Positions 1-64,000 of a DNA stretch of 64,000 nt are shown here, piece after piece. The position numbers and the translations under genes were made by a program. Every line of letters starts with the position of its first letter. Within the stretch, counting starts at the first letter, position 1. The stretch is from Actinomycetota bacterium (GTDB taxonomy: Bacteria; Actinomycetota; Actinomycetes; S36-B12; UBA5976): contig JBEEND010000001.1 of the NCBI GenBank assembly GCA_041192345.1, positions 10,915 to 74,914 of the forward strand, in the 5' to 3' direction. Under the pieces are notes generated by a model. That model made no database searches, was not told where the DNA came from, and saw only the letters and a program-made list of their open reading frames with translations.

Positions 1-381
1 AAACTCGCGCACGGCTCCGTCAGTTGCTTTACTAAATATCCCGTCAACCCGATCAAGTGCAAAGCCTAATTCAATAAGTCTTTGTTGTAATTGCGCAACA
101 TCTTCACCATGTATCTGGTGCCCTGGGGTAAAACTTAAAACTCGATCGCCAACGCCCCAGCGAGCTTCCTCTAGTCTGCGAAAAGTTTGCGGACCGACTA
201 AGCCATCGACAGTTAAGCCACGACTTTGTTGAAAATAACGCAGCGCAGCTAACAAGATGTCATCAAAAACATCTGGCGCTGCGCTTACGTTAGAACTCAA
301 AAGTCCCAGGCGGACTAACCGATCCCGAACCTCCATAACGCCAGGTCCTTGATCGCCGATCCGCAGGATCGAAACGCTCAT
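1..381 (-). CDS. cwlM: N-terminal part of a CwlM-like N-acetylmuramoyl-L-alanine amidase (peptidoglycan-binding repeats); the gene runs off the left edge
   Basis: Own translation of the minus strand from ATG at 381-379: MSVSILRIGDQGPGVMEVRDRLVRLGLL...LRYFQQSRGLTVDGLVGPQTFRRLEEARWG...VAQLQQRLIELGFALDRVDGIFSKATDGAVREF. This gives two PG_binding_1-like repeats. The frame is open to position 1, so it is absent from the ORF track. It lies directly downstream of trxB-trxA, as in M. tuberculosis trxB2-trxC-cwlM. Confidence 0.6.
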   Translation of the reverse strand, partial: MSVSILRIGDQGPGVMEVRDRLVRLGLLSSNVSAAPDVFDDILLAALRYFQQSRGLTVDGLVGPQTFRRLEEARWGVGDRVLSFTPGHQIHGEDVAQLQQRLIELGFALDRVDGIFSKATDGAVREF

Positions 382-388
382 ATGAGAC

Positions 389-712
389 TTAAATGTATTC
401 AGCTAAATCTGATAGCAGAGCAGCTTTTGGCTTTGCGCCAATAATCTGCTTAACAACTTCGCCATTGACGTAAACATTCATAGTTGGAATCGAAGAAACA
501 CCGTAGTTGGCGGCGGTTGCAGGATTCTCGTCAACGTTTAGCTTAAGAATTGTTAGTTTGTCACCGTGTGCTGCTGCAATCTCTTCCAAGATTGGACCGA
601 TCATCTTGCACGGACCACACCATTCGGCCCAAAAATCGACCAGCACTGGTTTAGTACTCTTTAGAACATCGTCGGTAAACGATGCATCTGTTACGGCTGC
701 GGTAGCGCCCAT
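389..712 (-). CDS. trxA: thioredoxin
   Basis: 107 aa with the canonical active site FWAEWCGPCK and typical thioredoxin length. Sits downstream of trxB. Confidence 0.95.
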   Translation of the reverse strand: MGATAAVTDASFTDDVLKSTKPVLVDFWAEWCGPCKMIGPILEEIAAAHGDKLTILKLNVDENPATAANYGVSSIPTMNVYVNGEVVKQIIGAKPKAALLSDLAEYI

Positions 713-777
713 GATTACTCCCTTTTTGCGATTGTCTTAAGCCTAAGTGGTGGGGCATCCACAACTTAGGTTATTTA

Positions 778-1719
778 TTATTTACTGTGCAGGCTTGCTA
801 AAAAACGTTCCGCGTCAAGGGCTGCACTACACCCAGTACCGGCAGCCGTGATGGCTTGGCGATAGGTGTGATCCACCAAGTCACCGCAAGCAAATACGCC
901 AGAAAGATTTGTTTCAGTAGATCCAGTTTTAGTTAAGACGTAGCCCGCAGGATCTAGATCTACTTGACCCTTAAGTAACTCTGAGCGTGGATCATGTCCG
1001 ATCGCGACAAATAATCCAGTCACTGCAAGTTCACTTGTCTTACCGGAAGTGATATCGCGAATCGTTAAGCCTGACAATTTTGCATCACCATGCAAATCCG
1101 CAACTTCACTATTCCAAATGAAGTTAATTTTAGGATTATTGTGAGCACGTTCAGCCATGATTTTGCTGGCTCGAAGTTCACCTCGACGATGAATCATAGT
1201 TACACTTTTTGCAAATCGCGTTAGAAAAGTCGCTTCTTCAACAGCCGAGTCGCCACCACCAACGACAGCAATATCTTGATCTCGAAAAAAGAAACCGTCG
1301 CAAGTTGCGCACCAAGAGACGCCATGTCCAGATAGCCGCTTTTCATTTTCTAAACCAAGTTCGCGGTAACTTGAACCTGTCGCGAGAATAACGGAATGCG
1401 CTTGGTGCTCTTTGCCTTCACCATCAATAACTGTCTTTATTTCCTGCGTTAAATTCGCAACAGTGACATCGTCAGTAATTAGATTTGCACCAAATCGAAC
1501 GGCTTGGGCACGCATATTTTCCATCAAAGCTGGTCCCATAATTCCGTCTTCGAAGCCAGGAAAATTCTCTACTTCGGTGGTGTTCATCAGCGCGCCACCA
1601 GCGGTAACAGCGCCTTCAAATACAACTGGCTTCAATTGCGCTCGAGCTGCATAAATCGCCGCGGTATAACCAGCCGGTCCAGAGCCGATGATTATTACGT
1701 CATTAATTGCCTGTGACAT
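778..1719 (-). CDS. trxB: thioredoxin-disulfide reductase
   Basis: 313 aa. FAD motif [12 protein letters not shown], redox-active CATCDG, NADPH motif [12 protein letters not shown]. Confidence 0.95.
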
Positions 1720-1802
1720 TGAATTCCCTTAATAGTAGTAATGGGAGTTTATCACTTTTAGATTTGAAGGATTTTACAGTTGCTTTCGCGTGGGGATGCC
1801 GA

Positions 1803-3260
1803 TTAGCGAAATACAGTTATTTCCGCAACCCCACCCTGAAATTTACCAGAATTCGCTTTAGGTAAATCTGGCGTTAACCAAACGATCACGTAACGACCAG
1901 ACAATGGTTCACTTACTAAGACTGAAGCAGTGTTTGTAGAGCCGTCAGTTTCCCCGATTTTGGCAGCAGTTGCGAAATCGGGCGCGGACGTATCTCCAAT
2001 ATAAATTTCGGCAATGTGGCCAGCAGAGATAAATTCCAAGTCAATTTTAGTTACTAACGTTGGGGCGCCAAGGTCAAGGATCAGCCCAACTCCAGATTTA
2101 CTCATATTCGCTTTTCGATATTCCACGGTAGTCCAAGCCGTTTGGGTATCGCCATCAATGGCCAATTGAGCTAAGTCCGCATTCTCACTGTCATCGCCAA
2201 ATGGGTCGTAAGTGGAAATACCTGAAATTACTGCTTTCTCACCTGTTCCCGTTGGAGCAGTAATTTCGATACTCGGTAGCGGCGCATTAATACTGTCAGC
2301 GACTGAATCAGCTGTTTTAAAATTACTCGTTAGCAGTTGCCAACCGATCCAGCCAAAAATTGCAACCGCTAAAGCAGCTACTGCAACTACTTTGAATCGA
2401 CTCGCAGTGCTCCCATCCTCTGGGTGCCAAGTTACTGAGCTGGCAGTAAAACGAGTAACTCGCGCTTGCAAGTTTTCGACAACTTCAACTTCACCTACAG
2501 AAAGGGCATCAATAAGTTGGCGCATTGAGGAATATTCACCCGTTTGCGTACGCCGGTATATTTGATCAATTCCAGTTCGAATACCGCCATGAACCTCACT
2601 TGGTAAAACCAAGGTCGTATCGCTGGATGATTGAGCTGCCGGAAGAGAATCCACACTTACCAGAGGCCACATCCCGGTAACCATCACAAATAATAAATTG
2701 CCAACACCCTTGATGTCTTGCTGGACACCATTTGTTGAATCTGATCCCATCAGAGCACTGTCTAAACCAAAGCCACTGAGTCGAACATTTTGACCCTCAG
2801 AAAAAATTAAGTTGTGCGGACGCAGTCGTCCATGAAATATGTTTAGGGAATGGGCGTAGGCGAGGGTATTAGCTATGATTCCAACTTGCTTTAATGCAGT
2901 TTCACCATCAATTACTTCGCCACGTTTAACTAATAGTTGATCTAGCGACTCACCATCGAGCCACTCAAAAACAATTCCAACGTAAGACTCTAGGGAATCA
3001 TTTAAGGAATCCCCAGTTATAGTTCCTGAAGAAATTACATCCAAGATTGCGATTACATCACGTCTGTCATTGGCCGCAGCGCGTTGGCACTCTTGCAATA
3101 ATTTCACGCTACGCAGATCAGAAGTTGGAAGCAAAACCAGAGTCACCCAGCGTTTAAGCAATAGATCCATGGCTCGCCACATGGGAGAACTGAGCGAACT
3201 AGCGATTTGAACGTCTAGTTTGTATTGACCAGCGAAGATCCGCTGCCCGTCACTACTCAT
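1803..3260 (-). CDS. stand-alone pseudokinase, single TM helix and extracellular discoidin/carbohydrate-binding-like domain (equivalent to the C-terminal half of mycobacterial MviN)
   Basis: 485 aa. The kinase-like fold has degenerate motifs: no GxGxxG loop, FHGRLRPHNL in place of HRDxKPxN, and GFG in place of DFG. TM segment VVAVAALAVAIFGWIGWQLL. The C-terminal segment (IDGDTQTAWTT...GRYVIVWLT) resembles an F5/8-type-C beta-sandwich. Starts 17 nt downstream of the murJ stop. Confidence 0.7.
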   Translation of the reverse strand: MSSDGQRIFAGQYKLDVQIASSLSSPMWRAMDLLLKRWVTLVLLPTSDLRSVKLLQECQRAAANDRRDVIAILDVISSGTITGDSLNDSLESYVGIVFEWLDGESLDQLLVKRGEVIDGETALKQVGIIANTLAYAHSLNIFHGRLRPHNLIFSEGQNVRLSGFGLDSALMGSDSTNGVQQDIKGVGNLLFVMVTGMWPLVSVDSLPAAQSSSDTTLVLPSEVHGGIRTGIDQIYRRTQTGEYSSMRQLIDALSVGEVEVVENLQARVTRFTASSVTWHPEDGSTASRFKVVAVAALAVAIFGWIGWQLLTSNFKTADSVADSINAPLPSIEITAPTGTGEKAVISGISTYDPFGDDSENADLAQLAIDGDTQTAWTTVEYRKANMSKSGVGLILDLGAPTLVTKIDLEFISAGHIAEIYIGDTSAPDFATAAKIGETDGSTNTASVLVSEPLSGRYVIVWLTPDLPKANSGKFQGGVAEITVFR

Positions 3261-3277
3261 GTCGTAATTGTAGTTGG

Positions 3278-4894
3278 CTACTTTCGGCGCACTAAGGCCA
3301 GGACTGCCGATACTTCAGAGATTCGAAAAAGTTTCGCAAGTGCTAAATAAGAAACAGAAAAACCAGCAGCAAAACTTGCGATCGCAAGTCCAAGGCGAAG
3401 GGCAGTTATCCCAGGCTCGTTCACAATAGTTAACCGAACCAACAAGTAGGAAGCTGTGGCTGCGAGAATTCCCGCAACACTGACCCGAATTAGTAAACGT
3501 AAATGTCCATTGTTTCGAAGGGCTGTGACGGTTTTACCCACGCGCCACCAAGTAAATGCGCAAGTTAGAACGTAGGAAATCGAGTAACCGAGAGCTAGCC
3601 CAGCAACTTTGTATTGCTGTGGTAGCAGGGCAAACAAACTAAATCCGATTGCTATATGCAACCCATTGAAACCCAAGTTGATAAAGAACGGGGTTTTGGT
3701 ATTTTCTTTGGCGTAGTAGCTTCGCAACAAAACATAAAATAACGAAAATGCTGGCAACCCCAATGCGAACATGGAGGCAATCGCACCCAGGGCAGCTCCT
3801 TGCGCAAAAGTAGATGCACCATATCCATACAACAGAGCACCAAGCCATGGTCCAGATACCAAAATAAAAATTGCGCTAGGAACTATCAAGGCAGTAACTA
3901 GCCGCAATGAAGCAGAAAGCTCGCTACCAAAAGAATCGTCATCACTGTCATGAGCTTGCTTACTTAAACGCGGAAGTAACGCGGTGATAACAGAAACAGT
4001 GATGATTGAGTGTGGCAACATCATCATAAGTTGAGCTTTTTGGTAGGAAGTAAAACCAACTGCAACAACGCTTGGATCAGTGGACACGAGAACGTTTGCC
4101 AAGGTCGTCAAATTTGAAACTAACAAGAAGGTAACTTGATTTACTAAGACAAAGCCAATAGTCCATTTGGCAAGATTTCCAATTTTGCTATTGCCCACAT
4201 TTCTGAATTTGAAATTTGGTTTATAGCGGTAGCCAACTTTTCGTAGCGCTGGAATTAAAATCAACGCCTGAGCCATAACGCCCAGCGTGGTGCCAAAACC
4301 TAATAAATTAATTTGCGCCGCCGTAATAGTTTGCGCATTTGGGACGCCAGACATTATCGAAATAAAAATCAGTGCAGTACCGATGACAACAACGTTGTTT
4401 GCAATTGGTGCGTACATAGGTAAAGCAAATGCGTTTCGAGAGTTTAGGATCTGCGAAGCCAAAGTGTATAAACCATAAAACAAAATTTGCGGCAGACACC
4501 AGCGGGCAAACATAGTTGCGACATCAAATTCCTGCGGTGTCCACAAACTAGTCGCGTATAAATGAATTATTAAACCACCAGCGATTACCGTAAGAACCAC
4601 TATCGCGATGAGTATTAAACCAACCAGGGTCAGGAGTTGGTCAGTGAATTGCTTGCCGACATCAGCATCATCTTCCATGTGACGAATCAACGCCGGAATA
4701 AATACTGAGTTGATCGCACCACCAGCAATCAATATGTAGATTATGTTCGGGATGCTATTAGCGACTGAGTAAGTATCAGAAAAAATTCCAGTTCCAATAG
4801 CGGCTACTAAGGCAATGTCGCGGATCACACCCGTAAGACGACTTGCCAGAGTTCCAGCAGCCATGCCAGAAGTTTGACCCAAAAAGGATGACAC
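3278..4894 (-). CDS. murJ: lipid II flippase MurJ/MviN (core transporter only)
   Basis: 538 aa polytopic membrane protein. N-terminal MurJ signature AAGTLASRLTGVIRDIALVAAIG. Conserved synteny with trxB and cca. Confidence 0.9.
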   Translation of the reverse strand: MSSFLGQTSGMAAGTLASRLTGVIRDIALVAAIGTGIFSDTYSVANSIPNIIYILIAGGAINSVFIPALIRHMEDDADVGKQFTDQLLTLVGLILIAIVVLTVIAGGLIIHLYATSLWTPQEFDVATMFARWCLPQILFYGLYTLASQILNSRNAFALPMYAPIANNVVVIGTALIFISIMSGVPNAQTITAAQINLLGFGTTLGVMAQALILIPALRKVGYRYKPNFKFRNVGNSKIGNLAKWTIGFVLVNQVTFLLVSNLTTLANVLVSTDPSVVAVGFTSYQKAQLMMMLPHSIITVSVITALLPRLSKQAHDSDDDSFGSELSASLRLVTALIVPSAIFILVSGPWLGALLYGYGASTFAQGAALGAIASMFALGLPAFSLFYVLLRSYYAKENTKTPFFINLGFNGLHIAIGFSLFALLPQQYKVAGLALGYSISYVLTCAFTWWRVGKTVTALRNNGHLRLLIRVSVAGILAATASYLLVRLTIVNEPGITALRLGLAIASFAAGFSVSYLALAKLFRISEVSAVLALVRRK

Positions 4895-4909
4895 TTGCTT
4901 AACTACCGC

Positions 4910-6955
4910 CTATTCAGTACTTAATTGGTTAGCTTTAGCAAGGCGATTTTCCTTGCGTCGCTTAACAAAATTACCCAGCGCAAGTGCAAGTAATAACCCA
5001 AAAGCACCTAACACCAGAGTACGGGCGAACTGACTATAAGCCGCTGAAGAGATTTGGATTTCTTTACCCGCACCAAACCGCTCGCCATTTGGCGCGATTA
5101 GTTGAGCGCGCACAGTTACGATGCCAGCGCCAATTAGCGATATTGAGACTGGAACTGTAACTCGTTGACCTGGCGCAACTAATACAAGACCAGTGGGTTG
5201 CGCCGAAAACCGTGAGGCTGCTGAGCTGGTTAATTCTAGACTTACTGAAACATCGCGATCGCTAGAGTTCACAATAGTGATTGGAATTTGCGAATTTGCC
5301 TGCGGCGTAGTGATTTGCGTGGATGCTTCCAATGAAATTGCATCAAGATACTCATTTAGTAATTTTGCGTTTTGCTCAAGATACAAACTAGCCTGCGCAT
5401 TAGAGGGCCAAAGGTCGGAGTAACCAAGTAGCCGAGCCGTTGTAAAACTTGCTGCCAACTCTGGATCGTTGTAGAGCGCAGAAACACTATCTGTATTTGT
5501 TTTCACTTCGTTAGAAAGTCGAAGTAAGGTGCGACTGAAGCTTCGTGAGTTAACTTTATTTAACGCGATAAAACTTTCAGCAGTTTCTTGTGCGGCAATT
5601 TCTTGCAATGGGGCCAACTGCATCCAATTGTGGTTACTTAGCTGTAAAAGTAATTCATTAAGTCCAAGACTGGAAATCTTCCAATTGGGTGGCGCCAAAA
5701 CAATGATTGAGCGAGCAATTTGTGGTGACTCAGCGGTTATCATTCCTATCTCGGCCTTAATGCAGGTCGTTGCACGGAAAAAACTACTTTCAATATTTTC
5801 CATGTCCGCCAAACAATTTGATGCTGCAACATCAAATACCAGAACTTGATTAGAAGAAGATGTTACTGAGGCAGGGGTAGTTACGCGCTCACTATCATGA
5901 ATCGACTCATTGGAAATAATAGACTTAATGCCTAGTTGATTTAGCAGGGCAGTTGCAGGGCGATCTGACTCACCACTTATCGGAGTGTAGAAAATCGGAC
6001 CACCGGCACCGGTTTGTAAAGTTCGAGTGATAATTTCGCTAACTTCAGTTTGCTTACCAGCTCTCACCAATGCCGAGAGATCAGCATGGCCATAAGGAAG
6101 TACCGGGGCGCCAACTGGCAAAGTCGCTAGCGCAGCAACCAACTCTTTTGAGCTGGCCGTATCAGTATTAGTTACCAAGTTATTTGCCCAAGTAGAAATT
6201 GCTGAATCTACCAACCAGGAAACTGTGGAATTGCCTTGACTTCTCACCAGCGCAGACAATCTATCGGCTTCATTTAAATCTGTATTGGCATCAGATGATT
6301 TGCCGTTTGCTAAATTTGTACTAAGTGTCGTCAACGGAACCGCCAAAACTACTTTTGTAGGTTGCACGGCAGAGTTAAAAAACCACGGAATCGCGATTGC
6401 GGCACTTGGCCCGTAGTCACTCGATTGCGGGGCTAATCCAATTGCAAACACCCCAGAGGCAGCAGTGCCCAGTACTTTTTCGCCGCGAAATGTTACTTGC
6501 CAAGTTTTTGTGACGCCAGGAGCCAGATTGCGTAATCGGGCAGAGACTCCCGTTGTAGATATCGCCAGGTCGTTGAAGCTAGCGGGCTCGCTTAGCAATT
6601 CCCCGAGTTGTGTCCGGTTAGCAATTGGTCCAAAAATTGCTAGGTCCAAATTCAAGTCTGATATGTAGGTGTCGGAAGTATTTTTATATGTTCCCCGCAA
6701 GGTGACTAAGTGCTCAGGTGGTGCGGGCAGAACTTGGGTTTGAATTGGCGTGATTACATAACTAGAGAACGCAATTGGATCATTTGGCGCAGCACTTGCC
6801 GAGGTGGCGCTCAGTCCAAGGTTTGTCATTGCAAACAAAGTGACAATAAATGCTGGCAACACTCGCGCTTGTCGAAGTTGCAACCGGTTCACCACCTCAG
6901 AATACCCATAATTAACGCCGTTATTCAGGACTACATCTAGGCTAGGTGCAGTCAT
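4910..6955 (-). CDS. large secreted/membrane-anchored conserved actinobacterial protein (DUF6049 / Rv3909-like)
   Basis: ORF-track frame 4910..7039. It has an N-terminal hydrophobic signal-like segment (VLPAFIVTLFAMTNLGLSATSASAAP) and a C-terminal TM anchor with a basic tail (LVLGAFGLLLALALGNFVKRRKENR). It sits next to murJ like Rv3909. The TTG start at 7039 would overlap the divergent cca ORF, so the ATG at 6955 (GGGGA upstream) is preferred. The start remains uncertain. Confidence 0.6.
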   Translation of the reverse strand: MTAPSLDVVLNNGVNYGYSEVVNRLQLRQARVLPAFIVTLFAMTNLGLSATSASAAPNDPIAFSSYVITPIQTQVLPAPPEHLVTLRGTYKNTSDTYISDLNLDLAIFGPIANRTQLGELLSEPASFNDLAISTTGVSARLRNLAPGVTKTWQVTFRGEKVLGTAASGVFAIGLAPQSSDYGPSAAIAIPWFFNSAVQPTKVVLAVPLTTLSTNLANGKSSDANTDLNEADRLSALVRSQGNSTVSWLVDSAISTWANNLVTNTDTASSKELVAALATLPVGAPVLPYGHADLSALVRAGKQTEVSEIITRTLQTGAGGPIFYTPISGESDRPATALLNQLGIKSIISNESIHDSERVTTPASVTSSSNQVLVFDVAASNCLADMENIESSFFRATTCIKAEIGMITAESPQIARSIIVLAPPNWKISSLGLNELLLQLSNHNWMQLAPLQEIAAQETAESFIALNKVNSRSFSRTLLRLSNEVKTNTDSVSALYNDPELAASFTTARLLGYSDLWPSNAQASLYLEQNAKLLNEYLDAISLEASTQITTPQANSQIPITIVNSSDRDVSVSLELTSSAASRFSAQPTGLVLVAPGQRVTVPVSISLIGAGIVTVRAQLIAPNGERFGAGKEIQISSAAYSQFARTLVLGAFGLLLALALGNFVKRRKENRLAKANQLSTE

Positions 6956-8393
6956 GAATACTTTGTCCCCGCATAGCGTTGCAGCAGGTGTGGTTACCTC
7001 GGCTGCGCGCGCGATGCCTGATGTCATGGAATTGGCCAAGGCATTTCAATCTGCCGGATTTGAGTTGGCGTTAGTAGGCGGATCAGTTCGAGATTTAATT
7101 CTTGCGAGGCCAATCACTGATTTAGATTTCACAACAAATGCAACCCCGGAGCAAATTAATGATGTTGTGAAGTCATGGGCAGACACGATCTGGGATGTTG
7201 GTATTGCTTTTGGCACAGTTGGTGTGCGCCGAAATGATTTTAAAGCCGAAATAACAACGTATCGCTCAGAGATTTATCGAGATGAAAGTCGAAAGCCCGA
7301 AGTATCCTTTGGAACCACACTTGAGGCAGATTTACTTCGACGCGACTTTACAATCAACGCGCTTGCAGTTCGCTTGCCAGAACTTGAATTTGTCGACTTG
7401 TTTGATGGCGTCAGCGATTTATCTAAGAAGTTGATCCGCACACCACGAGAACCGGAACTTTCATTCTCTGATGATCCGCTGCGCATGATGCGTGCTGCCA
7501 GGTTTGCAAGCCAGCTCGGCTTTACCCCAGTCGTAGATTTATTAATTGCCGCCACTGACATGGCGCAGCGCATAGAAATCGTGTCGGCGGAGCGCATCCG
7601 TGATGAATTCAGCAAATTAATTATGGGTGAGTTTCCTGCTGTTGGATTAGACATTCTTGATGGCACAAAACTTTCAGAATACCTTATCCCAGAGTTGCCT
7701 GCGCTCCAGCTGGAAATAGATGAACACCACAAACATAAAGACGTTTACGAACACAGCTTAATTGTTTTACAACAAGCAATCGCTCTAGAATCCACACACC
7801 TACCCCAATCACAGCCAGATCTGGTTTTGCGTTTAGCAGCACTGCTTCACGATATAGGTAAACCAAAAACTCGTAGATTCGAATCAGGTGGCGGCGTGAG
7901 CTTTCACCACCATGAAGTAGTTGGCGCAAAAATTGCTCGCAAACGCTTGATCGCAATGCGTTACCCAACCGAAATTGTGGATGCAGTCTGCCAACTAACT
8001 GAGTTACACCTGCGCTTCCATGGATACGGACAAGGTCAATGGACTGATTCCGCAGTTCGTCGGTATGTCCGAGACGCGGGAGATCATCTAGTTAGATTGC
8101 ACAAACTTACGCGCGCAGACTGCACGACGAGAAATGCCAGGCGGGCAGCAGTATTGGCTGCCACATATGACGATTTGGAACATCGAATCGCGGTGCTAAG
8201 CGAACAAGAGGAACTTAATTCCATTCGCCCAGATCTGGATGGCAACGACATCATGGAGATCTTGCAAGTTCCAGGCGGCCCAATTGTTGGTGCGGCTTAC
8301 AACTACTTACTTGAAATTCGCCTTGATCAAGGTCCAATTACCCGCGAAGCAGCAATTGAACATCTACTGACTTGGTGGAAAAGCCAAGAATAG
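6954..8393 (+). CDS. cca: CCA tRNA nucleotidyltransferase / poly(A) polymerase family protein with HD domain
   Basis: 479-aa ORF. Nucleotidyltransferase head motif LALVGGSVRDLIL...DLDFTT and HD motif LLHDIGKP. Alternative in-frame starts at 7014 and 7026 would remove the 5' overlap with the divergent gene. Confidence 0.85.
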   Translation: MNTLSPHSVAAGVVTSAARAMPDVMELAKAFQSAGFELALVGGSVRDLILARPITDLDFTTNATPEQINDVVKSWADTIWDVGIAFGTVGVRRNDFKAEITTYRSEIYRDESRKPEVSFGTTLEADLLRRDFTINALAVRLPELEFVDLFDGVSDLSKKLIRTPREPELSFSDDPLRMMRAARFASQLGFTPVVDLLIAATDMAQRIEIVSAERIRDEFSKLIMGEFPAVGLDILDGTKLSEYLIPELPALQLEIDEHHKHKDVYEHSLIVLQQAIALESTHLPQSQPDLVLRLAALLHDIGKPKTRRFESGGGVSFHHHEVVGAKIARKRLIAMRYPTEIVDAVCQLTELHLRFHGYGQGQWTDSAVRRYVRDAGDHLVRLHKLTRADCTTRNARRAAVLAATYDDLEHRIAVLSEQEELNSIRPDLDGNDIMEILQVPGGPIVGAAYNYLLEIRLDQGPITREAAIEHLLTWWKSQE

Positions 8394-8395
8394 TT

Positions 8396-9733
8396 TTAAG
8401 ACGATTGCTTACGATATTTAGTGAATAGAAATATCGACAAACCGGTACTCGCACTCAGCAAAATCACAGAGTAACTTCCACCGATGTTTACATTTTCTCT
8501 GGCAGCCTCAATCAACGAATACGTAGTTATGCCAATAACTAATGCCACGTTTATCATCATGTCAAAAATAGAGAACACTCGACCACGATGTGCATCATCG
8601 ATAGTACGTTGAATTGTAGTGTCGGCATTTATCTTAAGTAGTTGCCCTGCGAAACCTAAAGTGGCCGCAGCTATCCAGATAGCTGTCAGCGTTCCAATTT
8701 GGTATCCAATAAATGTCACAACGGCGCTGGTAGCAACAGCAACTGACATCGCTGCAATTAAATGTACTTGGCGATGTGGTTTTATTACTTTTGTCTCAAC
8801 CGTTGCATCGGTTTTGTCACTCAATAAGAAAGTACTCAAAATTGCTGCAGTGAAGGCACCTAATGCCGCAGCGCCAGCGACTAAACCGAAATCAAGTACT
8901 GCCTGATCTGCATTGGCATTGGTGTGCCACGAGTTGCGAGAGAGCAACAGAACATGGACTGTCAATGCCCCAAAAGCCCAGCGCTGAAAAGCTACAGCAA
9001 ACATACTGCTTAAAACTCGACCTGAGCGAGCCATGTATGTAAAGCCTGCAACGAGGCCCACAAGAGCATTTCGTAATTCGTCGCGCATCGCTGATTCATT
9101 AATGTCTGGCCCGAGAATGTGTTTTGGCTTAATACGCGATGCGATTAATGCAGCGATACCGGCGCAGACTGCGCCAAGCCCAACCAAGGCGGCATTAATT
9201 GTGTCTGAGTTTGAAAAGACAGTCTGTGTCGCAATTCCAAAGGCAGCAGCCAGCGCAGCAGCAGTGGTTCCAAGCGTTGGGAACAAAGCATTTGCCGGCA
9301 CCAGGTCTTCACTCTTAACAACGTGTGGCAGTGAGGCCGATAATGAAGCTTGCACAAATCTATTTACCCCGAGGCTGATAAGCACCAAAATGGCAAGCAA
9401 AGTATTCGGCGAATGGCCAGTAATTACAACCGCAATTGCGAGCATAGTTACGATTCGAACTAAATTCGCTCGAAGCAAGATAGTGCGCCGCGACCAACGA
9501 TCGATCAAGACGCCCACAAAAGGTCCGATAACTGAATACGGAAGCAGCAGAATTCCAAAGGCTAATGCGATCTTGCGAGGATCTGACTCTCGTTGGGGTG
9601 AGAATAAAACAAATGTGGCAAGCGCCGTTTGTAGCAAGCCATCGCCAGCTTGGCCAAAGATGCGCACACCAAGTAGTTCCCGCGCATTTGGATGGCGGAT
9701 AAAAGAAACGGCGCGAAGGCCGGGAATTCTCAC
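8396..9733 (-). CDS. MFS transporter
   Basis: 445 aa, about 12 hydrophobic helices, MFS-like loop motif GVLIDRWSRR. Confidence 0.8.
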   Translation of the reverse strand: MRIPGLRAVSFIRHPNARELLGVRIFGQAGDGLLQTALATFVLFSPQRESDPRKIALAFGILLLPYSVIGPFVGVLIDRWSRRTILLRANLVRIVTMLAIAVVITGHSPNTLLAILVLISLGVNRFVQASLSASLPHVVKSEDLVPANALFPTLGTTAAALAAAFGIATQTVFSNSDTINAALVGLGAVCAGIAALIASRIKPKHILGPDINESAMRDELRNALVGLVAGFTYMARSGRVLSSMFAVAFQRWAFGALTVHVLLLSRNSWHTNANADQAVLDFGLVAGAAALGAFTAAILSTFLLSDKTDATVETKVIKPHRQVHLIAAMSVAVATSAVVTFIGYQIGTLTAIWIAAATLGFAGQLLKINADTTIQRTIDDAHRGRVFSIFDMMINVALVIGITTYSLIEAARENVNIGGSYSVILLSASTGLSIFLFTKYRKQSS

Positions 9734-9780
9734 TTAAGTTACGCTACCGCCAACTCAAAGAAATGTTGGGCTCTAGCAAG

Positions 9781-9823
9781 TTTAAAAACCTGTGGGCCAC
9801 CAGTTGTACTGGTGGCCCACAGG
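9781..9823 (-). terminator. rho-independent terminator downstream of ino1
   Basis: Perfect 15-bp stem CCTGTGGGCCACCAG / CTGGTGGCCCACAGG (9789-9823) with loop TTGTA. On the minus strand it is followed by TTTTTAAA. Confidence 0.8.
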
Positions 9824-9878
9824 TTAGGAGGCTGCTTTTGTTCGATCTAAACAATTAGCATCGAGGTTCTAGTGCTGA

Positions 9879-9955
9879 CTAGACACCCGCAATGCTTATT
9901 GGCGGGCAACTAGACACCCGCAATGCTTATTAGCGGGCAACTAGACACCCGCAAT
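9879..9955. repeat. 31-bp tandem repeat (2.5 copies) that duplicates the last 15 nt of ino1
   Basis: Copy 1 is ctagacacccgcaatgcttattggcgggcaa (9879-9909). Copy 2 (9910-9940) has one G>A difference. The partial third copy (9941-9955) is the genuine 3' end and stop codon of ino1. Each unit can fold as CCCGC(N)AAT-AAGC-ATTGCGGG on the minus strand. Confidence 0.9.
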
Positions 9956-11011
9956 AAAATCTTCCACTTCTTGACGACACTTAGTATCGTCATATTGAAC
10001 TGGTGGACTTTTCATAAAGTAACTTGATGCGCTCAAGATTGGTCCACCAAGACCACGATCAAGTGCGATCTTGCAGGCACGAATCGCATCAATGATTACG
10101 CCAGCTGAGTTAGGGGAGTCCCAAACTTCAAGTTTGTATTCCAAACTGAGCGGCACATCGCCAAATGCCCGACCTTCAAGGCGAACAAAAGCCCACTTGC
10201 GATCATCTAGCCAAGCCACATAGTCACTTGGGCCGATGTGAACATTGCGAGGATCGATCTTGTCGCGCAGTTGCGAGGTAACTGATTGGGTCTTGGAAAT
10301 CTTCTTTGACTCCAAGCGATCGCGTTCCAACATGTTCATGAAGTCCATGTTGCCGCCAACGTTCAATTGATAAGTACGATCAACTGTCACACCACGATCT
10401 TCAAATAGTTTGGCAAGTACTCGGTGCGTGATTGTTGCGCCCACTTGACTCTTAATGTCATCACCAACAATTGGAACACCAGCCGCTGTGAATTTGTCAG
10501 CCCATTCCTTGGTGCCAGCTATGAAAACTGGAAGTGCATTGACAAAGCCAACGCCGGCATCAATTGCACACTGAGCATAAAATTTGGCTGCCTCTTCAGA
10601 ACCAACCGGCAAGTAGCAAACAAGCACATCGACTTTTGCATCCTTAAGAGCCTGCACAACATCGACCGGTGCATCATCAGACTCAACAACCATGTCACGG
10701 TAGTACTTACCAAGACCGTCGTAGGTATGGCCACGCAAAACAGTTATGCCGGTTAATGGCACTTCTGAGAATTTGATGGTGTTATTTTCACTTGCAAATA
10801 TTGCAGCAGAAAGATCTTCGCCAACTTTCTTGGCATCGACATCAAATGCAACAACGAATTTTACATCTCGGACGTGGTAGTCCCCAAATTGAACGTGCAT
10901 AAGTCCTGGAACTTGCGCTTTTGGATCGGCGTCTTTGTAGTACTCAACGCCTTGTACCAACGATGAAGCGCAGTTACCCACGCCAACAATCGCTACTCTA
11001 ACTTCACTCAC
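9941..11011 (-). CDS. ino1: inositol-3-phosphate synthase
   Basis: [16 protein letters not shown] Rossmann motif and strong overall resemblance to the mycobacterial Ino1 family. The real start is probably the GTG at 11011-11009, preceded by AGGAGG 6 nt upstream. The ORF-track extension to 11161 overlaps padR. Confidence 0.9.
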
Positions 11012-11057
11012 TGTTTGCCTCCTAGTTGTCAGTGAATATTTCTTACGATCTTTCCTC

Positions 11058-11648
11058 TTACTTGTTGTTACCTTGCGCGGAGCCAGATTCGCCACTAGTT
11101 GTAGTGCGACCTGTCTGTTCGCGCGAGATAAGTTCATTGAGCCAACGCACTTCGCGTTCAAGTGCTTCTAAGCCATGTTGTTGAAGTTCCAAAGTGTATG
11201 AATCCAAACGCTCTCGGCCTTTGGATAAATTAGTTTGCAAGTTAGCTAGTCGATCTTCTAATCTGCTGCGCCGACCCTGCAAAATATGAATTCGAGTATT
11301 CACTTCAGTTTGCCCAAATAGCGACATCCGAATTGCAAATGTGTCATCATCCCAAGCGCCAGGTCCACTGTCAGCAACTAGTGAGTTGAAGTACGCAACT
11401 CCGCTGGGAGTGAGGGCGTAGGTAATTCGAGTCCGTTTTGGGTATTTGCCGGTGCCAATTTCATCTTGTTCAATCAGAAAGTCACGGGCTACTAGATTTT
11501 TCAATGTTGGGTAAAGCGCGCCATAGGAAATAGTGCTAAAAAGTCCCAGAACTGAAATCAAACGCCTACGAAGTTCATATCCATGTTGTGGTGTCTGCGC
11601 TAAAACCCCAAGGATTGCCAGCTCTAGCGCAGCAGATCTTTTGGCCAT
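11058..11648 (-). CDS. PadR family transcriptional regulator
   Basis: Winged-helix N-terminus [21 protein letters not shown]...[13 protein letters not shown] and a C-terminal coiled-coil region. Sits upstream of ino1 like Rv0047c-Rv0046c. The ATG at 11648 (MAKRSAALE) is the likely start. Confidence 0.85.
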
Positions 11649-11677
11649 GGCTGAAAACCCCAAATAATAGAAAATTT

Positions 11678-11698
11678 GATGTATCAAATTGATACATC
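11678..11698. promoter_or_regulatory. perfect 10-1-10 palindrome, candidate PadR operator
   Basis: GATGTATCAA-A-TTGATACATC lies 30 nt upstream of the padR ATG. It contains ATGT...ACAT half-sites of the kind used by PadR-family proteins. Confidence 0.5.
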
Positions 11699-11795
11699 TT
11701 TAGGATACAGTTCAATCGGAAAATCGCAATACTCAGGGGTAACATTTGGAATTTGCCGTTATTCCCCGCGCTTTAAATGGGTTTAAGGTGGTCAG

Positions 11796-12305
11796 ATGAG
11801 CCGACCAGGATCCCACCAAAGTATTTCGGGAATTCGCGCTAGTTCAGCAAGCGCTAAGGCGCCAAACCCAGTTGCCCATCCTGCGGAAGATATCGCAGAC
11901 CCAGTTAGACCTCGTCAGATTTTGGATTATGTGCTGGCTCGTCGCGCGGTTTTGGAGCAGATCAAACACGATGCACTCTTGCGCGAGCAGGTATGTGACG
12001 CAGATCCATATCTAATTAGGGCTGCTAAAAATCACGGCGAAACCACCGAGCGGACCTGCCCAATGTGCGCAAAGAGTGAACTAGTGCATGTTAATTACAC
12101 TTTTGGTGATGACCTAGGTTATCTATCGGGCCGAGTTAAATCTTCGACCGAGTTAAAATCAATGGCTAATGAGTACGGTCATTTCCGAGTTTATGTAGTC
12201 GAAGCTTGCACCTCATGTGGCTGGAATCACTTACACATGTCGTATGTATTAGGTGATGGCTCGCCCCGTACTCCACCGCGCGAGCCCAGGGATGTGCTGA
12301 AATAG
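11796..12305 (+). CDS. conserved actinobacterial Zn-ribbon protein (DUF5318 / Rv0049-like)
   Basis: 169 aa with two Cys pairs (CPMC ... CTSC). RBS AAGGTGG. Lies immediately upstream of the class A PBP, as in mycobacteria. Confidence 0.6.
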   Translation: MSRPGSHQSISGIRASSASAKAPNPVAHPAEDIADPVRPRQILDYVLARRAVLEQIKHDALLREQVCDADPYLIRAAKNHGETTERTCPMCAKSELVHVNYTFGDDLGYLSGRVKSSTELKSMANEYGHFRVYVVEACTSCGWNHLHMSYVLGDGSPRTPPREPRDVLK

Positions 12306-12309
12306 ATGA

Positions 12310-14475
12310 GTGGCAAATAAATCACGCAAACCGAAGCGAAAACTTCGACGAATCTTTCCGTCGTTTCGGCAGTTGTTTATAGTTGCGCTAGTTGGATTTG
12401 GGCTAGCTGTACTGGCACTTTCGGTTTCGGTGCGCGTAGCAGCTGTGCCAGCGCCAAGTGAGATTTCTGTTGCACAAACTTCGATTCTTTATTACGACGA
12501 TGGCGTAACTGAACTTGGTCGACTTGGCGAAGCTAATCGGGTATCGGTCAACCTGGATCAGATTCCGTTACTTAGCCAGCAAGCAATATTGGCGGCCGAA
12601 GATCGGGATTTCTATAATCATGGTGGATTTTCTATTCGCGGAATATCCCGCGCAATCTTTACAAATTTAATTGGCGCTTCTGGCGCTGGTGGTGGCTCGA
12701 CCATCACGCAACAATATGCAAAGAATGCATATCTAACGCAAGAGCGAACGCTATCAAGAAAATATAAAGAACTTGTACTTTCAATAAAGCTCGAAACGAT
12801 TGTAGCTAAAGACCAAATTCTAAATGATTACTTAAACACCATTTATTTCGGTCGCGGTTCTTATGGAATTGCAACAGCTGCTAACCAATACTTCGATAAA
12901 AATGTTGTTGAGTTAAATCTTTCGGAATCCGCATTACTGGCAGCCATAATTCAGGCGCCAAATGCGCTAGCTCCAGAAGACAATATAGAGCGCTTAACAA
13001 ATCGCTGGAATTATGTTTTGGATGGCATGGCAACGCAAGGCTGGATTACTGCCGAAGAAAGAAGCAATGTTCAGTTCCCAACGATCATCCCGAGGAAAGC
13101 CGCTAATACCTTTGGTGGTCCGCAAGGTTATCTGATCGAACAAGTACGACAAACTATGTTCGAAATTGGAATTACTGAAGATCAAATAAATTTAGCAGGG
13201 TTGCGAGTCATAACAACTTTTAACAAAGTTGCGCAAGATGCATTATTTGCTGCGGTCTTGGAAGAAGGACCAACTGAGAATATTGAAGGACTGCGAATTG
13301 GAGTCGCCTCGGTACGACCTGAAACTGGTGAAGTCGTTGCAATTTATGGCGGCGCAGATTATTTAGTAAATCAATTCAATAACGCTACCCAGATGATTGG
13401 ACAGGCTGGCTCAACTTTTAAACCATTCACTTTGGCAGCCGCGCTTGAAAACAATGTAACGCTGGCTACAACATTTAGTGGCTTAAATAAAACCATGGTA
13501 GATAACTATGAAGTAGTGAACTATGGTGACAAATCTTATGGTGATCAAATTACACTACTCAATGCCACAGAGAATTCAGTTAACTCGGCTTACGTCGAGT
13601 TAGCAAATTTAGTTGGACGAGAAGTTGTATTCGAAGCTGCAAAGCGCGCCGGCATTCCAGCCGACACTGTTGGTATGGAACCAAATCTGGCCTTCACTCT
13701 TGGTACGACTAGTCCAAATGTTGTTGATATCGCAGCTGCGTATGCCACATTTGCATCGCGCGGCTTGCAAGTCTCACCTTCATATCTAGTTTCAGTTACC
13801 GCAAGTAGTGGTGAAGTGATTTTCAAACTTTCACCTAAGCCAGTTCAGGCGTTTAGTACTGACATCGCCGACACCGTGAACTACGCATTGCAAAGTGTCG
13901 TTACATCCGGAACCGGTAAAGCAGCTAAAGCTCTTGGCCGCCCAGTTGCTGGAAAAACTGGAACGACAAATGAAAATAAATCAGCGCTATTTGCGGGATA
14001 CACCCCAGAGTTAGCAACGGCTGTGATGTTTGTAAAAGATGGACCTGATGGTCAGCCAATGAGTCTTGCTGGAACGGGTGGTCTAACTAAAGTAACTGGT
14101 GGCTCGTACCCAGCCCGAATATTTACTGCCTATATGAAGGGTGCACTTGCTGACAAACCAGTGACGAAGTTTGCACCCTTGCCAACAGGTGTGCAAAATG
14201 GCGCAAGCCCAACGAGCATTCCCTCTGTTCTCCCAACAGACTTGCCAGTTGTTGAAGTGCCGGTAGTAACCACAGTTGCAGTCCCAGATCTGACGGGGAA
14301 ATCTATCTCCCAAGCACTCATCCTGTTATCTGGCGCCAGTTTAATGGGCAATTTTGTAATGAGTGACGGCACAGCTCTGCCAGCAAATACCGCAACGTTA
14401 ATAGTTGTAAGTCAAAGTCTGGTCGCCAATTCTGCTGTTCCTGCTGGCACCACAGTAATAATTTCAGTTAAGTAA
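12310..14475 (+). CDS. ponA: class A penicillin-binding protein (glycosyltransferase + transpeptidase) with a C-terminal PASTA domain
   Basis: 721 aa. N-terminal TM helix. GT51 motifs AAEDRDFYNHGG and GGSTITQQ. Transpeptidase motifs STFK and KTGTT. The last ~68 aa (VPDLTGKSISQAL...VPAGTTVIISVK) look like a PASTA domain. Confidence 0.9.
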   Translation: MANKSRKPKRKLRRIFPSFRQLFIVALVGFGLAVLALSVSVRVAAVPAPSEISVAQTSILYYDDGVTELGRLGEANRVSVNLDQIPLLSQQAILAAEDRDFYNHGGFSIRGISRAIFTNLIGASGAGGGSTITQQYAKNAYLTQERTLSRKYKELVLSIKLETIVAKDQILNDYLNTIYFGRGSYGIATAANQYFDKNVVELNLSESALLAAIIQAPNALAPEDNIERLTNRWNYVLDGMATQGWITAEERSNVQFPTIIPRKAANTFGGPQGYLIEQVRQTMFEIGITEDQINLAGLRVITTFNKVAQDALFAAVLEEGPTENIEGLRIGVASVRPETGEVVAIYGGADYLVNQFNNATQMIGQAGSTFKPFTLAAALENNVTLATTFSGLNKTMVDNYEVVNYGDKSYGDQITLLNATENSVNSAYVELANLVGREVVFEAAKRAGIPADTVGMEPNLAFTLGTTSPNVVDIAAAYATFASRGLQVSPSYLVSVTASSGEVIFKLSPKPVQAFSTDIADTVNYALQSVVTSGTGKAAKALGRPVAGKTGTTNENKSALFAGYTPELATAVMFVKDGPDGQPMSLAGTGGLTKVTGGSYPARIFTAYMKGALADKPVTKFAPLPTGVQNGASPTSIPSVLPTDLPVVEVPVVTTVAVPDLTGKSISQALILLSGASLMGNFVMSDGTALPANTATLIVVSQSLVANSAVPAGTTVIISVK

Positions 14476-14492
14476 ATACTTTCAGGCTCTAA

Positions 14493-15641
14493 TTAATCAA
14501 GACCAAGCACTTGATCAAAAACTGTAGTTGTATTTCGGACATTACAAACTAATTTGTCACCGACTTTGTCAGATGAATCGTTGGCCCACAGCAGTGAAAC
14601 ATGCATGTGAGGGGGTTCAGCGAATATCAAGTTTCGCCCGCGAACACTAAACGGTGAACGCACTTTTCCAAATGCTTGGGTAAAACCCTCTGCAACTGCA
14701 ATACCTCGTTTTCGAAAACTTGATCGAGGTGTTGGCGCAGCAAGTGCGACACCATGCGAAGTTCCGCCACTTACAACAATTAGCCGACCATGTCCGTTAG
14801 TTGCAACTTGCTGATACCCAACTTGGGAGGTGTTATCGAGGTCATGGATTTCCAAAATAGTGCCGCTGACTAATAGCGCTGCTGGCGCGCCGAGCCACAA
14901 TGAAGTACCAACGCGTAGGTCAAAATTCATTGTGAAGTTATAGCGGACACACATTTCTTTTAAGGATTCAATATCTTGCGTGGCAACATGCGACAAGCTG
15001 AAGTGCATGGGAAAGTTTTGGGCAGTGGCGACTTCTTGGTATTTACTGAGCCAGCTCCAAATTTCCAATACTTTTCCAGACAACTTATTGCTATCGACTG
15101 CACTAGAAACTTCAGCAGTAGCACCAGTTATTTTTTTAGAATCGGCAATTGGTAAATGCAGCGTCATACCAACAACCGTAAGAGTTCCTAATTGGCTTTT
15201 AGCAATACTGGAGAACTCTGATTTGGTTATTCCAAATCGATTAAGTGAAGTCAGACCCTCCAGATAAATAAGGGAAGCCCCGGCTGTTTGCGCTGCTGCA
15301 AAATCCAAATTACTCAAAGTAAGAATTACTCGAGCAGAATTGTTTTTTAGTATTGCACTCCACTGTGCAACAGCTGATGTGTCAGCAGAATTAAAAGGCT
15401 CAAGGACAACGATCTCACCCGAGAATTTCGCAAGTGCTTCAGATAATTCCCAAACGGTTCCGATGGCAATTCGATTTAGTCCTAAGTTACTTGCTTCTTT
15501 AGCTAAAACTTCACGAGTAAATCCGTATCCGTTACCTTTTACTACAGGTACAAGTTGGACGCCGGTTGTTTGAAACTTAGCCGCCATCGCACTCAGGTGC
15601 TGGCGAAATTTGATCGCATCTACGGTTAGCGAAAAAGTCAT
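14493..15641 (-). CDS. alanine-racemase-fold PLP enzyme (atypical)
   Basis: 382 aa. PLP-lysine motif PVVKGNGYG and an Alr-like RVGTSLWLG. The region aligning by eye to the PIGYADG Tyr motif reads VSGGTSHG. Confidence 0.6.
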   Translation of the reverse strand: MTFSLTVDAIKFRQHLSAMAAKFQTTGVQLVPVVKGNGYGFTREVLAKEASNLGLNRIAIGTVWELSEALAKFSGEIVVLEPFNSADTSAVAQWSAILKNNSARVILTLSNLDFAAAQTAGASLIYLEGLTSLNRFGITKSEFSSIAKSQLGTLTVVGMTLHLPIADSKKITGATAEVSSAVDSNKLSGKVLEIWSWLSKYQEVATAQNFPMHFSLSHVATQDIESLKEMCVRYNFTMNFDLRVGTSLWLGAPAALLVSGTILEIHDLDNTSQVGYQQVATNGHGRLIVVSGGTSHGVALAAPTPRSSFRKRGIAVAEGFTQAFGKVRSPFSVRGRNLIFAEPPHMHVSLLWANDSSDKVGDKLVCNVRNTTTVFDQVLGLD

Positions 15642-15644
15642 AAG

Positions 15645-16766
15645 TTAACTCCGTCTCGACATGTAGAAATCGAAAGCCTTGGCCCAAGCTGGCGAAAGAA
15701 TATAATCCCATTCACCTACATATTCTTGCGCGTACCCGCCCGTTCCGAGCTTGAATTGGATTAAACCGAATAGGTGATTGTCGGGATCTAAGGTGTCTGA
15801 TATTCCGCGCATGTCATAAACAGCGGCGCCATCGCGTAACGCCACTTTGATCATTTCCCACTGGACCGCGTTACTTGGCCGCAATTCTCGAGCAGCAGTA
15901 GCCGATGCACCGTAGGAGTACCAAACATGATTACCAACGCGGGTCATAGTTGTAGCGGCTAGAGCGCCAACGTGATCTGAATGGCTAGCAATGAACAACG
16001 CGATCCGCTCAATGGATTCCTCCCGCATGGCAGTCCACATAGTTTGAAAATAAGTAAGTGATCGCGGCGTGAAGTTATCACGCTTAGCAGTTTCGAGATA
16101 GCAAGCATGAAAGGTAACCAGATCAGTGATCGTTCCTTGCTTTACAGTCACACCTTCTTTTTCAGCTCTTCGAATGTTTCGGCGCCACTGTTGATTGAAG
16201 CCCTCAAAAATTTGTTCCTCAGTTTTGCCAGTTAGCGCAATTTGAAAAACGTAGCGAGGTTGGAAGTCGCCAAATCCTGATGCCTCAGCTTTTTGCTGTC
16301 GCCAACCCAAGGCAGGTAGTTGTTTTAACAAATTGAGCCCACTTGAATTAACTTCATCGGGAGTAACTTCACCAATAGTTTTTACTGTGCCTTGTGCGAT
16401 CACATCTTTAAGTGTTTGGGAATGCCAGCGCCGTACCCAAGTGTGTGGACCCATTTTCAATTGAAATACGCCACGCGCTTTAGCAAAAGTTACCAAGGCA
16501 CTCAGTGCCATCTCAGTATCTTTTGGACTGTCCCAATTAAGATCGGGGCCTTCAGGCAGATACGCCAAATACTTTTCAACTTTTGGAACTTTACGTAACA
16601 GAATTAAGGCAGCTCCGATAAGTTCATCGCCTACAAACCAACCCAGAGATTGCGAAGTCCAGCCAGTTTTAGTTTTACCCCAAGCAGGTGTCTGCAGAAA
16701 TGACACTGAGGATCGCCCAGCAATGTATGCAAGATGTCTTTCAGATGTTATTTGGCGAACCTGCAC
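15645..16766 (-). CDS. FemAB-family peptidoglycan bridge-forming aminoacyltransferase (FemX-like)
   Basis: 373 aa. FLQTPAWGKTK, QPRY, WRRNIRRAEKEGV and YSYGAS...QWEMIK match the FemX / lipid II:glycine glycyltransferase family pattern. Confidence 0.8.
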   Translation of the reverse strand: MQVRQITSERHLAYIAGRSSVSFLQTPAWGKTKTGWTSQSLGWFVGDELIGAALILLRKVPKVEKYLAYLPEGPDLNWDSPKDTEMALSALVTFAKARGVFQLKMGPHTWVRRWHSQTLKDVIAQGTVKTIGEVTPDEVNSSGLNLLKQLPALGWRQQKAEASGFGDFQPRYVFQIALTGKTEEQIFEGFNQQWRRNIRRAEKEGVTVKQGTITDLVTFHACYLETAKRDNFTPRSLTYFQTMWTAMREESIERIALFIASHSDHVGALAATTMTRVGNHVWYSYGASATAARELRPSNAVQWEMIKVALRDGAAVYDMRGISDTLDPDNHLFGLIQFKLGTGGYAQEYVGEWDYILSPAWAKAFDFYMSRRS

Positions 16767-16812
16767 GTACTGAATCTACCTTTGCTGTTGGGGATCTTTG
16801 GGGATTTAGTTT

Positions 16813-17592
16813 TTACAGAGCCTGGCGCAACACAGCTAAATCAGCCGCAACACCGTCAAATGGTGTCTCAAGAACAATTGGCGCATTAGCAGTTTTCAAG
16901 CAGTGAAATATTTCTTCCATGCCAACTAAACCTTGACCAAGATTTGCGTGGCGATCAGCGCCCGAATCAAAAGTGTCGCGGCTGTCGTTGCAATGCACTA
17001 AGTCAATACGTCCAGTGATCGCAAGAATTGTTTCAGCAACGCTTCCCATATCTATCCCACCCGCATGCGCATGACAGGTATCTAGACAAAAACCAACGCC
17101 AGTATCGCCAACTGCTCCCCAAAGAGACTTGATAGATTCCAGGCGCCGGGCCATTGAGTGTTTTCCACCAGCAGTGTTTTCGATGTAAACCGGCACTTTC
17201 ATATCGAGTTGATCCAGCGCCTTAACCCAATTAGCAACGCCAACTTCCGGATCGTCGCCTTCAGTGACATGGCCCCCATGCACTATGACCGCTTTCGCGC
17301 CAACTGCCGCCGCTGCATCGACATCAGTCTGTAATAGTTTTCGACTAGGAATTCTCACCTTGTTATTAGTGGTAGCCACATTGATGATGTAACGAGCATG
17401 GACATAAATGTTGATATTTGCTTTTTCGGCACTTGCCTTTAGCCCCTGGGCGCCATCTGGATGTGGGAAAACTGAGCCCTTCCACCCTTGTGGGTCGGCT
17501 AAGAAAATCTGAATGTGATCAAGTCCAAGAGCGCTGGCCCCAGCTATTGGATCATCGCCGCCAACATGTGCCCCGATTGCTAGATTTCCCAT
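16813..17592 (-). CDS. nfo: deoxyribonuclease IV (endonuclease IV)
   Basis: 259 aa TIM barrel. Metal-ligand motifs YVHARYIINVA, VIVHGGH, CLDTCHAHAGG. Confidence 0.85.
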   Translation of the reverse strand: MGNLAIGAHVGGDDPIAGASALGLDHIQIFLADPQGWKGSVFPHPDGAQGLKASAEKANINIYVHARYIINVATTNNKVRIPSRKLLQTDVDAAAAVGAKAVIVHGGHVTEGDDPEVGVANWVKALDQLDMKVPVYIENTAGGKHSMARRLESIKSLWGAVGDTGVGFCLDTCHAHAGGIDMGSVAETILAITGRIDLVHCNDSRDTFDSGADRHANLGQGLVGMEEIFHCLKTANAPIVLETPFDGVAADLAVLRQAL

Positions 17593-17701
17593 GATTTAAG
17601 GGTACTTGCCCGGCTAAATCAAGTAGCCCAGGGTTATCTGCCTTTGCTGTGGACAAGGTATTTTCAACTGGAAAAAGTACCCTAGAATAAAGGTTCTTGA
17701 T

Positions 17702-17745
17702 CCCTCCTGCCACGGAAAGACCGTGGCCGATTAGTCCACAGGAGG
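17702..17745 (+). promoter_or_regulatory. rpsF 5' leader hairpin that sequesters the Shine-Dalgarno sequence (candidate S6:S18 autoregulatory leader)
   Basis: CCTCCT (17703-17708) pairs with AGGAGG (17740-17745, the SD 11 nt before the ATG). It encloses the hairpin GCCACGG-AAAGA-CCGTGGC (17709-17727) and an internal loop. A TAGAAT -10-like box sits at 17683-17688. Confidence 0.45.
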
Positions 17746-17756
17746 TGGGTATCAGA

Positions 17757-18047
17757 ATGCGTCACTACGAAGTAGTAGTAATCCTAGATCCCGAGCTCGA
17801 AGAGCGAACGGTAGCGCCCTCACTTGATGCGTTTTTAAACGTAATTAAGACCGAAGGCGGAACAGTTGGCAAAGTCGATATCTGGGGTCGTCGCCGTATG
17901 GCATACGAAATCAACAAAAAGGGCGAAGGTATTTACGCCCTACTTGACGTCAATTGCTCACCTGCAGCAGTTGCCGAACTAGATCGTCAATTGGGACTCA
18001 ATGAATCAGTGCTTCGCACTAAAGTCATGCGTCTCGATGTGAAATAG
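17757..18047 (+). CDS. rpsF: 30S ribosomal protein S6
   Basis: [12 protein letters not shown]... start with AGGAGG RBS. The ORF-track start at 17697 is an upstream extension. Confidence 0.95.
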
Positions 18048-18056
18048 AGGTAAGAC

Positions 18057-18524
18057 ATGGCACAAGGCGATGTAACGGTAACTGTAATTGGAAACCTAAC
18101 AAGTGACCCTGAGTTACGTTTCACCCCTAATGGCTTGGCTGTTGCCTCATTTACTGTTGCTTCAACAACACGAATACTTGATCGCACATCTAATGAATGG
18201 AAAGACGGCGATACGCTGTTTCTTCGTTGCAGCGTCTGGCGTCAGTATGCCGAAAATGTTGCGGAATCTCTCACAAAGGGAACCCGTGTTCTTGTTACTG
18301 GTCGCTTAAAGCAGCGTTCATATGAAACCAAAGAGGGCGAAAAGCGCACTGTGGTTGAAATGGAAGTTGACGATGTCGGTCCAGCACTAAAAAACGCCAC
18401 AGCAAAAGTTAGTCGCGTTACCAAGGGCGATAGTGGTTACAGCGGTGGCGGCAACGCAACGGCAGCGCCATCCGATGATCCATGGGCAGCATCAGCGCCC
18501 ATTGGTGACGAACCACCGTTTTAA
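18057..18524 (+). CDS. ssb: single-stranded DNA-binding protein
   Basis: 155 aa. OB fold ([14 protein letters not shown]), Gly-rich linker, acidic tip DEPPF. Confidence 0.95.
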
Positions 18525-18602
18525 TTATTAACTCATCCATCCACCTCAACATTTGTTGAACTACCATTCCGGATTGAACCGGGCTTCCTAAGGAGCACCA
18601 CA

Positions 18603-18839
18603 ATGGCTAAGCCACCAATTAAGAAATTTAAGCCGAAGGTCTGCGCGTTTTGTCGCAAAGACGCATCCGCAATTGATTACAAAGACATCCCAACCCTGCG
18701 CAAGTTTATTTCTGATCGCGGCAAGATTCGGGCTCGTCGTATTACAGGTAACTGCACCCAGCACCAACGCGATATCGCAAACGCCGTAAAAAACGCGCGC
18801 GAAATTGCGTTGCTTCCATACACCTCGACAGCGCGATAA
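18603..18839 (+). CDS. rpsR: 30S ribosomal protein S18
   Basis: 78 aa. CAFC...IDYKD...[18 protein letters not shown]. Confidence 0.95.
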
Positions 18840-18852
18840 GGAGAGCTGACTT

Positions 18853-19296
18853 ATGAAATTAATTTTGACTCAGGAAGTCTCTGGACTTGGCGGACCTGGT
18901 GACGTTGTTGACGTAAAGTCCGGCTTCGGTCGTAACTTTTTAGTTCCGCAGGGTTTGGCAACACAATGGACTCGGGGCGGCGAAAAACAAGTCACGCAGA
19001 TTAAGCGCGCGCGTAATAAGCGCTCAGTTCGAGACCTAGATCATGCATTAGAAATCAAGGCCGCTTTAGAAGCAGCTCCAATTGTGATTTCAGCGCGTGC
19101 TGGCAGTGAAGGCCGACTATTTGGATCCATTACTGTTGGCGACATCGCATCTTCGATTCGCGTTGTTGATGTAGACAAGCGAAAGATAATTCTGGCTGCT
19201 CCAATTAAGATCGCTGGGCGCCATGAAGTATCGGTTCGTTTGCACACAGACGTGCTAGCAACAGTGGTACTTGATGTTCGAGGCAGTAAAAAGTAA
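18853..19296 (+). CDS. rplI: 50S ribosomal protein L9
   Basis: 147 aa. [32 protein letters not shown]. Confidence 0.95.
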
Positions 19297-19308
19297 TACT
19301 CATTATGC

Positions 19309-19346
19309 AAAAGTGCCCACGATTTTTCGTGGGCACTTTTGTTTTT
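19309..19346 (+). terminator. rho-independent terminator of the rpsF-rplI operon
   Basis: AAAAGTGCCCACG-ATTTTT-CGTGGGCACTTTT followed by GTTTTT. Confidence 0.8.
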
Positions 19347-19408
19347 GACATAGGTAATTTGCCACTCGGGTTTAGCAGGATTTGTAATCGTGTGCAAGAA
19401 TTGGCGAC

Positions 19409-19927
19409 ATGACATCAACTATGACTTTCCATACCAATCACGGCGACATCAACATAAATGTTTTTGATAACCACGCACCTAAAACTGCAGACAAGATTCT
19501 TGGACTTGCCGAAGGCACCCACGAATGGACGCATCCAGCAACTGGCGTTAAAGGAACAACTCCGCTCTACGACTCCACGATTTTTCACCGCATTATTCCT
19601 GGATTCATGATTCAGGGTGGCGATCCACTTGGACAGGGTACTGGCGGACCAGGATTTCGCTTTGAAGATGAACCACATCCAGAATTAGTCTTTGATCGTC
19701 CTTACCTGTTAGCCATGGCTAATTCTGGACCAAACACTAACGGCTCCCAGTTCTTCATCACAGTTGCTGCAACTTCTTGGCTGAATTTTAAGCACACAAT
19801 TTTTGGTGAAGTAGCAGATCAAGCAAGTCGCGATGTCGTGGATGTAATTGCTGGCGTTCCAACTGGGCAGATGGATCGCCCAGTCAACGATGTTGTTATC
19901 GAGAGCGTTACAGTTTCCAGAGATTAA
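19409..19927 (+). CDS. ppiA: peptidyl-prolyl cis-trans isomerase, cyclophilin type
   Basis: 172 aa. FHRIIPGFMIQGGDP and NSGPNTNGSQFFIT motifs. Confidence 0.9.
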   Translation: MTSTMTFHTNHGDININVFDNHAPKTADKILGLAEGTHEWTHPATGVKGTTPLYDSTIFHRIIPGFMIQGGDPLGQGTGGPGFRFEDEPHPELVFDRPYLLAMANSGPNTNGSQFFITVAATSWLNFKHTIFGEVADQASRDVVDVIAGVPTGQMDRPVNDVVIESVTVSRD

Positions 19928-19929
19928 AT

Positions 19930-20724
19930 GTGACTAATACTTGTTACCGTCATACCGATAGTGAAGCTTATGTTTCATGTAGTAGGTGCGATCGAACAAT
20001 CTGTCCTGACTGCATGATCAGCGCGCCGGTTGGCTTCCAGTGCCCAGAGTGTGTTGCGGCCGGCCGAGCAGTCGTTCCTAAGAACCGTTTTGGCGGCTCG
20101 TTTAACACTGTGCCAAAAGTGACTCGGTGGATTCTCATAACTTGCGTTAGCATTTTCGTCCTAGAACTTTTATTGGGTGGTGCTAACGGGTTTGCCCTGG
20201 GCTTTGGCATGATTCCAATCGCGATAGTCCAAGGTGAGTGGTGGCGACTACTAACTTCCACTTTGTTGCATGGCAGTATTTTGCACTTGTTATTTAACAT
20301 GTACGCGCTTTATTGGCTTGGCCCACAACTCGAGCGAACTCTAGGCTACTTACGATTTGGTGCGCTTTATTTTCTTGCAGCTTTGGGTGGCAGCGTTGCT
20401 TCATATTGGTTTTCGCCAATTGATACCGTCTCTGTCGGCGCAAGTGGTGCGATCTTTGGCTTGATCACGGCAACCATTGTTATTGGTCGCCAGGTGAACT
20501 CGGATGTTTCACAACTTTTAGTTTTACTTGGTATCAATGTGGTTATCGGTTTTCTTCAGCCAAATATTGATTGGCGAGCCCATTTTGGCGGCGCACTAAT
20601 TGGCGCTGCAGTTGCCTACACTTTCACTAAAGGCACACGCTTAAACCGAGATCGAATCCACGCGGTTGGAACTGGCGGAATTCTGGCTTTGCTGGTTTTC
20701 GCCGTTATGGCGCGCGTAATTTAG
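19930..20724 (+). CDS. rhomboid family intramembrane serine protease with an N-terminal Zn-ribbon
   Basis: 264 aa. N-terminal CxxC...CxxC...CPEC, HLLFNM histidine motif, catalytic GASGAIFG. Confidence 0.85.
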   Translation: MTNTCYRHTDSEAYVSCSRCDRTICPDCMISAPVGFQCPECVAAGRAVVPKNRFGGSFNTVPKVTRWILITCVSIFVLELLLGGANGFALGFGMIPIAIVQGEWWRLLTSTLLHGSILHLLFNMYALYWLGPQLERTLGYLRFGALYFLAALGGSVASYWFSPIDTVSVGASGAIFGLITATIVIGRQVNSDVSQLLVLLGINVVIGFLQPNIDWRAHFGGALIGAAVAYTFTKGTRLNRDRIHAVGTGGILALLVFAVMARVI

Positions 20725-20811
20725 CGTTCAGCGATAACAGCGAGGCAATTTGGCTAGTTAGTTGTGCCAAGCATTTGCCGAGACTACCGAAAATACGGGT
20801 AAGGTTTAACC

Positions 20812-21078
20812 ATGCCTAAGTCAAAGTCACGCAAGTCCAAAGAGCCCGATTACACCCCACCACCAGCTAAGGTGCCGGAATCCTTCAAAATAGGAAATCC
20901 GGTATGGCTAGTTCCAACCATGGTGACAATGTTCATTCTGGGACTGCTGTGGATAGTGGTGTTCTATTTAATCGGTAGCCAGGTCCCAGTCATGTCTGAT
21001 TTGGGTAATCTGACCAACATAATCATCGGTTTTGGCTTTATCGGTGTTGGATTTGCCCTTGCCACTCGCTGGCGGTAA
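20812..21078 (+). CDS. crgA: cell division protein CrgA
   Basis: 88 aa. Basic N-terminus plus two TM helices. Conserved position near pknB and rhomboid. Confidence 0.75.
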   Translation: MPKSKSRKSKEPDYTPPPAKVPESFKIGNPVWLVPTMVTMFILGLLWIVVFYLIGSQVPVMSDLGNLTNIIIGFGFIGVGFALATRWR

Positions 21079-21117
21079 ATAACATGGGTGTAATTTCTCC
21101 CCAGCAGTGGATATCCT

Positions 21118-21834
21118 GTGGATAACCAAAGGAGGGGGTTTTCCCCGCGAACTAAAACCATTCTTGTCACGATCTCGGCTGCGCTGGCTGGATTCCTCTT
21201 TGTCGCTAGTGGCATTACGGCCGATGGCACAAACATCCGCACTGGTGGCCTAGAAGATCTTCGCAGTTTAGTTTTAGATAGAGCTAATAAAGTCGCGGTA
21301 CTCCAGGATGAGGTGGATACGCTCGCGCGCGAAGTCAATGACTTGTCTTTAGTAAACGTCGATCCAGTTTTAAGTTCACAAATTATTGCGCTAGAGCAAG
21401 TTACAGGATTGACTCCCGTTACGGGTTCAGCGCTGGAGATATCTTTAAACGATGCACCTCGTGAACTTGGAGTTGCATTAGGGCCAGGCATTGCGCCAGA
21501 TGACCTTGTAGTTCATCAACAAGATGTGCAAGCAGTGGTCAATGCAATGTGGCGCGGTGGTGCAACTGCTGTTCAAGTAATGGATCAACGCATCATCAGT
21601 ACCTCAGCCATTAGATGTGTTGGTAACACACTTTCACTGCAGGGGCGAGTTTATAGTCCACCGTTTGTAGTTACTGCAGTTGGAAACATTGCAGAACTTC
21701 AGCAAGCACTAAATGATGAATCTGGAGTTTTGCTTTATCGCGAATATGTGGATCGCTTCAACTTGGGCTTTGATGTTTCTATTATTAATCAAGTTACAAT
21801 TCCAGCTTGGAAAGGTTCAATCGAACAACAGTAA
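21118..21834 (+). CDS. DUF881 domain membrane protein (division-cluster associated)
   Basis: 238 aa. N-terminal TM helix. VVHQQDVQAVVNAMWRGGATAV...SPPFVVTAVGN is typical of DUF881. GTG start. Confidence 0.7.
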   Translation: MDNQRRGFSPRTKTILVTISAALAGFLFVASGITADGTNIRTGGLEDLRSLVLDRANKVAVLQDEVDTLAREVNDLSLVNVDPVLSSQIIALEQVTGLTPVTGSALEISLNDAPRELGVALGPGIAPDDLVVHQQDVQAVVNAMWRGGATAVQVMDQRIISTSAIRCVGNTLSLQGRVYSPPFVVTAVGNIAELQQALNDESGVLLYREYVDRFNLGFDVSIINQVTIPAWKGSIEQQ

Positions 21835-21846
21835 CTTTCCTGATTT

Positions 21847-22467
21847 CTAATTTGGAATTACTGGCTGTAATCCTTGCGCAAGTTCCCGGGCGTTTAAGTC
21901 ACCGCAACGAACTAACCATTCAGCTAACATTTTGTGGCCACCTTGGGTAAGTACTGACTCTGGATGAAATTGCACACCTTCGATATCTAATTCACGGTGA
22001 AGAAGAGACATCACAACACCAGTATCTGTTTCGCTAGTAATTTCAAGAACCTCGGGAACGCTTTCGCGCTCAACCGCAAGTGAATGATATCGAGTAGCAA
22101 TAAATGGTGAGGGCAGATTTGCCAATACACCTTGGTTATGGTGAAACACTTGTGAAGTTTTTCCATGAAGTAATTCAGGTGCTTGGGAAACTGTCGCCCC
22201 GAATACTTCTGCGATCACTTGATGTCCTAAGCACACCCCAAAAATGGGAATGATGCCACCAAGTTCCCTTACGATATCGTTACAAATTCCAGCGTCAGCC
22301 GGTGTGCCGGGGCCGGGGGAAAGCAATACGCCATCGTATTCCCGGGCTTGTTCAACGCTTACTTCATCGTTGCGCTTCACATCGACTTTGGCTCCAAGTT
22401 GAGCTAAGTATTGAACAATATTGAAAACAAAACTGTCGTAGTTATCAATAACTAGAATGCGCGTCAC
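21847..22467 (-). CDS. trpG: anthranilate / aminodeoxychorismate synthase glutamine amidotransferase component II
   Basis: 206 aa. ILVIDNYDSF, catalytic GVCLGHQ, HPES. Confidence 0.9.
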   Translation of the reverse strand: MTRILVIDNYDSFVFNIVQYLAQLGAKVDVKRNDEVSVEQAREYDGVLLSPGPGTPADAGICNDIVRELGGIIPIFGVCLGHQVIAEVFGATVSQAPELLHGKTSQVFHHNQGVLANLPSPFIATRYHSLAVERESVPEVLEITSETDTGVVMSLLHRELDIEGVQFHPESVLTQGGHKMLAEWLVRCGDLNARELAQGLQPVIPN

Positions 22468-22498
22468 GAAAACCAGTCTAGATGAATTTGCTCAACTG

Positions 22499-24307
22499 TT
22501 AAGGCTTGGGATTCGGATTCGGATTCAAAGTAGGAGTTGGAGTTGGCGTAGGAGTTGGCGTTGGAGTTGGCGTTGGCACGATAACGGGACAAGTCAGAGT
22601 CGCAGGAATCGTAGTTCCGTCGGGACAAATGATCAACCCTGGCGCGCCTGCCACCGTAATGGTTACCGTGGTTCCTTCAAGCGTTAACTCGTTAGCGGCT
22701 GGAGTTTGGGCAAGTACAGTTCCCGGCGCCACGGCTGCATTTTCCTGCGTGAGAACTTGAACCAAGAACCCTGCATTAAGTAGGGCGTTACTCGCGTCCG
22801 TAAGACTTAAGCCCACAACGTTTGGTACCGGAGCTTTACCATTTGATACCGAAATACTTACCAAAGTTCCAATTTCAACTAAAGTGTTCGCGGCTATGTC
22901 TTGTTCTAGTACGGTGCCAGAAGGTTTATCACTTTCAACCGGAGTAACTCGACCCAAAACTAACTGGGCTTTCTCCAGTTCAATTTTCGCAGCCTCAATA
23001 GAAATTAGCCCAACCAAATTTGGAACTCCAGTTTGGTCTTTACCTGCTGAGACAATCACATTTACAGCTTGTCCAGTCTCGAGTAATTCTCCAGATGCTG
23101 GATCTTGTCCGATTATTTCGCCTTTTGGCACATTGTTATCGGCTTGTGGTGTCTGCTCGCCAAGAATTAAACCAACAGCGGAAAGTGCAGCGCTGGCTTC
23201 TTCAACAGTCTTGGCCTTTAGGTTAGGCACCGTTACAGTATTTGCGCCCGCAGGAAATAGTTTGTCGCCGATGAAAAACAATAAGGCGGCCGCGACGATC
23301 GTTGCAAGTGAAATCGCCACCCACTTGATTCCGCTTACATTCTTTTGTGGGGCAGTGGCAATTTGAACACCACCAGACTGGAATATTGGAAGCGCAGTTG
23401 TTAAATAGTCGGCTGGGTCTTGGTTCAAAGTTAAGGGCGCACGAGCTGCAATCGGCATACCTGCGATCGCGCGTTCAACATCAGAACGCATATCAGCAGC
23501 ACTTTGATATCTGGAATTTGGATCTTTAGCTAATGCAGACAAAGAAATGGCGTCTAAAGTCGATGGTATAGATGGATCAATAGACGAGGGAGTTTTAGCA
23601 GGCTCATTAACATGTTGATAAGCAATCGAAACTGGTGAGTCACCATTAAATGGTGGCTTACCAACTAGAAGTTCATAAAGCACACAACCAGTGGAGTAAA
23701 TATCGCTCCGGGCATCTACGACTTCACCGCGCGCCTGCTCAGGGGAAAGATATTGCGCAGTTCCCATAACAGCGCTTGTGGCCGTAACTGATGTTGCGGC
23801 ATCACTCATCGCCCGAGCAATTCCAAAGTCCATTACCTTTGCATCACCGAAGGCGTTGATCATAATGTTGGCAGGCTTTATATCTCGATGAACTATGCCA
23901 TGGCGATGCGAGTAATCGAGTGCGGCTAGAACGCCAGCAACCACTTCAAGTGCGCGTTCAGGCAAAATTCGAGGGCCATTGGTGAGCATCTGACGTAAAG
24001 TCACGCCATCAACAAATTCCATAACGATGTAAGGAACACTTACTTGGCTTGAACCATCCGCAATTAAATCTTCACCAGTATCGTAAATCGCAACTATGTT
24101 CGGGTGATTGAGTCCAGCAGCGGACTGCGCCTCTCGGCGAAAACGCTCTTGAAACATCGGATCACGCGCTAAATCTGGACGGAGTACCTTAATTGCAACT
24201 TTTCGATTTAACCGACTATCTGTACCTTCGTAAACCTCGGCCATTCCGCCACGACCGATAACTTGGCCAACGGTGTATCGATCACCGAGTTGCGTAAAGG
24301 TGTTCAC
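22499..24307 (-). CDS. pknB: Ser/Thr protein kinase PknB with three PASTA repeats and a (PT)8-L-(NP)3 tail
   Basis: 602 aa. GRGGMAEV, VAIKVL, HRDIKPAN, DFGIA. One TM helix. Three PASTA-like units (VPNLKAK.., VPNLVGL.., VPNVVGL..). C-terminus CPDGTTIPATLTCPVIV(PT)8L(NP)3KP. Confidence 0.95.
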   Translation of the reverse strand: MNTFTQLGDRYTVGQVIGRGGMAEVYEGTDSRLNRKVAIKVLRPDLARDPMFQERFRREAQSAAGLNHPNIVAIYDTGEDLIADGSSQVSVPYIVMEFVDGVTLRQMLTNGPRILPERALEVVAGVLAALDYSHRHGIVHRDIKPANIMINAFGDAKVMDFGIARAMSDAATSVTATSAVMGTAQYLSPEQARGEVVDARSDIYSTGCVLYELLVGKPPFNGDSPVSIAYQHVNEPAKTPSSIDPSIPSTLDAISLSALAKDPNSRYQSAADMRSDVERAIAGMPIAARAPLTLNQDPADYLTTALPIFQSGGVQIATAPQKNVSGIKWVAISLATIVAAALLFFIGDKLFPAGANTVTVPNLKAKTVEEASAALSAVGLILGEQTPQADNNVPKGEIIGQDPASGELLETGQAVNVIVSAGKDQTGVPNLVGLISIEAAKIELEKAQLVLGRVTPVESDKPSGTVLEQDIAANTLVEIGTLVSISVSNGKAPVPNVVGLSLTDASNALLNAGFLVQVLTQENAAVAPGTVLAQTPAANELTLEGTTVTITVAGAPGLIICPDGTTIPATLTCPVIVPTPTPTPTPTPTPTPTLNPNPNPKP

Positions 24308-24354
24308 TTAGGTCTCCTGTACTTTTTTAAATTGCATAGCGCTTCTATTCTTCC

Positions 24355-25803
24355 CTATCGTTTTAGTGCTGCGCGCATCACGGCTGCAGCTATTGGCGCC
24401 GCTAGCGCATTGCCACTGACTTCCGCAGCGCCACCACCGTTTTGCAGCACAACTGCCACCGCAATTTTTGCTCCATCAGCGTATGCGAAGCCAACATACC
24501 AAGCATGCGCAGGTTCACCTGGTACGTTCTCCGCGGTACCAGTTTTACCGCCTGAAACTATTCCAGAAATGCGAGCTTTAGAGGCGGTTCCATTTTGGAC
24601 CACGCCAACCATCATTTCTTGTAAAATTTTTGCGTTCTCAGACTTCATAGCCCTACCAAATGCAACTGGGTTGGTATTTTGTAGCACCGTCAAGTCCGGT
24701 CCTAGTAATTGGCTAACTAAATATGGCTTCATAACAACTCCGTCGTTAGCAATTCCAGCAGCGACCAGCGCCATTTGTAGGGCGTTTGCCCGAACATCAA
24801 ATTGACCAATTGCACTCATGGCAGTTTGTGGTTGATTTGGGTCCACGGGAAAGCGACTTATGGCTGCGGACATAGGAACTTCAAATTGTGACTCAAAGCC
24901 GAACTTTTTAGCTTGATCACCAATTGCAGTAGCTCCAAGCTCCATTCCCAGCCAGGCAAATGCGGTATTGCATGAAATTTCTAAGGCTTGCGCAAGTGTG
25001 AGCACATCGTCGGCGCCACAGGATTTGTTATTCCAGTTGCCAAGTTGGACATCTGTGCTTGGCAAATTTATTTCCTTAGGGCCAGGTAGTTGTGACGTTG
25101 CGTTGTACAGTCCGGATTCCAAAGCAGCCGCAGCAGTAACCAATTTGAATGTTGAGCCTGGCGGCAAAGTCATCGCCAAGGCACGGTTAAGCATTGGTTG
25201 CTCGGGATCAGCATTTAATTCTTCATAATTCTCTTGAATCTCTGCCGCATCGTGACTCGACAATAAATTTGGATCAAAAGATGGTGAACTCGCTAGAGCT
25301 AAAATTGCACCTGTGGCTGGATCAATGGCGACCACTGCGCCAGTTCGCCCATTCAAGGCTTTCATTGCAGCGCTTTGCGCTGCTGGATTAATGGTCAACC
25401 TAACGGCGCCACCCTTTGGTTCCCGATTGGCAAAAAGTTGCTGTAGCCGATCAACAAAGAAGCGACTGTCATTCCCAGCTAGAACATCATTTGTTTCTGA
25501 TTCAATTCCAGTTGCCCCGTATAGAACTGAATAGAAACCAGTGATTGGCGCATATATAGTTTCGTCTGGGTAAGTCCTTAGGTACTTTAAGGCATCAAGT
25601 GTTGGAGTTGATTGCGCAATTGATTGTGAACCAAGCAATATCGGACCACGTTCGCGCGAGTACTCAGTTAAAGTAACGCGCTGATTTCCAGGTTGTCCAC
25701 GCAAATCTTTGGCATTAAAAACCTGAATATAAGAAATGTTAATTATTAGTGCTAGCAATAAAAAAATAATTACTGCGGTAACTCGATTTATTTGTCTAAT
25801 CAT
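24355..25803 (-). CDS. pbpA: class B penicillin-binding protein PbpA (transpeptidase)
   Basis: 482 aa. STFK, SCN and KTGTAE motifs. The stop overlaps nothing, and the start overlaps the rodA stop (ATGA at 25800-25803). Confidence 0.9.
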   Translation of the reverse strand: MIRQINRVTAVIIFLLLALIINISYIQVFNAKDLRGQPGNQRVTLTEYSRERGPILLGSQSIAQSTPTLDALKYLRTYPDETIYAPITGFYSVLYGATGIESETNDVLAGNDSRFFVDRLQQLFANREPKGGAVRLTINPAAQSAAMKALNGRTGAVVAIDPATGAILALASSPSFDPNLLSSHDAAEIQENYEELNADPEQPMLNRALAMTLPPGSTFKLVTAAAALESGLYNATSQLPGPKEINLPSTDVQLGNWNNKSCGADDVLTLAQALEISCNTAFAWLGMELGATAIGDQAKKFGFESQFEVPMSAAISRFPVDPNQPQTAMSAIGQFDVRANALQMALVAAGIANDGVVMKPYLVSQLLGPDLTVLQNTNPVAFGRAMKSENAKILQEMMVGVVQNGTASKARISGIVSGGKTGTAENVPGEPAHAWYVGFAYADGAKIAVAVVLQNGGGAAEVSGNALAAPIAAAVMRAALKR

Positions 25804-27203
25804 TTAGTATCAACATCTTGTCGTAAAACCAATTGGTCATCTGTAATTTCTGGTGCGCGAGCAGCATTAGAAATTCGAATCAGAATCCCAACGATTATGT
25901 AGTTAGCAACAAGTGATGATCCGCCATAAGACAAAAATGGCGTTGTTAAACCTGTTAATGGAACTAGCCGGGTCACACCACCGATAACAATAAAAGTTTG
26001 TAGTCCAATAACGGTAGTTAGCCCGATCGCAAATAGATTGCCAAAAGGGTCACGTGTTGCAACAGCAGCGCGGGCGCCACGCTCAACAATAATTGCGAAG
26101 AGTAACAAAATCGCGATAAGTCCCATAAGCCCTAGCTCTTCTCCAAGAGCCGAAGTTATAAAGTCAGTTTTTGCGAAAGGTACTAGCTGTGGGTATCCCT
26201 GTCCCCAACCTGTCCCAAAAATCCCACCATTTGCCAGGCCATAAAGTGATTGCGCTATTTGATAGCCGTTACCGTTGGCATCATCAAATGGGCGCAGCCA
26301 GACATCGAATCGAATCTGCACATGTCCAAATAATCGATAAGCGAGTGCGCCACCAACAGCTAAAAGTAACGCACCGATTAAAACCCAGGACCTACGGCCA
26401 GTTGAAACATAAAGCATCACGGTGAATAGGCCAAAGAGTAATAGTGAAGTACCCAGATCACGTTCCAATATCAAAACTAATAATGCGACTATCCAAACTA
26501 GAAATAGCGGACCAACATCTTTTCCACGCGGGATTCCAACACCCAAAATCTTTTTATGAACAAGTGCTAATGAGTGACGGCGACTTACTAAGAAACCAGC
26601 GAAGAAGATAGTGAGGGCAACTTTTGCTAATTCACCCGGCTGAAAAGTTAAGCCAAACAGACTGATCCAAAGTTGGGCACCATTAACTTCGTTGCCAATA
26701 ACGGGTAGTAACGGAAGAAACAACAAAATAATTCCAGCAAAGCCCGCGGTGTAAGTAAATCGCTGCAATCTTCTGTGGTCACCAACGAATGTCAGAACGA
26801 CTATGAACGCGATTAGCCCAACTAACATCCAGGTCAGCTGAAGATAAACATCTGGTGTTGGAGGTGGGCTGCCATTACTTGCGGCGCGTTGTGCTGCTGC
26901 GGCATCGAGTCGGTGAATCATGGCTAGACCCAGCATGTTCAATGCTGCAACGCTTGGCAGTAACAATGGATCTGCATATGGTGCCTGCCACCTGACAACA
27001 CCATGGGTTACTAACAGCAAGACGCCAGCGCTTAACAGTGAAGTCCAGCCACCCAAGGAAGCTGCATCTGTTGAGGCATCCACCAAAATCCAAGCAAAAA
27101 CACCTATTAGCCAGGCACCAATTAATAACGTAAGTTCTGCTGAGCGACGAGTTGAAACGCGATAGCGAATCAAGTTGGTACTCACTGAGTTACCTGCGGG
27201 CAC
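25800..27203 (-). CDS. rodA: SEDS-family peptidoglycan polymerase RodA/FtsW
   Basis: 467 aa polytopic protein. FQPGELAKV and PLTGLTTPFLSYGGSS motifs. Confidence 0.9.
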   Translation of the reverse strand: MPAGNSVSTNLIRYRVSTRRSAELTLLIGAWLIGVFAWILVDASTDAASLGGWTSLLSAGVLLLVTHGVVRWQAPYADPLLLPSVAALNMLGLAMIHRLDAAAAQRAASNGSPPPTPDVYLQLTWMLVGLIAFIVVLTFVGDHRRLQRFTYTAGFAGIILLFLPLLPVIGNEVNGAQLWISLFGLTFQPGELAKVALTIFFAGFLVSRRHSLALVHKKILGVGIPRGKDVGPLFLVWIVALLVLILERDLGTSLLLFGLFTVMLYVSTGRRSWVLIGALLLAVGGALAYRLFGHVQIRFDVWLRPFDDANGNGYQIAQSLYGLANGGIFGTGWGQGYPQLVPFAKTDFITSALGEELGLMGLIAILLLFAIIVERGARAAVATRDPFGNLFAIGLTTVIGLQTFIVIGGVTRLVPLTGLTTPFLSYGGSSLVANYIIVGILIRISNAARAPEITDDQLVLRQDVDTK

Positions 27204-28381
27204 CCAGGCGAACTTGGAAGCAGTTCACATAAGTCTGCACTTTTTTGCAACCTAGCCACAGCCGCTTGCGCATCTTCTAAATTTGCAGATTCAAAAGTTT
27301 GGTAAACCTGACTGTATTCAAATTCTGGTAGTTGCAAGACTGGCAAAGTAGAAACTTCAACAAGACGATACATACCACCCGCTGGAACACCTTGGAAGAT
27401 TGCGACAACTTTGCTCTGGGTGTAGACACCAACAAACCATTGATTTGAAAGCCACCATAGTGCACTCGCAATAGAAATAGTGATAAGTGCCAGCGTCGCA
27501 AAAACTGGAACAAGCCATCGTGTGCTTGGGTTCGCAGCAACTGCGAGCAACAAATTATTGGGCTGATCACTTTCTTCGGGGAAATCTACTGCTGGCAATC
27601 TAGATTGGTTATTTTCATCAGCAGCAGATCCAATTAGCACTGGATCAACTTCGATACTGTCATTTACTACATCAGCCACTACTACCGTGATGTTATCTGG
27701 TGCACCTGCCGACATAGCTGCATCAATTAGCAATGTGACGGCATGAGTCAAATCAGTTGCTGAAAGACATTTTGCAATGGTTGCGGAATCAATAACTCCG
27801 CATAAGCCGTCACTGCAAAGCAGGTACCGATCGCCTACTCGTGTTTCGCGCACTGACAAATCAACTTCGACAGCGTGGATGCCATCAATGGCCCGCATCA
27901 TCAAGTTTCGTTTTGGGTGGACCGCAGCCTGTTCGTGAGTTATTTCGCCAGAATCCACCAAGGTCTGGACAAACGTGTGATCCTTGGTCATTTGTTGCAG
28001 TTCATTAGCGCGGAATAGATACGCTCGCGAATCTCCCACGTGTGCCATGGCAATTCGACCTTCGCGGAGCGCAACCACTGTCATGGTGGTTCCCATTCCA
28101 GCAAGATCACGGTTGGCAGCAACTACATCGGCTATGTATTCACCGGAGGTGATTACGGCTTCTGCAAGTTGCGTCAAAACTTCGTCTGCTCCAGAAGATG
28201 TGGCAGCAGCAGAAACTATTGCCGCAATCGTAGCTGCGCTAGCGAGTTCCCCGGCTTCATGTCCACCCATGCCATCAGCTACCACCAATAAGTCAGTTGC
28301 TGCGTAACCTGCATCTTCGTTATTGCGGCGCACTCGTCCAATTTCTGAGCGCGCAGCAAATCGCAGACTTAAACCACTCAT
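27182..28381 (-). CDS. pstP: PP2C-family Ser/Thr phosphatase PstP
   Basis: 399 aa. RRNNEDA, VADGMGGH and LCSDGL motifs, followed by a TM helix and an extracytoplasmic tail. Overlaps rodA by 22 nt. Confidence 0.9.
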   Translation of the reverse strand: MSGLSLRFAARSEIGRVRRNNEDAGYAATDLLVVADGMGGHEAGELASAATIAAIVSAAATSSGADEVLTQLAEAVITSGEYIADVVAANRDLAGMGTTMTVVALREGRIAMAHVGDSRAYLFRANELQQMTKDHTFVQTLVDSGEITHEQAAVHPKRNLMMRAIDGIHAVEVDLSVRETRVGDRYLLCSDGLCGVIDSATIAKCLSATDLTHAVTLLIDAAMSAGAPDNITVVVADVVNDSIEVDPVLIGSAADENNQSRLPAVDFPEESDQPNNLLLAVAANPSTRWLVPVFATLALITISIASALWWLSNQWFVGVYTQSKVVAIFQGVPAGGMYRLVEVSTLPVLQLPEFEYSQVYQTFESANLEDAQAAVARLQKSADLCELLPSSPGCPQVTQ

Positions 28382-28848
28382 GAGCTCAATTCCATACTGG
28401 TTCGACCAATACGTAATTGAGTTCCGGGCCGTAACACTGTAGGCGCAGAAATCCGAGTGCGATCAATCCAAGTTCCGTTTGTTGAACCTAAGTCTTCAAC
28501 AATCCAATGATTTCCATTTGGAGTTAATTGGGCATGGCGCGTGCTGACAAAATCATCATCCAATACGACAGTTGAATCTGGCGCGCGACCAATTGAAATT
28601 GGTGACGTACCAAGTGGTAACACAGTTCCAGTTAACGCACCTTCAACGATCACTAGTTTGGTTGAAGTTTTTCTCGAACGAAGAGTAGGGCGTTGACTTG
28701 GTTGTTTGGATGAGCGAGCGGGCGTTAGTGGCTTGGCATCACGAGGTGCTTGCAAATCTCGGCGCAGTACTGAAACTACCGTTAGCACAAACCACCAAAG
28801 TGCTAAGAGGAAACCAATTCGCAAAATACTGAGCAATAGTTCTGACAT
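28378..28848 (-). CDS. fhaB: FHA-domain protein FhaB/FipA
   Basis: 156 aa. N-terminal TM helix and C-terminal FHA domain (IGRAPDSTVVLDDDFVSTRHAQL...STNGT). 4-nt overlap with pstP. Confidence 0.85.
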   Translation of the reverse strand: MSELLLSILRIGFLLALWWFVLTVVSVLRRDLQAPRDAKPLTPARSSKQPSQRPTLRSRKTSTKLVIVEGALTGTVLPLGTSPISIGRAPDSTVVLDDDFVSTRHAQLTPNGNHWIVEDLGSTNGTWIDRTRISAPTVLRPGTQLRIGRTSMELSS

Positions 28849-28855
28849 AAATTTT

Positions 28856-29578
28856 TCACTGACTCTTGTATGTCAAAGTAATGTTTCCAATTTTAATTAT
28901 TGATCCATCACGTACGACTGTTTCAGTGGCGCGAACACCATCTATCAAGGTGCCATTGGTGGAACCTAAATCACGAACCAGTACATCTGATCCCAAAACG
29001 ATTGCGCAATGTAACCTACTGACACTCGAGTCATCAATTTGAATATCAGCCTCCGCTCCGCGACCTACATTTGAAACAGATTTAGTTATTTTGAATTCTT
29101 CGCCCGTAATAGAAACTAAATAAGGACTCGAAGCTACTGCAAAGCTTGAAAGGGGAACTTGCGGTGTCAGATCGGGGTCTAACGTGGGCGCCCTTGGGGC
29201 ATCAGCTGGTCGGGGCGCTGCGGTACTACGAATTCGAAATACGCCAGTTTCCAAAACTGAATCAAGATCAAAAGTGATGTGAGCGTTATCAATAGTTGTA
29301 TACCGTTGCTCACTGGTGTACTGGTCTGCCAGAGCAGTCAATTCAGCACTAAGGGTTTCAAAATATGGTGTTAAGCGATCGTGATCAACTAAGCCAAGCT
29401 CGATTATAAAAATATTGGGAACCACCGTTTGCCCAGTTATAGTCTCAGCTCGATTATCGATTTCCTGCTGCAATGCAGCACCAAGCTCAACAGGCTGAAC
29501 TTCGGACTTAAAAGCCTTAGAAAATGAGCCGTTTACGATTCGGTCCAAGCGTTGTTCAAGGTTTTCGAGCAAACCCAT
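28856..29578 (-). CDS. fhaA: FhaA (DUF3662 N-domain + C-terminal FHA domain)
   Basis: MGLLENLEQRLDRIVNG... N-domain, Pro-rich linker, FHA domain (VGRGAEADIQIDDSSVSRLHCAI...STNGT). The ATG at 29578 is preferred over the ORF-track start at 29599. Confidence 0.85.
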   Translation of the reverse strand: MGLLENLEQRLDRIVNGSFSKAFKSEVQPVELGAALQQEIDNRAETITGQTVVPNIFIIELGLVDHDRLTPYFETLSAELTALADQYTSEQRYTTIDNAHITFDLDSVLETGVFRIRSTAAPRPADAPRAPTLDPDLTPQVPLSSFAVASSPYLVSITGEEFKITKSVSNVGRGAEADIQIDDSSVSRLHCAIVLGSDVLVRDLGSTNGTLIDGVRATETVVRDGSIIKIGNITLTYKSQ

Positions 29579-29693
29579 TGCGACTCCTTGGTTAAGCACT
29601 AAATGCGGGGAAATACCGGTTGGAAACTTAGCTCAATTCTACTTGAGACAACCAAACCCCACGTATTTCAAGGATCTTAGACGCGCTGACACC

Positions 29694-29930
29694 TTAGGCG
29701 ATGAAGGCCATAACAAGTAACGCGAGAATCATCAGGCCTACTAGTGCAGCGCCGAGTTTTGAAATAAGTAACTTGTGCACGGCAGGAATGTAAGTTCCGA
29801 TAATGAGTGCCAGACCAAACATCCAAAGTGGAGCGCCCACTGCAAATGAATTTTGATAACGCCAATTGATCAACCCAAATGCAATAAGTAAATAGCCAGC
29901 CCAACGCATGTTCATAACCAAAGTTTCCAT
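29694..29930 (-). CDS. small hypothetical membrane protein (3 predicted TM helices)
   Basis: Frame 29694..29966. From METLVMNMRWAGYLLIAFGLI... it is almost entirely hydrophobic helices. I recognise no family. Confidence 0.4.
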   Translation of the reverse strand: METLVMNMRWAGYLLIAFGLINWRYQNSFAVGAPLWMFGLALIIGTYIPAVHKLLISKLGAALVGLMILALLVMAFIA

Positions 29931-30023
29931 AGAACAACAGTAGCGAGCGCACCTGCCAGCGTGCACTAGGAATGCCCAGGATTTGCGCTTGCCTGTTTTG
30001 AGTAATCAGGGGACTATTGAGTT

Positions 30024-30515
30024 ATGTCTAAACCAACTTCAATCTACGATCTAGAGTTCACTAATAACCGTGGCGAAAACGTCTCTCTGGCGGATTATTC
30101 TGGTAAGCCAATTCTGATTGTGAACACCGCGAGCAAATGTGGCTTCACACCACAGTATGAAGGTTTACAAAAACTTAATGAAGAGTTTCGGGAGCAAGGA
30201 CTTATTGTTCTCGGCTTTCCCTGTGATCAGTTCGGTCATCAGGAACCAGGAAATGATCAAGATATTGATGAATTCTGCAAAGTGAATTTCGGAGTGGATT
30301 TTCCACTTTCACAAAAAGTAAATGTAAATGGCAAGAATGCTCATCCGATCTTTAAATTCTTAAAGAGCAATTCAAAGAGTTTGCTTGGCGGCGCAGTCAA
30401 GTGGAACTTTACTAAGTTCTTGATTTCACCAGATGGACAGTCCATTAAGCGTTACAGCCCAAATACCACTCCAGAAATCATTCGAGCTGACGTGTTAGAG
30501 ATTTTGCCAAGCTAA
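30024..30515 (+). CDS. glutathione peroxidase family protein (Cys type)
   Basis: 163 aa. VNTASKCGFTPQY and LGFPCDQFGHQEPG signatures. Confidence 0.9.
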   Translation: MSKPTSIYDLEFTNNRGENVSLADYSGKPILIVNTASKCGFTPQYEGLQKLNEEFREQGLIVLGFPCDQFGHQEPGNDQDIDEFCKVNFGVDFPLSQKVNVNGKNAHPIFKFLKSNSKSLLGGAVKWNFTKFLISPDGQSIKRYSPNTTPEIIRADVLEILPS

Positions 30516-30622
30516 CCCAAGATCCAATACATCAAGCTGGCCCAGATCTTTGAAGTCTTTGCACCACAGGTCGGATTGATACGTGAGTGATACCTCTAGA
30601 ATTTGGGCTCTACGCTAGTGCA

Positions 30623-32317
30623 GTGAGCATTTCCAGTGAATTGTTAAGCCAAGTTCAATCCTGGCTTGCGCAAGACCCTGACCCAGTTACTCATGCGGAG
30701 CTCACAAAACTCGTTGCCAATTCAAACACTGATACAGATGCTCTTCGAGAGTTAGAAGATGAGTTCTCTGCGCCGCTGGAATTTGGAACAGCCGGTTTAC
30801 GCGGCGCCCTTGGTCCTGGCCCAAATCGCATGAACCGGGTGACGGTTCTGCAAGCAGCTGCGGGACTAGCAAAGTATCTTGTTGCCAATGGCGAAGTCGG
30901 TAAACCAGTAGTCATTGGTTTTGATGCACGCTACAACAGCGACGTTTTTGCAAATGACACTGCGCAAGTGATGGCAGGGGCAGGTCTCAAGCCAATAATT
31001 TTTAGTCATGTGGTTCCAACACCAGTTCTTGCATATTCAATTTCACAGCTAGGCGCATGCGCGGCAGTCATGGTCACGGCAAGCCATAATCCGGCGCAGG
31101 ACAATGGTTACAAAGTTTATTTGGGTGATGGCCGACAGATAGTAACACCTGTGGATACCGAGATTTCAAATCACATTAGATCTGTAGTTGATGTGCGGGA
31201 AATAAATCTTGCCACGGAGATTGAGAAGTTATCGGAAATTATTACAAAGTCCTACGTCGAGGCGATCACAAATCTGATTACTGGCGGACCAACGACAACT
31301 TCGCAACGCAGAGAAATTAAAAGTATCTACACCGCTATGCATGGTGTTGGTTGGCAAACTATAAAGCAAACCTTCTTAGCAGCTGGATTTGCGGAACCAA
31401 TAGCAGTTGCTGAGCAGCGGGATCCTGATCCGGCTTTTCCTACTGTGGCGTTTCCAAACCCGGAAGAAAAAGGTGCCCTTGATCTTGCGGTAGCACTGGC
31501 GAAACAATCAGGTGCTGATGTCTTAATTGCAAATGATCCAGACGCCGATCGACTAGCAATCGCGCTTCCAACAATTGATAACAATTGGCTGGCATTGCGG
31601 GGAGATCAAATTGGTTGCCTTCTGGCTTGGTGGATTATTGAACGAAACAGTGACCAGAAACTAAAAGGCACTTTTGCCAATTCCATTGTGTCCTCGATGC
31701 TGCTGGAACAAATTGCAAAACGTGCTGACCTAAATTATGAAGCGACACTTACCGGATTCAAATGGGTCTCCCGCGTTCCAAATTTGTTATTCGGTTATGA
31801 GGAAGCACTTGGGTATTGCGTTGATCCCGAAAATGTGAAAGACAAGGACGGAATTTCTGCCGCCGCGATGTTTGTGGAGATGATGGCATTTCTTGCTCAA
31901 TCAAATAGAACTCCTTGGGACATTTTGGACGAGTTGGCACTTACTCATGGGCATCATGCAACTGATCAAGTCGTTGTGCGGGTAACTGAAACAGCGCAAG
32001 TTGGAGTGGTGATGTCGGGCCTGCGAACCACTCCGCCGAAACTTCTAGGTGGGATGGTAGTTAGCAGAATTGATGATCTTGACCTGGGTTTTGGTAATTT
32101 GCCAGCTACTGATGCAATAGTCATCCATTTGTCAGGCAATAGTGAAGTTGAAAATGCTCGAGCAATCATTAGACCTAGTGGTACAGAACCAAAGATAAAG
32201 TGTTACCTAGAGGTCGTAGTCCGAAATAATGATTTGTTAGTCGCAAGACAAATTTCGGAGAAGGCATTGCAAGCTTTAGTAAAAGATGCAGCGCCGCTGC
32301 TTAATGGGGGCAACTAA
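30623..32317 (+). CDS. phospho-sugar mutase (alpha-D-phosphohexomutase superfamily, PmmB / phosphopentomutase-like)
   Basis: Active-site [13 protein letters not shown] and Mg loop ANDPDADR. Probable GTG start at 30623 ([15 protein letters not shown]); the ORF-track start is 30587. Its context with deoC suggests a pentose-phosphate mutase role. Confidence 0.85.
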
Positions 32318-32988
32318 TGAAACGCAGTCAACTTGCGCAAATGATCGACCACACTCTATTGAAGCCCGAAGCAACCGTCGCAGATGTAATCGCACTATGC
32401 GCTGAAGCAGCTGAACTTGGAACTTATTCAGTTTGTGTGTCACCAACTTTTGTAGAAACTGCAGTAGCAAATGTTTCAAACGGTGTGAAGGTGGCAACCG
32501 TTTGTGGTTTCCCTAGCGGTAAACATGAATCCAGCATTAAAGCAGCTGAAGCAAAACTTGCAGTGCAACAAGGCGCAGACGAAGTCGACATGGTGATCGA
32601 TCTGGGTAGAGCGATTATGGGCGACTGGGATTACATCCAAAGTGATGTTGCAGCAGTTCGAGCTGCCACCGCTGGGAAAGTACTGAAAGTAATTTTGGAA
32701 ACTGCCGCTCTAACAAATGATCAAATCGAACAAGCGTGCCTGCGGTGTAAAGCAGCGGGCGCAGATTTCGTGAAGACTGCAACTGGATTTCATCCGGCAG
32801 GGGGCGCGGATGTGCGAGCCATCAAGGTAATGCACGACACAGTCGGCGGCGTTCTAGGCATTAAAGCATCAGGTGGAATCAAAACTGCAGAGTTTGCGCA
32901 AGAGCTAATTGCTGCTGGAGCCACCAGACTCGGACTATCTGGCTCGCGCGCGATCCTTGATGGAATCGCAGCGACTGGGAGTTACTAA
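32317..32988 (+). CDS. deoC: deoxyribose-phosphate aldolase
   Basis: 223 aa. [11 protein letters not shown], Schiff-base region [15 protein letters not shown]. The start overlaps the mutase stop (TAATG). Confidence 0.9.
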
Positions 32989-34073
32989 GAACCCACTTGT
33001 TCGCGCAGCCGGGCATATCCGGGTTTGATGATGTGGTTGATGATATCTAGACGTTCATTGAAGGGTAAAAATGAACTCTTCATTGCGTTAACGCTCATCC
33101 ATTCAAGATCTCGTAATGAGTAATCAAAAGCTGCAACAAGAGAAGTCATTTCCAAAGACATTGAAGTGTTGGACATTAATCGATTATCAGTGTTAAGCGT
33201 TACTCGGAAATTTAATTTACGCAATAAGCCAATCGGATGTTCGGCAATGCTGGCAGCTGCGCCGGTGTCCACATTGGACTTCGGGCAAAGTTCAAGCGGA
33301 ATTCGACGGTCACGTACATAGGCAGCCAAGTCACCCAATGTCACAGTGCCATCAGCGTTGATAGTTATGTCGTCAATTATTCTCACGCCATGACCAAGTC
33401 GTTCCGCGCCACAAAATTGGATCGCTTCCCAAATACTTTTTAAACCGAAGGCTTCACCGGCGTGAATTGTGAAATGCGCATTGTTGCGTTGTAAATATTG
33501 AAATGCTTCGATGTGTTCGGTTGGCGGGTAGCCCTTTTCTTTTCCGGCAATGTCAAAACCAACAACACCACGATCACGATATTCAACTACTAGTTTTGCA
33601 ATTTCGAGTGAAACATCTGCCATCCGCATTGCAGTAAGTAACGTGCCGATCTTGATGGTGTGCCCAGCCGCTTTGGCAGCAGCTTCACCTTGCGCGAAAC
33701 CAAGTAAGACGTTGTCGATTACTTCGCGGTAAGTCAAACCTTTTGCAGTGTGTAACTCAGGGGCAAAGCGAATTTCTGCAAACACCACACCATCAGCGGC
33801 TAAGTCTTGGGCGCACTCACTTGCAACTCGTTGTAACGCGTCTGGAGTTTGCATCACGCCTACGGTATGCGCAAATGTTTCTAAATAAACTTCTAGCGAA
33901 CCTTGCACAGCAGTATGAAACCAGTTAGTAAGTTCTGGTTCATTGTCATATGGCAAAGCGTTATAGCCGTGCTGCTTTGCTAATTCCAAAATAGTGCTGA
34001 TGCGCAAACCACCATCTAGGTGATCATGTAGCACAACTTTAGGAATTGCTTTAATTACGGCAGGCGAAATCAT
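32985..34073 (-). CDS. add: adenosine deaminase
   Basis: 362 aa. [28 protein letters not shown]-type motifs ([11 protein letters not shown]). Confidence 0.9.
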
Positions 34074-34426
34074 TATTCCTCATCGCGATTTACAAGTTCG
34101 GGGGAAAAGGCTGGTAAGCAGATTGCAACGTAATGTGCATCTTCCTTAGTTAAGTAGCGAACTTTCTCGCCGGCTCGCATAATCAATGCTTGTCCTGCGC
34201 CTACATTGATAGTTTTACCTTCGTGTTCAACATCAATTGAACCCGTGATGACAATGGTGAATTCATCAAACTCTGGAATTTGTGCTGGTTCAGACCAACC
34301 AGCCGGTGCGTGCATAACGGCAACAGAGACATCATTGTCACCAGTTTTTACCCGACCTATGTATTCCGCAATCGATTTGCCACCAGGTACTGGGATCATT
34401 GTTGGTTCGCTAATTAGCTCAGGCAT
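34073..34426 (-). CDS. cupin domain protein
   Basis: About 117 aa from MPELISE. Small beta-barrel pattern ([10 protein letters not shown]...[15 protein letters not shown]). Wedged between deoA and add with abutting stop and start codons. Confidence 0.6.
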
Positions 34427-34465
34427 ACCAAAAGAATACCTGCCCAAGCCACAATCAAAAGAATC

Positions 34466-35761
34466 TCAAACGAGGCGGTCGATTATGAGCGGCAAGCGTT
34501 CGGAGATTTCCTCTCGACTGCCCACTGCATAACCAGTAGTCAAAACTTCCAGTGCTGACTCAAACCGAGCTGGTTCATCGGTATGCAAAGTGAATAATTT
34601 CGCGCCCTTGGCTACCGCCTCGCCATGGCCAACATGCCACTGGATTCCCGCACCGGCTTGCACGACATCCTCTTTGCGCGCCCGGCCAGCTCCTAAACGC
34701 CAACTAGCCATGCCAACAGCTAACGCATCAAGTTTGATTAAATAACCATCACTTTGTGCGATGACATCGTGAGTTTCTTTTGCGACGGGCAACGCAGCAT
34801 CAACGTCGCCACCTTGGGCGCTGATCATCGCCCGCCAAACATCCATAGCTGAACCATCACGCAGCGCAGCAGCAGGATCTTTAGTTCCCTTGGCGCCGGA
34901 TGCTTCTAACATTTCGCGAGCTAAGGTGACTGTCAGTTCGATGACATCTACTGGTCCGCCGCCGGCGAGTACATCTAAGGACTCTCTTACTTCCAGTGCG
35001 TTGCCAGCAGTTCGACCAAGTGGCACATCCATTGCAGTTAAGAGCGCTCGAGTTGTTACGCCAGCATCGTTACCAATTGCCACCATGGTGCCGGCAAGTT
35101 CGCGAGCTTGCTCAACTGTTTTCATGAAAGCACCAGAACCAACTTTGACATCAAGTACTAAGGCCCCAGTACCCTCGGCAATTTTCTTACTCATAATCGA
35201 AGCAGAAATCAATGGGATAGATTCCACGGTTCCCGTGACATCGCGCAGGGCATAAATCCGACGATCAGCTGGCGCTAAAGTTTGGCTCGCTGCGCAGATA
35301 ACTGCGCCAGTTTCTTTTAAGACCTCAAACATCTCGGCATTAGTAAGACTGGCGCGCCAGCCAGGAATTGATTCAAGCTTGTCCAGCGTGCCACCAGTGT
35401 GACCCAAACCTCGACCAGAAAGTTGCGGCACGCTAACACCGCAGGCAGCAACAAGCGGCGCGAGTGGCAAAGTAATTTTGTCGCCAACTCCACCAGTTGA
35501 ATGTTTATCCGCAGTGGGCCGGCCCAGATCTGACCAATTCATAGTCTCGCCAGAATCGATGTAAGCCTTAGTCCAGCGCACAATCTCGCGCCGATTCATA
35601 CCGTTTAGCAAAATAGCCATAGCCATTGCCGACATTTGTTCTTCAGCAATAATATTTCGCACGTAAGCGCCGACGAACCAATCGATTTGTTGATCAGATA
35701 ATTCGCGCTCGTCTCGTTTGGCAGCAATAACTTCAACTGCTGCAAAAGGTTCAGTGCTCAT
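34466..35761 (-). CDS. deoA: thymidine (pyrimidine-nucleoside) phosphorylase
   Basis: 431 aa. DKHSTGGVGDK and SGRGLGHTGGTLDKLE motifs. Confidence 0.9.
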   Translation of the reverse strand: MSTEPFAAVEVIAAKRDERELSDQQIDWFVGAYVRNIIAEEQMSAMAMAILLNGMNRREIVRWTKAYIDSGETMNWSDLGRPTADKHSTGGVGDKITLPLAPLVAACGVSVPQLSGRGLGHTGGTLDKLESIPGWRASLTNAEMFEVLKETGAVICAASQTLAPADRRIYALRDVTGTVESIPLISASIMSKKIAEGTGALVLDVKVGSGAFMKTVEQARELAGTMVAIGNDAGVTTRALLTAMDVPLGRTAGNALEVRESLDVLAGGGPVDVIELTVTLAREMLEASGAKGTKDPAAALRDGSAMDVWRAMISAQGGDVDAALPVAKETHDVIAQSDGYLIKLDALAVGMASWRLGAGRARKEDVVQAGAGIQWHVGHGEAVAKGAKLFTLHTDEPARFESALEVLTTGYAVGSREEISERLPLIIDRLV

Positions 35762-35777
35762 GAATCAAGGGTATTAC

Positions 35778-36173
35778 TTAAAGCCGATCTGTTAAATCGT
35801 GCGCACCAAAGGCATCTGGCAATATCTCAGCCATAGTTTTGATGCCACTAACTGAATCAAGTAAGCAGGTAGGACCACCATGCTCCCAAAGTAATTGTCG
35901 GCAGCGACCACAGGGCATCAATGAATTACCATGGCGGTCAACGCAGGCCACAGCAACTAATTTGCCACCACCGGTGCTAATCAAATTTGAGATAAGTCCA
36001 CATTCAGCGCATAAGGCCACACCATACGATGCGTTCTCAACATTGCAACCAGTAACGATACGACCATCATCAACTAAGCCAGCAACTCCGACTGGAAAGT
36101 TTGAGTAAGGCGCGTAGGCATTAGACATTGCCTTACTTGCAGCAGCGCGTAATTCACTCCAATTAATTTCCAT
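35778..36173 (-). CDS. cdd: cytidine deaminase
   Basis: 131 aa. CAECG and PCGRCRQ zinc motifs. Confidence 0.9.
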   Translation of the reverse strand: MEINWSELRAAASKAMSNAYAPYSNFPVGVAGLVDDGRIVTGCNVENASYGVALCAECGLISNLISTGGGKLVAVACVDRHGNSLMPCGRCRQLLWEHGGPTCLLDSVSGIKTMAEILPDAFGAHDLTDRL

Positions 36174-37387
36174 CAGTGGTCTTCTCCCTTGCGGTAGGGA
36201 ACTCCATCAGCAGCGGGCGGCCGCAAATTTTGAGAGGCAGTTGCTAGTACCAACAAAGTTGTGATGTATGGCGCAACTTGGGCAACTTCTGGTGGGAAGG
36301 AAGTGGCCGAGAAGTAGGCACCAACCATTACCGAGCCAAGCAGTAAGAATCCAATAGCAGTGTTACGCCTGGAACTTCGCAGCATCCACGCACCTATTGC
36401 GAACAAAATAATGGAGCCAAGCAAAATCAATCCCTTAACGTTTTGATTGCCGGTATCAATTAGGCGCAAAGTGTCGATGTATCCAAACATCACAGCGCCA
36501 GCTGCCGTGCCACCGGGACGCCAGTCACCAAAAATCATCGTTGCTAATCCGATGTAACCACGACCTGCAGTATTTCCATTTCGGTAAATAGTCGATGCAA
36601 TCGAAAGGTACGCACCACCAAGACCAGCAAGCATTCCGGAGAACACGACTGCTGCATATTTGTATTGCACAACTTTCACGCCAAGTGAATCAGCAGCCCA
36701 TGGATTTTCACCCGCACTGCGCAATCTAAGTCCAAAAGCAGTTTTCCAAAGTAAATAACTTGTCATTACGAAAAGCAAAAGCGTAATGATCGTTAAGAGC
36801 GACATGTTATAGAACAAGCCTGCAACTAAACCTGCCAAGTCGCTTATGAAGAAGATTTCTTTTTCATGCAGCGCAGTTAGTGGCACAGCAATTGAATCCA
36901 AAGTAAAAACGGGAATCTCACCTTTTATCGGTGGTGATTGTGCTTGACCACCACCTGGCGCATTAGTAAAGAGCAAGATTGCCAGGAACTTAGTAGTCCC
37001 CAGAGCCAATAAGTTGATCGCAGTGCCAGCGATGATTTGATCCACACCAAAAGTCACCGCGGCAACGGCAAGCAGGAAGCCACCGATTGCGCCAAAAATA
37101 ATGCCAGCTAGTACGCCAGCCCAAGCGCCCCATTGCCAACCAGCCCAACCAGCACCAAAAGTGCCAAGGATCATCATGCCCTCTAGGCCAATGTTGATAA
37201 CACCCGCACGTTCTGCCCAGATTCCAGCAAGTCCAGCAAGTGCGATTGGCGAGGCAAATACGAGTGCTTGCGCAATTGTCACCGTGCTTGTTAAATCGCC
37301 GTTACCAGTAATGGTGCGAGTAATTGAAAGCATGGTGATGGCAGTAAAAGCTGATCCAATAAAACGACGCGACTTTAAGTAAGTCAT
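36173..37387 (-). CDS. ABC transporter permease (nucleoside/simple-sugar type)
   Basis: 404 aa polytopic protein. Translationally coupled to its neighbours (overlaps at 36173 and 37384-37387). Confidence 0.85.
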   Translation of the reverse strand: MTYLKSRRFIGSAFTAITMLSITRTITGNGDLTSTVTIAQALVFASPIALAGLAGIWAERAGVINIGLEGMMILGTFGAGWAGWQWGAWAGVLAGIIFGAIGGFLLAVAAVTFGVDQIIAGTAINLLALGTTKFLAILLFTNAPGGGQAQSPPIKGEIPVFTLDSIAVPLTALHEKEIFFISDLAGLVAGLFYNMSLLTIITLLLFVMTSYLLWKTAFGLRLRSAGENPWAADSLGVKVVQYKYAAVVFSGMLAGLGGAYLSIASTIYRNGNTAGRGYIGLATMIFGDWRPGGTAAGAVMFGYIDTLRLIDTGNQNVKGLILLGSIILFAIGAWMLRSSRRNTAIGFLLLGSVMVGAYFSATSFPPEVAQVAPYITTLLVLATASQNLRPPAADGVPYRKGEDH

Positions 37388-38469
37388 GCTGACACCTCCT
37401 GTTTTGCAAGTGCGCGAGCGACACTTCGTTGTTCACTCTTAACTTGATTTCGTCGCACAACTTCATACGAGATAACTACGACGATGACAATTAGTCCCTG
37501 CATGATTGTGGAAATTTCCCGAGGCACACCCTCCAGAACTAATTGCCCACTTGAAACATCTAGAAACGCAACAAAGATCGCGCCAAAGGCAATCCCAAGA
37601 GGATTGTTACGACCCAACAGCGCAATCGCAATACCTATGAATCCCCACTCGGTTGGGAATTGCAGATTGTAGGAACCAGTTTGACCGAGTAAGTATGGAA
37701 GGCCAACTAATCCAGCTACTGCTCCGGAAAGCAACATTGTCGTGACGATCATGCGAGTTGATTGCACGCCACTTGTCCGGGCCGCTGATGCAGATTTACC
37801 TGTTGCGCGAAGGTCGAAACCAAACCGGGTTCGATTTAGTAAAAACCAATATCCGACACCAACAAAAATAGATATGAATAAGAATCCATAGACTTTTGTT
37901 TCTGGATCAATAAATGCGTTACCACGCAACATTCCAGATTCCGGGATTAACTTAGTACCACGAATGTTCACGCCTGTTTCGGTGCCAATGCTCGTTCGCA
38001 CAATTAGATAACTGATAATTCCAATTGCAATGAAGTTCAACATGATTGTCGAAATAACTTCACTGACACCACGCGCAACTTTAAGCCAAGCAGCAATGCC
38101 AGCCCACGCAGCGCCAACTAACATGGCGGTCAAAATTGTCACAGTTATCGATGCAGCTTTTGGTAGTTGTAAATTGCTAGCAACTACCGCAGCTGCTAGG
38201 GAACCTAAAATATATTGACCATTGACACCAATGTTGAAGAGATTCATTTTGAATCCGATAGAAACCGCTAAGGCACTCAGGAAATAAACAGTTGCCAAGT
38301 TAAGCATCAAAGTCATAGCGCGCGGTGAAGTTCCGTAATTCCACATAGAAGAGAAGATAACCGTGACACTGGCGCCGATAGAGATCAAAATTATGGCAGT
38401 TGCTGCAAGAGATACGCCCAGCCCAATTGCTGGCGCAATCAAGCTGGTTGCGAGGCGGCGAAGATTCAT
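37384..38469 (-). CDS. ABC transporter permease (nucleoside/simple-sugar type)
   Basis: 361 aa polytopic protein. Overlaps the ATPase stop at 38469. Confidence 0.85.
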   Translation of the reverse strand: MNLRRLATSLIAPAIGLGVSLAATAIILISIGASVTVIFSSMWNYGTSPRAMTLMLNLATVYFLSALAVSIGFKMNLFNIGVNGQYILGSLAAAVVASNLQLPKAASITVTILTAMLVGAAWAGIAAWLKVARGVSEVISTIMLNFIAIGIISYLIVRTSIGTETGVNIRGTKLIPESGMLRGNAFIDPETKVYGFLFISIFVGVGYWFLLNRTRFGFDLRATGKSASAARTSGVQSTRMIVTTMLLSGAVAGLVGLPYLLGQTGSYNLQFPTEWGFIGIAIALLGRNNPLGIAFGAIFVAFLDVSSGQLVLEGVPREISTIMQGLIVIVVVISYEVVRRNQVKSEQRSVARALAKQEVSA

Positions 38470-39995
38470 TAGGCAGCTCTCCCGGCACCGGTCATTGCAG
38501 TACCTAGCTCTTGCGGAGTAACAGTTGCCGGATCAGCATCTGCTACGAATTTTCCTCTCAGCAAAACTTTGATGGAATCGCTTAAGCCAATGAGTTCATC
38601 AAGATCAGCGGAGATTAATAACACGGCAAGGCCAGCTTGGCGGGCATTGCGAATGTGATCCCAGATTGCGGCTTGCGCTCCGACATCCACCCCACGAGTT
38701 GGATGCGCGGCAATTAATAGTTTTGGATCGTTAGACATTTCCCGGCCAACAATTAGTTTCTGTTGGTTGCCACCAGAAAGGGCGCTTGCGTTTACATCAA
38801 TGCTGGGAGTGCGTACATCATATTCAGCCACAATGCGCTTGGTGTCAGCTTTCGCACCTCGCGGATTCAACCAAAAACCCTTTGCATTCGGAGCCTTAGT
38901 TTGATGTCCTAGCATTCTGTTTTCCCAAAGCGGTGCTTCTAGTAATAATGCCTGTCGCTGGCGATCCTCTGGGATAAATCCAATTCCTAGATCGCGCCTA
39001 TGACGTGTGGATTTTTTACTGATGTCTTCATCTTGAAACATAACTTTTCCAGTAGCGGATTCGATTCCCATTAAGGCATTTAAAATTTCAGCTTGGCCAT
39101 TGCCTTCTACGCCAGCAATTCCTAAAATCTCACCGGCTCGAATTTTGAATGAGACGCCATCAACGATTGCTTTGCCGCCAGTTGCAATAACACTGAGGTT
39201 TTCAACAGTAAGCACAACTTGATCTTGAATAGTGTTACCAACGGATGCGGGAGTTGGTAACTCATTACCAACCATCATCTCGGCAAGGTCTCGCGCAGAA
39301 ACCTTCTCAACATGGGGATTTACAGTTCCAACAGTTGTGCCTTGGCGAATGACGGTTATCTCATCAGCGATGGAAAGAACTTCATCGAGTTTGTGACTGA
39401 TAAAAATAACGGTGAATCCTTGCTTCTTTAAATCGCGAAGCGTACTAAATAATTCTTCTACCTCATGAGGAACAAGTACTGCAGTTGGTTCATCAAGGAT
39501 CAAGATATGTGCGCCACGGTAGAGGACCTTAAGAATCTCAATGCGCTGGCGATCCCCAACTCCAAGTTCGCTAACTAATACATCCGGATTTACTGCTAAC
39601 CCATTTTCAGCAGCTATGTCTGAAATTAGTTTGCGAGCTTTTACAAAATCTAATTTGCCACCAGATTTTGGTTCGCTTCCTAAAATGATATTTTCTAAAA
39701 CAGTGAAATTATCTGCCAGCATGAAATGCTGATGTACCATTCCAATGCCTGCACCAATCGCATCAGATGGTGAATTAAAAACTAATGCTGAGCCGTTAAT
39801 CGAAATTGTTCCTTCGTCAGCTTTTTGCATACCGTAAAGAATCTTCATCAAAGTTGATTTGCCTGCGCCATTTTCACCGACGATTGCATGAACCGTTCCA
39901 GAGGCAACCTTTAGATTTATGTTGCTATTTGCGATAACTCCAGGAAAGCGTTTCCAGATTCCTTGCAGTTCTACTGCTACTGAACTTTCGCTCAT
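38469..39995 (-). CDS. ABC transporter ATP-binding protein with duplicated ATPase domains
   Basis: 508 aa. Walker [10 protein letters not shown], first signature-like motif LGVGDRQR, Walker B ILILDEPT, second signature LSGGNQQK. Confidence 0.9.
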
Positions 39996-40054
39996 GTCTT
40001 CTGACCAGGCCCTTCAAATAGTGCATTTGTATTAACCAAACTTACGACTAACCT

Positions 40055-40100
40055 AAATAAAAAGTGAGGCTCGGGTGGAAATAAATCCACCCGAGCCTCA
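40055..40100 (-). terminator. strong hairpin / partial terminator between the binding-protein gene and the ABC ATPase gene
   Basis: TGAGGCTCGGGTGGA-AATAAA-TCCACCCGAGCCTCA (40065-40100). On the minus strand it is followed by CTTTTTATTT. Confidence 0.6.
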
Positions 40101-40113
40101 ATCTGTTTAGTTG

Positions 40114-41169
40114 TTATTCAACTGTGGTGCCAACAACAACTTCACCGGATGCGATTTTCGCAGCAGCAGCGTCAGCGGCAGCAGCGTAATCAGCAACAGC
40201 TGGGTTGGAGCTGGAGTAACCAACGCCTTCTTTGCTTAGGTCAAAGGCCTGGATTCCAACTAGTGGAGCGCCATTAACCACGGCAGCGATTACGTCGTAT
40301 ACAGCTACGTCAACGCGCTTCAACATGGATGTCAAAATGAAATCCTTGTATTCAGCAAGAGCCGGAACGGTGTACTGATCGGAGTCAACGCCGATTGCCC
40401 AGTAACCTGCGCCTGCGGCCTTAACGGACTGGAACATTCCAAGACCGGAACCACCAGCAGCAGCGTAGATAACATCTGCGCCATTAGCGATCATGCCGTC
40501 AGTTGCAGTCTTTGCCTTTTCTGGCACGTTCCATGCAGTGTTATCGCCAGCAGGACCCATGTACTTGGAATCGATGATGATGTCAGCGTTTACTGAGCGA
40601 GCACCTTCGTTGTATCCAGCTTCAAAAGCCTTGATTAGATCGATTTCCATACCACCGATGAAGCCAATGCGACCTGACTTGGATGCGGAGGCTGCAATTA
40701 CACCTGTTAGGTATGAACCCTGCTCTGCAGCAAAGATCAATGATCCAACGTTTGGTGATTCCACAACTGAGTCAACAATTGCGAATGTTGTTTCTGGGAA
40801 CTTTGGAGCAACTGCAGCAAGTGCAGTGCTGTATGCGAATCCAATAGCGATGACTGGGTTGTATCCACCATCAGCTAAAAGAGTCAAAAGTTCTTCGCGA
40901 GCAGCATCTGTTGCGCCTGCGCCGGAGTTAACTTCCTTGATTTCAACACCAAGATCAGTCTGTGCCTTTGATAGGCCAGCAAATGCAGCATCGTTGAACG
41001 ATCCGTCACCCTTGCCGTCTTGGTCATAGGCCATTCCAACTTTTACAGTTGGGGCTGCAGCCTCTGTTGGCGCTGCACTTTCAGCTGCTGTTTCGCCACT
41101 TGATCCACATGCTGCTAGCGCCAATGACGCTACAGCTAGGACGGAGGCAAGTTTTACACCCTTCAACAC
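40114..41169 (-). CDS. BMP-family (basic membrane protein / PnrA-like) lipoprotein, nucleoside ABC substrate-binding component
   Basis: 351 aa. Lipobox LALAAC|GSS. BMP-family pattern (GFIGGM, AAGGSG). Confidence 0.85.
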   Translation of the reverse strand: MLKGVKLASVLAVASLALAACGSSGETAAESAAPTEAAAPTVKVGMAYDQDGKGDGSFNDAAFAGLSKAQTDLGVEIKEVNSGAGATDAAREELLTLLADGGYNPVIAIGFAYSTALAAVAPKFPETTFAIVDSVVESPNVGSLIFAAEQGSYLTGVIAASASKSGRIGFIGGMEIDLIKAFEAGYNEGARSVNADIIIDSKYMGPAGDNTAWNVPEKAKTATDGMIANGADVIYAAAGGSGLGMFQSVKAAGAGYWAIGVDSDQYTVPALAEYKDFILTSMLKRVDVAVYDVIAAVVNGAPLVGIQAFDLSKEGVGYSSSNPAVADYAAAADAAAAKIASGEVVVGTTVE

Positions 41170-41380
41170 GGAGGGCTCCTCTCATTTCGACGATGCGACA
41201 TTCGCATCACCAAAGAAAAGTGTACTTTGTAGGGATTTTTACCGCGCATTCACCACCCAGTAACCCAAAAGCGTGACATATCTGTGATGAACAAGAATAG
41301 ACACCTACCTCATGTGCCACATCTGCAACAAAGTTAACTCCGCTCCAAGAAATTCATGTTGAGCCAGTTAATGTTGGCAC

Positions 41381-42019
41381 GTGCGTACATTAATTACTGA
41401 TCACCCTTTGATAGCTCACAAGTTAACTGCGCTTCGCGATGAGCGAACTGATTCTCCAACTTTTCGCCGGTTAGCTGATGAGTTAGTAACACTTTTGGCT
41501 TACGAAGCCACTCGAAATATTCGGGTTGAGCCAGTTACAGTGCAAACCCCAGTTGCTCCTGCGAAAGGGGTTCGGCTCAGCGCACCTACGCCGGTTGTGA
41601 TTCCAATTTTGCGCGCGGGCCTTGGAATGCTCGATGGCATGACGCGCATTTTACCGACTTCCGAAGTTGGCTTCTTAGGAATGGTTCGCGATCATGACAC
41701 ACTGCAACCATCTACTTACGCTGATCGAATTCCTGGCGACTTAAAAGGACGACAAGTATTTTTACTTGACCCAATGTTGGCAACGGGCGGAACTTTAATT
41801 GCCGCTATTGAATTGATGCTGGAACGTGGGGCAAACCAAATCACGGCGATCTGTTTATTGTCTGCGCCAGAAGGTATCGCAGCACTTGAAAAATCTCTTG
41901 AAGGTCGCGATGTTGATGTCCTGCTGGTGACTGCAGTTGTGGACGAAAAGTTAAACGAAAAGGGCTACATAGTTCCTGGCTTGGGCGATGCCGGCGACCG
42001 CTTATTTGGCGTGGTCTAG
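41381..42019 (+). CDS. upp: uracil phosphoribosyltransferase
   Basis: 212 aa. [37 protein letters not shown] start. Confidence 0.9.
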
Positions 42020-42109
42020 TTTTCCAATCCAAGTTTTAGTACTCGCTTTCCAATGACTGGTACCTAAAGCAAAACTGCGGGTAATTCACAATCGCGAGAG
42101 AATAAGAGC

Positions 42110-43360
42110 GTGAGCGAAATCCAAACTGATGTGCTGGTAGTTGGCGCGGGACCGGCCGGTTCTGCCGCTGCAACTTATGCTGCTCGCGCTGGTCGGGAAG
42201 TAACGCTAATTGACTCTGCAACTTTTCCGCGTGATAAGCCATGCGGTGATGGTCTAACTCCCAGAGCGATTGCTGAATTAAATGCAATTGGCTTAGAGGA
42301 TTGGTTATCAGGACGGGCGCGCAACTTAGGACTTCGCGCCGCTGGATTTGGCCAAGAATTATTACTGCCTTGGCCAGGTGGTTCTCTGCCTGATTACGGT
42401 GGCGCAGCCCCACGGCTTGAACTCGATGAACAAATTATGTGGATTGCTAAAGCAGCTGGCGCAAAAGTTTTAGAGGGTCACACCGCAACTGATGTTGTTC
42501 TTGATAGCGGCGCAATCAAATCAGTAATCGTAAAAACAGATTCTGACATTGTCACTATCCATGCAAACTCAGTGATTATCGCTGATGGTGCGCGTTCCCA
42601 ACTCGGTCGAAAACTTGGGCGGGAATGGCATCGTGATACGGCCTACGGCGTTGCAGCACGCGGTTATATAAAGAGTGAGCGTCACGACGATCCTTGGATT
42701 TCATCACACTTAGAGTTACGCGGTGATAAAAATGAAATTCTTTCTGGTTACGGTTGGATCTTTCCACTTGCAAATGGTGAAGTAAATGTTGGAGTGGGCA
42801 CACTTGCCACACATAAACGCCCGGCTGAGGTAAACCTTCGCGCATTAATGAATACCTATGCAGATCAACAACGCGAGGACTGGAAACTTTCGGGGGACAT
42901 TCGTTTGCCTTGGTCCTTCTTGTTACCAATGGGCGGGGCAGTTTCTGGAATTGCTGGAAAGAACTTCATGTTTATTGGCGACGCTGCAGGATGTGTAAAC
43001 CCACTTAACGGTGAAGGCATTGATTACGGATTAGAAACTGGCCGACTTGCCGCAGAAATGTTAGATACTGAAAAAGATTTTTCTGTTGCCTGGCCCGCGC
43101 AACTGCGTTCTCATTACGGCCTAGCATTTTCAATTGCTCGACGGCTGGCTGGATTGCTAACTGTTCCAGGTCTGTTGCCAGTTGCTGGGCCGGTTGGCAT
43201 GCGTTCAAAAACAATTATGAAACTAGCGCTTCGGGTTATGGGCAACTTAGTAACGGATGAGGACAGTGATTCGTTAGCTAGAGTCTGGCGAACTGCTGGT
43301 CGCTTATCAATGAAGTTTGATGACCGTGTGCCATTCCCAGCAGCGGATGTGCGGGTCTAG
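42110..43360 (+). CDS. geranylgeranyl reductase family FAD-dependent oxidoreductase
   Basis: 416 aa. DVLVVGAGPAGSAAA dinucleotide motif, KPCGDGL, GDAAG. GTG start. Confidence 0.8.
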   Translation: MSEIQTDVLVVGAGPAGSAAATYAARAGREVTLIDSATFPRDKPCGDGLTPRAIAELNAIGLEDWLSGRARNLGLRAAGFGQELLLPWPGGSLPDYGGAAPRLELDEQIMWIAKAAGAKVLEGHTATDVVLDSGAIKSVIVKTDSDIVTIHANSVIIADGARSQLGRKLGREWHRDTAYGVAARGYIKSERHDDPWISSHLELRGDKNEILSGYGWIFPLANGEVNVGVGTLATHKRPAEVNLRALMNTYADQQREDWKLSGDIRLPWSFLLPMGGAVSGIAGKNFMFIGDAAGCVNPLNGEGIDYGLETGRLAAEMLDTEKDFSVAWPAQLRSHYGLAFSIARRLAGLLTVPGLLPVAGPVGMRSKTIMKLALRVMGNLVTDEDSDSLARVWRTAGRLSMKFDDRVPFPAADVRV

Positions 43361-43366
43361 CTCGTA

Positions 43367-43582
43367 GTGGCAAGCAAATGTCGTTTTTGTGGAAAAAGCC
43401 TGCAGCCACCTTCGATCCGAAGAAATCCAAACTGGGGTGTTACCCAGTGGGAAAACGATACATATTGCAAAGGGTGTCTTGATCCAGAACTTCCAACTTG
43501 TCCTTTTTGTTTGAAACCGATCAGTGACTATGCAACAAATTGTTCGTATTGCGGTAGTGACTTGTTTGATGTGTCTTTTTAG
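43367..43582 (+). CDS. small double zinc-ribbon protein
   Basis: 71 aa with four Cys pairs: CRFC, CKGC, CPFC, CSYC. GTG start 6 nt after the preceding stop. Confidence 0.5.
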   Translation: MASKCRFCGKSLQPPSIRRNPNWGVTQWENDTYCKGCLDPELPTCPFCLKPISDYATNCSYCGSDLFDVSF

Positions 43583-43617
43583 AAACACTTATCATCGCAA
43601 TAAACAGCATAAAAGAA

Positions 43618-44007
43618 TCAATCAGCAAACTTCACAGCTGTCCCGCACAGAAATACAGTATTCGAATTATTGTTATTGGTTTCACTGCTTATCGTTAGTG
43701 CTACTACCCCATCAGCACCCATTCCCGCTGCATTGCGTGATAAGTCTGCACGAGCCTTAACAAAAGAGTCTCGAGTCATAGAGGAATTCGTTACTCTCAT
43801 CATTACTGTGCCTGTGCCTATCACAACGCCCAAGACTTCCGAGATTTGTTTTCCTGCAACTTCCTGAGAGGTGACAATAAACAATTTCTCAGCGGATGGG
43901 TCTCCCTTTATCTGCTCTGTCCATTGACTTCCATCCCAATAACGCAAATACGAGACATCTGAAGGATCGGAGTACCAGCCTGGATCTGGATTTGCCATAC
44001 CGCTCAC
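43618..44007 (-). CDS. DUF2510 (N-terminal) fused to a YbjQ/UPF0145-like domain
   Basis: PGWYSDPSD..LRYWDGSQWT is the DUF2510 signature. The remainder (FIVTSQEVAGKQISEVLGVVIG...GADGVVAL) resembles YbjQ_1. The likely ATG is at 43998. Confidence 0.65.
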   Translation of the reverse strand: MSGMANPDPGWYSDPSDVSYLRYWDGSQWTEQIKGDPSAEKLFIVTSQEVAGKQISEVLGVVIGTGTVMMRVTNSSMTRDSFVKARADLSRNAAGMGADGVVALTISSETNNNNSNTVFLCGTAVKFAD

Positions 44008-44358
44008 CTATACGTTTGATGGCGGAGGCAATGCGCCTAAATCAACATCCGATCGATCATATTTATTGGGTCCAGGTGTGCCTTTGCTGCATAAAAAGAA
44101 TAAATTTACAAGTGGAATTAATAGGAACCATCCGCTTCGGTCAGTGTCGTGCATGCGTCTAATACCTGCAGTAGTCAACGGGATAAACAGCGCGAGTTGT
44201 GCAATGGTCAATACGACTGAGTTGCTACTCATGAAGCTCGCCACCCCAACTACTAAAATATAGAATAAGTAGAAGTACCAATATTCAGGACGAGTCGCCC
44301 TACCTTTTCCGTCAAAATACTTTGAGAAGCAAGTCTTTACAGCGGTTACAAAATTCAT
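44008..44358 (-). CDS. DUF805 family inner-membrane protein
   Basis: 116 aa. GRATRPEYWYFYLF and IRRMHDTDRSGWFLLIPLVNL are DUF805 hallmarks. Its stop abuts the next gene. Confidence 0.7.
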   Translation of the reverse strand: MNFVTAVKTCFSKYFDGKGRATRPEYWYFYLFYILVVGVASFMSSNSVVLTIAQLALFIPLTTAGIRRMHDTDRSGWFLLIPLVNLFFLCSKGTPGPNKYDRSDVDLGALPPPSNV

Positions 44359-44656
44359 GTCATTCTCCGATCAGGAATGTATGTACTGAGTGTTGCATAT
44401 ATGCAGTGATATTGCCATGATTTGGTGACCGAATAATCTGCGCAAAACGAAGTTAGTCACGGCTCTCTCATTACTGATAGAAAGCTGTTTAGTTATAACC
44501 TCGAAATTCAAAGCAATGCCGAAATTAATTGATAAATCATAAAACGAACGCTGACTTATTGTCATACTTCTGTGTCTTCGATCCCATATAGATGGTCAAA
44601 AAAGTGGGCAAAATCAAACCACCCCTTAGATTTCTTTAAAGGGGCAGCCGTATTTA

Positions 44657-44714
44657 GCGGAGACGAGAGGAGCCATCGTTCGCTCTATTCGAGCGAACTC
44701 TTCCCAAATCCTCA
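44657..44714 (-). repeat. tRNA-Ser(GCT) 3'-end-derived hairpin element, copy A1
   Basis: Minus strand: TGAGGATTTG GGAAG A GTTCGCTC-GAATA-GAGCGAAC GATGGCT CCTCTCGTCTCCGC. The last 14 nt are identical to the T-stem 3' strand, acceptor strand and discriminator of the adjacent tRNA. Confidence 0.85.
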
Positions 44715-44733
44715 CTCGTCTATTTCCGGACAG

Positions 44734-44763
44734 ACAAAAACCCCCACCCGAAAGGGTGAGGGC
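44734..44763 (-). terminator. terminator-like hairpin between elements A2 and A1
   Basis: Minus strand: GGCCCTCACCC-TTTC-GGGTGGGGG followed by TTTTTG. Confidence 0.6.
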
Positions 44764-44827
44764 CATAATGCATTCTGCAATTAGCCAATCCGATTGCAAG
44801 TGATCGCCAGCGATCACGCAATCCGTT

Positions 44828-44880
44828 GCGGAGACGAGAGGAACCGTCGCTTGCTGGCGCAAGCTCCTCCCAAATCCTCA
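44828..44880 (-). repeat. tRNA-Ser(GCT) 3'-end-derived hairpin element, copy A2
   Basis: Minus strand: TGAGGATTTG GGAGG A GCTTGC-GCCA-GCAAGC GACGGTT CCTCTCGTCTCCGC. It has the same 14-nt tRNA-identical 3' end. Confidence 0.85.
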
Positions 44881-44892
44881 AAGCTCTTCGCA

Positions 44893-44930
44893 ACAAAAAA
44901 GGCCCCACCCATCTGGGTGGAGCCATTTTT
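44893..44930 (-). terminator. rho-independent terminator of tRNA-Ser(GCT), bidirectional in shape
   Basis: Minus strand: GGCTCCACCC-AGAT-GGGTGGGGCC followed by TTTTTT. An A-run on the other side would also allow plus-strand termination. Confidence 0.8.
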
Positions 44931-45022
44931 TGGCGGAGACGAGAGGATTTGAACCTCCGAAGGATTTGACTCCTTACCTCATTAGCAGTGAGGCGCACTC
45001 GACCGGACTATGCGACGTCTCC
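44931..45022 (-). tRNA. tRNA-Ser (anticodon GCT), CCA encoded
   Basis: Hand-folded 92 nt: GGAGACG..CCTCA-CTGCTAA-TGAGG, long variable arm AAGGAGTCAAATCCTT, GGAGG-TTCAAAT-CCTCT, CGTCTCC-G-CCA. Confidence 0.9.
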
Positions 45023-45106
45023 TTGAACCTTTAGATTAACGGGTTTAAGGGGGATTGGCGAAAATCCGCGTTTGTGCCAATCGCACTAGCCCGCAAGGAT
45101 TGGGTC

Positions 45107-45967
45107 ATGTCTAAATTCGGTGTTTCCTCTTCCGTTGCCAACCTCAAGCGCGTCGCAGTTCGCACCCCAACTCGAGATGCTGATTATCAAGTCGCGCATT
45201 GGCTAGGTGCACCAGAGGAGTTAGATCTAGACGCGCTACAAGTTGATCACGCTGCCTTTGTTGAACTCCTAAGGGAACTTGGCTGCGAAGTTGATGTGCT
45301 ACCAGAGGCACCGGGACTTGCTGATGCTTGCTTTGTTTATGACCCAGCTTTCACAACTCCTTCTGGAGTGATTCAACTACAAGGTGCAAAAGAAGCCCGT
45401 GTTAAAGAGCCGGCATTACTTGCTGGCGACATAAACGCTCTGGGTATGCCAACTGTTGGAGTATTAATTGGCGATGCCACAGCAGATGCTGGCGATATGT
45501 TTTGGCTGGACGATAGGACAGTTGCTATTGGTCGCACTTACCGAACCAATGAAGCAGGCGAAAAACAACTACGTGATATTTTTGCTGCCGAAGGCATCGA
45601 TGTAAAAACTTTTCACATGCCACATGCGATGGGTCCGGAATACTGCCTGCACCTAATGAGTGTTATCTCACCCATTCGTGATGACTTAGCTGTTGTTTAT
45701 GAGCGTGAAGCGCCAATTACTTTGTTGCAGGAACTTGCAAAGCGTGGAATTAAAACTGTTTCGGTGCCAGAGGAAGAATATATGTCACTTGCTTGCAATG
45801 TATTAGCAGTGCGTCCAGGCGTTGCTGTAATGCCATCGGGTAATCCGATTACCGCCCAGCGCCTGCGTGATGCTGGAGTTGAAGTTCACACATACAAAGC
45901 AGATGTAATAAATCGCGGCGAGGGCGGTCCGACTTGTTTGACACGCCCGTTGTGGCGCGAGAACTAA
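45107..45967 (+). CDS. amidinotransferase-fold enzyme, dimethylarginine dimethylaminohydrolase (DDAH) / arginine deiminase-like
   Basis: About 286 aa from MSKFGV. C-terminal catalytic Cys context GEGGPTCLTRPL, plus FVYDP, GRTYRTN and CLHLMS segments typical of the family. The ORF-track start at 45074 is an upstream extension. Confidence 0.75.
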   Translation: MSKFGVSSSVANLKRVAVRTPTRDADYQVAHWLGAPEELDLDALQVDHAAFVELLRELGCEVDVLPEAPGLADACFVYDPAFTTPSGVIQLQGAKEARVKEPALLAGDINALGMPTVGVLIGDATADAGDMFWLDDRTVAIGRTYRTNEAGEKQLRDIFAAEGIDVKTFHMPHAMGPEYCLHLMSVISPIRDDLAVVYEREAPITLLQELAKRGIKTVSVPEEEYMSLACNVLAVRPGVAVMPSGNPITAQRLRDAGVEVHTYKADVINRGEGGPTCLTRPLWREN

Positions 45968-46124
45968 AGCGCTGCGCAAGAAAACTTTTAGGGAAAAACT
46001 TCGGAGGGTGCGTCGGTCCCCAGATTTCTTGCCGATCCCCAGGATCGGCAGTATGAAATTGGGGACGCGAGCAGAGCGTTTGACATAAAACGTTTTCGAA
46101 GAAGCGCTGACTGTGTACAGATGT

Positions 46125-46190
46125 GGCGAGGGAGGGAACCGTCCAAATTTTCAAATCGATTCGATTTGAAAAATTTCTCCTCCCAAATCC
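46125..46190 (-). repeat. tRNA-Ser(TGA) 3'-end-derived hairpin element, copy B1
   Basis: Minus strand: GGATTTG GGAGG AG AAATTTTTCAAATC-GAATC-GATTTGAAAATTT GGACGGTT CCCTCCCTCGCC. The last 12 nt are identical to the T-stem 3' strand and acceptor strand of the adjacent tRNA-Ser(TGA). Confidence 0.85.
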
Positions 46191-46246
46191 GAGGGAGGGA
46201 CTCCACCGTTCTCGCTATTCGCGAGAACGTCTCCTCAAATCCCACC
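46190..46246 (-). repeat. tRNA-Ser(TGA) 3'-end-derived hairpin element, copy B2 (abuts B1)
   Basis: Minus strand: GGTGGGATTTG AGGAG AC GTTCTCGC-GAATA-GCGAGAAC GGTGGAGT CCCTCCCTCG. The truncated acceptor copy runs straight into the 5' motif of B1. Confidence 0.8.
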
Positions 46247-46257
46247 TCACACTGCAA

Positions 46258-46297
46258 GAAAAAAAGTAGGCCCCCGAATGGGGACCTACTTTTTTAC
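46258..46297 (-). terminator. rho-independent terminator of tRNA-Ser(TGA)
   Basis: Minus strand: GTAGGTCCCC-ATTC-GGGGGCCTAC followed by TTTTTTT. Confidence 0.8.
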
Positions 46298-46299
46298 TG

Positions 46300-46386
46300 C
46301 GGCGAGGGAGGGATTTGAACCCCCGGAGGCTTTTACACCTCAGACGCTTTCAAGGCGCCCGCATTCGGCCGCTCTGCCACCTCGCC
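46300..46386 (-). tRNA. tRNA-Ser (anticodon TGA), CCA not encoded
   Basis: Hand-folded 87 nt: GGCGAGG..GGCGC-CTTGAAA-GCGTC, long variable arm, GGGGG-TTCAAAT-CCCTC, CCTCGCC-G. Confidence 0.9.
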
Positions 46387-46499
46387 AAATCGTTTTAAAA
46401 ACGATCAAACGTAAGGTTACGCGAGAATTGAACTGTAGTGAAACCCGCTTAATGGCGTAGGCTTTTGCCACTAGCAATTCCCTAAAAGGAGCAAAACTG

Positions 46500-47120
46500 A
46501 TGGCAAAACAGGTTCGCCAAATTACGCCACCAGCAATTCGAATTTGGCTAGTCGGAATCGGCGCCACTTCGCTAGCATCGGGCGCAAATGTTGGCTGGTT
46601 ATGGCTATGCACCAATGTTTTTAACATGAAAGTTTTGGTTCCTACCGGATTCCAAAGCACGACATATGTTGAAGCCACAGTATTGCGGATCGCCATTGCT
46701 ACAGCCATTGCGGGATTACTTGCCACGGTTATTGCCGTAGTTCTGAGCAAGCTTCTTATTGGGCCTCGTATTTGGTTTTTAGTAAGTGGTTTAGCGGTTG
46801 GCCTGGCATCTATCTATGGCGCAGTCACACTGCCAGATATTTCTCTCTCCGTGAAGTTTTCGCTAAGCGTTATGCACATTCTTGCCACTGGCTTCATTGT
46901 GCTGCCAATTGCTGAGGCACTAAAAATTCGTGAATCTGATTTACATCGCGCTGATCTTAAGTACCACGAACATTTTGATAATAAAAATGCTGCTGATGCG
47001 GGAGTAGTTACAACCTCAACTGCTGGCACGCATACTTCGAATGACACTGTTCAAGATATGAATCAGACCCAAGTTATTCCACTTGATTCCCAAGATGGTG
47101 GAACTTCAAGTTCAGATTAA
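46500..47120 (+). CDS. hypothetical membrane protein (about 4 TM helices, Ser/Thr/Asp-rich C-terminal tail)
   Basis: 206 aa. RBS AAAGGAG upstream. Four hydrophobic helices, then a polar tail. I recognise no family with confidence. Confidence 0.55.
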   Translation: MAKQVRQITPPAIRIWLVGIGATSLASGANVGWLWLCTNVFNMKVLVPTGFQSTTYVEATVLRIAIATAIAGLLATVIAVVLSKLLIGPRIWFLVSGLAVGLASIYGAVTLPDISLSVKFSLSVMHILATGFIVLPIAEALKIRESDLHRADLKYHEHFDNKNAADAGVVTTSTAGTHTSNDTVQDMNQTQVIPLDSQDGGTSSSD

Positions 47121-47614
47121 AACTCGCTAGCAATTCGGCGAGCTAAATAAGGTGAGAATTCGCCAGCATACTTTTTGTGAAGTTCCGGCAATTGCCAGTC
47201 TTTGCCAGTCACAGTTCCACGACAAGATTTAGTGCTGCAGCCACAAGTGAATTCGTCATAGTCTGAGTCGTCGCAAGTTGCGTAATCAAAAGTTAATTCT
47301 TCGCCGACTGCAATGTCTCGGCGAGCTTTCAAAACTGTCGCGCCACTGAGGCTGCAACTTGGTTCGCAGGAATGGTTAAAACAATCACCTGGTTCACGGT
47401 GCTCTTGCGAGACTAGATACTGATCATCATCAACTTGAATGGCGCGATGTTGGCGCTCAATTTCTAAAGTTGCTAAGACTGAACGTGGTACTGACCAACC
47501 GCCAAAACTGCCAACGGTTTCGCCAGCACTTATTGGCTCGATAGCGAAACTTCCCCAGCCCTTTACTCCAGCGTCGTGAGCTTGCGCTTTGGGAGTCAAC
47601 CAGTTCATATCCAA
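47117..47614 (-). CDS. SET-domain protein (putative lysine methyltransferase) with a post-SET Cys cluster
   Basis: 165 aa. GWGSFA, CFNHSCEPSC, ELTFDY, C-terminal CGCSTKSCRG. Confidence 0.8.
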   Translation of the reverse strand: MDMNWLTPKAQAHDAGVKGWGSFAIEPISAGETVGSFGGWSVPRSVLATLEIERQHRAIQVDDDQYLVSQEHREPGDCFNHSCEPSCSLSGATVLKARRDIAVGEELTFDYATCDDSDYDEFTCGCSTKSCRGTVTGKDWQLPELHKKYAGEFSPYLARRIASEF

Positions 47615-47762
47615 TGAAGTACCCCTTATTCCGGTGTCCAGAGTCAGATCAAAAAACAGTTCAAATGCAGAACTGATGCTATCTGGAAATGTTGGCTAGG
47701 TACTAAATCCCAGATGAATTTTTGTCGCATCGATCATGCACCGCTTCCTCTAGGCTTAAGCC

Positions 47763-49031
47763 ATGATCGATTTAGCCGTTTTACGCCAAGACCCAGATGC
47801 TTTGAAGAAATCTCAGGCTGCCCGGGGCGAATCGGTTGAGCTAGTTGATCAGGTTATTGCGGCAGATATTGCTCGCCGCAGCGCAGTTGGAGAGTTTGAG
47901 GCGCTTCGCACTACGCAAAAGGCAATTGGCGCCCAGGTCGCCAAAGCCCAAGGCGAGGAAAAAACCGCGCTGCTAGCTGAAACAAAAACTTTGTCAGATC
48001 AGGTCAAGGCTGCGGAAAATTCGCTCCGCGAAATGGACGCTGCTCTGGATGCGCTAGTGCTTGGACTTTCTAACCTGGTTGATCCAGCGGCTCCGGTTGG
48101 CGGCGAAGATGATTTTGTTGTCATCAAAGAAGTTGGCACAAAGCGCGACTTTGCTTCGGAAGGTATTTCAGTTCGCGACCACGTTGAAATCGGCGAACTG
48201 CTTGGCGCAATAGATATAGAGCGTGGCGCAAAAGTTAGCGGTAGCCGGTTTTATTACTTGACTGGTCCGGGCGCAATGTTGGAGCTGGCATTAGTGCAGC
48301 TTGCAATGAACACTGCGCAAAAAAATGGATTCACACCGATGATCCCGCCAGCATTAGTAAAGCCTGCTGCAATGGAAGGCACGGGTTTTCTGGGTCAAGC
48401 TGCAGAAAACGTTTATCGATTAGAAGCCGATGATTTGTATTTAGTTGGTACCGCTGAAGTTCCGCTTGCCGCTTATCACATGGACGAAATTTTAGAAGGC
48501 GATCTACCTCGGCGCTACGCAGCATTCTCACCTTGCTTTAGACGAGAAGCTGGAAGTCACGGCAAGGATACGCGGGGAATTTTTCGCGTGCACTGGTTTG
48601 ACAAAGTTGAAATGTTTTCTTTTTGTCCAGTGGATGAAGCACTTGATGAACATGCGCGCTTACTTGGCTTTGAAGAAGAATTTTTACAGTTACTTGAAAT
48701 TCCATATCGTGTCATTGATGTCGCAACAGGAGATCTTGGTTCAAGTGCTGCGCGCAAGTTTGACTGCGAGGCTTGGGTGCCATCACAAGAGCGCTACCGC
48801 GAAGTAACTTCAACATCGAACTGCACAACTTTCCAAGCGCGCAGATTGAAGATTCGCTCACGTGGGGAAAATGGCGTGGAACCTATTGCAACTTTGAATG
48901 GCACACTTTGCGCGGTAACTCGCACGATAGTTGCGCTCTTTGAAAATCATCAAGAAGCTGATGGCTCAGTTCGAATACCAAAAGCGTTGCAGCCATATCT
49001 TGGTGGCGCTTCGCATTTTAAGATTAAGTAA
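47763..49031 (+). CDS. serS: seryl-tRNA synthetase
   Basis: 422 aa. [12 protein letters not shown], coiled-coil arm, class II motifs (FRREAGS..GKDTRG, TLNGT). Confidence 0.95.
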
Positions 49032-49057
49032 GTTTTCACTTAGAAAAAAGTATTGAT

Positions 49058-49097
49058 AAAACTAAAGCCCCGCTGGTTTCAGCGGGGCTTTAGTTTT
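49058..49097. terminator. bidirectional rho-independent terminator between convergent serS and the trpB2-like gene
   Basis: AAA-ACTAAAGCCCCGCT-GGTTTC-AGCGGGGCTTTAGT-TTT. Confidence 0.75.
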
Positions 49098-49106
49098 AAT
49101 GCAGTT

Positions 49107-50492
49107 CTATACGCCAGCAACCTGTGGCAAGTTTGCCAACGCTGCAGCGAATCGCTCATCTGTGATTACCTCATCGCTCATGCGACCATTGAGGAATTCG
49201 TCATAGGCAGCAAGGTCGAAATGACCATGTCCACATAGCGCGGTCAAGATAACGGTTTCTTCGCCGGTCTCTTTTGCCTTTAGCGCTTCCTGAATTGCGA
49301 TTGCAATTGCATGGGTTGGCTCTGGCGCTGGAACGATTCCCTCGGTGCGAGCGAACTGCACAGCAGCACTGAAGCACTCTGTTTGACCAACAGCTTGCGC
49401 GTCCATCAAACCAAGTTCGTAGATGTGTGAAATCAACGGAGCCATACCGTGATAGCGCAATCCACCTGCGTGAATTGGATCTGGAATGAAGTCCTTACCA
49501 AGTGTGTGCATCTTCATAAGTGGAGTCATACCTGCAGTGTCACCAAAGTCGTAGGCATAAGTTCCACGAGTAAGTGAAGGACATGATTCTGGTTCAGCAG
49601 CCAAAATTCGTGGACTGATTTTTCCAGCCATCTTTTCGCGTAGGAATGGGAAAGCTAATCCACCGAAGTTGGAACCACCACCAGTGCAACCAACAATCAG
49701 TGTTGGTGTGTCGCCAGCTTTTGCCATCTGCAAGAGTGCTTCTTCGCCGATTATGGTCTGGTGCATAAGTACGTGATTCAAAACTGAACCAAGTGCGTAA
49801 CGAGTTCCAGGATCCTTAACCGCAACTTCTACAGCTTCTGAAATCGCGATACCAAGTGAGCCACTTAGGTTCTTTGGATCAGCAGCAAGCATCTTGCCAA
49901 CTTCAGTTAACTGCGATGGTGAGCGGTGAACCGTTCCACCAAATGCTTCAATCATTAATTTGCGAAATGGCTTTGCATCAAAGGAAGCGCCAACTTGGAA
50001 AACTTCACATTCCATGTCGTAAAGTGCGCAAGCAAATGCAAGTGCGGTACCCCATTGTCCAGCGCCAGTCTCTGTCACAAGTTTTTTAATGCCTTCTTGC
50101 GCGTTGTAGTAAGCCTGTGGCACAGCAGTGTTTGGCTTGTGTGAACCAGCTGGCGAGACACCTTCGTACTTGTAATAAATTCGAGCGGGAGTACCGAGTG
50201 CTTTTTCAAGTCGGTGCGCACGAAACAGCGGGCTCGGGCGCCATTGGCGGTACACATCTAATACGCCACCTGGAATATCGATGTAGCGCTCCTGACTAAC
50301 TTCCTGCATGATCAACGCCATTGGAAATAGTGGTGCGAAATCTTCTGGTCCAGCAGGTTGATGTGTGCCTGGGTGCAATGCTGGCGGCGGTGGCGCGGGC
50401 AGGTCGGGAACGATGTTGTACCACTGAGTGGGCATCTCATCTTCGGTCAAAGTGTATTTGTGAGTGCGAACTTCGTCGCTGATCTTGGCCAT
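49107..50492 (-). CDS. TrpB2-type tryptophan synthase beta-like PLP enzyme
   Basis: 461 aa. The long N-terminus with PTQWYN, the PLP-lysine context SPAGSHKPNTA, and GGGSNFGG are typical of the stand-alone TrpB2 clade. No trpA nearby. Confidence 0.85.
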   Translation of the reverse strand: MAKISDEVRTHKYTLTEDEMPTQWYNIVPDLPAPPPPALHPGTHQPAGPEDFAPLFPMALIMQEVSQERYIDIPGGVLDVYRQWRPSPLFRAHRLEKALGTPARIYYKYEGVSPAGSHKPNTAVPQAYYNAQEGIKKLVTETGAGQWGTALAFACALYDMECEVFQVGASFDAKPFRKLMIEAFGGTVHRSPSQLTEVGKMLAADPKNLSGSLGIAISEAVEVAVKDPGTRYALGSVLNHVLMHQTIIGEEALLQMAKAGDTPTLIVGCTGGGSNFGGLAFPFLREKMAGKISPRILAAEPESCPSLTRGTYAYDFGDTAGMTPLMKMHTLGKDFIPDPIHAGGLRYHGMAPLISHIYELGLMDAQAVGQTECFSAAVQFARTEGIVPAPEPTHAIAIAIQEALKAKETGEETVILTALCGHGHFDLAAYDEFLNGRMSDEVITDERFAAALANLPQVAGV

Positions 50493-50599
50493 GATGCTCC
50501 TTAGTGAAAAGCCCGTAGAATTAATACGGATAACTCAGAACTCTAGCGACTTTTTGACATTCATGACTAGGGCAAAAACCAGGGAATTAGGTAACAATT

Positions 50600-51412
50600 G
50601 TGACGCGGTTAGTGGCCAGCGATCTCGATGGGACTTTCCTGCAAACTGGGGGCACAGTTTCCCCTGAAAACGTGGCAGCAATCGCTCGGGCGCATGCAAA
50701 TGGGCTGGAAACCATTTTCGTAACGGGCCGCCCAACCAGATGGATGCGCCAAATTCCGGATATGACTGGACATGAAGGTTTAGCCCTAGTGTGTAACGGC
50801 GCCCTGTTAATGGACTTAAAAACCCAAGAAACTATCTATGCCGAGCTACTTTCCTCAGATTCTGGGCTTAAGGCTGCGGCGGCATTGCAAGCTCTAGATC
50901 CCGACATATCGTTCGCAGTCGAACTCGATCGACACGATGACTCATTTATGGTTGACGATAAATACCGTCCGCGCTGGGAAGTAAAACATAGTCCAGTGCC
51001 AACTGATGTGGAATCAATGTTTGGCACCGAAATTGTCGTTAAGTTGTTGGCGCGACCAAGTGATCGGATTCAACAAAATGCTGACGAATTCTTAATTGCT
51101 GCCCAGAATGCCCTGAATGGAATTGTTGATGTCACACATTCCAATTTCTTAGATCTCATGATTGAGATGAGTGCGATAGGCGTGAATAAAGGTACCGGGC
51201 TCGAAAAGTTTGCAAGAGATAACGCAATGACTGCGGCCGACGTTGCTGCAGTTGGCGATATGCCAAATGATTTACCAATGATTCAGTGGGCAGGACGCGG
51301 GGCAGCCGTTGATAACGCACATGAGTGGATAAAAGCTGCTGCTGATGAACATGTTCCTTCGAACGATGATCACGGTGTGGCAGTGTTTATAGATCGAATT
51401 ATTGCTAGTTAA
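50600..51412 (+). CDS. Cof-type HAD-IIB family hydrolase (sugar/phospho-metabolite phosphatase)
   Basis: 270 aa. SDLDGTFL motif I, VTGRP, GDMPNDLPM motif IV. GTG start. Confidence 0.8.
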   Translation: MTRLVASDLDGTFLQTGGTVSPENVAAIARAHANGLETIFVTGRPTRWMRQIPDMTGHEGLALVCNGALLMDLKTQETIYAELLSSDSGLKAAAALQALDPDISFAVELDRHDDSFMVDDKYRPRWEVKHSPVPTDVESMFGTEIVVKLLARPSDRIQQNADEFLIAAQNALNGIVDVTHSNFLDLMIEMSAIGVNKGTGLEKFARDNAMTAADVAAVGDMPNDLPMIQWAGRGAAVDNAHEWIKAAADEHVPSNDDHGVAVFIDRIIAS

Positions 51413-52331
51413 CGCGCTTGCGCAAGTTATCTAACCAATCCTGTGGCGCAACCTCTGAAGTAATAATCTCGGTAACAACTCCATCACCACTGGCATTGTC
51501 ATGGCGTGGATAAGAACCCAAGAACTTAACGTCAGCACAAATTTCGCGCAGCTTAATTAACACAGCGCCGAGATTCTCATCATCAATATGTCCAACACAA
51601 TCTAGTGAAAAGAAGTAGTCACCTAGTTGTTGTTTAGTAGGACGTGATTCCAAGCGGGAAAGATCAATGCCACTTACTGCAAACTCAGTCAAAATCTTAA
51701 GCAACGCACCAGGTTGGTTGCGATGTATAAATAATGACAAAGTTGTTTTGTCATTTCCAGTTGCAGGTTGCGCATGACCTGGCTTACTAACTAATACGAA
51801 CCTGGTCCAGGCGCTATCACTGTCGCCGATACTTTCCGCAAGAATTTCCAGTCCATAATGTTTAGCGGCAGCAACTGAGCAAATTGCTGCGTCATAGTTT
51901 GCGCCACTTGCCAATTCTTCAGCAGCAGCAGCAGTAGACATAGCTGGTAAAACATGAACGCCTGGAATGTTTTGCGCTAACCAATTCACGCATTGCGCAT
52001 GGGCATGAGGATGAGTTGCAATTCGAGATACATTTGAAATCTGCGTGCCCACTTTAGCCAACAGTGCAAAATCAACTGGGATCGCAATTTCATCAATAAT
52101 TTCTAACGGCTCGCCATGACCCAATTCATCCAGGGTTGTCGATACTGATCCCTCTACTGAGTTCTCGATCGGAACTAGAGCTGCAAATGCTTCGCCAGAT
52201 CGCACCAGGTTCAACGCATGCCGCACTGACTCCGCAGCAATTAACTGCGCCTGCGCAGCAATTGGCATCTGCAGGAGAGCAGCTTCGGTGAAGGTTCCCC
52301 TGGGTCCGAGGTAGACAAATGAATTTTTCAT
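51405..52331 (-). CDS. pheA: prephenate dehydratase (PDT + ACT domains)
   Basis: 308 aa. YLGPRGTFTEAA, TRF and ESRP motifs. Confidence 0.9.
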   Translation of the reverse strand: MKNSFVYLGPRGTFTEAALLQMPIAAQAQLIAAESVRHALNLVRSGEAFAALVPIENSVEGSVSTTLDELGHGEPLEIIDEIAIPVDFALLAKVGTQISNVSRIATHPHAHAQCVNWLAQNIPGVHVLPAMSTAAAAEELASGANYDAAICSVAAAKHYGLEILAESIGDSDSAWTRFVLVSKPGHAQPATGNDKTTLSLFIHRNQPGALLKILTEFAVSGIDLSRLESRPTKQQLGDYFFSLDCVGHIDDENLGAVLIKLREICADVKFLGSYPRHDNASGDGVVTEIITSEVAPQDWLDNLRKRVN

Positions 52332-52511
52332 AGAAATCCAAGATTACGCGCTTTTTATTGATTTCAATTTCACCAACAACCAAATGGTCAAGACCTCAAT
52401 TAAATAGGGGTTTCCAAGGATTAAGGTAAATACTCTTAACACAACCAGCAGGCAACTTAAGTTGGCGCGCCACGAGCATGAGATTGCCTGCAATTAAGTG
52501 AGAATTACTAA

Positions 52512-53747
52512 GTGGATTCAACAATTTATCGACGCTCTCAAAGCGGCGCAATTTCTGGAACTCCAGAATTGAATCCTCCACAAAAAGAGATTAACGCCGA
52601 GCCGGTCTTTTCAGTTTCTACTTTTCAAGCGGGCAACATAAGTGACACAAAATTGCAACCGATTTATGTTGACAGTCCACAATTTGATCAACCTGCAAAT
52701 TCAAAATCGGGAAATTGGTTTACTAATTTAAGATCTCCGTTTCCAGCAATCAAGTTGCCATGGCATAAATCACCAAAGATAAAATCAGCAAAGCGATTCC
52801 CACGTCCAGTTCGATACATCAGAAACATAGTTCTTGCGTACTTAGCGTTTTATGTTGTTCTTGGTTTTCATGCAGCAACTTCGCTAAACAAAATTCCTGC
52901 GGCAGCAAACGGCGCAATTGCCGACACTGCAGGTACAAACTGGCTTTTGGTTGGCTCTGATAGTCGCGAGGGATTAACTAAAGCTGAGCGAAAAGAACTT
53001 CGTACCGGAGCAGATGAAGGCACTCAGCGCACCGATACTTTGATGATTATTCATATCACTGATGAAGGAACGCCAACACTAGTTAGTTTGCCACGCGACT
53101 CATATGTGATCATTCCTGCTCACACTGCTCTTGATGGCATGCAAGTTACTGACAGACGAAATAAAATTAATACTGCCTATGGCAAGGGCGGCGCACCTTT
53201 ATTAGTTGAAACTGTCGAACGTAATACGGGCTTACGTATTGATCACTACATGGAAATTGGTTTCAAAGGAATCCGCGACATAACAAATGCTGTGGGTGGG
53301 GTAAACATGTGTGTCCCAGCCGATGTAATGGATGAAAATTCCGGACTAAATTTGCTAGCTGGTTGCCAAGAGCTAGATGGCCGTAATGCACTGGCGTATG
53401 TACGGATGCGCTACGCAGATCCAAGAGGCGATTTGGGTCGAGTAGAACGCCAACAACAATTTTTAAGTTCTGTGATGAAAAAAGCGGCAACGCCCGCGGT
53501 ATTACTTAATCCAGTAAGTATGTGGAAGTTAGTTGATGCAAGTACTGGTTCAGTCAATGTGGGCACAGGCGACTCAGTCCAAGATTTGGCAGACTTAGCA
53601 ATTGCGATGCGCTCTTTATCAAATGGCAAGGGAGCACTGCTCACGGTTCCGGTCACAACTGCAGATGCAACTACTGCTGCTGGATCATCCGTACTTTGGG
53701 ATGAGGTTGCTGCCCGAGAACTCTTTGTTTCTTTAGGCGCAAACTAA
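52512..53747 (+). CDS. LCP (LytR-CpsA-Psr) family cell-wall glycopolymer transferase
   Basis: 411 aa. N-terminal cytoplasmic tail and TM helix. WLLVGSDSRE...RTDTLMIIHI...SLPRDSYV...YVRMRY..P.GDLGRVERQQQF. The start is uncertain. Confidence 0.8.
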   Translation: MDSTIYRRSQSGAISGTPELNPPQKEINAEPVFSVSTFQAGNISDTKLQPIYVDSPQFDQPANSKSGNWFTNLRSPFPAIKLPWHKSPKIKSAKRFPRPVRYIRNIVLAYLAFYVVLGFHAATSLNKIPAAANGAIADTAGTNWLLVGSDSREGLTKAERKELRTGADEGTQRTDTLMIIHITDEGTPTLVSLPRDSYVIIPAHTALDGMQVTDRRNKINTAYGKGGAPLLVETVERNTGLRIDHYMEIGFKGIRDITNAVGGVNMCVPADVMDENSGLNLLAGCQELDGRNALAYVRMRYADPRGDLGRVERQQQFLSSVMKKAATPAVLLNPVSMWKLVDASTGSVNVGTGDSVQDLADLAIAMRSLSNGKGALLTVPVTTADATTAAGSSVLWDEVAARELFVSLGAN

Positions 53748-53843
53748 ACCAATAAATTCTTTCAGCGCGAAACGTTAGCAAAAACGCACTCAAATGGGGA
53801 CAAATCTCATAAGATTTTACGAGAGATCCCAATTAGGAGAATT

Positions 53844-56144
53844 ATGTCTGTAATTTCGCACGTCGCCTCCCAAGAAGTCGCGCTGACGGGAACCAACTAC
53901 ACAACAGTTGTCATCGTTGCTTTGATTGCATTAGCTGCGCTTGGCGTTGCTGCACTTTTAGTTCGCGAAGTTCTAGCAGCCGATGAAGGCACTGACAGTA
54001 TGAAAAAGATTGCCAAGGCGATCCAAGAGGGTGCATCTGCTTATCTGAATCGTCAGTTCCGCACTTTGGCCGTCTTTGGTGTCCTTGTTTTCTTCTTGCT
54101 GTTCCTGCTTCCAGCAGATACCCAAAGTGAGCGCATTGGCCGCTCGCTGTTCTTCCTAGTTGGCGCTGTGTTCTCTGGCATTACTGGCTACATGGGAATG
54201 TGGCTAGCGGTTCGTGGCAACGTTCGTGTTGCAGCTGCAGCTAATACCAGTGGTGAACAAGAAGCCATGAAGATTGCGTTTCGCACTGGCGGTGTTGCTG
54301 GCATGTTCACAGTTGGCCTTGGCTTATTTGGCGCAGCAGTTGTGGTTTTGGTTTACAAGGGTGACGCTCCAAAAGTTCTTGAAGGCTTTGGCTTCGGCGC
54401 TGCGCTACTTGCAATGTTCATGCGCGTCGGTGGAGGTATTTTTACCAAGGCTGCAGATGTTGGCGCTGACCTTGTTGGAAAAGTTGAACAAGGTATTCCA
54501 GAAGATGATCCTCGTAACGCCGCAACTATTGCAGACAACGTTGGCGACAACGTAGGTGACTGCGCGGGTATGGCTGCAGATTTATTTGAGTCCTATGCAG
54601 TGACATTGGTTGCCGCATTGATTCTTGGTAAAGCTGCATTTGGCGAGATCGGATTAGTCTTCCCGCTTGTTGTTCCAGCAATCGGTGTAGTTACCGCAGT
54701 AATCGGCATCTTTGCAGTGACACCTCGACCTAATGATCGTTCCGGAATGAGCGCAATTAATCGTGGCTTCTTCTTATCTGCAGTGATCAGCGCAGTTCTA
54801 GTTGCAGCCGCTGCCTACCAATTCCTGCCAGCAACTTTGGCTGAATTGACATCCGTTGCAGATCCAACTTTTGGTCTTGCTGATAGTACAAGTGTTAATC
54901 CGCGTTACATGGCAATCGGCGCAGTACTTATAGGTATTGTTCTGGCAGCTGCAATTCAGCAGTTAACTGGCTACTTCACAGAAACTAACCGCAAACCAGT
55001 TGATGACGTTTCAAAGTCATCGCTGACTGGACCTGCAACGGTAATCCTTGCCGGTATTTCACTCGGTATGGAATCTGCTGTGTACTCCGCACTATTAATT
55101 GGTACTGCTCTATACGGCGCGTACTTATTAGGTGGGGCCTCAGTAATTCTTGGTCTCTTTGCGATTGCACTAGCTGGCACCGGATTGCTGACAACTGTTG
55201 GCGTCATAGTTTCGATGGATACCTTCGGACCAGTTTCTGATAACGCTCAAGGTATTGCCGAAATGTCTGGCGATGTCCATGGCGAAGGCGCACAGGTGCT
55301 AACTAACCTTGACGCCGTTGGTAACACAACTAAAGCAATCACCAAGGGAATTGCAATTGCGACTGCGGTGTTTGCGGCAACTGCATTGTTCGGTGCATTC
55401 CGCGACGCGGTAACAATTGCGGCAGCAAGTTACACCGGACCTGATATGCAATACAAGGCGGTACTTGACATTGCCAACCCGGCAAATCTGTTTGGCTTAT
55501 TAATTGGCGCAGCAGTTGTATTCATGTTCAGTGGACTTGCAATCAACGCAGTTTCGCGCGCAGCAGGATCTGTGATCTTTGAAGTTCGTCGTCAGTTCCG
55601 CGAGAAGCCAGGCATTATGGCTGGAACTGAACTTCCGGATTACAGTCGCGTTGTTGACATCGTGACAAAGGATTCATTGCGCGAACTAGCAACTCCGGGT
55701 CTACTTGCAGTGCTTACCCCAATCGCAGTTGGTTTTGGTCTAGGTATTGGAGCCCTCGGTTCCTTCTTGGCCGGCACGATTGCAACTGGAACTTTGATGG
55801 CAGTGTTCCTATCCAACTCAGGTGGTGCTTGGGATAACGCTAAGAAGTTCGTAGAAGATGGCCACTTTGGTGGCAAGGGTTCGGATGCGCACGCGGCAAC
55901 CGTTATTGGCGATACTGTCGGTGATCCATTCAAGGACACTGCTGGTCCAGCCATCAACCCATTGCTTAAGGTTATGAACTTGGTCGCGTTGCTAATCGCT
56001 CCAGCTGTAGTGGCTATGAATTTGGAGGGTGACACTCTGACTCGAGTAGGCATTACTGTTGCGGCAACTTTGGTAATTGTTGTATCAGTAATCATTTCAA
56101 AGCGTCGTCCAATCACAGTTGGCGAGGAAGCACCAGTTTCCTAA
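53844..56144 (+). CDS. hppA: membrane-bound proton-translocating pyrophosphatase
   Basis: 766 aa. DNVGDNVGD, GGAWDNAKK and DTVGDPFKDT motifs. RBS AGGAGA. Confidence 0.95.
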   Translation: MSVISHVASQEVALTGTNYTTVVIVALIALAALGVAALLVREVLAADEGTDSMKKIAKAIQEGASAYLNRQFRTLAVFGVLVFFLLFLLPADTQSERIGRSLFFLVGAVFSGITGYMGMWLAVRGNVRVAAAANTSGEQEAMKIAFRTGGVAGMFTVGLGLFGAAVVVLVYKGDAPKVLEGFGFGAALLAMFMRVGGGIFTKAADVGADLVGKVEQGIPEDDPRNAATIADNVGDNVGDCAGMAADLFESYAVTLVAALILGKAAFGEIGLVFPLVVPAIGVVTAVIGIFAVTPRPNDRSGMSAINRGFFLSAVISAVLVAAAAYQFLPATLAELTSVADPTFGLADSTSVNPRYMAIGAVLIGIVLAAAIQQLTGYFTETNRKPVDDVSKSSLTGPATVILAGISLGMESAVYSALLIGTALYGAYLLGGASVILGLFAIALAGTGLLTTVGVIVSMDTFGPVSDNAQGIAEMSGDVHGEGAQVLTNLDAVGNTTKAITKGIAIATAVFAATALFGAFRDAVTIAAASYTGPDMQYKAVLDIANPANLFGLLIGAAVVFMFSGLAINAVSRAAGSVIFEVRRQFREKPGIMAGTELPDYSRVVDIVTKDSLRELATPGLLAVLTPIAVGFGLGIGALGSFLAGTIATGTLMAVFLSNSGGAWDNAKKFVEDGHFGGKGSDAHAATVIGDTVGDPFKDTAGPAINPLLKVMNLVALLIAPAVVAMNLEGDTLTRVGITVAATLVIVVSVIISKRRPITVGEEAPVS

Positions 56145-56168
56145 ATCTGGAATAACGCCAGATAAATC

Positions 56169-56206
56169 AAGTACACCCCAGCTAATTGCTGGGGTGTACT
56201 TATTTG
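56169..56206 (+). terminator. rho-independent terminator of hppA
   Basis: AAGTACACCCCAGC-TAATT-GCTGGGGTGTACTT followed by ATTTGT. Confidence 0.8.
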
Positions 56207-56331
56207 TCCGATTAACTCAATGTTTTAACGGATTAATGGGTAATCCACAGGCAGTTGCGACTCGCTGGCAAATGCCTTCAGTTTGACAATGCCCCCACTT
56301 CATAAGGCACACTCTCGGAGATAGCGCTTTT

Positions 56332-56349
56332 GACTCTATATATAGAGTC
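56332..56349. promoter_or_regulatory. perfect 18-bp palindrome with a TATATATA core, immediately upstream of topA
   Basis: GACTCTATATATAGAGTC ends 25 nt before the proposed TTG start of topA. Confidence 0.3.
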
Positions 56350-56374
56350 TTTGGCATTTGCCGAAGGGGACCTT

Positions 56375-59149
56375 TTGTCGACACCACATCGTCTGGTTAT
56401 CGTGGAATCGCCAGCTAAGGCTAAAACGATCCAGAAATACCTTGGTCCAGGTTACGAAGTGACTGCTTCTGTGGGTCACGTTCGCGACTTGCCCGAACGC
56501 GCCATTGATGTGCCGGCAGAAATCAAGAAGCAGCCTTGGGGCCGAATGGCCATTGACGTTGAGGATGACTTCACTCCTTATTACGTAGTTAGCTCAAAGA
56601 AGAAAGACAAAGTTGCTGACTTAAAGCGCATGCTGGCAGATGCTGATGAATTATTGCTAGCAACTGACGAGGACCGCGAAGGTGAAGCCATCGCTTGGCA
56701 CTTGATGGAAATCTTGCGTCCAAAGGTTCCAGTGCGTCGAATGGTTTTCCACGAAATTACGCCAGAGGCAATCCGCCATGCTGCCGAATCCACTCGTGAC
56801 ATCGACATGCAGTTGGTCAATGCGCAGGAAACTCGGCGATTGATCGACAGACTTTATGGCTTTGAAGTGTCGCCAGTACTTTGGCGCAAAGTTCAAGCTG
56901 GACTTTCTGCTGGTCGCGTGCAGTCAGTAGCAACACGATTGATCGTAGAACGTGAACGTGAACGTATCGCTTACAAGCGAGCTTCCTACTGGGACATTGA
57001 AGGTAACTTTGATCCACAATCATTTAGCGCAAATTTAGTTGCGGTTGATGGCAAGAAGATTGCCCAAGGCAAAGACTTCGATACGTTAGCTCAACTTAAA
57101 GATGCAAGCATTACTCATTTAGATGAATCTGCGGCAAAAAGTTTATGTTCGTCGCTAACGGATGCAAAATTCGAAGTTCGTTCAGTAGATGATCGTCCTT
57201 ACTCAAGTAAACCCAAAGCGCCATTTATGACTTCCACAATGCAACAAGCAGCCTCAGGTCGATTGAAGTGGGGCGCGCAGCGCACCATGCGTGTGGCACA
57301 AGCGTTATACGAACGCGGTTACATAACTTACATGCGCACCGATTCAACAACTCTTTCTGATACCGCACTTAACGCTGCGCGTACTCAAGCGGCGCAACTT
57401 TATGGAACTGATCACGTATCAGAAGCGCCTCGTCGCTATGACCGCAAAGTCAAGAACGCTCAAGAAGCGCACGAAGCAATTCGTCCAGCTGGAGATGTGT
57501 TTCGCACACCAGCTGAAGTTGCTGGCGAATTAGTTGGCGATGAATTCGCGCTGTATGACTTAATTTGGAAGCGCACAGTTGCTAGTCAGATGGCTGATGC
57601 TAAAGGTACAACAGCAACTATTCGCATTGGCGCAACAAGTAGCGATGGCCGGGACGCAGAGTTCTCAGCAAGTGGAACGGTAATTACGTTCCGCGGTCAC
57701 ATGGCTGCCTACGATGATGCAGAGGAAGATCAAGACGAAAAGAACGATGCTCGTCGCTTACCTGCGGTCAAGGTCGGCGACTCAGTAACAGCTATCTCAC
57801 TTGAGCCAAGTGGTCACACCACGAATCCACCAGCGCGCTATACCGAAGCAACTTTGGTTCAAAAACTCGAAGAACTTGGTATTGGGCGACCATCAACTTA
57901 TGCAGCAATTGTTAGTCGCATTATCGACCAAGGTTATGTTTGGAAGCGTGGTAGCGCATTAGTGCCACATTTCTTGGCATTCACAGTTACGAGATTGATG
58001 GAAGAAAACTTCACTCAACTTGTGGATTATGACTTCACAGCCTCACTCGAAGAAGTTTTGGATGAAGTAGCAAGCGGCAATCAAGAGCGCCTTGAAGTTC
58101 TGAAGCGTTTCTATTTTGGTGAAAAAACCGAAGGCTCAATTTTTCCTGGGTTGGCTCCACTGGTTGCGGTTTATGGCGACATTGATGCCCGCGCAATGGC
58201 ATCACTACCAATTGAAGGTCACGAAGGCATAGTACGTGTCGGCAAGTATGGTCCTTATCTAGAACGCGGCGAGGGCGATACCCTGCAACGCGCAAACATC
58301 CCACAAGATTTAGCACCAGATGAAATGACTGCAGAAAAAGCCGAAGAGCTTTTCAATGCACCATCCGGTGAGCGCGAACTTGGGGTTGACCCAGAAACTG
58401 AACGAACTCTGATGGCAAAAACTGGCAGGTTCGGCCCTTACTTCACCGAAGTTTTGCCGGAGGGTTCACCAAAGAAAGAAAAGCCGCGCACTGCGTCGTT
58501 GTTCTCAACCATGGACGTGGAGCAAGTGACGTTAGAAGATGCACTTCGCATGTTTACTTTGCCGCGCGAGATCGGACTTGATCCAACCGAAGGCGAACCA
58601 ATTACTTCTCAGAATGGTCGTTACGGTCCGTATTTACTTAAAGGCAAAGAATCTCGCACTCTGCCAGATGAGGAATCAATCTTTGGCTGCACTTTAGAGG
58701 AAGCATTGGCTTTATTTGCCCAACCAAAACTTCGTCGCGGCCGTGGTCAAGCTGCCCCGCCTCTTAAGATTGTTGGCGTTGACCCATCAACTCAAAAAGA
58801 AGTTGTTGTCCGCGAAGGCCGATTCGGTATTTACATTACTGATGGCGAAACAAATGCATCCCTTCGTGGCGGCGACTCAGTAGAAACTATTTCTATTGAG
58901 CGAGCATCTGACTTACTCGCCGAGCGTCGCGCTGCTGGACCATCTGTTAAGAAACCAGCAGCTCGCAAAGTAGCAGCCAAGAAACCACCGACTAAGAAGA
59001 AAGCCGCTAGTAAGAAAAAATCTGCAGCAAAGAAGGCTGTCGGAAGCACCAAAGTAATTAGTGGCGCAGCAGCAAAAAAAGCAGCGGCAAAAACTAAGAC
59101 TGGTGTGGGAAATGTGGCGGCAGAATCTGACGTCACTCCAGTTGGCTAG
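56375..59149 (+). CDS. topA: DNA topoisomerase I (actinobacterial type with a Lys/Ala-rich C-terminal tail)
   Basis: TOPRIM RLVIVESPAKAKTIQKYLG, DEDREGE, active-site region YITYMRTDS. Tail KKPAARKVAAKKPPTKKKAASKKKSAAKKA. I propose the TTG at 56375 (GGGGA RBS) as the start; the ORF-track start at 56330 is an upstream extension. Confidence 0.95.
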   Translation: MSTPHRLVIVESPAKAKTIQKYLGPGYEVTASVGHVRDLPERAIDVPAEIKKQPWGRMAIDVEDDFTPYYVVSSKKKDKVADLKRMLADADELLLATDEDREGEAIAWHLMEILRPKVPVRRMVFHEITPEAIRHAAESTRDIDMQLVNAQETRRLIDRLYGFEVSPVLWRKVQAGLSAGRVQSVATRLIVERERERIAYKRASYWDIEGNFDPQSFSANLVAVDGKKIAQGKDFDTLAQLKDASITHLDESAAKSLCSSLTDAKFEVRSVDDRPYSSKPKAPFMTSTMQQAASGRLKWGAQRTMRVAQALYERGYITYMRTDSTTLSDTALNAARTQAAQLYGTDHVSEAPRRYDRKVKNAQEAHEAIRPAGDVFRTPAEVAGELVGDEFALYDLIWKRTVASQMADAKGTTATIRIGATSSDGRDAEFSASGTVITFRGHMAAYDDAEEDQDEKNDARRLPAVKVGDSVTAISLEPSGHTTNPPARYTEATLVQKLEELGIGRPSTYAAIVSRIIDQGYVWKRGSALVPHFLAFTVTRLMEENFTQLVDYDFTASLEEVLDEVASGNQERLEVLKRFYFGEKTEGSIFPGLAPLVAVYGDIDARAMASLPIEGHEGIVRVGKYGPYLERGEGDTLQRANIPQDLAPDEMTAEKAEELFNAPSGERELGVDPETERTLMAKTGRFGPYFTEVLPEGSPKKEKPRTASLFSTMDVEQVTLEDALRMFTLPREIGLDPTEGEPITSQNGRYGPYLLKGKESRTLPDEESIFGCTLEEALALFAQPKLRRGRGQAAPPLKIVGVDPSTQKEVVVREGRFGIYITDGETNASLRGGDSVETISIERASDLLAERRAAGPSVKKPAARKVAAKKPPTKKKAASKKKSAAKKAVGSTKVISGAAAKKAAAKTKTGVGNVAAESDVTPVG

Positions 59150-59158
59150 GGTTTACTT

Positions 59159-59779
59159 GTGAGTAACGGATTCTTTATTGCCATCGAGGGCGGCGAAGGT
59201 GCAGGTAAATCTACGCATTCAAAGCGACTGGCGCAATACCTCGAATCCATAGGTCATGAAGTTGTTTTGACGCGAGAGCCTGGTGGCACTCCAACGGCTG
59301 AGAAAATTCGAAACATTTTGTTGGACCCAGAAATTACTGACATGCCAGACCACACTGAGGCTCTGTTGTTCGCAGCTTCTCGCGCCGATCATGCCGCTAA
59401 CTTAATTCGACCAGCACTAGAGCGGGGCGCAACAGTTATCTGTGATCGTTATTTCGATTCCTCGGTTGCCTATCAAGGTTATTCGCGCGGTCTTGGTGCG
59501 GAAAAGATTCGCGATTTAAGTCTCTGGGCAACGGATAACTTGATTCCTGATTTCACAATCTATTTAGATGTGCCTGCTGAAGCTGCGCAACAACGCATGG
59601 ATGGTACTGATCGAATGGAAATCCAATCTCGCGATTTTCATGAGGCAGTCCATCAAGCATTTCGAGAGATCGCTGCCGCCTCGAAGTTTCCAAACGTTTT
59701 AATTGATGCCACCGCGCCCAAAGATGATGTTGCGGCGGCTGTTCAGGCAGCGGTTGCTGGAGCATTAGCTTCTCGATGA
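59159..59779 (+). CDS. tmk: thymidylate kinase
   Basis: 206 aa. P-loop IEGGEGAGKST, DRY motif. GTG start. Confidence 0.9.
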   Translation: MSNGFFIAIEGGEGAGKSTHSKRLAQYLESIGHEVVLTREPGGTPTAEKIRNILLDPEITDMPDHTEALLFAASRADHAANLIRPALERGATVICDRYFDSSVAYQGYSRGLGAEKIRDLSLWATDNLIPDFTIYLDVPAEAAQQRMDGTDRMEIQSRDFHEAVHQAFREIAAASKFPNVLIDATAPKDDVAAAVQAAVAGALASR

Positions 59780-60969
59780 AAGTTTTTGATTCCTTAATTG
59801 GCCAAGAACAAGCGGTGCAAGAAATGCAACGGGCCACAATTGATGCTGCCAAACTTTCAATTGGTGAACGTGGCGATGCCATGACCCACGCCTGGTTAAT
59901 CACCGGCCCACCAGGAAGTGGCCGAAGTACCTTGGCTTTGGCCTTTGCTGCGTCATTAGTTTGTCCAAATGGCGGTTGCGGCGACTGCGTTGATTGCCGC
60001 AATGTCGCAGCTGGCATGCATCCTGATGTGGAACACATAGTTCCAGAAGGCATAGTTTACAAAGTAAGTGAAACGCGAAGTTTGATAGAGCGCGCAGCAC
60101 TATTGCCTACACGCTCAGCCTGGCAGGTCATCGTTGTGGAAGACGTAGACCGGTTTCGTGTTGATGCTGCTTCGACATTATTAAAAACTCTTGAGGAACC
60201 ACCCCCACAAACCGTTTGGTTGCTATGTGCGCCAACTGTTGATGATGTTTATCCAACAATTCTTAGCCGTTGCCGCCACGTTTTGCTCAGTACGCCAACG
60301 CTGTCTGCCATTGCAGAACAATTAACTTCGCGATTTGGCATTGATCCGGCAATGGCGGCATTTGCAGCGCGCGCAGCTCAGGGGCATATCGGGCGCGCTC
60401 GAGCCATTGCCACTGACGAAAGCGTTCGGTTGCGACGAAAGCAAACTCTTGAAATACCAACGAATCTTCGAGCAGTAAGTTCGTGCTTTGAATTGGCTAA
60501 CCAGATTGTGGTTAGCGCAAATGCTGATGCGGATGCAATTGTGAGTCCACTGGATGAACAAGATGATCAAGACATTAGGACTGCTTATGGCGAGGGCGCC
60601 GAAGGTAAGGGATTGAAGACGGTAGAGCGGCAAATGAAAAGTTCGCTTAAGACTTTGGAAGATCGCATTAAAGCGCGCCGCCGCCGAGTTGTAAGTGATC
60701 AATATGATCGCGTTCTCTTGGATTTAACTGGGTATTACCGAGATGTCTTAGTCATTCAATCGGGCGCCAATGTGGAATTGATCAATGAAGAAATCCGAGA
60801 AGCAATCCAGCGGGTGGCTAGTGTGTCCGATGAATCTGCCACATTGCAACAGATTGCGGCGATCACTGAAACTCGGGATCAAATTGTGGCAAACGTTAAC
60901 CCATTAAACGCTTTTGAGTCACTGCTGGTAACACTTCGGGATCCAAAGCTAAATGCAATTGTTGGTTAG
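59776..60969 (+). CDS. holB: DNA polymerase III subunit delta'
   Basis: 397 aa. HAWLITGPPGSGRS, a Zn-module-like CPNGGCGDCVDC, LLKTLEEPP, SRC. 4-nt overlap with tmk. Confidence 0.85.
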   Translation: MKVFDSLIGQEQAVQEMQRATIDAAKLSIGERGDAMTHAWLITGPPGSGRSTLALAFAASLVCPNGGCGDCVDCRNVAAGMHPDVEHIVPEGIVYKVSETRSLIERAALLPTRSAWQVIVVEDVDRFRVDAASTLLKTLEEPPPQTVWLLCAPTVDDVYPTILSRCRHVLLSTPTLSAIAEQLTSRFGIDPAMAAFAARAAQGHIGRARAIATDESVRLRRKQTLEIPTNLRAVSSCFELANQIVVSANADADAIVSPLDEQDDQDIRTAYGEGAEGKGLKTVERQMKSSLKTLEDRIKARRRRVVSDQYDRVLLDLTGYYRDVLVIQSGANVELINEEIREAIQRVASVSDESATLQQIAAITETRDQIVANVNPLNAFESLLVTLRDPKLNAIVG

Positions 60970-61025
60970 TTTTCCAAACCATCAACACTGGATTAGGGTC
61001 AAGACAGACACATTTAGGGGACTAG

Positions 61026-62561
61026 TTGCGTAAATTTCTTGCCACAATCACAGTAGTTTCACTTAGCATCATTGCTGTAGTGGGTTATCGGCTTACAACT
61101 GAACCGCCAACTAACTCGAGCCCGCAAAAGCCAGTTGCAAGTCCAGCTGCAACGGTTGATGCCGGACTTGAGTCTTATTACGCGCAGACTTTCGAGTGGT
61201 CAGATTGCAGTGGCGGATTTGAATGCTCTACTTTTGCTGCTCCCATTGATTACGCAAACCCTGAAAACGGCAACCTTAGTATTTCAGTCATCAGAAAAGT
61301 CACAACTGGAAAATCACTTGGATCACTAATTCTCAATCCAGGCGGTCCAGGCGGTTCTGGAATTGAGTACACAACTTATGCTGAATATGTTGTAAGCACA
61401 ACACTTCGGGAGAATTTTGACATTGTTGGATTTGATCCACGGGGTGTTGGCGCAAGCACTCCTATTGAATGCTTAGACGACGAACAAACTGATGTTTACG
61501 TGGCATTGGATGGTTCGCCAGATAATCAGACAGAGATTGATGATGCGATAAAGATGTCACAAGATTTTGCGCAAGCGTGCGCCACGAAATCTCCAGATCT
61601 TTATAAATTTGTTGACACTGTCAGTGCGGCGAAAGACATCGACATCCTTCGGGCGTTGTTGGGTGATGAGAAACTCAATTGGCTTGGTAAGAGTTATGGA
61701 ACTTTCCTTGGCGCTACTTACGCAGATTTGTTCCCAGACAAAGTTGGACGGATGGTGCTTGATGGCGCGATCGATCCTGGGTTAACAAACGAGTTGCTTT
61801 CTTACGGTCAAGCAATGGGATTTGAACTCGCCCTTGCAAGATTTGTTGATGACTGTGCAACGAGATCAGACTGTCCACTTGATGCAAGTGGCGCGGCTGG
61901 AATTTCAGAAGTAAACGATTTGCTAGCTGAGCTTGATGCCAATCCAATTATTTTGGACGACGGTAGGGAATTCACCCAAGCCATGGGAACTCTCGGCGTT
62001 GTTGGGTCTCTCTATGACAAGAGATATGGTTGGCCCGACTTGCGAACGAATTTAACCGCAGCATTTGAAGGCGATTTCACTGGGCTTGCAACCAGTGTTG
62101 ATTACTACACAGGCCGTAATGAAAATGGAACTTATAGCGACAACTCCAACGATGCGATTGCCGCAATCAATTGTCTGGATCGCGCAGACCGAGCAAGTGT
62201 GGAACAAACAATCAAGTTAGCAAAGAAGTGGAAAGTCGATGCTCCAAGTTTTGGTGAGTATTTAGCCTGGAGCAACGTGGGTTGTAGTTTTTGGAAAACC
62301 CCTGCAACTGGTGTGGCAAAAACTATCAGCGCACCAGGCACCCCAACTATTTTGGTAGTTGGCACAGTCAATGATCCGGCAACGCCATATGAGTGGTCGA
62401 TGGCCTTAGCTGACCAGCTTTCCTCTGGAGTATTGCTGACACTCGATGGCGATGGCCACACTGCTTACTTCCAAGGATCAGCGTGCATAGATGAAGTTGT
62501 AGATAATTTCTATTTAACAGGAGAAGCAGAATCCGGAATCATTTGCACTGATGGTCCATAA
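61026..62561 (+). CDS. secreted alpha/beta hydrolase (tripeptidyl aminopeptidase / TAP-like)
   Basis: 511 aa. N-terminal TM/signal segment, LNPGGPGGSG oxyanion region, nucleophile elbow GKSYGT, C-terminal TAP-like segment with GDGH. TTG start. Confidence 0.8.
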   Translation: MRKFLATITVVSLSIIAVVGYRLTTEPPTNSSPQKPVASPAATVDAGLESYYAQTFEWSDCSGGFECSTFAAPIDYANPENGNLSISVIRKVTTGKSLGSLILNPGGPGGSGIEYTTYAEYVVSTTLRENFDIVGFDPRGVGASTPIECLDDEQTDVYVALDGSPDNQTEIDDAIKMSQDFAQACATKSPDLYKFVDTVSAAKDIDILRALLGDEKLNWLGKSYGTFLGATYADLFPDKVGRMVLDGAIDPGLTNELLSYGQAMGFELALARFVDDCATRSDCPLDASGAAGISEVNDLLAELDANPIILDDGREFTQAMGTLGVVGSLYDKRYGWPDLRTNLTAAFEGDFTGLATSVDYYTGRNENGTYSDNSNDAIAAINCLDRADRASVEQTIKLAKKWKVDAPSFGEYLAWSNVGCSFWKTPATGVAKTISAPGTPTILVVGTVNDPATPYEWSMALADQLSSGVLLTLDGDGHTAYFQGSACIDEVVDNFYLTGEAESGIICTDGP

Positions 62562-62643
62562 CTTTGCCGCAATAACACAGCAAAGCTAGAGGCAATCGGT
62601 GTATTAGAATTACAAGTAGGCAAGCAGAATCGGAAACTGATTA

Positions 62644-63246
62644 ATGGAAATTGAATTAGAAATCAATCGTCGAAGTTATCGACAGACTGCCTGGATCCTT
62701 GTCGTCGGCGGCATTATCGGCATATTTGCCTCCATTGAATTAATAATTCAAAAGATTGCAGTCCTTAGCGATCCCGATTTTGTTCCCAACTGTGACATAA
62801 ACCCAATCCTGTCTTGCGGTTCAGTGATTAGTACGGAACAAGCTTCATTATTCGGATTTCCAAATCCGGTCCTAGGTGTTATTGGATTCACCGTTGTGAT
62901 TATGTTTGGCGCATTGTTGTTTATCGGTGTTGAGCTACCAAGATTGATGTGGCTGGGATTAAATTTTGGCGCATTAGCCGGAATGGTTTTTGTTATCTGG
63001 TTAGTGAGCCAAAGTCTCTATGTAATCGGCGCGCTTTGCCCTTGGTGCATGGTGGTTTGGGCCGTAACAATCCCAATTTTCTGGCAAGTAACTACTGATA
63101 ATTTGTCCAGCAATAAGTTGAGCCTGGGTAAGAGCCTGTCCGAAATCATCGTCACTTTAAAGTGGATTTTAGTTGCGGGTTCATACTTGATAATTGCTGG
63201 TCTGATATTTATTCGCTGGTCTGATTTCTGGCTTAATTCTCTGTAG
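62644..63246 (+). CDS. vitamin K epoxide reductase (VKOR) family protein
   Basis: 200 aa, 4-5 TM helices. Loop Cys pair CDINPILSC and active-site CPWC. Confidence 0.8.
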   Translation: MEIELEINRRSYRQTAWILVVGGIIGIFASIELIIQKIAVLSDPDFVPNCDINPILSCGSVISTEQASLFGFPNPVLGVIGFTVVIMFGALLFIGVELPRLMWLGLNFGALAGMVFVIWLVSQSLYVIGALCPWCMVVWAVTIPIFWQVTTDNLSSNKLSLGKSLSEIIVTLKWILVAGSYLIIAGLIFIRWSDFWLNSL

Positions 63247-63289
63247 CAAAAATCTCTAATACAATTCAAGTCCGCATCAAATGATGCAC

Positions 63290-63361
63290 GCCACCTTAGC
63301 TCAGGGGTAGAGCAACGCACTCGTAATGCGTAGGCCCAGGGTTCAAATCCCTGAGGTGGCT
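63290..63361 (+). tRNA. tRNA-Thr (anticodon CGT), CCA not encoded
   Basis: Hand-folded 72 nt: GCCACCT-TA-GCTC..GAGC-A-ACGCA-CTCGTAA-TGCGT-AGGCC-CAGGG-TTCAAAT-CCCTG-AGGTGGC-T. Confidence 0.9.
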
Positions 63362-63626
63362 CTCTAAAAACGTTGCTATTGCTAGAGAGTATTACGTTTC
63401 GTGCGACGCAATGAATCGATTCAAACTCCCTGTGTACAGAATGCGTACATTCTATTCGGAAGTAATGTACCCCTCGCCCAAGAAACGTGTTACCTTTAGG
63501 CAACGTTTCTTAGATTCTTAACCTATGTCAACGTGGTAGAAGTTACCTCCTCGCTGATCTGTCTAGATTCATCATTGAGTCAAAATTTGGCTCGGTGGCT
63601 AACGATCTTTTTAGGAGGAACTCAGA

Positions 63627-64000
63627 ATGAAAGCAAAAAAATTAAGCATCATTTCAATAATTATGGGTCTTTATCTTGCTTCGATACCAGCTGCAGTTCA
63701 AGCAGCAGCGCCTCTTGTATTGACCATCAGTAATTGCGATATTTTAACTGTCAATGCAACGTTAAAATCTGACGTCATTTGCCCTAATACTGTTGACATT
63801 GATAGTGCCAATATCACTCTTAATCTCAATGGCTACACCCTAAGCACATCGAATGGTGATGTCATAAATGTCATTAAATCAGGGTTTACACTCACCGGTG
63901 GAACAATAAGTGTTAATAATGACAATACCCATGGTGTTTTTGCCAACGAGGGTTTTTCTACGCTTAATATTTCAAAGGTAAATTTTGTTGACGTGTGCGT
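63627..64000 (+). CDS. secreted protein, probable right-handed beta-helix repeat protein; 5' part only, runs off the right edge
   Basis: Own translation from the ATG at 63627 (RBS AGGAGG 7 nt upstream): MKAKKLSIISIIMGLYLASIPAAVQAAAPLVLTISNCDILTVNATLKSDVICPNTVDIDSANITLNLNGYTLSTSNGDVINVIKSGFTLTGGTISVNNDNTHGVFANEGFSTLNISKVNF... It has a signal peptide (AVQA|AA) and repeating N/T/G-rich units of about 22 aa. The frame is open to the window end, so it is absent from the ORF track. Confidence 0.55.
   Translation, partial: MKAKKLSIISIIMGLYLASIPAAVQAAAPLVLTISNCDILTVNATLKSDVICPNTVDIDSANITLNLNGYTLSTSNGDVINVIKSGFTLTGGTISVNNDNTHGVFANEGFSTLNISKVNFVDVC

Follow-up and report, generated by a model that had tools for sequence, protein, structure and literature searches.

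A family of hairpin elements downstream of actinobacterial tRNA genes with arms that match the neighbouring tRNA

The window, meaning here the whole stretch of 64,000 nt that was analysed, carries two tRNA-Ser genes on its minus strand, each followed by small hairpin elements (Table 1). Behind tRNA-Ser(GCT) lie two units, a proximal one with element A2 and a distal one with element A1. The segment CCTCTCGTCTCCGC has exactly three occurrences, in the tRNA (44933-44946) and at the ends of A2 (44828-44841) and A1 (44657-44670); shuffled sequence has 0.17 matches on average, with 0 of 100 shuffles attaining three. This bears out the tRNA 3'-end repeats reported in a preliminary description of the locus, which was also right about the common start of both elements, TGAGGATTTGGGA(G/A)GAG, about their perfectly paired hairpins, and about the flanking terminators (44924->44901 and 44764->44739) and the GTGATCGC/GCGATCAC hairpin (44825->44790). 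Its count of four copies holds as well, the other two being B1 (46244->46190) and B2 (46190->46125), whose ends are the 3' sequence of tRNA-Ser(TGA) itself. ARAGORN and the Rfam tRNA model (RF00005) detect three real tRNAs only and nothing at the elements, even at E ≤ 10. The genes in the window and beside the checked loci are housekeeping genes, and an exact look-up of the 297-aa ORF between the tRNAs returned no match.

Table 1. Features of the two tRNA-Ser loci of the window (arrows run in the tRNA sense)
Feature	Position	Strand	Description	Source
tRNA-Ser(GCT)	44931..45022	(-)	T-loop TTCAAAT; 3' segment X1 = CCTCTCGTCTCCGC(CA)	ARAGORN, Rfam, sequence
Terminator hairpin T_a	44901..44924	(-)	directly 3' of tRNA-Ser(GCT)	terminator scan
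Spacer S_a	44900->44879	(-)	with T_a, left part of the proximal unit	
Element A2	44842..44878	(-)	5' arm AGG-ATTTG, core GGAGGAG, hairpin CTTGC-GCCA-GCAAG, linker CGACGGTT	
X2 of A2	44828..44841	(-)	14-nt copy of tRNA positions 61-74	
Long hairpin M1	44790..44825	(-)	CGGATTGCGTGATCGC / GCGATCACTTGCAATCGG; after X2 of A2, in the terminator's place	
Terminator hairpin T_b	44739..44764	(-)		terminator scan
Spacer S_b	44738->44713	(-)	with T_b, left part of the distal unit	
Element A1	44671..44712	(-)	5' arm AGG-ATTTG, core GGAAGAG, hairpin TTCGCTC-GAATA-GAGCGAA, linker CGATGGCT	
X2 of A1	44657..44670	(-)	14-nt copy of tRNA 3' segment	
Terminator-like hairpin after X2 of A1	44643->44622	(-)		terminator scan
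tRNA-Ser(TGA)	46299..46386	(-)	T-loop TTCAAAT; X1 = CCCTCCCTCGCCGC	ARAGORN, Rfam
Terminator hairpin after tRNA-Ser(TGA)	46259..46297	(-)	different in every related strain	
Element B1, type II variant	46200..46244	(-)	5' arm GGG-ATTTGA, core GGAGAC, hairpin GTTCTCGC-GAATA-GCGAGAAC, linker GGTGGAGT	
X copy of B1, truncated	46190..46199	(-)	CCCTCCCTCG, 10 nt; fused directly to the B2 5' arm	
Element B2	46137..46190	(-)	GG-ATTTG, GGAGGAG, long A+T-rich hairpin, linker GGACGGTT	
X2 of B2	46125..46136	(-)	CCCTCCCTCGCC, 12/14 nt	

T_a and T_b have the make-up of an intrinsic terminator (G+C-rich hairpin followed by a T-run). The hairpins of A1, A2 and B1 have CGAYGGYT or GGTGGAGT in the place of the T-run, and none is called a terminator. 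Two weak calls overlap B2, which has no terminator or spacer of its own: one is its A+T-rich hairpin on the plus strand (46148-46172), and the other a stem between the B1 X copy and the GGGAGG of B2 (46198->46179). The parts of these units recur in related loci, where terminator-spacer modules and hairpin modules reassort at conserved linkers. T_a-S_a is found again in L040 and L095, T_b-S_b in L001, L095 and L120, and M1 either 3' of other X copies or as the hairpin within an element (L120, L089, L095, L100). Type II relatives of B1 are present in L021, L095 and L116, and a junction of the B1/B2 type in L040 and, at tRNA-Met, in L049.

A1, A2, B1 and B2 are members of a large actinobacterial family, designated E, which lies downstream of many tRNA genes and is apparently undescribed; full-text literature searches on the motif and on descriptive terms gave nothing relevant. 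Besides the four window copies, pattern scans recovered about 135 copies in 119 genome loci, nearly all from Actinomycetota, and a metagenome set yielded about 59 in 54 loci. A same-strand tRNA lies upstream of 114 of the 135, mostly 47-82 nt away. At least 17 tRNA species across many orders act as hosts, and the proposed restriction to tRNA-Ser fails, since Met, Pro, Leu, Ala, Gly, Arg and Tyr genes carry copies too. On the tRNA-sense strand the order is tRNA, terminator hairpin (T), spacer (S), N-GG-ATT-Y-G, GGAGGAG, hairpin (H), CGAC-GG-YT and X2, in which X2 is a copy of tRNA positions 60/61-73/76. The element is about 45-70 nt long with a single hairpin, and its constant core (GGAGGAG, variable hairpin, CGAC-GG-YT) is built on a tandem G.A platform; all loci were harvested through the conserved motif, and the conservation of core and 5' arm is therefore partly due to the harvest. 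E starts about 12-13 nt 3' of long (17-25 bp) terminator hairpins, no promoter-like site was found 5' of the elements, and a hairpin or terminator stands behind each X copy.

The fold of E is specific to the tRNA-sense strand, a property that is ambiguous, suiting RNA as well as single-stranded DNA. The platform and hairpin base are 97.4% paired, and compensatory stem changes are present, with changes on both sides in 5 of 6 pairs. Covariation scores 0.49, a value attained by 0 of 500 shuffles; the shuffles score 0.146, and slid partners 0.14 at most. The hairpin base pair is GC in 87 copies, AU in 6 and CG in 4, and is never unpaired. The R of GGGARGAG pairs with the Y of CGAYGG across the family, and in A1 the core A and linker T form such a compensated pair. 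Opposite a constant G, C and T are about equally frequent at Y7'. The non-Watson-Crick oppositions in the stem are G.A in 49 cases vs C.T/T.C in 6, and G.T in 20 vs A.C in 8. In most hairpins the loop is a C-GNA-G triloop or GNNA with a free third base, a type more typical of stable DNA hairpins than of the GNRA loops of RNA.

This arrangement replaces the one first proposed, in which GGAGG/GGAAG served as the T-stem 5' strand pairing with CCTCT. That pairing is impossible in the Pro, Met and Ser(CGA) copies, and the covariation backs the platform pairing instead. In minimum-free-energy folds of single tRNA-Ser copies the G-run is indeed paired with the pyrimidine-rich X, and the single-sequence folds of A2 and A1 are only modestly better than shuffles (z = -2.3 and -1.5). 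The structural support for E comes from the family and not from such folds: more than 190 further copies with covarying stems are clearly the opposite of the outcome, no homologous copies and no covariation, that the preliminary description had also allowed for. A kink-turn was rejected because, with G5 and C4' pairing and covarying, there is no 3-nt bulge. Domain V of group II introns, with which E has ACGGUUC in common, was likewise rejected, its 5' strand being unmatched and Y7' being C in half of the copies.

Both arms of E follow the neighbouring tRNA. The 5' arm consists of the 7-8 nt that adjoin the hairpin foot on its 5' side, and its sequence is that of tRNA positions 56-63 in reverse complement. 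ATTTG accompanies TTCAAAT in 91 copies and ATTCG accompanies TTCGAAT in 19, so that 110 copies are concordant and 0 discordant in a harvest anchored solely on X2 and ATTYG; for the variant GATTCG, 42 of 43 tRNA-linked copies stand behind TTCGAAT tRNAs. The base 5' of GG is complementary to tRNA position 63 in 72% of copies, and past that position complementarity is only 26-45%. What is observed between ATTYG and CRAAT is sequence complementarity and covariation. On the other side of the hairpin, the 3' end of the element varies with its tRNA: after GGYT, positions 61-68 are at least 96% identical to the neighbouring tRNA and positions 70-72 about 86%, and identity is random past 77, so that X2 identity forms a gradient declining from a fixed start. 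The hairpin type of A2 adjoins four tRNA-Ser isoacceptors elsewhere, and the arms of each copy match the local tRNA.

Spacer S, between the arms, is free to vary. The idea that it is an inverted copy of the tRNA 3' end, completing an acceptor/T-stem minihelix, is not general: its local-alignment score is 4.09 against its own tRNA vs 3.94 against controls, and a resemblance is seen in A1, L106, L090 and L112. The earlier observation that the 5' acceptor strand is absent is true in general, because S is not complementary to X.

Content at these loci turns over. Related contigs were obtained through the serS product, and those 95-97% identical to the window carry different, fewer or zero copies (an empty site), a presence/absence polymorphism among strains. 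L002 and L003 are empty, but their flank differs as well, and the comparison yielded no clean filled/empty allele pair with identical flanks, nor an autonomous copy or excised circle junction. In 51 arrays the copy is intact in 47 when tRNA-proximal vs 27 when most distal. Encoded CCA differs between X1 and X2, in both directions. Identical tandem units occur in L017, L045, L067 and L131.

The geometry is regular. C56 and the end of the 5' arm are equally far from the terminator centre (mode of the difference 0; within 1 nt in 59 of 133), and the segment from C56 to the 5' arm end is a degenerate palindrome centred on the terminator. About ten 'young' loci have, after X2, a shortened copy of the same terminator, and in these the 3' arm of the proximal terminator is longer and perfectly mirrored relative to the distal copy; the shortened terminators fit local duplication or re-priming as well as insertion. 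L175 contains a short tandem array of linker plus X with a 29-nt period, and in L119 a stretch of 16 nt (terminator end plus spacer) is repeated about 130 nt downstream. Partial tRNA 3' halves, from the anticodon loop on, lie directly upstream of T-S-E in L019, L029, L060, L087 and L118, where E accompanies the old chromosomal 3' half and not the island. In L001 a segment of 1.6 kb that is specific to the strain is bordered by a degenerate tRNA-Ser 3' half; the window's own variable segment shows, at its distal edge, a match to a tRNA half at chance level only.

Candidate enzymes and mobile carriers were sought around these loci. A Pfam search of the window ORFs found no integrase, the ORF families that recur near the 119 loci are housekeeping, with no integrase or recombinase family among them, and the searched parts of the window contain no Y1 HUH transposase or RAYT. 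Three pattern scans of viral contigs gave no real copy of E. The scan with GGATTTGGGARGAG...GAYGGYT returned 9 matches, all in coding sequence and none with a nearby tRNA, so that a phage attP was rejected; a recurrent group among them reads FWIWEEF, which we take to be a terminase motif. The two further patterns gave 0 and 0 matches. Rfam searches of the loci, at the gathering threshold and at E ≤ 10, returned only tRNAs and sub-threshold noise, including sX4 and Cyano-1. A CAST homing crRNA, a casposon-type target duplication and an integron-type crossover at GG|TT were also rejected, their defining genes or sites being missing or the predicted junction differing.

The reading that we tentatively prefer, with somewhat less than even confidence, is that E marks non-autonomous cassettes of the form tRNA 3' end, terminator, spacer and hairpin, serially inserted at tRNA genes by a hairpin-plus-guide mechanism. 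E would be the right-end recognition site of a non-coding cassette of about 100 nt (about 60-170 nt), which would be added at the junction of T-loop and T-stem (T60|C61). The cassette is proposed to supply its own tRNA 3' end and terminator, and therefore the tRNA would stay intact, while the former 3' end and terminator would be displaced downstream and decay there. Repeated insertion would produce stacked arrays such as those of the window. What is recognised would be the tRNA-sense strand in its folded form, most likely as single-stranded DNA, where the ATTYG guide would pair with CRAAT of the T-loop, as the guide beside an IS200/IS605 hairpin does with its target; a hypothetical enzyme would act in trans, and unequal recombination between X copies, together with palindrome deletion, may remodel the arrays afterwards. 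Of the three options first put forward, a miniature non-autonomous element targeting tRNA 3' ends is the best fit (apart from its limit to tRNA-Ser), because the units are uniform at about 100 nt, polymorphic at 95-97% identity, decayed distally in arrays and locally matched in their arms. A bolder version is rather unlikely, although a serious prospect: a previously unrecognised, base-pair-programmed DNA insertion system of Actinomycetota, in which the guide reads the T-loop, a T-to-C change retargets it from TTCAAAT to TTCGAAT, and a putative trans-acting enzyme installs cassettes of about 100 nt that replace the tRNA 3' end and terminator.

A different explanation, unlikely but not negligible, makes E a cis-encoded RNA module of the tRNA 3' trailer, in which a read-through segment pairs with positions 56-63 and is followed by X2 and a second terminator; it could affect tRNA folding, processing or quality control, or act as a decoy for 3'-end-binding factors. 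Such a structured RNA, already among the options of the preliminary description, agrees with the sense-specific fold and its tolerance of G.U (Y7' as C or T; G.T over A.C), with arms kept matched to the tRNA around a freely varying spacer, and with the hairpin or terminator behind every X copy, and sX4, a tRNA-Ser(CGA) with a 3' extension that pairs back onto the T-stem, is a further point in its favour (PMC3300014). However, little transcript is expected at E, which lies beyond terminators of 17-25 bp and has no promoter-like site. Differences in copy number and content between near-identical strains, some of which have none, would be unusual for a needed RNA, the arrays with decaying distal copies resemble accretion, and the C-GNA-G and GNNA loops are more DNA-hairpin-like. 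Improbable, in our estimate, is an origin with no dedicated machinery, by palindrome-driven template switching, microhomology-primed re-copying of 3' ends and unequal recombination at heavily transcribed tRNA-terminator junctions, the core spreading by copy-choice or gene conversion. The degenerate palindrome about the terminator, the mirrored proximal terminators of the 'young' loci, the X2 gradient from a fixed start (as from copying tracts of variable length), the tandem array of L175, the repeat of L119 and the reassortment of T-S and H modules are all in its favour, but it leaves unexplained how one compensated core (GGAGGAG, hairpin, CGACGGYT) extends across orders and at least 17 tRNA species, why the 5' arm is exactly complementary to the T-loop when the adjacent spacer is not, and why the distance from the tRNA is nearly constant.

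Integrative elements that target tRNA genes leave the tRNA 3' end directly repeated and a new terminator behind the tRNA, and both are observed here; the partial tRNA halves of the five loci named above and the segment of L001 point to real integrations at the same tRNAs. Ordinary attR-type scars of integrase islands or prophages, later internally deleted, with E as a conserved P-arm next to the core, are nevertheless largely refuted and very improbable, and the attL/attR scars of the preliminary description go with them. No integrase or recombinase family recurs near the loci or appears in the window, the viral scans are without a real copy, and the 47-82 nt between tRNA end and E are too uniform for random internal deletions. 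Where an island is present E accompanies the old chromosomal half. Strand-specific covariation is alien to double-stranded arm sites. So is the match between left arm and T-loop, for which there would be no reason in an att arm.

The cassette reading can be set against known systems. The miniature derivatives of IS200/IS605 (PATEs) and the REP/RAYT system (Y1 HUH) are, like E, small non-coding units with a hairpin on one strand, which varies above a conserved base, and they encode no enzyme. In both, a short stretch beside the hairpin foot, on its 5' side, is complementary to 4-5 nt that precede the site of insertion or cleavage, which for E is a proposed site (ATTYG vs CRAAT), and the active strand proposed for E, the gene-sense strand, is a further likeness. 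By contrast, IS200/IS605 elements have similar hairpins at both ends, whereas T and H of E are unrelated and without common sequence. The putative guide region of E is 7-8 nt and spans the junction, its target would be a tRNA T-loop, its unit carries a copy of the 3' end of the interrupted gene, and in the scans the family is nearly all from Actinomycetota. With integrative elements at tRNA genes and their remnants (att scars, CIME) E shares direct repeats of the tRNA 3' end, serial accretion and strain-variable content, and in both, as is proposed for E, the incoming DNA would restore the tRNA and supply new downstream sequence. E differs in its gene-free units of about 100 nt (the inserts of those elements vary in size and are usually of kb length), without a nearby integrase or a phage or plasmid copy found, in an identity block of just 13-16 nt that starts exactly at 60/61, and in a conserved end that is a covarying single-strand hairpin with a left arm antisense to the T-loop.

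The attC arrays of integrons are likewise built from short cassettes with a folded single-strand site at the end of each, which has conserved flanks and a variable terminal hairpin, and their proximal end receives new cassettes, as is proposed for E. However, E is without RYYYAAC/GTTRRRY core sites, its conserved flanks being GGATTYGGGAGGAG and CGACGGYT; an IntI or attI platform is absent, the first cassette of an array lies behind a tRNA gene, whose T-arm would take the role of attI, and the cassettes carry terminators, not ORFs. Like the bridge RNA or seekRNA of IS110/IS1111, E has two short guides that flank a stem-loop and match opposite target strands with an overlap of about 3 nt at the presumed crossover (CCN). 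Unlike that RNA, it has a single loop and no donor-binding loop, measures about 45-70 nt vs 150-250 nt and lacks a nearby DEDD transposase, and its right 'guide' may be mere flanking target DNA. The Rfam family sX4 (RF02223), an RNA of 280-300 nt on Northern blots of Xanthomonas, amounts to a tRNA-Ser(CGA) extended at its 3' end, with a G-run in the extension that pairs onto the T-stem 3' strand (PMC3300014); as at E loci, a hairpin and a G-rich segment pairing with that strand come after tRNA-Ser. The model is proteobacterial and, unlike E, has neither the GGAGGAG-hairpin-CGACGGYT core nor an X2 copy; in cmscan the two window loci reach 36 and 19.4 bits vs a gathering score of 70, mostly from the tRNA.

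If the cassette reading is true, an entire class of bacteria, the streamlined freshwater acI lineage among them, has at its tRNA genes a rapidly changing layer of mini-cassettes that rewrite the tRNA 3' end (including encoded CCA) and the terminator. Their rule would be simple, a guide beside a hairpin matching the T-loop, and would imply an enzyme that reads folded single strands through base pairing. TnpA, TnpB and the IS110 recombinases are recent genome-engineering tools, and base-pair-programmed insertion, if real, would represent a new class of guide-directed mobile element, possibly with a new recombinase or nuclease. If E acts as RNA instead, a trailer that is antisense to the T-loop of its own tRNA and mimics its 3' strand would be a new type of tRNA-linked regulator.

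Among cultured bacteria, E is carried by Humibacillus xanthopallidus, Terrabacter, Dermacoccus abyssi, Rarobacter faecitabidus, Flexivirga caeni and Intrasporangium. A suitable tRNA can also be vacant: the tRNA-Thr(CGT) of the window has a suitable T-arm, yet stands without an element.

Both serine tRNA genes of the window are followed by small hairpin elements, for which the general family plan is a 5' arm (N-GG-ATT-Y-G), the sequence GGAGGAG, a variable hairpin, the linker CGAC-GG-YT and a copy of the tRNA 3' segment. The coordinates bear out the order given in the preliminary description, which runs on the minus strand from tRNA-Ser(GCT) through a terminator, element A2, a hairpin and a second terminator to element A1. 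They also bear out its claim that A2 and A1 both end in the 3' segment of this tRNA: the 14-mer CCTCTCGTCTCCGC occurs three times in the window (shuffle mean 0.17; 0/100 shuffles with three). B1 and B2, the elements behind tRNA-Ser(TGA), carry the 3' sequence of their own tRNA (CCCTCCCTCG and CCCTCCCTCGCC), and thus the element tail tracks the adjacent tRNA. Folded singly, the four copies give z values of -1.5 to -5.0 (RNA) and -1.0 to -3.8 (DNA); no promoter-like site was found 5' of them. The window (G+C ~47%) contains core actinobacterial genes (serS, upp, a PnrA-like binding protein, DUF2510, DUF6069, trxB, murJ, cca, pknB, rodA, ssb). Its cumulative GC skew reaches a minimum near 41-42 kb (40000-44000), where replication genes are absent.

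Serine tRNA genes of the window and the features behind them
Feature	Position	Strand
tRNA-Ser(GCT)	45022->44931	minus
Terminator hairpin T_a, then a spacer	T_a 44924->44901	minus
Element A2	44878->44842	minus
14-nt copy of tRNA-Ser(GCT) 3' segment, after A2	44841->44828	minus
Long hairpin M1	44825->44790	minus
Terminator hairpin T_b, then a spacer	T_b 44764->44739	minus
Element A1	44712->44671	minus
Second 14-nt copy of tRNA-Ser(GCT) 3' segment, after A1	44670->44657	minus
tRNA-Ser(TGA), with elements B1 and B2 behind	tRNA 46386->46299	minus

Scanning a one-genome-per-species collection with the pattern GGATTTGGGARGAG N8-38 GAYGGYTCC returns at least 119 loci with at least 135 element copies. 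Among the matches listed, the hosts are nearly all Actinomycetota (Nanopelagicales, Intrasporangiaceae, Dermacoccaceae, Microbacteriaceae, Kineosporiaceae, Propionibacteriales, Pseudonocardiales, Jatrophihabitans, Blastococcus, Ruania, Rarobacter), and 114/135 copies have a same-strand tRNA upstream, mostly at 47-82 nt. The partners among these matches are tRNA-Ser(CGA) (29 copies), tRNA-Ser(GCT) (26), tRNA-Pro (17), tRNA-Ser(TGA) and tRNA-Met (13 each), tRNA-Leu (8), tRNA-Ser(GGA) (6) and tRNA-Ala (1); metagenomes add Gly, Arg and Tyr, and the idea that copies always sit 3' of tRNA-Ser does not hold. For one further copy (L029), the nominal partner is an unrelated tRNA-Lys lying 1,960 nt upstream; the tail of this copy corresponds to tRNA-Met, a partial half of which adjoins it. 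The scans found no genuine copy on viral contigs. Nine viral matches to GGATTTGGGARGAG...GATGGTT lie inside coding sequence and were rejected; six of the nine share a conserved stretch translating to FWIWEEF, which we take to be a terminase motif and which pattern scans pick up repeatedly as a false positive.

The element has two arms whose sequence varies with the neighbouring tRNA: the 5' arm is antisense to positions 56-63, and the other copies 60/61 to about 73 in sense orientation. In family copies the sequence after GGYT is the T-stem 3' strand, acceptor 3' strand and discriminator of that tRNA, so the tail does co-vary with its neighbour, a point that the preliminary description had proposed to check. 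The downstream copy matches the tRNA along a gradient with a set starting point, identity being at least 96% at positions 61-68, 92% at 69, about 86% at 70-72, 70-78% at 73-74 and random from 77 on. The 5' arm contains ATTYG, which is complementary to CRAAT of the T-loop. All tRNAs of the pattern-scan loci have the T-loop TTCAAAT; at L098, the element behind a tRNA-Ser(GGA) with TTCGAAT has ATTCG in place of ATTTG. A metagenome scan with GATTCGGGAGGAG...CGACGGYTCC returned 54 loci, in which the tRNA preceding 42/43 tRNA-linked copies has TTCGAAT (Pro, Ala, Ser, Gly, Leu, Arg, Tyr). With the downstream tRNA copy and ATTYG as the sole anchors of the harvest, ATTTG accompanies TTCAAAT 91 times and ATTCG accompanies TTCGAAT 19 times, with 0 discordant cases. 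Just ahead of GG, the arm has a base that pairs with tRNA position 63 in 72% of copies (GC 45, AU 22, GU 3). This concordance and pairing identify N-GG-ATT-Y-G as the reverse complement of tRNA positions 56-63. The spacer upstream of the arm shows no complementarity to the tRNA (local-alignment score 4.09 for the own tRNA vs 3.94 for controls; 26-45% of positions pair). Within the window, tRNA-Thr(CGT) at 63290-63362(+) has a suitable T-arm (GGGTTCAAATCCC), yet lacks a terminator and element downstream, and a suitable T-loop alone is thus insufficient for element presence.

Between these arms lies a conserved, strand-specific hairpin core. The compensatory changes in stems considered in the preliminary description are found: the R of GGGARGAG and the Y of CGAYGG covary (GC 126, AT 5, GT 3, AC 0), and the variants GGGACGAG...GAGGG and GGGACGAC...GGAGGG compensate. 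In 97 copies with the hairpin centre trimmed, platform and hairpin base are 97.4% paired, and both partners vary in five of six pairs. Covariation scores 0.49 vs 0.146 +/- 0.009 for shuffles (0/500 reach 0.49) and at most 0.14 for slid partners; this harvest demanded pairing for two of the three hairpin-base pairs and left the platform pairs free. Invariant G.A and A.G oppositions between the covarying pairs form a tandem G.A platform, and the loops are mostly C-GNA-G or C-GNNA-G. Since G.A exceeds C.T/T.C (49 vs 6) and G.T exceeds A.C (20 vs 8) among non-Watson-Crick stem oppositions, the fold belongs to the tRNA-sense strand only. Judged from these substitution patterns, the core is a selected single-strand fold.

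The arrays turn over rapidly, the proximal copies being new and the distal ones old. Of 51 arrays, 47 have an intact copy at the tRNA-proximal position and 27 at the most distal one, and distal remnants are typically right halves (hairpin part, linker and tRNA 3' copy; five loci). Newer and older units meet at recurrent junctions, in which copied positions 61-70 are fused to GATTTGGG (tRNA-Ser(TGA) in the window and L040, tRNA-Met in L049). Relatives were found by exact look-up of the SerRS protein, as freshwater metagenome contigs with 95-97% identity to the window; the genome loci with the highest similarity bear the annotation Nanopelagicales or unclassified Actinomycetes MAG. Strain comparison confirms presence/absence polymorphism. 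At tRNA-Ser(TGA), two contigs of 97% identity (L002, L003) lack an element, with the order tRNA, terminator and end of the neighbouring gene. The 95%-identical L001 carries another set: tRNA-Ser(GCT) is followed by another terminator and by a new element (hairpin GTGC-GCA-GCAC), then by A1 and by the M1 hairpin at a changed position; at tRNA-Ser(TGA), yet another element is joined to only the 3' half of B2. Each terminator keeps its spacer, while the hairpin modules are combined anew with these pairs, the breakpoints falling in the conserved linkers (the window and six retrieved loci). The tRNA-Ser(GCT) gene encodes CCA in the window (44931-44933) but not in L001 (~3203), and at four loci tRNA and downstream copy disagree in CCA presence, in both directions.

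Two further features of these relatives were observed. Between terminator and neighbouring stop codon, the 'empty' contigs carry GGCGTCAGCGACGGTTCCC on the opposite strand (L003:~855-885, L002:~5-35), an inverted right element half, after which the sequence matches the tRNA 3' end only poorly. Downstream of its tRNA-Ser(GCT) array, L001 has a different 1.6-kb segment (L001:1300-2980, equivalent to window 43558-44657), bounded by a degenerate tRNA-Ser 3' half (GGCAAATCCTTCGCAGGCTCAAATGCCCTCGACATCGCCAG, about L001:1830-1870, minus strand), which looks like a conventional integration scar beside the putative mini-cassettes. No such half was found at the variable segment of the window (DUF2510/YbjQ and DUF805 ORFs, 43618-44358).

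The element position behind the terminator is uniform. From the tRNA end on, the intervening sequence folds into a long hairpin of 17-25 bp, followed by a spacer peaking at 12-13 nt. Our tentative reading, to which we give somewhat less than an even chance, is that tRNA 3' end, terminator, spacer and element form a non-autonomous cassette added at T60|C61 of the tRNA gene. The incoming cassette would supply a replacement 3' end and terminator, displacing the old ones; the sense strand would be recognised in its folded form, where ATTYG would pair with CRAAT of the T-loop, and NGGA with TCCN at both junctions. IS200/IS605 and REP elements come closest to this logic, while integron attC arrays resemble the element arrays in form and the IS110 target-binding loop resembles the element in topology. 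Against the cassette stand the unrelatedness of the two hairpins of a unit and the failure to find an enzyme, an excision product or a clean pair of filled and empty alleles. Identity continues into the terminator in about 20 copies, either tandem units (about 110 nt; four loci) or 'young' loci, in which the 3' arm of the terminator is shorter in the distal copy than in the proximal one, and unique flank comes after the distal copy; the young loci are equally compatible with local re-copying. The hairpin centre lies midway between C56 and the end of the 5' arm (modal difference 0; at most 1 nt off in 59/133), so that T-loop, 3' end, terminator, spacer and 5' arm form a degenerate palindrome; rearrangement driven by palindromes without dedicated machinery is nevertheless considered rather improbable.

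A read-through trailer RNA is unlikely, though less so, and has its lead in sX4 (RF02223), whose consensus is a tRNA-Ser(CGA) with a 3' extension, the G-run of which pairs back with the T-stem 3' strand, and which gives a signal at 280-300 nt on Northern blots in Xanthomonas (PMC3300014). This is evidence that such trailers can be transcribed, not that the elements are members. No Rfam family reaches threshold for the window loci, and the sX4 matches (36 bits at 46174-46394(-), 19 bits at 44863-45035(-); gathering score 70) are driven by the tRNA, so that membership was rejected; sX4 is possibly a proteobacterial analogue. Literature searches found no description matching the elements. Ordinary att scars are very improbable. 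No recombinase recurs near family loci among the matches listed, and most tRNA-less loci have a partial tRNA 3' half, from the anticodon loop or T-arm, directly upstream (six loci). At these loci the tRNA has been the integration site of another island, which pushed aside the former 3' half along with the terminator and element attached to it; this assigns the element to the resident flank rather than to the islands. The remaining probability is reserved for explanations other than these four.

Smaller observations concern the units themselves. In Intrasporangiaceae and Dermacoccaceae, terminators after tRNA-Ser and tRNA-Leu have the common inner core GGACCC(C)GACACGCTTTTCGTCGGG(G)TCC (nine loci), each outer stem being unique and perfectly mirrored, so the terminators, too, have the look of a related set of structured modules and not of separate inventions. 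Five loci carry minimal units without a separate terminator, repeated with a period of 57-60 nt, whose hairpin comprises the last 6 nt of the tRNA, a GNA triloop and the complement (e.g., CGCCGC-GAA-GCGGCG). Downstream of a tRNA-Leu CAA (L175), a 29-nt unit (GACCGACGGGTC + CCACCGGGGCCACTAGA), made of the element linker and tRNA 3' copy with the hairpin absent, forms at least three consecutive tandem copies plus degenerate repeats. Downstream of a tRNA-Ser CGA (L119), a 16-nt stretch of terminator end and spacer (CTGCTTGATGACGACG) is repeated ~130 nt further downstream, which suggests a template-switch patch.
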